A DNA stretch of 63,722 nt, the filler included, from Octopus bimaculoides (Eukaryota): assembly GCF_001194135.2 (NCBI RefSeq). It is 8 parts of 7 records of this genome, joined end to end, with 100 filler letters (N's around TTAATTAATTAA, not from the genome) between each part and the next. Parts side by side here need not be neighbours in the genome. Positions count along the whole stretch, not along the records: positions 51,903 to 58,523 come from NC_068998.1; 7 more parts are not named here. One strand, written 5' to 3'. Below are positions 1-63,722 of the stretch, in pieces. The translations under genes and the position numbers were made by a program. The notes beneath the pieces were generated by a model. That model saw only the letters and a list, made by a program, of their open reading frames with translations. It was not told where the DNA came from and ran no database searches. Position 1 is the stretch's first letter. Each line of letters begins with the position of its first letter.

Positions 1-427
1 GTATACGCATATAAGAAATATAGGGCAGGAAAGAGACAGATTTTTATCTGTGTTATGCTCGGATGTATTGGCCCTTGAGTCACCTACGTAACTTTACTGT
101 TGAATTAAAATATACATACACACACTACACATGTCTGTCTGCTTGGGGGTAGGTGTTTGTATACATATACATGTATAGAATACATACGTACATACATATA
201 CATACATGCGTATGTCCAGACATGCAACTATAAGCAAGATAATACACACAAAACAAAGCATACAAGTCTGCACACGCACTGACTCCTAAATGCTGCACAT
301 ATGCACACAGTGCAAAAATATCCTGTTGATGTCGTTGAAATCCTAATGACGGGGAATTGGATCCAGTTTAGAAACCGGTTCTTTCTCTGCTGGCAAGAAA
401 TCTTGAAGAAATATAACTGAATAATGA

Positions 428-599
428 CATACATACATACATACATTCACACACATACATACATATATACATAGACACATACATACATACATACATAAAT
501 ACATACATACATACTTACATACATACATACATACATATATATACATACATACATACATACATACATACATACATACATACATACATACATACATACATA
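428..599. repeat. (CATA)n microsatellite
   Basis: Direct reading. Similar (TA)n, (CA)n, (GA)n, (GATA)n and (CATA)n tracts occur every few hundred bp throughout the window. Confidence 0.97.
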
Positions 600-868
600 A
601 TCATGCACAGTTGCGTGAAGAGGTAAGATAAATATCCATGTCATTGAAAGGTTTTCACCTTAAAATCTTTCTTGGGAGGAAGCAACTCAGTTCGTAATAT
701 TTTTATATACGGAAGTGAAAGTAAACTGTGAATCCTTTGAAGAATCGTTCTCAATACCAAAGCTGTATAAAGCGGATGATGTATATATGCGTGTAAACTA
801 CTAGTTATTATTGGGAAATGTAGAGGTTAACATTAATATAATGGAACCAAATACAATATACATATATG

Positions 869-946
<78 letters not shown>

Positions 947-1054
947 CATAAATACACACACAAATATATAGAGAGAGAAGGGGGAGAGAGAGAAAGTCAT
1001 CGGGTAGATTGATACATATATTTATAAGTATGCATACCTATATATTATTGCGTG

Positions 1055-1111
<57 letters not shown>

Positions 1112-1247
1112 NNNNNNNNNNNGGGGGGGGGGATCTGACACATTGGTAGGTAGATACATATATCTATATGTATGTATACATATATTAATGCATATCTATG
1201 TATGTACATATATATATATACATTATGTATACACACAGACACACACA

Positions 1248-1316
<69 letters not shown>

Positions 1317-1843
1317 TACACACACACATCACACCCATATCTACATGTATATACATACATAGGATAGCAGATTTAAAGAAATCTTCGTGAAACTGAATGT
1401 AGTAGATAGAACGTTGATCGTTTGAAGGAAATGAAAGACTATGAGCTTGCACAGAATGGATTAGAATATTAAAATATAGCAAAATAAGTTATAAATTTGC
1501 TTAGAATACACCATAAATCTTGTACTAAGTTTAGTGTACAAAAGAAATAAGATGTATGATGAAATTCATTGAATGAGCTGGAATAATTCTTACGTATAAA
1601 ATGAAAAAATATCACCAAGATTGGAAGTGATTGAATATAATTTGTATAAAGTTTACTAAAGTCGAATGAATGTAATGAAACTTATTCAGTAGGCATGACT
1701 GTATAGCTAAGAAGCTCTCTTTGTAACCAAATGGTCTTCGGTTCAGTCCCGCTGTACGCCGGCATCCCTGACAATTGTTTTCTATGATGACAAAACCCCA
1801 TCCGAGTGACCAAAGCATTGTGAATGAATTTAGTAGACGAAAA

Positions 1844-2074
1844 CTTATTTCTTTATTGCCCACAAGGGGCTAAACATAGAGGGGACAAATAAGGACAGAC
1901 AAAGGGATTAAGTCGATTATGTCGACCCCCAGTGCGTAACTGGTACTTAATTTATCGACCCCAAAATGATGAAAGGCAAAGTCGACCTCGGCGGAATTTG
2001 AACTCAGAACGTAACGGCAGACGAAATACCGCTAAGCATTACGCCCGGCGTGATAACGTTTCTGCCAGCTCGCC
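1844..2074 (-). mobile_element. tRNA-derived SINE, family A (tail variant 1)
   Basis: Reverse complement reads GGCGAGCTGGCAGAAACGTTATCACGCCGGGCG...GTTCTGAGTTCAAATTCCGCCGAGGTCGACTTTGCCTTTCATC...GGGCAATAAAGAAATAAG. It has A-box-like TGGCAGAAACG and B-box-like GAGTTCAAATTCC, and more than 10 similar copies occur in the window. Confidence 0.9.
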
Positions 2075-3234
2075 AACATTGGTGATTTCCTGTGGCTATT
2101 AGAGTTATATTTTTAGCTCCTATTTCTAGCAATTACAGGTGCTATTTTACACCCTTAATTTTGTTTTTACCTTTGGGGTTTTTAATTGCAACTAATCATA
2201 AAATCATTTTATCAATTAGCTGACACGTAGAGGCTTGCTTTGGTTACTATTTCTATCATGTTCAATGACTGCATGGTGATTTGCTTTCGTTTCTATTTCT
2301 AGCATGTCCAGTGGCCAGTGTTACTGTTAAGTGTAAACGCGTTAGGTTTAGATGTTGGAAATAAACCAATTATATATATCATCTTGTCAGTTTGTTGCCG
2401 GGTGGAAACAGAGGCACTCTGAAATATACTCAAAATATTTGCCTTCTAGATACAATATATGTTTCCAGGTAAATCGTAACAGTGAAACGACGTGTTAGGA
2501 AATTCAGCGAAGTGTAATGTTAATAATTTGATAAGCACATCCAAAGGAAAGACTGTTTGCATTGTTACGGAGTACAATAACTGTGCTTCTGAATATAACT
2601 TTCTGGCCGGAAGCTACAAGTAATTAATATTTGTGCTTGGAAAAGCTGATAAATCAACGAATTTGTATGTATGTACAAGTTGTATTTTATGTATAAGAGA
2701 AAATAAGAGATTTTTGTGTGGTTTCCTAATTTCATCTAGGTGTTGAGTTGTATTTAAAGGACAAGGAGAAATAGTATTTTAAGTTCTAATACGCTTAGAA
2801 CACTGACATATTACTATTATTATTATTATCATTATTATTATTGTTGTTGTTGTTGTTGTTTGCGTGTGTATGGATGAATCAAGAGTGTACTTGATACAAA
2901 ATTATTTTAGGTCGATAATACAAAATTACCAAAAACCTACGCTGAAAGTTTCCGCTTCATTAAACCCCTGTTATAGTGTTACAACATGTGAAGTAAATTG
3001 AATAAGTTTATGTGTAACTTTCCAACAGAAAATAACGTGAGAAATTGTATTTTGGAACATTGCCGTCTTTGGGCGCTGCAATCGTAAAGGTGCGGTCATG
3101 CCTATGTCGTTAAGAAGCTCGCTTTGCAAGCACGCGGTTTCGGGTTCAGCCCTGCTTAGCGCCACTTAAAGTGTTTTCTGCTATAGCTTCGGCCAGCTGA
3201 TTAGATGGAGAGAGAGAGAGAGAGAGAAAGAAAG

Positions 3235-3295
<61 letters not shown>
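3235..3295. repeat. (GATA)n microsatellite (also 41744-41837 as GATA/GACA, and 57855-57912)
   Basis: Direct reading. Confidence 0.97.
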
Positions 3296-4241
3296 CGAAG
3301 AGGGTTCTCACAGTGCATTGTTAACTTCCCCAGCAAATGTTGAAGTGTGCTAAACATGTTATGTATAGAGAATTATGTACAACTGTATATAGTCAAGAGG
3401 AAGGAAAGGATATGGTCTTGCTGCTATAAAACAATTCGGCCTTTTCTAACGCATATGTAGAATTATATATACACACTTTATGTATGATATATGCATATAT
3501 GCGTGCATATGTTTAATTGTAACCTTAACAAGGAAATAGCTACGAATATGATGACGGGAAAATGGTAAAAGTTCAAGAGTTTTACTAATATCTCGAGGGT
3601 ATTTGCATATTCATTGTTAAGTCAATAAAATTGATTTACTTGTCGTCGTTTCATATTAAATATTTGCAAGCTAATGTTTCATAGCAACAAAGACAATGAG
3701 AGAGCGAGAGAAAGAAAGAAAACAAGGAACAGAGACGGAAGAAAGGAAAGGAAGAAGAAAAGAGAGAATGAGAGAGAGAGAAATTAAGTGTGAGAGAGAG
3801 GGTAAGTGTTCATAGTGTAAAACTGAGAAAATTTCAACAAGTCAACGTGGTTGTCTTAAGAACTGTGGAAATGATAACGAAGTGAAAATGAATAGTAACG
3901 AAATATTTATGAAACAAGGGATTAGCGTATTAAGATAGGATTCAAACAATGATGGAGTCTGTTTTGTTCCAATTGCGCTCTCCACCTTGGTTTCCTTCTC
4001 TGAGGAAATGACAATTTTAGAAACTAAAATATTTTCAATTTTTTTAATAAAAATATTATTTCTTATAAAAGGAAACCACCAGAATCCCTCCATCCATACA
4101 TCTATCTTCTCCTCCTACCATTCTTTAGATGGAAGTCGGCGTAGGGCTGTAGGTTGCTATCAGAAGCTACCACCATTATACTTTGGGGTTGGTTTCCTTG
4201 CCGTAACCAAATAACACAACGGACATTATATAACCATCTTA

Positions 4242-4872
4242 AGGGCGGTGAGCTGGCAGAATGGTTAGCACACCGGACGAAATGCTTAGCGGTATTTCGT
4301 CTGCCGATACGGTCTGAGTTCAAATTCCCCCGAGGTCAACTTTGCCTTTCATCCTTTCGGGGTCGATTAGATAAGTACCAGTTTCGCACTGGGGTCTATG
4401 TAATCGACTTAATCCGTTTGTTGGTCCTTGTTTGTCCCCTCTGTGTGTAGCCCCTTGTGGACAGTAAAGAAATAAGAAATGTTAGCACGCCGGGCGAAGT
4501 ACTTAGTGGTATTTCGTCTGCCTTTACGTTCTGAGTTCAAATTCCGCCGAGGTCGACCTTGCCCTTCATCCTTTTGGGGTCGATAAATTAAGTACCAGTT
4601 GCGTACTGGGGTGGATCTAATCGACCGGCTCCTTCCCGAAAAAAATTGGGGCTTTGTGCCCAGAGTAGAAAATAAACGGTAGCACGCCGGGCGAAATGCT
4701 TAGCGACATTTCGTCTGTGTGTACGTTTTGAGTTCAAATTCCGCCGAGGTCGACTTTGCCTTTCCTCATTTTGGAGTCGATAAATTAAGTACCAGTTGGG
4801 TACCAGTCGATCTAATCGACTTGTCCCCTCCCCCAAAATTCCGGGCGTTGTGCCTAGCGTAGAAAGGAATAT
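4242..4872 (+). mobile_element. Three head-to-tail SINE family A copies (4242-4477 with tail 1; 4478-4674 and 4675-4872 with tail 2)
   Basis: The body GTTAGCACGCCGGGCGAA...TTCTGAGTTCAAATTCCGCCGAGGTCGAC...GTCGATAAATTAAGTACCAGTT occurs three times. Copies 2 and 3 lack the first ~15 nt of the head. Confidence 0.9.
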
Positions 4873-6351
4873 ACAGCCATATGCGCGGTGATCAGCGCGA
4901 TTCAAAACGATGAGTTTACCTAAATGTTATCTCTAATAAAAGAAATCCACCCGAACACAGAACCATCACTTTTTAAATGAGTGGAGAAAATTAACTGATA
5001 CATGGCCTTACTTGAATGTGCCAAGTCTCTCGAGATGCGAACATCCAAGTTCATTTACCAAACTCAATAAATATAAGACAACCTACTCCTATCTCGCGAT
5101 CTTTTATTGCTTAATTCCACCTCGCCATTGATTTCCGTTTCTTTGTGTCTTTGTTGAAGTAATTTTGAGTTTCCTTTCTCGATAATTTAATCTTTTGTAC
5201 TTTTAATTTTTTCCTTTCTTTTTTTCCTCTAAAAATATGTTGTTAAATAAAACTTCAATCAATTATTTATACCAGTCCTTTGACTCCAATCCGATTTTGA
5301 TCGTTTCTCCGCTTTCCCTTCAAATACAGGCTCACTTCTTTAAGAATATTTATATATCAATGAAAAACCTTAAATCATACGTAATAGTGTTCCAAGTTCC
5401 AAATACCAATTTTATCATTAAAAAAAAAAACATATTTTACTGAATTTATTTAAATTCTTTATTTTGAAATTAAATTCAAAGACGTCGGTTGCATATTTGA
5501 TTGGAAATTTGGTCACGAATTGGTGAACTATATAAGCTGAGTAGAACGTCTTGCAAACGGAAATTATAACCAGATGGAAGATTTGCTTCGCCGTAAGCTA
5601 ACCCCTACAGCGCACAGCAATTCTTGTAATTAACTACACAGAGACTCTGGTAAGAAGCAAGAACATGCAATTAGAGACTAGTTCTTCTACATGTAAACAT
5701 TCCTTCAACAAATCGATGAGAGAAGAATTTGAAGTAAATCATGATATCTCGCTGAAGTACAAATACACGCAGAACATTTACGGAGCGAGAGAAGTCTAGG
5801 TGGTTGTATCGAGTTCTCAGTACAATTGGAGCTTTATTTTATTGACCTCGGAAGGCAATGGCAGTTCCTGCTAGATTTAAACTCACAACATAAAAAAAAA
5901 ATCATGATTAAATAGAACAAAACATTAAAGCCAGTGCTACATCTTCAGACTCTCGGAATACCCTTTCCTGTTTAAATTAAATAATTGCTTAAGACTTTAG
6001 CACAAGGCTAACAATTTACAGAAGATGAGGTTAGTCAATTACATCGATCCTGCTAGAGCGCTGATGCAGCGAATTGGTGGAGTCGTTAAATCGTCGAAAG
6101 GAAGAGCTTGTAGTATTTGATGTGATCCTCTGTGCTCTCTGAAATCCACTACGTGAAGTAAAAGAAGAATGGTACATTTTCCACCCCACAAATCTCTTCA
6201 TTACAATTCTCTGGTAACAAAGAAATAATAGAAGATTGTTTTACTAAGCATCTCTAGATCAAATATTTCTGTAGAACTGGCCTTATTCAAAGGTTGGTCC
6301 ATTGTAACACAATAGACATTGGAGCGCTATGATCGCCATTTAAAACATACA

Positions 6352-6392
<41 letters not shown>

Positions 6393-6402
6393 NNNNNNNN
6401 NN

Positions 6403-6439
<37 letters not shown>

Positions 6440-6450
6440 ATATACATATA

Positions 6451-7588
6451 CAGCATGTTCGGGCTAAAGTTGATAGTTTGCATCCATTTTAAAAAGTCAG
6501 AAGACATGTCATGTAGATTATGGCAAGGATATAACAGTGTACTCAATATAGTTATCCCCAACTTCTACCACAGCCTGAAGACGGCTCCAGCACTTCGTAC
6601 CTGCGTTCCCGACTGTGTCCCTCAGAACACCTCTTTCATCTCGGTGACCAGTTCGGCCTTGATGTTTGTTATAATGCGGTATCCTCGTCCGCTTGTATGT
6701 TATAGTCAGCACTATAGTATTCTTGTCGCCACAATTATGTTGTGGCGGCATTCCGCTTCTTATCTTTGACTCGTCTATCCTTCTATCATTGATTGTTCCG
6801 CAAGACAATGGTTTTGAAACGTCTACCTTGACTGTAACTCGAACTCGTATATAACACGTAACTAACACTGACTCCAGCTGGGAACTCGTAGAACGACTCT
6901 TCTACTACTGACTTCCTACAACCACAGGCTGTCTGACTTTGTCACGTGGGAATGGAAGTACCATTTTTCACGACAACAGTGTTGCAGCCAGAATCCTTAG
7001 TGTCTTTCTCAACCGCGTCCCACACACAGTTGTCAATATCATTACAATAGGACGAATTAGGAAGCCAGAAATTTGGGTTAGTGAAATCATTGAAATTCTT
7101 CAAAAACCACTTGTAATTCTTCCCGGAGATGTAGCCACAAGCCGAATCTTGTTGCAACACATATGACTTCACATTAGCAACCTCATCCAGCCAGAATTTG
7201 ACAACAGTCTCCGGTGACTTCACATATCCATCTGAATTCAGCCTAATGCTCTATACAATGATGCGGACGCAGTCAGAACTCATGCTGGCCACGGCTTCTT
7301 AGTTTTCGTTGCAGCTGACCATGTCACGTCTTACATTGTTTGCGATGCTCAGAGTATTAAGTAGTAGCCATGATGTTGGCATTTTGATATCCGGTGGGAA
7401 TTATCATTCTACACGATGACATATTTCCAATATCTAGATGTCAGTCTTCCATGTCAGCTAACATTTTCTCAACTTGAACTTAATGCTCAACTTTCATGCT
7501 CATGTAAATTTTAATCTTTATATTCTCCAACGCCGCTGACTGGAAAAAACGAACACCAAAAATATTCAGATTCACCCCGAACAAACTA
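6451..7588 (-). mobile_element. Defective DD37D (maT/Bmmar1-like) Tc1/mariner DNA transposon
   Basis: Minus frames read RLNSDGYVKSPETVVKFW..YVLQQDSACGYISGKNYKWFLKNFNDFTNPNFWLPNSSYCNDIDNCVWDAVEKDT..GCNT, then NIKAELVTEMKEVF..RDTVGNA..WSRLQAVVEVGDNYIE. Degenerate TIRs TA|CAGCATGTTCGGG (6449) and TA|TAGTTTGTTCGGG (7590, reverse). Confidence 0.85.
6667..6978. mobile_element. Solo LTR (312 bp) inserted in the maT transposase
   Basis: Termini TGTTAT...ACAACA are flanked by ATGTT (6662-6666) and GTGTT (6979-6983), a 5-bp TSD with one mismatch. Removing the insert rejoins the transposase text CNT/NI-KAEL. Confidence 0.75.
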
Positions 7589-7595
7589 TATGTAC

Positions 7596-7651
<56 letters not shown>

Positions 7652-7751
7652 NNNNNNNNNNNNNNNNNNNNNNNNNNNNNNNNNNNNNNNNNNNNTTAAT
7701 TAATTAANNNNNNNNNNNNNNNNNNNNNNNNNNNNNNNNNNNNNNNNNNNN
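7652..7751. other. Assembly spacer 44N-TTAATTAATTAA-44N (linker also at 18427, 31072, 43891, 51847, 58568, 61313)
   Basis: The identical 12-mer is centred in N runs seven times and puts stop codons in all six frames. Non-biological. Confidence 0.95.
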
Positions 7752-8078
7752 AATTGTGGCTACCTTCATTGATAATGCCAGCTGTAGAAGTCCTCGGCCT
7801 CCCTCTTTTCTTGGCAGATAAAGACGTTCTATATCTGTCTTAGGGTTGTGCATTCTATGCATTGTCAACAGTTTTCGTATTTTTCTGTCAACATTACATA
7901 TTTCAGTAATTGACCAGTTAACGATATTGAAACTGTAAGTCACGACTGGTATGGCTAGAGCATTGATCGCTTCGATCCTGTTTCTCGCGTTCAGCTCTGT
8001 CTTCAGTATTGCTCTCACCCTGCGATAACATTCTCTTCTAATCCTTTCCCTCATCACTGAATGCTTGATATTGTCCCC
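7752..8078 (-). mobile_element. R4/Dong-clade non-LTR retrotransposon RT fragment, 5'-truncated, directly downstream of (TAA)n
   Basis: IRRECYRRVRAILKTELNARNRIEAINALAIPVVTYSF..W..DRKIRKLLTMHRMHNPKTDIERLYLPRKEGGRGL; the RLYLPRxxGGRGL motif is typical of RLE-encoding LINEs. Confidence 0.9.
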
Positions 8079-8080
8079 TA

Positions 8081-8111
<31 letters not shown>

Positions 8112-8232
8112 TATTATTACTATAATTATTATTATTGTTGTTGTTGTTAATTGTATGTAGGAGGCAATAATAACAATAACAACAACAACAATAATAATAA
8201 TAATGATAATAATAATAATAATAATAATAATG

Positions 8233-8269
<37 letters not shown>

Positions 8270-8282
8270 TGATAATAATAAT
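8079..8282. repeat. (TTA)n then (TAA)n trinucleotide tracts in opposite orientation
   Basis: 8079-8147 is TTA/TTG and 8166-8282 is TAA/CAA/TGA. Confidence 0.95.
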
Positions 8283-8838
8283 GCCCTGACGCAGTACCAG
8301 CCAGTAGCTCTCTTAGCTTCTGATCTTCACTGATTGGAAGTATTATCATTTAAATTGTATTGCCTTGGTATAAAAGATGGGCTACTGCAAATATTCTGCT
8401 CAGTACTACAGATTTGCTTTCTCAGTTGTTTGGCTTTAAGAAGTTGAGCATGTAACTTTGTGGTTGACGATATGTGCATCTCTGATCACGAGCAGAAGTA
8501 GTGGCGGAGCATCATAGACACGTGTTGAGAGGAATTCTTTGGGGTTTGGATAATTCACATCTGGAAACATGGGTGTTTCGTTCAACATGCTTAAACAACT
8601 CATATTCAAGGAACTTTTGAGTAGGATGAGCTACTCAACCAGAAGAAAATTCTAACTGGGTCCCAACTGCAAGGTCATGCACTGTTTATCTTGATGTGGG
8701 ATCAGTGTGTCATGAACATATTGCTGTGATGCATGTGCCTGGTGTATCCATATCAGACGGGTAGTCATGATGGGTACAGTGGGCTTCGTACATTTACTCC
8801 AGTGTCACTTTGATGGCATGCACTGCTCACTCACTAAA
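8283..8838 (+). mobile_element. ~556-bp non-coding interspersed element embedded in TAA/TGA repeats
   Basis: Complex, higher-GC sequence bounded on the left by (TAA)n and ending ...CACTCACTAA ATAATGATGAT. I recall it as a common octopus repeat but did not verify this. Confidence 0.55.
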
Positions 8839-10461
8839 TAATGATGATGATAATGGATGATGACGACGACGACGACGACGACGACGACGATGATGATGAT
8901 GATGATGATAATAATAATAATAATAATAATAATAATAGAAACAACTGTAATACAATAACAGCAAGAAAAACAAGAATAGCAATACCAGAAATTATGATAG
9001 CAATTACAATAACAACTGTTCAAAATATAAAACAGAAAGAGCAACAATATCTTCTGCTTCTTNNNNNNNNNNNNNNNNNNNNNNNNNNNNNNNNNNNNNN
9101 NNNNNNNNNNNNNNNNNNNNNNNNNNNNNNNNNNNNNNNNNNNNNNNNNNNNNNNNNNNNNNNNNNNNNNNNNNNNNNNNNNNNNNNNNNNNNNNNNNNN
9201 NNNNNNNNNNNNNNNNNNNNNNNNNNNNNNNNNNNNNNNNNNNNNNNNNNNNNNNNNNNNNNNNNNNNNNNNNNNNNNNNNNNNNNNNNNNNNNNNNNNN
9301 NNNNNNNNNNNNNNNNNNNNNNNNNNNNNNNNNNNNNNNNNNNNNNNNNNNNNNNNNNNNNNNNNNNNNNNNNNNNNNNNNNNNNNNNNNNNNNNNNNNN
9401 NNNNNNNNNNNNNNNNNNNNNNNNNNNNNNNNNNNNNNNNNNNNNNNNNNNNNNNNNNNNNNNNNNNNNNNNNNNNNNNNNNNNNNNNNNNNNNNNNNNN
9501 NNNNNNNNNNNNNNNNNNNNNNNNNNNNNNNNNNNNNNNNNNNNNNNNNNNNNNNNNNNNNNNNNNNNNNNNNNNNNNNNNNNNNNNNNNNNNNNNNNNN
9601 NNNNNNNNNNNNNNNNNNNNNNNNNNNNNNNNNNNNNNNNNNNNNNNNNNNNNNNNNNNNNNNNNNNNNNNNNNNNNNNNNNNNNNNNNNNNNNNNNNNN
9701 NNNNNNNNNNNNNNNNNNNNNNNNNNNNNNNNNNNNNNNNNNNNNNNNNNNNNNNNNNNNNNNNNNNNNNNNNNNNNNNNNNNNNNNNNNNNNNNNNNNN
9801 NNNNNNNNNNNNNNNNNNNNNNNNNNNNNNNNNNNNNNNNNNNNNNNNNNNNNNNNNNNNNNNNNNNNNNNNNNNNNNNNNNNNNNNNNNNNNNNNNNNN
9901 NNNNNNNNNNNNNACACATACACATACACAGACACGTACATACGCAAACAAGCGATCAGTTTGCTGGTGCGCTGAACACGGCATCTATCGGTTTGTTTCT
10001 ACTAGGTGTGTCTTTGATGTTGTTACTGACGACGCCATATTGAATTTGTCGTGTGTGTGTATGTGTGTGTATTTACGTGTGTGTGTGCGTGTGTCTGTGT
10101 GTGTAAGTGTGTGTGTACTAGGTGTGTGCGTGTGAGGGAGGAAAGGGTATATTCTGAGAGAGACAGAGAGAGACATACAGTATGTATGTGTACGTGTTTT
10201 ATGTATGTGTGTGCATGTGTGTGAGTGTGCGTGTATTTGTGTGTGCATGTATACACGCGCGCGTGTGTATATTGTTATATGTATATAATCTATTTTTGTG
10301 TGTATGTCTCCCTGGGTGTCTCTCTCTCTCTCTCTGCATCTCTTTCCTCCTTCTCCGCTCTCTGCACTATATATACACACACACATATAAATGTACATAC
10401 TGACATAACTCATGCCCCTTGTCACACACCGAGCTTTTAAACATACATTTATCAAACACAT

Positions 10462-10497
<36 letters not shown>

Positions 10498-10560
10498 GTG
10501 TGCGCTTAGATACCTACATAAATACAAGTATTTGTGTATATGCACATGCATTCACTGTAT

Positions 10561-10595
<35 letters not shown>

Positions 10596-11012
10596 CACAT
10601 GAACTTAAATGACGTNNNNNNNNNNNNNNNNNNNNNNNNNNNNNNNNNNNNNNNNNNNNNNNNNNNNNNNNNNNNNNNNNNNNNNNNNNNNNNNNNNNNN
10701 NNNNNNNNNNNNNNNNNNNNNNNNNNNNNNNNNNNNNNNNNNNNNNNNNNNNNNNNNNNNNNNNNNNNNNNNNNNNNNNNNNNNNNNNNNNNNNNNNNNN
10801 NNNNNNNNNNNNNNNNNNNNNNNNNNNNNNNNNNNNNNNNNNNNNNNNNNNNNNNNNNNNNNNNNNNNNNNNNNNNNNNNNNNNNNNNNNNNNNNNNNNN
10901 NNNNNNNNNNNNNNNNNNNNNNNNNNNNNNNNNNNNNNNNNNNNNNNNNNNNNNNNNNNNNNNNNNNNNNNNNNNNNNNNNNNNNNNNNNNNNNNNNNNN
11001 NNNNNNNNNNNN

Positions 11013-11054
<42 letters not shown>

Positions 11055-11077
11055 TGTGTGTGTATTTATATATACAC

Positions 11078-11113
<36 letters not shown>

Positions 11114-11563
11114 CACATGAACTTAAATGACGTGACACGGAACTTTTTTATATGATGTTATTCTGTTTTGTTTTGTTTCGTGTCTAATCAAAGCCCCCCT
11201 CTCTATATATTCCCTGTATCCCTCTTCTCTCTCTCTCTCCCCACGTCCCCTTAATTTATTGTTTCCTTCTATTGTTGTTGTTGTTACTGTTGTTATTGCT
11301 GTTGTTGTTCAATCCCATAATACAACATGGCGAAAATTTCGTTACTTCTTAATTACTGATTACATCACTTCAAAGGAACAGATGTATATATGCATGTGTA
11401 TATGTGTCTGTCAATACATAAATACATGCATACATATATATAATACATATCAGGTTATCACATACATACATACTTTATATATATTTATGCATGTATGTGT
11501 GCATATGCGTCTATACATGTACATGTGTATATATGTGTGTGTGTGTGTATATATGCATATATA

Positions 11564-11632
<69 letters not shown>

Positions 11633-12814
11633 GTATGTATGTATATATATGTATGCATACACACATATACATATATATACTCATATCTATGTATATATTT
11701 GTATGTCTTTACATATTATATATACATGCGCACACGTACATACACACATAAATATATACGCGCAGATATACGCACGCACATACATATTGTTTACACTAAC
11801 TGGTAAATATGACCACGGTGGTGGTGGTAGTGGTGGTGGTAGTGGTTGTGGTGGTGGTTGAGTTGATGATGATGATGATGGTTATTGTGGTGATGGTGCG
11901 AGGGGGGATGTGAGGTGGGTGCTGTTCTCAATGATCGACGAGGACATCAATGATAAGAAGAAAGAAAATAATTACGATGAGAACGAAGAAGAAATTTGTA
12001 GGATGGTCAAGGATGGAATGTCATAGGTCTGATTGACCTGACTGGCTTGGGTCGTTTTCATATAGACATGATGATTATTCCCAACACTTACATCATCATG
12101 ATTATCATAATTGTCAACTTCAGCATCACCACTATCATTATCACCACCACCACAACAATAACCACCACTACTAATAACCNNNNNNNNNNNNNNNNNNNNN
12201 NNNNNNNNNNNNNNNNNNNNNNNNNNNNNNNNNNNNNNNNNNNNNNNNNNNNNNNNNNNNNNNNNNNNNNNNNNNNNNNNNNNNNNNNNNNNNNNNNNNN
12301 NNNNNNNNNNNNNNNNNNNNNNNNNNNNNNNNNNNNNNNNNNNNNNNNNNNNNNNNNNNNNNNNNNNNNNNNNNNNNNNNNNNNNNNNNNNNNNNNNNNN
12401 NNNNNNNNNNNNNNNNNNNNNNNNNNNNNNNNNNNNNNNNNNNNNNNNNNNNNNNNNNNNNNNNNNNNNNNNNNNNNNNNNNNNNNNNNNNNNNNNNNNN
12501 NNNNNNNNNNNNNNNNNNNNNNNNNNNNNNNNNNNNNNNNNNNNNNNNNNNNNNNNNNNNNNNNNNNNNNNNNNNNNNNNNNNNNNNNNNNNNNNNNNNN
12601 NNNNNNNNNNNNNNNNNNNNNNNNNNNNNNNNNNNNNNNGGGGGGGGGGGGTAAACTCCATTAGAGTTTAGGATGTCTGCGAGAATAGAAGCAGAACTGC
12701 GCTAGATATAAGAGCATTACTCCAGGATGGATCTAAGATGTCCGTGCTTGAAGCAGCACTGCCGTTCCATACTGTACAAACACATACACACACACACACG
12801 TGTGTGTGTATGTA

Positions 12815-12962
12815 TGACGGGCTTCTTTCAGTTTCCATCTACCAAATCCACCCACAAGGCTTTGGACGGCGCGAAACTATAGTAAAAGACACTTGCCAAA
12901 GGTGTCACGCACCGGGACTGAACCCGAAAGCATATTGTTAGGAAGCAAAATCTTTACCACAC
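12815..12962 (-). mobile_element. tRNA-derived SINE family B (CORE-like; resembles octopus OR-type SINEs)
   Basis: Reverse complement matches the family consensus ...GGGTTCAGTCCC..TGCGTGACACCTTTGGCAAGTGTCTTTTACTATAG...AAAGCCTTGTGGGTGGATTTGGTAGATGGAAACTGAAAGAAGCCCGTC. The CORE/OR assignment is from memory. Confidence 0.8.
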
Positions 12963-40759: not shown

Positions 40760-40927
40760 ACAGGCGCAGGCGTGGTTATGTGGTAAGAAGCATGCTTCCA
40801 AACCACATGGCTCTGGGTTCAGTCCCACTGTGTGGCACCTTAGGCAAATGTCTTCTTCTATAGCTGCCAGCCGACCAAAACCTTGTGAGTGGATGTAGCA
40901 GACGGAAACTGAAAGAAGCCCGACGTG
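40760..40927 (+). mobile_element. SINE family B, near full length
   Basis: GGCGCAGGCGTGGTTATGTGGTAAGAAGCATGCTTCCAAACCACATGGCTCTGGGTTCAGTCCCACTGTGTGGCACCTTAGGCAAATGTCTTC..., with A-box and B-box-like motifs. Confidence 0.9.
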
Positions 40928-41741
40928 TATGTGTGCGTGTGTGTGTGCATGTGTGTGTGCGTGTGTGTGTGTGTGCGCGCGTACATGCGCGTGTGTCTTT
41001 GAGTATGTTTGTCTCCTACCACCTCTTGACAACCTTTGTGGTCTGGTATAAGAGACCGATAGAATAAGTACCAGGCTAAAAGATTTTGCAGGCGGTGCCC
41101 CAGCATGGCCACATTCAAATGACTGAAACAGATTAAAGATGTTTGTATGTATGGGAGGAAGGTTTTTTTTTTTCATGCATGTTTTTTTAAAGACATGACT
41201 ATGTTGGAGTTTAGCCATTTTCAATAAAAAAAAAGCTATTCCTATTTTCACATTAGCCTTTGTATATAGTACTAGTATGGTACAAGAACCAAACACATAC
41301 TCGTTACAGAATTGATGACTACGATATTTTACAAAAATCATAGAATAAATGCATCACACCTACCAACAAACTCATAGCTAAAATATATCAAATTTCAGAA
41401 TGAAAAACCTTCTCATCAGCACGAAACCTCAAACAAGCAACTGCAGCGTGTATTTCAAACAACCAATGTAATATTCGAATTTCAATGTAAACTACATTAC
41501 TGAAACTGTTACATTGGACTCACAAATACGATACTTTCTCGGAAGTTTGACATGCATTTGCAATAAGGAACCATTTCAGACAAATATTTTAATACAGTAC
41601 ACGAAATACTGAAAAAGCGAAATTACAATTCTATTGAGAATTCCACACAAAAAAATTCATAAAGTTACTATGTAAAGTTTCTTACTAGCAAAGCACAAAT
41701 AAAACATCAACATATAACTGCATCACACCAGTCTATATTAC

Positions 41742-41839
<98 letters not shown>

Positions 41840-42149
41840 GAACAGGCAGACAAATTGACAGACAGGGCGAGTGGAGTGTGGGAGGATAAACTAGATATAT
41901 GAAAACAGCATTAAATATAGAACTCAATATGTAAAATAGAGTTGAATATTTATTATTTAAGAAGATGACAGTGACTTCGAAGCTTCGAAAACTGACTTTT
42001 GAAACTAGATTAGAATAATAGTTATATTTATACAGCTTAAGGTTATTTTGGATAAATATTTATACAGCTTCGGGTTATTTTGGACAGGTAAAACATACGT
42101 AATGAGTGAAGCAGAATTATCGATAAAGGATGAAATATAAGAAATGGAA

Positions 42150-43100
42150 ATAGCGGGAATATGGTCTATTCAACATATTCTAAGAAAGAATGAAGGTAGT
42201 TTCCAGATATCTTCCAGTTTTTTCATATATTGATAGAAAGAGTGTCCGTGTTTTCGTGGCGATTCTCCATGCATTATAATTTCCAAATACCCCACAGCAA
42301 AATTTGCATAAAGGGGAGTAATTTCGTGCCCATTGCAGTTCCGGATGTCTTTGTCGATAACATTCGACATCAAGTATGAGATAGCAATTTTAATCCTTAA
42401 ATCATCAATTCTTTTTCTATATATTCTGATAATTCTGCAAAATACTTCCGCCAGGATTTAATCGCTTCTATTCCATAGTCGTAAGAGATGTTTGTTCACA
42501 AATTCACAACATCAGAAAATTGAAGAAGCAAAGTTTTCATTGATCGTTTTGGGAAGATGGTTCAACATATCTAGATCGAATCTTTCAATATGATGTCTAA
42601 ACAATGGGTTTCACAAGTTGAACCGTCTTCATTTTAAATCGTTTGGAGATAGAACATCAATGCATACGTTTGCCGATTCTTTGTTAGCTTTACTTACAAT
42701 TTTGCCTTTGTGAACATTTGATATGTAGTAGAAACGACTTCATTTACATTTAAAGCTAGATGTATAGTTGCATTCTTTATCTATTCTATTTCTATATGTG
42801 TAATGAAGTTGTAAGGATATTCGTTACATTCTGTTGGTTGTAATTTTTGACCTTTCGTCATGTATATCCACTTCTGGTATGGTATGGGTAAAACAAGATT
42901 TTTATAATATTCAGCCTCCATCAGATGCATTAATAGAAAATGTATTATTATTTTTCAATTCAATGTTATTTTTCCATTCAGTAGTGCTGATATTTGACTT
43001 AATTCTTTATTTATGTAAGACATTATATGGAAAATTAAAAATCTGGTCACGGAAATTGTCAAGTGCGATATTCATACACTTGGCTCACAACTGATCATCT
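42150..43100 (-). mobile_element. Decayed Penelope-like retroelement RT
   Basis: Frameshifted motifs SRFYYISNVHK, FSDVVNL*TNISYDYGIEAIK and TSGTAMGTK..PLYANFAVGYLE correspond to the PLE FYxLPKIHK, FDVxxLYTNI and GTAMG..AP.YAN motifs. Confidence 0.85.
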
Positions 43101-43243
43101 TTGTTCCAAAGAAGAGTATGTGTGTGTTTGTGTGTGCTTGTGTGTGAATGTGTGTGTGAGCGCGCGAGCGCATGTGTGTCTGTGTCTGTGTCAGTGTGCG
43201 TTCGTGTGAATGTGCGTACGTATGTGTAAATGTCTATATATTT

Positions 43244-43549
43244 GGAGGCGCAATGACCCAGTCGTTAGGGCAGCAGACTCGCGGTTGTAGGATCGCGGTT
43301 TCGATTCCCAGACCGGGCGTTGTGAGTATTTATTGAGCGAAAACACCTAAAACTCCACGAGGCCCGTCAGGGAGCGGTGGCGAACACTGCTGTACTATTC
43401 CACCACAACTTTCTCTCACTCTTTCTTCCTATTTCTGCTGTACCTGTATTTCAAAGGGCCAGCCTTGTCATACTCTGTGTCATGCTGAATCTTCCCGCGA
43501 ACTACTGTCTGTGGAGTACTCAGCCACTTGCACGTTAATTTCACGAGCA
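43244..43549 (+). mobile_element. tRNA-derived SINE family D
   Basis: GGAGGCGCAATGACCCAGTCGTTAGGGCAGCAGACTCGCGG...GGTTTCGATTCCCAGACCGGGCG gives a clear tRNA-like A-box/B-box head, followed by a non-tRNA body. Confidence 0.75.
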
Positions 43550-43761
43550 TACATGTACTTACTGAAAAAGTGGATCCGCCCGTTTGCTAGTTAGGTCACT
43601 TCGAGTCTATAAGAGTTGTTTTTTCCTCTGATTCAGGGGAAATAATCCGTTCTCGTTAACGTTTTTTTTTTTGTTTTTTGTTTTTGTTAAGACGTATTTC
43701 TCGGTTTCCGGGCGTTTCCTCACGTCCGTAACGTAGAAATTAAAAAAATTTTTGTTTTTTT

Positions 43762-43828
43762 TATATAGTCTGACGAGCTGTCCACATGATTTTGGCTTTG
43801 TGGATACGAAACCTTGAGTAACTCTATG
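43762..43828 (+). ncRNA. Type I hammerhead ribozyme, near-intact
   Basis: Core CTGACGA (43770-76). Stem II GCTGTCCACA/TGTGGATAC is 9 bp with a 1-nt bulge and a 12-nt loop. GAAA (43808-11). Minimal stem III AC-CTTGA-GT. Cleavage triplet GTA (43818-20). Stem I TATATAGT/ACTCTATG pairs 7 of 8. Confidence 0.75.
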
Positions 43829-44595
43829 TCCAAGGTATAAAATTTTNNNNNNNNNNNNNNNNNNNNNNNNNNNNNNNNNNNNNNNNNNNNTTAATTAATT
43901 AANNNNNNNNNNNNNNNNNNNNNNNNNNNNNNNNNNNNNNNNNNNNTATATATATATATATTCACACGTTCACGTATAGTCATCGATGTAAGGAAAATAT
44001 TGATATTTTATCTATGATAGATTCTTAGTGAATAATCAAATAATGAATTTTTGATTATTACTTTCGATACTTGATTCAAACACTTTATGAAATTAGAGGA
44101 GTATGACATATCGCTAAAAAAATGAGACGGACAGGCAGACAAAACAGACACACATACGCACACACACACACAAACATTGTATAGACACATATTATATATA
44201 TATATATTGCATATGAATACAATCTATTAAGATGATAATAAATCAGTGTTTTCCCTTATATCACTATTATTTTATTAACAGTTTGTCTTTAAAAATATTA
44301 CTTTCACTGATATAAAATACACTGTATTTTTTATAATAGTGTATATTATTTTATATATTAATATTATCATTATGCATCGTATTGTATATTATATATAATA
44401 ATAATAATGATAATAATAATAATAATGATAATAATAATAATACTATTCAATATAATATATAATAATGATATATAAAATGATATATTTTTATCATACATAT
44501 TTTATTTTATTTTATTTTATATATATATATATATATATACATACATACACACACACACGCACACACACACACACACACNNNNNNNNNNNNNNNNN

Positions 44596-44630
<35 letters not shown>

Positions 44631-45628
44631 GTAGTTAATAGTGAGGGATTATCAGTTATGGCAAAATACTTCATAAGCACAAACTCTATGTTGGCACAGC
44701 AGGTTAACAATATTGTTTAAATAAATGAAGAACTCCAAGTATTCTTACGGCAGGGACGAAGGTGATTGTAAATCCGTGGTTGGGCTCCAGACAAATTGGT
44801 TTTTACGCAGTGATATATAGATCAAGTCATTACATAATATCCATTTATTAGAGCATGTGTGGCTTACAGCTGTTTCCAGTTATCATTATGGCTGCGTCAC
44901 AGATAGGTTTACTCAGTCAGTCTATCGATCAGTTGAGAAAAATTGAACGACCTAAAGACATTAATGCTACTTTCGTCAGCGCCATTTCTGGTTATAACAA
45001 AGCAGAATCCTGAAGGAATGGTGAGTGCATGGGGGAGGGGTGAAAAAGATGGAAATATGCAAGTAGAATAGAGAAAAGGAGGAAGACAGGTTACAAAGGG
45101 GTTTAGAGATGTCAGGAAAAGATAAAGGAAGGGTTCACTTAATAGTATTAAGTGTGTATGATGACCGAAATTTACGAAAAGGACAGTCATATAGCAGTGT
45201 TTGAAATCAGGTCAACACACATGAACATATTAATATTGCTTTTAGGTTCGATATTCTCCAAATGTGTTGAACTTTGATATGGGCCATTTATACACATGAC
45301 CAATCGAAGTCTTTAATATTTGGTCCTTGGTGCTATCAAGAATCGTGGGGGAATTGTTTTAGAAGATGAATGAAATATTAGTTTGTAATGAAATTGTGGT
45401 GTAGAGATCAAGAAAGATCTGATTTGCTAAGATATAAAATGCTGATACATTGAGAGATGTGAGGCTGAAGTGAGATAAATTCAAGTTGAGTTTTTGAAAT
45501 TAACCTCATGACATGAGTTTTAAAATTTAAATCATTAAATGGATTACGGATTAACATTTGAACGAAAGTTAATATTTCTAAATTTAGTGTTAAAAGCACA
45601 CTAAATATTAACACACATTCACACACAC

Positions 45629-45667
<39 letters not shown>

Positions 45668-45677
45668 NNNNNNNNNN

Positions 45678-45727
<50 letters not shown>

Positions 45728-46096
45728 TTATTTATTACAATGTTATTTCCATGAAATTCCGATCCGACATGTGTTTTTGTTAGATAGTTGTCCTAATGTC
45801 CCTTGATGTGGCATTTATGAGCACTTAGTTGGTTCTGCTGCAGTTCATTTTCATCCAGAGTAGGCATTCCTATGCAGCCTTGTTCAATATCGTTCCCATA
45901 CCAGTGGGTGAAGTGAACTGAGGATCAAGTGTCAGATCATAAAACCTTAGGTTATACGACAGAATAGATTGCTTTGAAAAACAATAGGGCTATAGTTCAG
46001 GTATCATTTAAACATAGAATGACCTTTAAGAATTTAAGGGAATNNNNNNNNNNNNNNNNNNNNNNNNNNNNNNNNNNNNNNNNNNNNNNNNNNNNN

Positions 46097-46145
<49 letters not shown>

Positions 46146-46899
46146 CGCGAGTACATTTGTTAGATCATAGAGACCTTGAGCTATGACTCTTCAAAGTGAT
46201 AGTAATATTCATTATCTTTGTGCTGCATATCTGTTTCTGCGTGTATCAACGTCATAAAACGCAGTTTCTAGAAGTAATAAAATGCATCACTGACAATTAG
46301 TCATACTTTCTGGGAAGACATCATTCTCGGTAAAAGACATCCATGAACAAAATGCTAGCTTTTACAAAAATATTGAAAAAAAAACAAAAAAAAGAAACAG
46401 AAAATGGCTCAGAAACGTTAGGACCTTTGGCAGTTTTACAGGAACTATAAAAAGAAGATTTGCTAAAAGTCATGTTTGGTAACGAAAATTTATTGAAATA
46501 ATTTTTATCTAAAGTTGCTTTCGTTTGTCACCCTTTAAAACTCAAGATTCAATTTCAGGTATAAACTTGCATAAATCAAACAATACCCAATGCATTATAA
46601 TAAAGAGACTATCTCCGCAATGACCGACTTTGCCCTTCATTCTTTGAGCACTGTGGTCGATGCAATCAATACTCTCCACCCTCAAAATGTCTGGTCTTGT
46701 ACCAAAACTAGAAAGAACAAGAGCTCTCAGAGAGTGCAAACATCCGCCGTGGCAACACTAACGTCCTCTCAATGATTTGCCAGAGATGGTTTTTAAAATG
46801 AGAATATTTGAAGTAACGTCGAATGCTTTCACAAACGAGAATACTAAAAATGAACACAACCGCTCTCAAAAATTAAGTAGAAAAAAAAAAAGAGAAAAC

Positions 46900-47098
46900 T
46901 AATCCAGAATCCTTGTCCGATACCCGATCGATCCCCAAATATAATTAGTTCGTGCCAGTCACGAGGCCAAACATCCCTGAAAGTTTCATCCGAATCCATC
47001 CAGCGGTTCTTGAGATATCTTGTCCATTGGACAACCAACCAACCAACCAAACACGACTGAAAATAATACGCCCTCTTTCGCTATGGTGGAGGTAATTA
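46900..47098 (+). mobile_element. Possible DINE/HINE-like (Helentron-associated) non-autonomous element 3' part
   Basis: AAAGTTTCATCCGAATCCATCCAGCGGTTCTTGAGATATC, a short (CAAC)n tract, then a degenerate terminal hairpin TAC...GGTGGAGGTA. The architecture fits this class. Confidence 0.4.
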
Positions 47099-47650
47099 TG
47101 ATAAAACGGTCATTTCTGCAAGACAAATAACTGGTAATTGGATAATGGTCAAGGTACAACCATAAATTTTATAACCTCTCTGGATATTCAGATGTTGTCT
47201 ACACCTGATCATCCATAGCTGCATTATATTCTTACAGGAGGGATTATATTACTGTTATGCAGAATACATGAAAGATTGTTTAAGAGCTAGGCATCTTACT
47301 CCGTTACGTAAATGGTCACGACCGTTTCCTGTTTTGAACCCATCAGAAATTTCATGGCATCATATAACAGAGAATGACATTATAATTCTTCAAAAATTTC
47401 GTATTTAATACTGAATATACTGCAAGCTTGAAGACACAGTAGATAACACCAGATTAATCAGAACATTTGACTGAACGGTGCTTAACCGTGTCGATGCGTA
47501 TTGGAAATATCGAAATAAGCAGTGAGCGTAACTTGGCAGAGTGTACCACGCTTTCGCTAATTGTTAAAGGTGCCAGTTAAATCGCGACCGGAAACAAACA
47601 TTTTGTCAAACTTCTTGCTCTTAACTCAGTGGAATATCGAGCATGTTACA

Positions 47651-47721
<71 letters not shown>

Positions 47722-49074
47722 ATAGAGAGAGAGAGAAGGAAGGAGAGATCTATCTGCCATCGGCCGGTACTCAGTATGAACTGGGCAAAGTAGGACAACA
47801 TGAAATGAAGTGACTCCGTCAGAGATACAACGCCTCGCCCGTTCTCGGAATAGAACGCAAGCCTTTATGGTCATATGTCAACATCCAGTCTTCTTAGCCA
47901 TGTAAATGAATTATCATAACAATTCTTCAGAAATGTATGTTTGACATTTATAATAGTGCAAAAATCTTCCGCAGTCATTTTCTCGTTATCTGAGGTTATC
48001 TGCTGTTATAAGTATTCACTTTGATCTACATCTGCACAAGCAATTATATATAATATATACATCCTTCAAGTGTATTCAGATTTTTGGCTAGAACTATATC
48101 CATCCGTCCATACATGCATACATAAAAAACATGTGTGTGTGTGTGTGTGCATCTATGTATATATGTATATATATGTATCTATGTATGTATATATACTTTT
48201 GATTAGAGGTTGTGTTAACCTCATAAAGGTATAGCTTCAGCCAAGGATATACTGGTTCAATACCTATTACTTTGGAGGAATTAATTTTCTTAAAATAATA
48301 CGTATATATAAAAAAATATATAATTTATATTCATATAAAAGAAGAAAAGAAAATGGACATTGAGAGGTTAATAGCTATTTATTATTAACAGCAAATTAAT
48401 CTTCTTCACTTACAGCTGTTTCAATTAATACACAGTGGATATTAAGTAAATATTAAATTTATATTTATATGACGTGAGCATAATATCTTCACAGGGAAAA
48501 ATATCCTTGGATGTTTTGTATGTGTTTATAGATTAATTATAGCAAACTGAATGATACGGTTTATGATTTGTATTGTTATATGTTCGGGCAAGGTGTTTAC
48601 AGGTTGATTGGAGATAAGATAGAGTAGGTAAATAGAATTAGAACCATAAATGAATAAATGAAATAGAGATGACAGAGGAAATTAAAATATAAAATATAAA
48701 TAAAAGAAAGGAATATTCGTTTATAAAATATGAATAAGTTATGAAACTTTGTATATATGCACACATACATATATGTATCCGTAAATCCATATATATATAC
48801 ACACAGAGGCACATACACATACCCACACATATGCATACATCCACACTTACACGCATATAAGCGCATACATGTATATACATATATATAAATACATATGCAC
48901 AAATACATGAATACGTATGCATACTCACACATACATATATGTATATACATATGTTTACTCGTCATACCCATCGCCCCTATATTAACGTATTTAATATTTA
49001 CTGAGTATTAACTGAAACAGCTGTAAGTGAAGATGCTTAATTTACTGTTAATTGACAATTGTTAAAGTCTCAAT

Positions 49075-49151
49075 CTTCTTCTTCTTCTTCTTCTTCTTCT
49101 TCTTCTTCTTCTTCTTCTTCTTCTTCTTCTTCTTCTTCTTCTTCTTCTTCT
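49075..49151. repeat. (CTT)n microsatellite
   Basis: Direct reading. Confidence 0.97.
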
Positions 49152-49920
49152 ACATATATATATGGTTGATTAATTTTATGTTCGGTTATAATAAAGACAA
49201 TTTTACATTAACCTGACGGGTTACTCTATCCTTTCGTAGAGTTTAAATTCATTATTTTTCAATAAGTGACTTCGAATTTTCGGTCAGTTACGCGAACGTC
49301 GGACATGTGTATGTATGCATGCATTTATGTATGTATACACACACACACGCACATGTATTTACTATAGAATTATCATCATTCATATAATGCTTTATTCCTT
49401 TATTCATTCATATAACTTCTGTATTATTTCATTTATACCTTATCGATTTCTTCGTATTTATTGTAATAAATTAAAAAAAAAAATTCCATTTACTTTTTTA
49501 TATTTTTAGATGACTGGGAATAACAGGAAAGACTACTGTTGACGATGCAAAAACTCCTTAGATGAATTGATATGAATTTCGGTTTAGTAAAATGAGCGAA
49601 TGGAACGAAAATGGAAGAAAATTAATTACAAATAAAACCTAATATTGAGTTAAATAAAGAAACAGAGATAAAACGAGTGAGACCAAACAGAAACTTCGGA
49701 ATACTGACCAATTAATGAGGTAGACAGGAAATATCAAATACAATTGAAACAAACGTTTTAGAAGAAATATCATAAATGCATTATATTAATTTTTAAAGCA
49801 GGGTTCGAAATAAAACATAAATATGATCACATGTATTAATATTTGGCGAGTTGAAAGTATCGTTAGCGCGCCGAACAAAATACTCAGCGGTATTTCGTCC
49901 GTTCTTTTATTCTTTTACTT

Positions 49921-50076
49921 GTTTTAGTCATTTGACTGCGGCCATGCTGGAGCAGCGCCTTTAGTCGAACAAATCGACCCCAGGACTTATACTTTGTAAA
50001 TCTAGTAACTATTCTTTCGGTTCTCTTTTGCCGAACCGTAAGTTACCGAGGCGTAAACACAACAGTATGGTTGTGA
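49921..50076 (+). mobile_element. Short interspersed repeat family E (other copies: 31722-31895 +, 13548-13752 -, 41008-41138 -, 28265-28380 +)
   Basis: GTCATTTGACTGCGGCCATGCTGGAGCA.CGCC...TAGTCGAACAAATCGACCC...CTTTTGCCGAAC.GT.AAGTTAC is shared by several loci and often abuts a family B copy. Confidence 0.8.
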
Positions 50077-50097
50077 AGTACACACACACACACACAC

Positions 50098-50256
50098 GAC
50101 CAGCTTCTTTCAGTTTCCGTCTACCGAATCCACTCACAAGGCTTTGGTCAGCCCGAGCCTATGGCAGAAGACGCTTGCCTAAGATGCCACACAGTGGGAT
50201 TGAACCCAGAACTAATTGGTTGGGAAGCAATCTGCTTACCACACAGCCAAACCTGC
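50098..50256 (-). mobile_element. SINE family B (further degenerate copies near 1695-1843, 3085-3200, 28505-28680, 31928-32042, 54785-54905)
   Basis: Plus strand: CTTCTTTCAGTTTCCGTCTACCGAATCCACTCACAAGGCTTTGGTC...GGGATTGAACCCAGAAC...CTTACCACACAGCCA. Confidence 0.85.
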
Positions 50257-50259
50257 ACC

Positions 50260-51330
50260 ATCTTTATGTTCTGAGTTCAAATTCTGCTGAGGTTGACGGT
50301 TGACTTTCATCCTTCGATGATGGATAACCAGATGAGTACTGGGGGGGGGGGATGTAATCGATTCCCCCCCTCTCCCAAAATTCCTGGCCTTTTGCCAAAA
50401 TTAGAAAACAATCTTATAGTTGTTCCAAAGGCAGCGAGCTGGCAGAATCGTTAGCACGCCGGGCGAAATTGCTTAGCGGTATTTCGTCTGCCGTTACGTT
50501 CTGAGTTCAAATTCCACCGAGGTCGACTTTGCCTTTCATCCTTTCGGTGTCGATTAAATAAGTACCAGTTACGTATTGGGGTCGATATAATCGACTTAAT
50601 CCGTTTGTCTTTCCTTGTTTGTCCCCTCTGTCTGTAACCCCTTGTGGGCAATAAAGAAATAAGAATCGTTACTGCGCCGGACAAAATGTTTAACAGAATT
50701 TCGTCTGTCCTTATGTTCTGAGCTCAAATTCCACCGAGGATCACTTTGCATTTCATTATATCGGGATCGATAAAATAGTTGAATACCAGTTGAATACCGG
50801 GGTCGATGTAATCGACTTATCTCCTCCCACAAAAGTTGAAACCAATATTGCTGTTGTTCCACTCTGAAGTGGTGAGCTGAAAGAACCATCATCGTGTTGG
50901 ACAAAATGCTTAGTGGTAATCGGTATTTCTTCCTGCATTTTAGGCGTCGAACTCAAATTCCGCATAGGTCAACATTGCTTTCTACTGGGTTGATCAAATA
51001 AAGTACCAGTGAAGTACTCGGGTCGATGTCCTTGACTGACCCCTGCCTTCTAAAATTGCAGGTTTTGTAGCAAAGTTTGAAACCATCATAACTGTTCCAG
51101 TGATAAACTATAAACTGTCTGCGTTGTGAGTTCAACTTCTATGGAAGTGAGCTTTGCTTTTCATAATTTCGGGATTGGTAGAACGGAAAAAAAAGAAGAA
51201 TGTTCTAACCTAAAGTCTTTGATTGGCTGGAATGTAAGAACGTCAAATCGGATGCTTTGTGGTAACTATTGCGGCTCTTTACATTCTCAGTTCAAATATT
51301 GCTATAGCCAAAGTGGTTAGCACACTTAAT
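50260..51330 (+). mobile_element. Array of about 5-6 SINE family A copies or fragments of differing divergence (best copy 50428-50665)
   Basis: Repeated GAGTTCAAATTC / GAGCTCAAATTC / GAACTCAAATTC B-box regions lie near 50275, 50505, 50720, 50950, 51130 and 51290, with repeated GGGGTCGATGTAATCGAC motifs. Confidence 0.85.
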
Positions 51331-51389
51331 ACATTACCGGGAGTTAAAGCCGCCGCCTCGTAGCTTGGTGGGCTTGAGCAGAGCCGACA

Positions 51390-51600
51390 ATATATAAGGA
51401 AAGTAATAAACAGTATTCATTAGAATGGTCTATATTAGCTAGATCAATGCCATATGAGAGAGGAAGAGAGTATTGTTCGCTATGTACGGTGGAACTATAC
51501 CACATACTCTTCTCTAAGTATAAATTGATTAATAAAGTAAAGAATAATGCTCTGAAATGTACGCATATCATAAGAAGTACATTTCGTTGGTATAAATGAT
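51390..51600 (+). mobile_element. Penelope-like GIY-YIG C-terminal fragment
   Basis: IYKESNKQYSLEWSILARSMPYERGREYCSLCTVELYHILFSKYKLINKV..KCTHII..FRWYK*; it shares the W.I..PY..C.LC pattern with the 59634 fragment. Confidence 0.75.
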
Positions 51601-51904
51601 CTTAAGATGTGATGAAGTACAACATGATGTCTCATGTATGTTTGTGTATGTGCAATTATGCATATATGGATGAGTGCATATAAGTGTGTGTGTGTATATA
51701 TGAAAGATATGCATATATATATATATGATCCCCTCTGGTCAGAAATGACTATGGGATTACACCTAGAAAGTTCCCTTCCGAGGCAAAATTCAGGGCGAGG
51801 TTNNNNNNNNNNNNNNNNNNNNNNNNNNNNNNNNNNNNNNNNNNNNTTAATTAATTAANNNNNNNNNNNNNNNNNNNNNNNNNNNNNNNNNNNNNNNNNN
51901 NNTA

Positions 51905-51953
<49 letters not shown>

Positions 51954-51969
51954 TATACATGTGTGTGTA

Positions 51970-52012
<43 letters not shown>

Positions 52013-52034
52013 ATATGTATATATAGCCCTCTTA

Positions 52035-52430
52035 GACATGCCCACGGTCACTCGGACAGCCACTGTCACTAGCTATGCCGATGATACAAAATTATGACAG
52101 GCAATAAAAAACGAAGGTCACGTCGCAAGCTTACAGCGGGACCTGAATTCGATATACAAGTGGTCTGAAATAAACAACATGCAGTTTAATGCTGGAAAAT
52201 TTCAAGCACTGCACTATCAGCTCACAAATGCACTACTGCCTGCATATACAGGACCCGAAGGCACTACAATCCCAGAGTTACAGGTAGTGAAAGACTTGGG
52301 AATAAGTATGTGCAATGACACATCATTTTATATGCACATTACCAAGATGGCAGCAAAGTGCAAACAACTGGCCGGATGGATACTGATGTCCTTCAAGACA
52401 AGAGACAAAGAAACTATGTCGACCCTGTGT
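52035..52430 (+). mobile_element. CR1/L2-group LINE reverse transcriptase fragment
   Basis: VTSYADDTKL*..LQRDLNSIYKWSEINNMQFNAGKFQALHY..VKDLGI..HI..KCKQLAGWILMSFKTRD. Confidence 0.85.
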
Positions 52431-53064
52431 CGAAGGTGGTGCTCTAGAACGGACGCAGCAGGTAACTAAAACCAGAAAAGAATAAAAGTAAAAAACGACT
52501 GATTTGTGTTTATGTCCCTCCAGTATATGGTTTGAGCAGGCCCATTATCATACTTTAAGGCCTGGGTGTCCTTCAGAATATTCTGGGTGGGCACTAATTT
52601 GTAATAATGCTAAAGTGGAGTAAATCCAAGGGTGTACCATTGAATAGTGAGGGGGAAGTACCGTCCAATGCAGCCCCTTAGCAATGGGCACGGATCTGAG
52701 GTAGACGAGGTTGCTGCACGTTGAATGACCACGTTGAGGTTCTGCCTTGGCTCGTACTGATGGCTTATATAAATATTGACCTCTGTAACTAGTTTAACTT
52801 ATATAAGTTCGTGGTTGGAAATGAAGTTGAAGTATCCTGTTAAGTTCGCTAGAGATAATTATTGTCAGAAGAGTATCAGGAAAAAAAACAACAGAAATGG
52901 TTTGGTTCTGGTTTCTTTTTGCAATATAAGAATTTAATATATTGCAATTCGATAATTCTCATTCATCATTCTTGACAGAGAGAATTCGGTAGATTGGCAT
53001 ATAGGTGGTTGTGATAGCAGAGAAATAACAGTAAAAATATCTCAACACACACGCACGCACGCAC

Positions 53065-53099
<35 letters not shown>

Positions 53100-53999
53100 A
53101 AAACACACACATGATGTGAGTGCATATGCGTATGTACTTGTGTGCGCTTGTGTTTAACTTTACACGTATAATTGTCTGTGTGTATATAAAAGTGTGTATG
53201 TGTGTGTGTGTGTGTATACCTTCGCGGGTACTAACTAGACATGTGTATGAGCGCGCTCGCGCGTGTGTAGTCTAAATATAATGAACAATAAAAAAAACCC
53301 GCCAACATAGAAATGACAAGTTTTAATAAATACGATATTAGCTTAAGGCTTTAATAGAAAGAGTGGTAACGTTTCGGATACTAGTCATTCATCAGAAGAA
53401 CGAGAAAAGCTTAGTAATAAAGATGAACAGTCATTTAGAGAGAGTAGGAAAAACATACGAAGAGTTAGAAACCAGGTAAGAATGCTGTTATATGGCGGGG
53501 GAGATAAGAAAGGAGAAATGAGTTGGTGTATATAAGCAAGTGTAGGTGTGTATCTGTGCCTGCAAGCGGACATAAGAGGTGAGTGTTCGTGCTAATGTGG
53601 AATCTTTGTGTGTAAAATGCAAATGTGGGAGTACTATGGCGTGGATACACAAACATTCCCACACACACACACACACATAGGGAAAATAGTGAGAAAGTGT
53701 TGAAAATGCGCGAATTATACATACATACATACATACATACATACACACATACATATTTGAACGTAGAATACTTTATTTCTGTAACATACGAGATAAATAT
53801 TTCTATTATATATATATATATATATATATATATCGAAGAATATTGCATTTTATGGAAAAGTTTCATATAAAAAATCTTACTGAAAATGGAAAATCCCATT
53901 TTTGTAACCTGTTTACGCTGCTTCCTGCTTATCAAAGTATAACTTATGTTCTTTAATGCAATTTTTAGCTTTGCGGGATTAGAAGGGTNNNNNNNNNNT

Positions 54000-54592
54000 C
54001 ATGTTGGTATATGTCTGGGTCATCAGTTACGAGTTTAGCTTGATGTTGCAAGCCACGGACGACCCCTTTCTTCACACTTTATAGATGGTGAAAATCGAAG
54101 CTCAAGTATTGTCCAATGAATGTGCGCTTGTGATATATAGAAATTGTGAGCCTACACTCTGTTTGAGGTTATTAGCACATCCAAGAAAGCAAGCTTATTA
54201 TTCGTTTTTGTTTTGGTTGTAAAACGTGTCAAAGTTTTTATTGAATTCACATGGTCCAGAAGTACTTGAACTTCATGTTGGTGTCATCTACGAATTTCAG
54301 TCACATGATTGACTTAAATGGCTTTTTTCTCTAAAACCATTTCTTCAAAGTATTCCGTGTATATGGTTACTATCACTAGGGAGAATGGAGAGCTCATTAC
54401 TAAATCTGCCCCATCAATACAAATCAGACTCCATTTGGAAGTATAACACAATTTCAACATCTCTATCAGGTTAACTGGTTTGTTCTCCAACTGAAAGACT
54501 CGAATTGAGTTTACCTCTAACCACCGATAGCAACCTTATCTGCAGGAACTTGACGAATAGGCTTACCACATCCAAAGTTACCATCTTGTTAG
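54000..54592 (-). mobile_element. Decayed Penelope-like retroelement RT (second subfamily)
   Basis: MVTLDVVSLFVK, DGADLVMSSPFSLVIVTIYTEYFEE, LKFVDDT and KLAFLDVLIT match the PLE MGSPLSP..YME / RYVDD / L.FLDV series. Confidence 0.85.
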
Positions 54593-54704
54593 GTAGATAG
54601 GTAGGTAGGTAGGTAGGTAGGTAGGTAGGTAGGTAGGTAGGTAGGTAGGTAGATAGGTAGTTGGGTGGGTAGGTTTTGAGTGGGTGGGTAGGTGGATAAA
54701 TAAA

Positions 54705-54736
<32 letters not shown>

Positions 54737-54790
54737 TAGAGAGATAGATACATACATACATACATACATACATACATACATACATAGGAC
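54590..54790. repeat. (GGTA)n/(GATA)n/(CATA)n compound microsatellite at the end of the PLE RT fragment
   Basis: Direct reading. Confidence 0.95.
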
Positions 54791-56285
54791 AAGCTTCCTC
54801 GGAGTTTCTGTCTACCGGTTCTACCCAAGAGGCACTAGTCAAGACACCCTTCCCTGTGGGATCCAACGCAGTACAACGTCGTTGCGAAGCGAACTTCTTA
54901 ACTACATAACAATCTCTACGCAGATGTTGAAATTACATGTTAGAAAAAAGACCAAAAAAAAAAACTGACTAAAACAAGAACCGGAAGGTATTTTACTGAT
55001 TTAGTTTTTTTCACATATATATTATTTTGTTATATTTTATTTTATTTCAGTGGAAGGAACAAGTGAATCACAAGTAATGTAGAAGAAATTTATATTAGTT
55101 CTTTAGTGTCATGCACGATTAAAATATATTTGTTTTACTGTCAGTATTTGGCAGTCTTGCACAATTAGAATAGTTTGTTATTATGTTATTTGGCAGTTTT
55201 TATTCCACTTTACGTGCATATCTAACAATTTCGATATGGCAAACTGACAGGGAACTCAATCAAACAGACATATACACATGTGCATATGTATATATACACA
55301 CATATATGTATGTAATTACACATATACATATGTGCGTGTTTGCGTGTTTGCGCGTTTGCGTGCGTGCGTGTGCGCGTGTGTGTTTGTATTTGTAGGTTTG
55401 AGTTTACAAAGAGGAGGAAAGAATACTCGATACAAATGTAGAGTGTAATTATTTTTTCTTATGCTGTTTCTATTCATATTTCCCCTGTCGCTGATCACGT
55501 AACTGAATTCTGAAGCATAAAATACTATATTTATAACAAAAACAATAGAGGTGGGTAGTCAGTGAAATTTTAAAAAGTATAAAAGAAATACTTGTGTCTT
55601 TTACATGTTTCCGTCTTTGAACTGCGGCGATGCTGAAGCACTTAATCGGGGGGGAAAATGCTCTAGCCGCAGAGCCAATCGTAGAATCACTAAACTTGTA
55701 TGCATCGTGGATTTTAAATTATTTTAAATGTCCTTGATTGTAAAATTCCTGTATTCATCTGAAGAAAATGGGTTTTTTTATAATGATCTAATGTACTCAT
55801 TGATGAATATCAAAAAAATCGTTAGAAACGGCTGTAATGAATTGACACTTATCCATCAATTGTTATATATGTGTATATATATATGTACACACACACTCAC
55901 ACACACAAACACATATGTATGTATATACATATTCTTTTATTCTTATACATGTTTCAGCCCTAAGGCAGTGGCCATGCTGCAGCCGTTTACTCAACATATA
56001 GGAATTAAACATATTCTGTATGTCTTAAATGATCTCTGACGAGATTCGCCTTTCAAATAAATTTTAACTTCATTAATTAATTTTCTGAAGGTCTTGAATT
56101 GAAACAGCTGTAAGGGATGTTTGTCAATTTTTAAATCAATAAACAATAATTTATCAATTATCTCTCTATTTTCTTATCTTGTTATAATAAATAAACATAA
56201 ACCACGGTTTATATAGTTAAGGTAACTAACCAGTACTTTCATAGGATCTTGCTATTTCTCAATAAGATTNNNNNNNNNNTATATA

Positions 56286-56321
<36 letters not shown>

Positions 56322-56333
56322 TGTATGTATACA

Positions 56334-56365
<32 letters not shown>

Positions 56366-56628
56366 CACATATATGCATCCTGCATTTTGTTGATGTTTGA
56401 GTATGTGCATACATATATATATATGTATGTGTGTGTGTATGTGTAAGTATGTATGTATGCACATGTATATGTGTGTGTGTGAAAGCATGATGGAAGTTGA
56501 GGGTGGTTATTTTGTGTACCCTGTTATTTCCCACCCATAATCTAGTTCATATTGGGAGGGGGAGTTTTTTTTATTGTATTTATTTTGGGATGTGTTTTCT
56601 TTGTATTTTATGCAAACTTTACAAGTTT

Positions 56629-56709
56629 TCCCCGGCGGGTAACCGCTTCTTCAGACAAATCCAACTATACGGTTTGGATTTGTCTGAAGAAGTGGTTGCA
56701 CGCCATGGA
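56629..56709 (+). ncRNA. Pre-miRNA-like long hairpin (candidate)
   Basis: 56641-56664 pairs with 56674-56697 over 24 bp (one G:U) around a 9-nt loop. A further 12-position lower stem has 9 pairs. Confidence 0.45.
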
Positions 56710-57612
56710 TTTTAGCGTTGCTTCAGAGTGAATGGTTCTTGAATCCGACAGATGTTAATGTTTGTTTGTATGGATCAAGGTATTTCTTGTATGATTTTTT
56801 TCTGGAGATGGATCCTCTACGAAAGTTTTCCATCGAGAAATTACGACATTATTATTTCAATTTTCAATTTACAAGTTTTTCTGTATCGTTTTCCAAATTA
56901 TGATTATAAAGCATGACTTTATAAATGAAAAGTCAATTCGAAACACGTTTTGAAATTTAACAATATTCTTTCAAACTCTGTAAATGATTAACAAAAAATT
57001 TCACTTCTTCGTTCTGTTACTTCTTTATTTCTTTACTCTTGTAGTTTTCTTCATATAAATTGCTGTTTGTATGCAACCTACAATACTTTTTGCTTATTCG
57101 GTTGATTTTAGTTTACATTTATATACACTTTTGTATACGCAATCAGACATTTTCTATTTATGCGATTATTATCTTTACAAAGCTACAATCAATGCTTTTT
57201 TTTTTGTTTAATTTTTGCCTTCTTAATACTTTTTTTTTAATGTTTCACTATTTCATTGCTTAGACCTCGTTCGAGAATCGGAGACGTGAAATCCAGAATT
57301 ACGAAGTTTGAAGCTTCTAATTAATAAATACAAATATTTGACACTTTATTTTAAGTATCAACTACATTCTTTTCGCCTTCTTGATAACACTGAAGTTTTG
57401 CATTCAACTGCTTCGATGCAAACAAACACACACATGCACACACACACACACACATACACACACACGCACACGCACACGCACACACATACACACGGACACG
57501 CACACGCATATGTCTACATAACTATAATATATCGCTATAAATCTGCCAGCTTGTCTATCTTTCTATAAATCTATTTCTATGAGTATCTTTCTGTTCGTCT
57601 ATTTATCTATCT

Positions 57613-57651
<39 letters not shown>

Positions 57652-57752
57652 TGTGTGTGCGCGCGTGCGTGTGTGTTTTGAACAGATCCACACTTACCTA
57701 TAAGTATTCTCATAAATATTTACATACGTCGCATTAACAACACACTCATGTA

Positions 57753-57850
<98 letters not shown>

Positions 57851-57853
57851 ATT

Positions 57854-57913
<60 letters not shown>

Positions 57914-59435
57914 TGAACATGTTTGTATACATGTTTGTATGCATGTATACATGTTTGTATGCATGTATGCATATTTATATAAATCTCTTTGTGTGTGCGT
58001 GCGCATATAATATATGATATATATTTAACATAAATAAATTATACGTATGACAGTTGTGTCTGGCAAGAGTCATTTTCTTTTTGTGCCTTATAATTTAACA
58101 CACTCACCGGTAAAATTTCCACTTATTTCCATTTATTCCTTATTTTTATTTTCCTAAAATTTTCGTTGCGTCTTGCAACCTTTTCAATAGTCTTGACACA
58201 ACAAAATATGCTTCAACACACGAACTCACATGAAGAATCTTGCAAACCAAATCCAAAAACGAAATACGTATGACTATTTTATAAAAATACATGTTAAAAG
58301 GATAACGAAATAGCAGACATGATAAAAATATTTAATAAGATGTAACAGAATAACTAATAAAATTACATATCTAATAATACAGATAATAAAATATATCATA
58401 AATTTTTTTACACGCTTGTTTGTGTGTGTATGTACACACACACACACACACACAAACTTTTATAGTTTTATGTTCTTATGCTTTTAGTAATTTCCGTCAC
58501 TAGCCTGCAGCCATATATATGAGNNNNNNNNNNNNNNNNNNNNNNNNNNNNNNNNNNNNNNNNNNNNTTAATTAATTAANNNNNNNNNNNNNNNNNNNNN
58601 NNNNNNNNNNNNNNNNNNNNNNNATATATATATATATATATATATAATTTGACGTGATGAAGGTGGACTTGATATTATTCAAGCACAGACAATGTCGGAG
58701 CCTGTAAACAGTTGGCCAGTATTCTATCATCTTTGCTGACTCTCCACTTTGAAATGAAATCAAACTATAAACAAAAAAAAAATAAAAAAGAATGGTTTTG
58801 GAAAGCAGAATTTGTAGTAATAACAAAGACTATGATCGCCCAAGAAAGCAGACAGAAGCCATCTCAATGCAGTCATAGGCAAAAACAATGGAATATTACA
58901 TTATCATAGCGCTGAAAGTATTATAAAAATATTTTAATCAATACGTTGCTAAGAAATTGGAACAAAAGGAAATAACTACATAAAAAAGTAAAAACGTGGC
59001 ATAGAAGAAGGATTAAGATAATAAATGATGAATAACGTCCCACTGCGTTTAGATCAAGTAGTTATTCTGTTAGCTATGATGGAATGGAAACAATGGGGCA
59101 TTTAAAAGAAGGATATATATATAAATACATATAGTGAGAATTTACAAAGGACGAAAGACATGTATATATATATATGAAAGGCTCACTTTTTTCAGCGTTC
59201 ACGACTTCACATCGTCTTGGCTTAACAAACCTCACCGTTTGATTTTACTGTCCTGTTTTTGTTACCACTTTCACCCTCTGCAAAAAATCCCAAATTTTAT
59301 TCAATTTGCTTTGTGAGAACGTCTGTTTTAACGAAGTTGCGTCTTGTCCTTACCTTCGAAACGCGGAGTAGATAAAACAGGGGACTACCGATGAAGGGAA
59401 TGTTCTTTATGTTGCATGTCTCGTTNNNNNNNNNN

Positions 59436-59467
<32 letters not shown>

Positions 59468-59633
59468 GAACGTGTATATTGTCCGTTTCTTGTATCACCT
59501 AACTGTATGAATGTTTTGCGTTCTTGTCCCATTCTGTATTATGCATATATATAGCGGCGTACGTTCACTTTGTCTCTTATATGTAAGTACACATTTTTCT
59601 AAATCTTGTATGACACTATTTGTAAACTACGTT

Positions 59634-60010
59634 ACGTAGTTTACAAATGCATAATAAGTACGATAACCGTGAATCATATATAGTAGGATCTATAATTAAT
59701 CTGAAACAGAGAATATATAACCATAGGTCTTCTTTTAGACTAAGACATAAGGCAAATAGTACGACATTAGCAAATAAAATTTGGGAGTTAAAGTATAATG
59801 GTATTAGTTTTAGCCTTAAATGGGAAATTATAAGAAAAGCCCAATCTTATAGAAATAGTAGATATGGATGTGAATCATGTTCTATGGAAATATATGAAAT
59901 TTTTTAACTTAGAAATAATCCTAACCTAATCAATAATAGATTAGACCTTAGAGTATTGTGTGTACACTGCTCTACTCGCACTTTTAGATTTTTAAAAAAG
60001 TAGTTATTAT
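59634..60010 (+). mobile_element. Penelope-like GIY-YIG endonuclease (C-terminal end of a PLE), 5'-truncated
   Basis: VVYKCII, then after a frameshift ESYIVGSIINLKQRIYNHRSSFRLRHKANSTTLANKIWELK..ISFSLKWEIIRKAQSY..CESCSME, then NLINNRLDLRVLCVH. Confidence 0.85.
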
Positions 60011-60472
60011 AAAGATGTGGTATTTCAACTTCTACCATGTTCATCTTAGGCTACTAATTAGCACATATTTAAATTTGAAATTGAACCTTTATAACATATA
60101 TTTCTGATCTCCCACCTTAACATACAATCTTCTTGTGATAACTAAGAATTCAACTTTATCCTTGGATGGTATATTTTAAATACCAGTTGCGCATTGGGGA
60201 CGATCTAATCGGCTGGCCCCATCTCCCCAAATTTCGATCCTTACGTCTAGAGTAGAATTGAATACTTAATTTATTAAAATTATTTGCACATAAAATTAGA
60301 TAACATCACTTTTGTTATTTTCAGTGTCGTTAATCGTGATAATACATCAATCATAACTATAATAATAATTTTATTGTAACTTTTAATTCTTTTGATAAAA
60401 ATACTTGAGTTTTGTATGCATTTTCTTTTTTCATAACTGTATACCTACATACTGTGTGTGTATATATAGTAG

Positions 60473-60892
60473 TGGGTAGCGATTTTCTTCATTCCTTCAG
60501 GGAGTGACGATCCTGCCTGGCACGAGCCCCGGGATCAGCTAGCTCCGGCTGACAGTACCCGGTACAGGCCCCTATTCAGGGTTACGGAAAGGAGACAACC
60601 TTCAAAGAAATCCGAAGTGGAGCCCCGTAGGCGGTTTAGTGTTCGACTCGACACTCTTCCGGCAACTCCTGCAACCAGGCTGGTGCCAAACGTAATACTC
60701 TGCAGTCCTTTGGACTACGTCAGCAAGGTCGAGAGAGGAATCCTGACGATTGGGCGACCCAGGATTTTCTTACATCTAGCCCAGACCTGCGCAAAACTGG
60801 AGAGGAAACTGGAGAGGACACTTCAGTGAAAAACCAAACTGGATCATTTCATGCGCAACTTCATTGTCTCCCGAGACAAAATGATGCCAACA
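60473..60892 (+). mobile_element. GC-rich non-coding repeat, possibly the 5' UTR region of an RTE-clade LINE
   Basis: An abrupt GC-rich island between TA microsatellites. GCTGGTGCCAAACGTA..CCTTTGGACTACGTCAGCAAGGTCGAGAGAGG resembles RTE 5' regions as I recall them; unverified. Confidence 0.45.
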
Positions 60893-61550
60893 ATATATAT
60901 ATATGTATATATATATATAGGAAAATGAAAAAAAAAAAGGCAGAATGCTAAACTGGAAGCATATTTTAATAAAGATTTCTTCTAACCGGTTTTCATTGCG
61001 AAAAACAAATTATCAAGAAAAGGAGAATGAAAATGTTTTTTTACAAAGAAGTACAAAATGAAGAAAATAATATATAAAACAATAATATATAAAAAAATAA
61101 ATATACCCATACATTATATTGTCTTTGAGCTTTTGAAGTTCAATAGTAGTTCATGTATAAACTGGTAGGAAAAATAAGGATGCATAAGAGTTGAGAGTTT
61201 TGTTAGGTTTAAAAAAAGGGATTAAAAGTTTGTGTTAAGAAGGAAGTATTGTTGTGAGTCTGTAGGTTNNNNNNNNNNNNNNNNNNNNNNNNNNNNNNNN
61301 NNNNNNNNNNNNTTAATTAATTAANNNNNNNNNNNNNNNNNNNNNNNNNNNNNNNNNNNNNNNNNNNNAAAATATTCTCAGTTTTAGAAAGACGCGTCTC
61401 TCTCTCCCTCTCTCCCGTCTCTTCTCTTTCCCGTCTCTCTAACTCTCTCTCCTTTCTCCCTGTCTATTCCTTTCTCTCTCTTTCTCTTTGTTCCTTTGTC
61501 TATCGCTTATATCTTGCCTCTCCGATGCACTTATCACTTTCTCTTTTTTC

Positions 61551-61598
<48 letters not shown>

Positions 61599-61916
61599 GC
61601 ACGCGCGCACACACACACACATACACACACTTTATCTGACAAGAAACATATTGTGACTTATTTTACCTATCTCTTCAGAAAGATCACATACATACTGTTG
61701 GACTCAGAACTGTTTCTATCAAAAGCAGTGTAGTTATTGTCTGTAGATGCGTGTGTCTCCCACGCTATAACATCTCATCCATAGTGTGGCTCTGACTCTC
61801 TGTCTCAGTGTTTGAGATAACAGCGTCGACTGCAACGACGGAGACACCAACGACGGTGGCAACAACAACAACTACAACAACAATAAGCGTTACGACAATA
61901 ATCTGACACGAAGGAT

Positions 61917-61965
<49 letters not shown>

Positions 61966-62429
61966 CTCCACCACCAACATTATCACGTCCCCAACCATCA
62001 TATCATTATTATTTACTAAAACGGTTTGAAAAAACAGTGGTGAGTGGAGGTAATTTCGTGTGAAAAATCAACATAGGTATGAGCTGAAAAAGAAAATTAT
62101 GAAATATAAAAATACATACATACATACATACATAAATACATACATACATACATGCATGCATCTAGACATGAAAATATATACATAAAAACGCATCCATAAA
62201 ACAAACATACAAATCTGCGCATACACTAACACCAAATACTGCACACACACATATGCACAAATACCTAGATGATGTTGATAAAAGTTCCAATGAAGGAGCC
62301 TTGAATCTATGTTAGAGTCCGGCTCTTTCTCTATTGACAATAAATACAGAAATGAAACTGATTGATAACATACATACATACATACATACATACATACATA
62401 CATACATACATACATACATACATAAATAG

Positions 62430-62640
62430 GACAAAGAAATAAGAACCCACAATATGGTAGAAGTCATAGCCATTTATGATAATAGGAAATACTGGTGGAA
62501 TGTCCTAGTGAAGACCCCAATGATATATAAGTACAACACGCCTGGTATAATGATTTGGGATAGAGAATCGAAATTGTGCACAGTTGTGGAAATTAGCCGC
62601 CCAGCGGATGTTAACATAAAGCTGAACCGCGCATAACAAA
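62430..62640 (+). mobile_element. R4/Dong-clade restriction-like endonuclease (RLE) fragment
   Basis: KYWWNVLVKTPMIYKYNTPGIMIWDRESKLCTVVEISRPADVNIK, a degenerate PD...(D/E) RLE motif. Confidence 0.8.
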
Positions 62641-62790
62641 GGCATTGTAAAATACCTTGAATGTATGTTCATCATAAGCATCTCTAAATCTTCTGATACT
62701 GCTCCCAAGGACCAAACTACAATTAGCACTATCTTCATCTTCTTTATTCTCCATAGCCAGGCTTTTCGTACTTAAGAGGGTTGTATTTAA
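62640..62790 (-). mobile_element. Short R4/Dong RLE C-terminal fragment
   Basis: KYNPLKYE followed, after a frameshift, by MKIVLIVVWSLGAVSEDLE; the nucleotides resemble 63040-63110. Confidence 0.65.
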
Positions 62791-62832
62791 TTATCATCAT
62801 CATCATCATCATCATTATTATTATTATTATTT

Positions 62833-63471
62833 CTCTTTATCACAGGTTTTGTTTGAGCTCCTGGAGTCTTCCATGTGTACAGTACCACATAATCCATTCT
62901 TTTCAGCTATCGGACACTTTCCTGATTATTCTAGCCGTGTCAAGGAAGCAAACCTTTTGTAGCAGTTCTACTGGGCACTCTATTCCAATTTCCTTTATAT
63001 TCTTCTTGTTGCCCTCTGATACTGTCTCAAAGGAGCCAACAATAATTGGCACTATCTTCCCCTTCTTCATTTTCCAAAGTCGGCTATTTCATACTTAAGA
63101 TGGTTGTATCTATCTTTTCGCCTTCTTTCTTGACTATTCGTGGGTCAAAGGGGCGTGCAACATCAACTATATAGCATATGTGGTGCACCTTGTCCACCAC
63201 CACTTAGTCCAATCTGTTATGATCTAGCCCGTTTTCTGTTTGGATTAGGAAATCCCTGAGGATTTTGCTACTCTCAGACTTCGCTGTGGTACTCATACCA
63301 TGTCCTGCCTCTCTTTAGCCCTAACTTTTTGCACAGTTTCCAATGTAGCACTTTCGCTACCTGGTCGTGTCTCCACAACTTGTAGTAGTTTTGGGCAAGT
63401 CTAGAGCATCCGTTCGTGAATTCGGCAATGGTTTCATCCACCCTATTGCAATTGCAGCACAGCAGAGGCAC
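62833..63471 (-). mobile_element. 5'-truncated R4/Dong element: knuckle, RLE, short 3' UTR and (TAA)n tail
   Basis: CNRVDETIAEFTNGCSRLAQNYYKLWRHDQVAKVLHWKLCKKLGL, ILRDFLIQTENGLDHNRLD*VVVDK..IVDVARPFD and IVPIIVGSFETVS..LLQKVCFLDTARIIRKV. Flanked on both sides by TAA repeats. Confidence 0.9.
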
Positions 63472-63491
63472 TTATTATTATTATTATTATT

Positions 63492-63722
63492 GTTCAGTAG
63501 TTTTATTTTTATATTTATAACGTGCTTTCACTTCACTACCGAGCGCAGCTCTGTGCGCATTGGGTATGTGCTGTGGTTTGCTGTGGTGCTCTTATGTTTA
63601 CTGTATTGAAAGTGTTTTGCGTAGAATGTGTGCAGTACCCAGTAGTGCAATTTTCTGTATGTTATATATATTTGTAAGTCCTGCTATTTTTGTTATGTAT
63701 TTGTCTGAATATTTTTTTATTA
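63492..63722 (-). mobile_element. 3' end of another R4/Dong subfamily element (runs off the window)
   Basis: Minus strand reads KKYSDKYITKIAGLTNIYNIQKIALLGTAHILRKTLSIQ*, then a ~100-nt 3' UTR ending in (AAT)n. Confidence 0.85.

What the first reader, a model, noticed from the sequence alone, without database searches (positions are those of the whole stretch)
56629..56709. 81-nt hairpin with microprocessor-like geometry: candidate novel microRNA
Seen: AACCGCTTCTTCAGACAAATCCAA (56641-64) pairs fully with TTGGATTTGTCTGAAGAAGTGGTT (56674-97), with a 9-nt loop and an imperfect 12-position GC-rich basal stem in AT-rich flanks. Two G:U pairs on + become C-A mismatches on -, favouring + as the folding strand. 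Known: ~22 bp upper plus ~11 bp lower stem is the Drosha substrate layout, and coleoid cephalopods have many lineage-specific miRNA families. I do not recognise the arm sequences as a conserved miRNA. Inference: a novel miRNA, or a recent inverted duplication producing endo-siRNA.
Basis: partly seen in the sequence, partly recalled or inferred. Interest (0 to 1): 0.7.

Follow-up and report, generated by a model that had tools for sequence, protein, structure and literature searches.

The report
Young hairpin repeat, unproven microRNA
The 81-base hairpin is real and far stronger than chance, but nothing available here shows it makes a microRNA; it looks most like a recently formed inverted repeat sitting at the end of a small mobile-element insertion in repeat-rich non-coding DNA, which is ordinary.

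Summary
Bases 56629-56709 fold into a very stable hairpin: + strand RNA -54.4 kcal/mol (z = -12), - strand -46.8 (z = -9.2). It has 26 contiguous pairs, two of them G:U, a 9-nt loop, and an imperfect GC-rich base.

- No Rfam family reaches threshold. The best miRNA match scores no better than a plastid 3'UTR hairpin.
- Basal UG, apical UGU/GUG and a correctly placed CNNC are absent on both strands.
- The duplex has no mismatch or bulge (MFEI 1.33). From general knowledge, that is typical of young inverted repeats.
- The arm sequences and candidate seeds appear in no searched paper, nor in the stored, partly truncated, octopus miRNA supplements.

One new point: an exact 12-nt direct repeat, TTTACAAGTTTT, lies at 56618-29 and 56868-79. 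It brackets a 238-bp, GC-richer segment, and the hairpin is that segment's terminus (shuffle p about 0.004). This looks like a target-site duplication.

The setting is decayed retroelements and microsatellites. Copy number, small-RNA reads and conservation could not be tested, because no cephalopod genome or library is reachable. Published work reports no siRNA pathway in molluscs, which weakens the endo-siRNA alternative.

Verdict: an ordinary young inverted repeat, at best a proto-miRNA.

The parts
56629..56709 (.). 81-nt near-palindrome (the hairpin). It folds on either strand and is more stable on +.
56641..56664 (+). 5' arm, 24 nt, unique within the piece.
56665..56673 (+). Spacer/loop CTATACGGT, 9 nt. 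The MFE fold constricts it to 4 nt.
56674..56697 (+). 3' arm, 24 nt. It is the reverse complement of the 5' arm except at one position.
56629..56640 (+). 5' side of the imperfect GC-rich basal stem. It pairs with 56698-56709 through 8 Watson-Crick pairs, 1 G:U and 3 mismatches.
56698..56709 (+). 3' side of the basal stem.
56618..56629 (.). Left copy of the exact 12-nt direct repeat TTTACAAGTTTT, a candidate target-site duplication. It ends at the first base of the hairpin.
56868..56879 (.). Right copy of TTTACAAGTTTT, 250 bp downstream. It is preceded by two TTTCAAT units.
56630..56867 (.). Candidate inserted unit, 238 bp, with the hairpin at one terminus. G+C is 0.39 against 0.34 and 0.26 in the flanks. 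No tRNA-like head and no Rfam match.

Best explanation
The hairpin is an evolutionarily young DNA-level inverted repeat in repeat-rich non-coding DNA. It is not a demonstrated gene.

Most likely origin. It arrived as the terminal structure of a roughly 238-bp retroposed mobile-element copy (56630-56867), either a SINE-like unit or a 5'-truncated LINE tail. That copy integrated by target-primed reverse transcription and duplicated 12 bp of target (TTTACAAGTTTT). In such elements a terminal stem-loop is what the reverse transcriptase recognises.

What is shown:
- the hairpin itself;
- its uniqueness within the piece;
- the exact 12-nt direct repeats abutting it;
- the composition shift of the bracketed segment;
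- the transposon- and microsatellite-rich setting.

What is inferred:
- that the repeats are a target-site duplication;
- that the element is a retroposon;
- that other copies exist.

Consequence if a passing transcript reads through it. Either strand would fold into a 31-36-bp shRNA-like stem. Molluscs are reported to lack a dedicated siRNA pathway, so the only route to small RNAs would be Drosha/Dicer/miRNA-Argonaute. By base rates from other animals, only about one such hairpin in a hundred becomes a real miRNA.
For: - Target-site duplication. The exact 12-nt direct repeat at 56618-29 and 56868-79 is the only non-low-complexity 12-mer direct repeat within 600 bp in the whole piece. A repeat of at least 12 nt abutting the hairpin base within 2 nt, with its partner on the far side, arose in 0.38% of 5000 local shuffles.
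- Repeat length. Twelve bp lies inside the variable 7-20 bp range of non-LTR insertions and outside the fixed lengths of most DNA transposons (general knowledge).
- Target and tail. Read on the - strand the repeat starts with AAAA, as at TT/AAAA targets. Read on + the segment ends in two TTTCAAT units, a microsatellite-like tail.
- Composition. The segment has G+C 0.39 against 0.26-0.34 in the flanks.
- Youth. The repeats match 12/12 and the inner arms 23/24.
- Arm differences cluster in the base: 4 of 12 outer positions against 1 of 24 inner (p = 0.034). That fits a structure inherited with an imperfect base rather than uniform decay.
- Setting. There is a LINE reverse-transcriptase fragment with a YADD motif, further RT-like fragments on the - strand, SINE-like pieces (family D11) and many microsatellites.
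- Against a canonical miRNA. No Rfam family reaches threshold: mir-1684 scores 41 bits against a cut-off of 60, and a plastid 3'UTR hairpin scores 41.8. No basal UG or apical UGU/GUG is present, and CNNC sits at +19 to +21 or is absent. MFEI is 1.33 with no mismatch or bulge in the 26-bp helix.
- Base rates. More than 6,000 suitable hairpins made by template switching in primates yielded 18 MirGeneDB miRNAs (PMC10710096).
Against: - No second copy could be examined, so 'mobile element' rests on one pair of direct repeats that I noticed post hoc.
- The unit has no tRNA-like head, no recognisable A/B boxes, no clear poly(A) tail and no match to any family.
- A 35-bp terminal stem is longer than the 3' stem-loops I know from LINE/SINE pairs.
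- The flanks are T-rich, which favours chance T-run matches. TTTT also flanks the bare 80-bp palindrome.
- An origin as a mobile element does not exclude later use as a miRNA. Made1 giving rise to mir-548 is the precedent (PMC1784062).
Confidence: 0.45

Rival explanations
1. In-situ birth by replication template switching. The polymerase copied about 24-28 nt from the opposite strand, creating or homogenising a perfect inverted repeat in one event. The 12-nt direct repeat is then a coincidence.
For: - The perfect inner arms (23/24) with a short spacer match the size and shape of template-switch products, which are inverted fragments of at least 15 nt and can make whole hairpins in one event (PMC10710096).
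- The inner arms are cleaner than the outer ones (p = 0.034). That fits a recent event that homogenised an older imperfect repeat, as described for yeast promoters (PMC13100816 abstract).
- The arms are unique within the piece.
- Another palindromic junction, (TGTA)n/(TACA)n, lies 270 bp upstream.
Against: - The direct repeat abutting the hairpin is unlikely by chance (p about 0.004).
- The basal stem pairs better than chance, so a single 24-nt event does not explain the whole palindrome.
Confidence: 0.25
2. A genuine lineage-specific miRNA gene, whatever its origin. A Pol II transcript is cropped by Drosha about 11 bp above the basal junction and diced into a roughly 22-nt duplex. Predicted products are UAACCGCUUCUUCAGACAAAUC (56640-61) and UUUGUCUGAAGAAGUGGUUGCA (56679-700), both with a 5' U.
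For: - A stem of 31-36 bp with single-stranded flanks fits the preferred Drosha substrate length of about 35 bp (PMC10710096 introduction).
- The predicted pre-miRNA is 61 nt and both arms start with U.
- With no siRNA pathway in molluscs, a transcribed hairpin has only this route (PMC12479628).
Against: - No family match.
- No UG or UGU/GUG motif, and CNNC is misplaced.
- The apical loop is 9 nt nominal and 4 nt in the fold, against a preference for 10 nt or more.
- A fully paired duplex is atypical of established animal miRNAs (general knowledge).
- Candidate seeds and arm sequences are absent from the stored supplements of the octopus miRNA study and from all searched papers. Two of the supplement files are truncated.
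- The base rate is about 0.3-2% (PMC10710096).
- There is no evidence of transcription.
Confidence: 0.08
3. An 80-bp palindromic MITE of the Made1 type. Two roughly 36-nt terminal inverted repeats surround a 9-nt core, inserted with a short TTTT duplication.
For: [quoted passage not shown]
- TTTT lies on both sides, at 56626-29 and 56710-13.
Against: - TTTT is common in these T-rich flanks, so the match carries little weight.
- The termini are the least symmetrical part (8 of 12), whereas MITE ends are usually the best conserved part.
- It does not explain the 12-nt repeat.
Confidence: 0.1
4. An assembly artefact, that is, a chimeric fold-back created during library preparation or assembly.
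For: A 10-N scaffold gap lies 350 bp upstream, at 56270-79.
Against: - The hairpin lies inside a contig of more than 2 kb, not at its edge.
- The arms differ at one base and the base of the stem is imperfect. A fold-back artefact would not produce that.
Confidence: 0.03

Closest known systems
Made1 MITEs and the hsa-mir-548 family derived from them (PMC1784062)
   Same: An 80-81-bp near-perfect palindrome with arms of about 36 nt and a short core, forming a very stable hairpin of pre-miRNA size. It illustrates that a transposon-borne palindrome can be both a repeat and a miRNA source.
   Different: - Made1 is a mariner derivative present in thousands of copies.
- Here copy number is unknown and the terminal symmetry is poor.
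- The better-supported boundary is a 238-bp unit with a 12-bp duplication, not the 80-bp palindrome.
Hairpins generated by template-switch mutations, a few of which became primate miRNAs (PMC10710096)
   Same: A perfect inverted fragment of at least 15 nt with a short loop in otherwise unstructured non-coding DNA, with a stem near 35 bp.
   Different: - Diagnosis needs an ancestral or outgroup sequence, which is not available here.
- The flanking 12-nt direct repeat is not a feature of template switching.
3'-terminal stem-loops of stringent-type LINEs and their partner SINEs (for example eel UnaL2/UnaSINE1; general knowledge)
   Same: A stem-loop at the very end of a retroposed unit flanked by a variable-length target-site duplication, with a possible short tandem-repeat tail.
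   Different: - Known examples have stems of roughly 10 bp, not 35.
- No partner LINE and no other copies were identified.
Canonical animal pri-miRNA (Drosha/DGCR8 substrate; MirGeneDB criteria)
   Same: Stem length, single-stranded flanks, and a predicted 61-nt precursor with 5'-U arms.
   Different: - Fully paired duplex and short apical loop.
- No UG, UGU or correctly placed CNNC motif.
- No reads, no conservation data and no family match.

Membership tests
Animal miRNA gene (MirGeneDB-type criteria) | Hairpin with at least 16 paired positions between the two arms | tested here: met
   26 contiguous pairs plus a 7-pair imperfect base
Animal miRNA gene (MirGeneDB-type criteria) | Stem of about 35 bp flanked by single-stranded RNA, with an unstructured apical loop of 10 nt or more | tested here: inconclusive
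   The stem is 31-36 bp depending on context. The loop is 9 nt nominal and 4 nt in the MFE fold. The preference is quoted in PMC10710096.
Animal miRNA gene (MirGeneDB-type criteria) | Reads from both arms with uniform 5' ends and 2-nt 3' overhangs | not testable with these tools
   No small-RNA data are reachable.
Animal miRNA gene (MirGeneDB-type criteria) | Presence in a second species, the rule used for novel octopus families | not testable with these tools
   The rule is stated in PMC9699675. No cephalopod genome is reachable. Routes through ORFs failed. A positive control with the LINE RT fragment returned one hit only.
Animal miRNA gene (MirGeneDB-type criteria) | Auxiliary Drosha motifs: basal UG at -14, apical UGU/GUG, CNNC at +16 to +18 | tested here: not met
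   None is found on either strand for 5p starts at 56638-56646. CNNC lies at +19 to +21 on + for the best cuts and is absent on -. These motifs are helpful but not obligatory.
Any described miRNA or other RNA family (Rfam 15) | Covariance-model score at or above the family's gathering score | tested here: not met
   Best matches: mir-1684 at 41 bits (cut-off 60) and Plastid-psbJ-2 at 41.8 (cut-off 65.6). These are generic hairpin matches.
Annotated octopus miRNAs (Zolotarov et al. 2022) | Arm sequence or seed 8-mer listed for an Ovu miRNA | tested here: inconclusive
   Neither the arm fragments nor any of 12 candidate seed-site 8-mers are present in the stored supplements. Precursor sequences are not held and two files are truncated.
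hpRNA / endo-siRNA locus | A dedicated siRNA pathway (siDicer, siAgo) in the host and a long inverted repeat of hundreds of bp | tested here: not met
   The stem is only about 35 bp. The literature reports no siAgo, siDicer or endo-siRNA signal in molluscs, including O. bimaculoides (PMC12479628).
Non-LTR retroposon insertion (SINE or 5'-truncated LINE) | Flanking target-site duplication of variable length (about 7-20 bp) | tested here: met
   An exact 12-nt repeat brackets 238 bp and abuts the hairpin. Shuffle p = 0.0038.
Non-LTR retroposon insertion (SINE or 5'-truncated LINE) | A-rich or short tandem-repeat 3' tail | tested here: inconclusive
   On - the duplication begins with AAAA and there is no separate tail. 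On + the unit ends with two TTTCAAT units.
Non-LTR retroposon insertion (SINE or 5'-truncated LINE) | tRNA/5S/7SL-derived head with Pol III boxes (for a SINE) | tested here: not met
   ARAGORN finds none. There is no Rfam match in 56560-56900.
Non-LTR retroposon insertion (SINE or 5'-truncated LINE) | Multiple dispersed copies | not testable with these tools
   - No other copy in the 6.6-kb piece.
- 19-mer scans of the metagenome and viral collections gave only chance single matches.
Palindromic MITE (Made1-like) | Terminal inverted repeats, a family-specific target-site duplication, and many copies | tested here: inconclusive
   The whole element is palindromic. TTTT flanks both sides, but in T-rich DNA. 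Copy number is untestable.
Template-switch-generated hairpin | The ancestral sequence lacks the inverted copy, and one event explains at least 5 differences | not testable with these tools
   It needs orthologous or outgroup sequence. The criteria are in PMC10710096.

The most novel reading that the evidence does not exclude
The hairpin is a very young, genus- or species-specific miRNA caught close to its birth from a retroposon-terminal or template-switch palindrome. Molluscs appear to lack a siRNA pathway, so perfect transposon-borne hairpins could only feed the miRNA machinery. Loci like this one would then be the raw material of the large coleoid miRNA expansion.
Probability: 0.07. Interest if true: 0.45.

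Novelty: new member of a known kind. Interest (0 to 1): 0.15.

Why it matters
As it stands the finding matters little. Strong, near-perfect hairpins of this size are common by-products of transposon insertion and replication errors, and only about 1 in 100 becomes a real miRNA.

Its modest value is as a concrete, easily tested candidate. A single BLAST against the source genome and one mapping of existing octopus small-RNA libraries would settle it.

If it did yield a discrete miRNA duplex, it would be an example of how new miRNA genes arise from mobile-element hairpins in a lineage noted for miRNA expansion and reported to lack endo-siRNAs.

Tried and rejected
**Routes to cephalopod sequence**
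- I looked up five ORFs in and around the hairpin by exact product. None is on record.
- I searched for homologues of the 72-aa ORF that spans the hairpin and found none.
- As a positive control I searched with the LINE RT fragment, which should be highly repeated. It returned a single 552-bp ENA contig. The protein collection therefore hardly covers this organism's repeats, and the negative results say nothing about copy number. For that reason I did not spend the third homologue search or the representative search on the 61-aa ORF of the 238-bp unit.

**Collection scans**
- The 19-mer TTGGATTTGTCTGAAGAAG gave 24 metagenome and 2 viral stretches. Each has one match only, with unrelated flanks. 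A homologous hairpin would give two opposed matches. These are chance hits.

**Literature by sequence**
- 12 arm fragments in DNA and RNA letters gave 0 papers.
- Octopus miRNA supplements: no arm fragment and no candidate seed.
- The mollusc small-RNA survey has no stored supplement.

**Organism identity**
- I recalled an octopus SINE consensus that resembles 54783-54900 and 55597-55639 / 55941-55983. Text searches for it found nothing, so 'octopus' remains unverified by any tool.

**Readings rejected**
- Known RNA family.
- tRNA-derived SINE head.
- Local 250-bp tandem duplication: there is no similarity between 56630-56867 and the next 240 bp.
- Helitron end: there is no CTRR terminus, and a flanking direct repeat is present.
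- Coding sequence: the ORFs crossing the hairpin have no Pfam match.

Full report
**1. The observation**

- The 24-nt arms, 56641-64 and 56674-97, are reverse complements except at one position.
- The spacer is 9 nt.
- The 12 basal positions give 8 Watson-Crick pairs, one G:U and three mismatches.

Stability:

| Molecule | Energy (kcal/mol) | z-score |
|---|---|---|
| + strand RNA | -54.4 | -12.0 |
| - strand RNA | -46.8 | -9.2 |
| + strand DNA | -32.3 | -11.4 |

For the two RNA folds and the DNA fold, none of 200 dinucleotide-preserving shuffles folded as well.

The helix has 26 contiguous pairs, 56639-64 with 56674-99. Two of them are wobbles on + (U56640:G56698 and G56645:U56693).

Within the 6.6-kb piece this is the only inverted repeat of its class outside low-complexity DNA, and 30 shuffles gave none. 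The basal stem is also better paired than chance (p about 0.003-0.009).

Two qualifications apply.
- In a 201-nt context the three outermost pairs are replaced by a competing pairing, so the stem is 31-36 bp.
- The argument for the + strand from two G:U pairs is weak. Two transitions falling that way has p = 0.25. The - strand version, with two C-A mismatches, still folds very well.

**2. Surroundings**

The piece is typical repeat-rich non-coding animal DNA.
- It holds many microsatellites.
- A non-LTR reverse-transcriptase fragment with a YADD motif and an in-frame stop lies at about 52026-52439.
- Further RT-like fragments lie on the - strand at 54000-54600. They have no Pfam match.
- SINE-like pieces are present (family D11).
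- There are two 10-N scaffold gaps.
- There are no tRNA genes.
- ORFs crossing the hairpin have no Pfam match and no homologue.

Nothing indicates an exon or a promoter. I recognise some fragments as resembling an abundant octopus SINE. That is memory only, and text searches did not confirm it. The organism is therefore not established by any tool.

**3. A candidate insertion boundary**

An exact 12-nt direct repeat, TTTACAAGTTTT, lies at 56618-29 and 56868-79.
- It is the only non-low-complexity 12-mer direct repeat within 600 bp in the piece.
- Its left copy ends on the first base of the hairpin.
- With the hairpin fixed and the flanks shuffled locally, a repeat of at least 12 nt abutting the hairpin base (within 2 nt), with its partner across the hairpin, arose in 19 of 5000 trials (p = 0.0038).
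- The 238 bp between the copies are richer in G+C (0.39) than the flanks (0.34 and 0.26).

This is what a target-site duplication looks like. Twelve bp fits the variable duplications of non-LTR retroposition better than the fixed lengths of DNA transposons (general knowledge).

Orientation is ambiguous.
- On the - strand the repeat begins with AAAA, as at TT/AAAA targets, and the hairpin is the 3' terminus of the unit.
- On the + strand the unit ends in two TTTCAAT units, a microsatellite-like tail, and the hairpin is the 5' terminus.

The test is post hoc, and the unit has no tRNA-like head and no family match. I treat this as the leading reading, not a proven one.

**4. Is it a miRNA?**

Geometry fits.
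- A stem of 31-36 bp has single-stranded flanks.
- A cut 11 bp above the base would give a 61-nt precursor with 5'-U arms at 56640-61 and 56679-700.

Everything else testable is negative or neutral.
- No Rfam family reaches its threshold. mir-1684, a family I recall as chicken-only, scores 41 bits against a cut-off of 60. A plastid 3'UTR hairpin family scores the same, which shows these are generic hairpin matches.
- There is no basal UG and no apical UGU/GUG on either strand. CNNC lies at +19 to +21 rather than +16 to +18 on + and is missing on -.
- The apical loop is 9 nt nominal and 4 nt in the fold, against a stated preference for 10 nt or more (PMC10710096).
- The duplex has no mismatch or bulge and MFEI is 1.33. 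From general knowledge, that is characteristic of young inverted repeats rather than established animal miRNAs.
- Arm fragments and 12 candidate seed-site 8-mers are absent from all searched papers and from the stored supplements of the octopus miRNA study. Those supplements lack precursor sequences and are partly truncated.

Reads, strand, 5' homogeneity and conservation in a second species are the criteria that actually define a miRNA. Conservation in a second species was the criterion required for novel octopus families (PMC9699675). None of these could be tested.

**5. Why copy number could not be measured**

No cephalopod genome is reachable.
- Exact-product look-ups of five ORFs failed.
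- The homologue search of the hairpin-spanning ORF found nothing.
- The control with the LINE RT fragment returned a single short ENA contig. The collection does not cover this organism's repeats, so the negatives carry no information.
- A 19-mer scan of the metagenome and viral collections gave only single chance matches with unrelated flanks.

**6. Literature that sets the priors**
- Template switching created more than 6,000 suitable hairpins in primates, of which 18 are MirGeneDB miRNAs (PMC10710096).
- Made1 is an 80-bp palindromic MITE (2 x 37 bp + 6 bp) that gave rise to the mir-548 family (PMC1784062). A transposon origin and miRNA function are therefore not exclusive, but conversion is rare.
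- A survey of 32 molluscs found no siAgo or siDicer. Its read-pair assay, run on a subset that includes O. bimaculoides, found no endo-siRNA signal (PMC12479628). A transcribed hairpin here could only enter the miRNA pathway, like an shRNA.

**7. Verdict**

This is a real, young, near-perfect inverted repeat.

My estimates for its origin:

| Origin | Probability |
|---|---|
| Terminus of a small retroposed element | about 0.45 |
| Made in place by template switching | about 0.25 |
| Made1-like MITE | about 0.10 |
| Assembly artefact | about 0.03 |

Independently of origin, I put the chance that it is a bona fide miRNA gene at about 0.07-0.08.

It is an ordinary feature, a new instance of a known kind. 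Its interest is limited to being a cheap test case, and the decisive computations are listed separately.

Noticed in passing
window 56280-56372: Palindromic microsatellite junction, (TGTA)n switching to (TACA)n, which would fold into a hairpin of about 40 bp. It gives sub-threshold matches on both strands to repeat-derived miRNA families (mir-297 at 67 bits against a cut-off of 90, also mir-466, mir-1277 and others). It is a low-complexity artefact, not a gene.
   Followed up: partly
window 52026-52439 (+): Decayed non-LTR reverse-transcriptase fragment with a YADD motif and an in-frame stop. Pfam RVT_1 matches weakly (E = 0.0085, below the cut-off). The only relative in the 5.8-billion-protein collection is a 94-aa ORF on a 552-bp ENA metagenome contig (P0001, L027; 60% identity).
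   Followed up: partly
window 54000-54600 (-): Frame-shifted peptide fragments (MVTLDVVSLF..., ...LAFLDVLI...) that from memory resemble reverse-transcriptase motifs of retroelements. There is no Pfam match.
   Followed up: partly
window 54783-54900; 55597-55639 and 55941-55983: Pieces that from memory resemble an abundant octopus SINE carrying an internal microsatellite. The last two are 72% identical direct copies (family D11). A text search of the recalled consensus found no paper, so the organism remains unverified.
   Followed up: partly
window 57412-57526 and 57592-57682: CA-rich and TG-rich low-complexity blocks that form an 83-nt, 78% complementary inverted pair about 90 nt apart. This is another potential fold-back made of simple repeats.
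   Followed up: no
window 53989-53998 and 56270-56279: Two runs of exactly 10 N (scaffold gaps). The second is 350 bp upstream of the hairpin.
   Followed up: no
window 56608-56616 and 56710-56713: The hairpin is followed directly by TTTT, a Pol III terminator-like run, and preceded by TTTT. A near-octamer, ATGCAAAC, lies about 20 nt upstream. A short Pol III-type hairpin transcript is conceivable, but no TATA/PSE arrangement was seen.
   Followed up: no
window 56856-56879: Two TTTCAAT units lie immediately before the right copy of the 12-nt repeat (TTTCAAT TTTCAAT TTTACAAGTTTT). This could be a tandem-repeat 3' tail of the inserted unit or microhomology with the target.
   Followed up: partly
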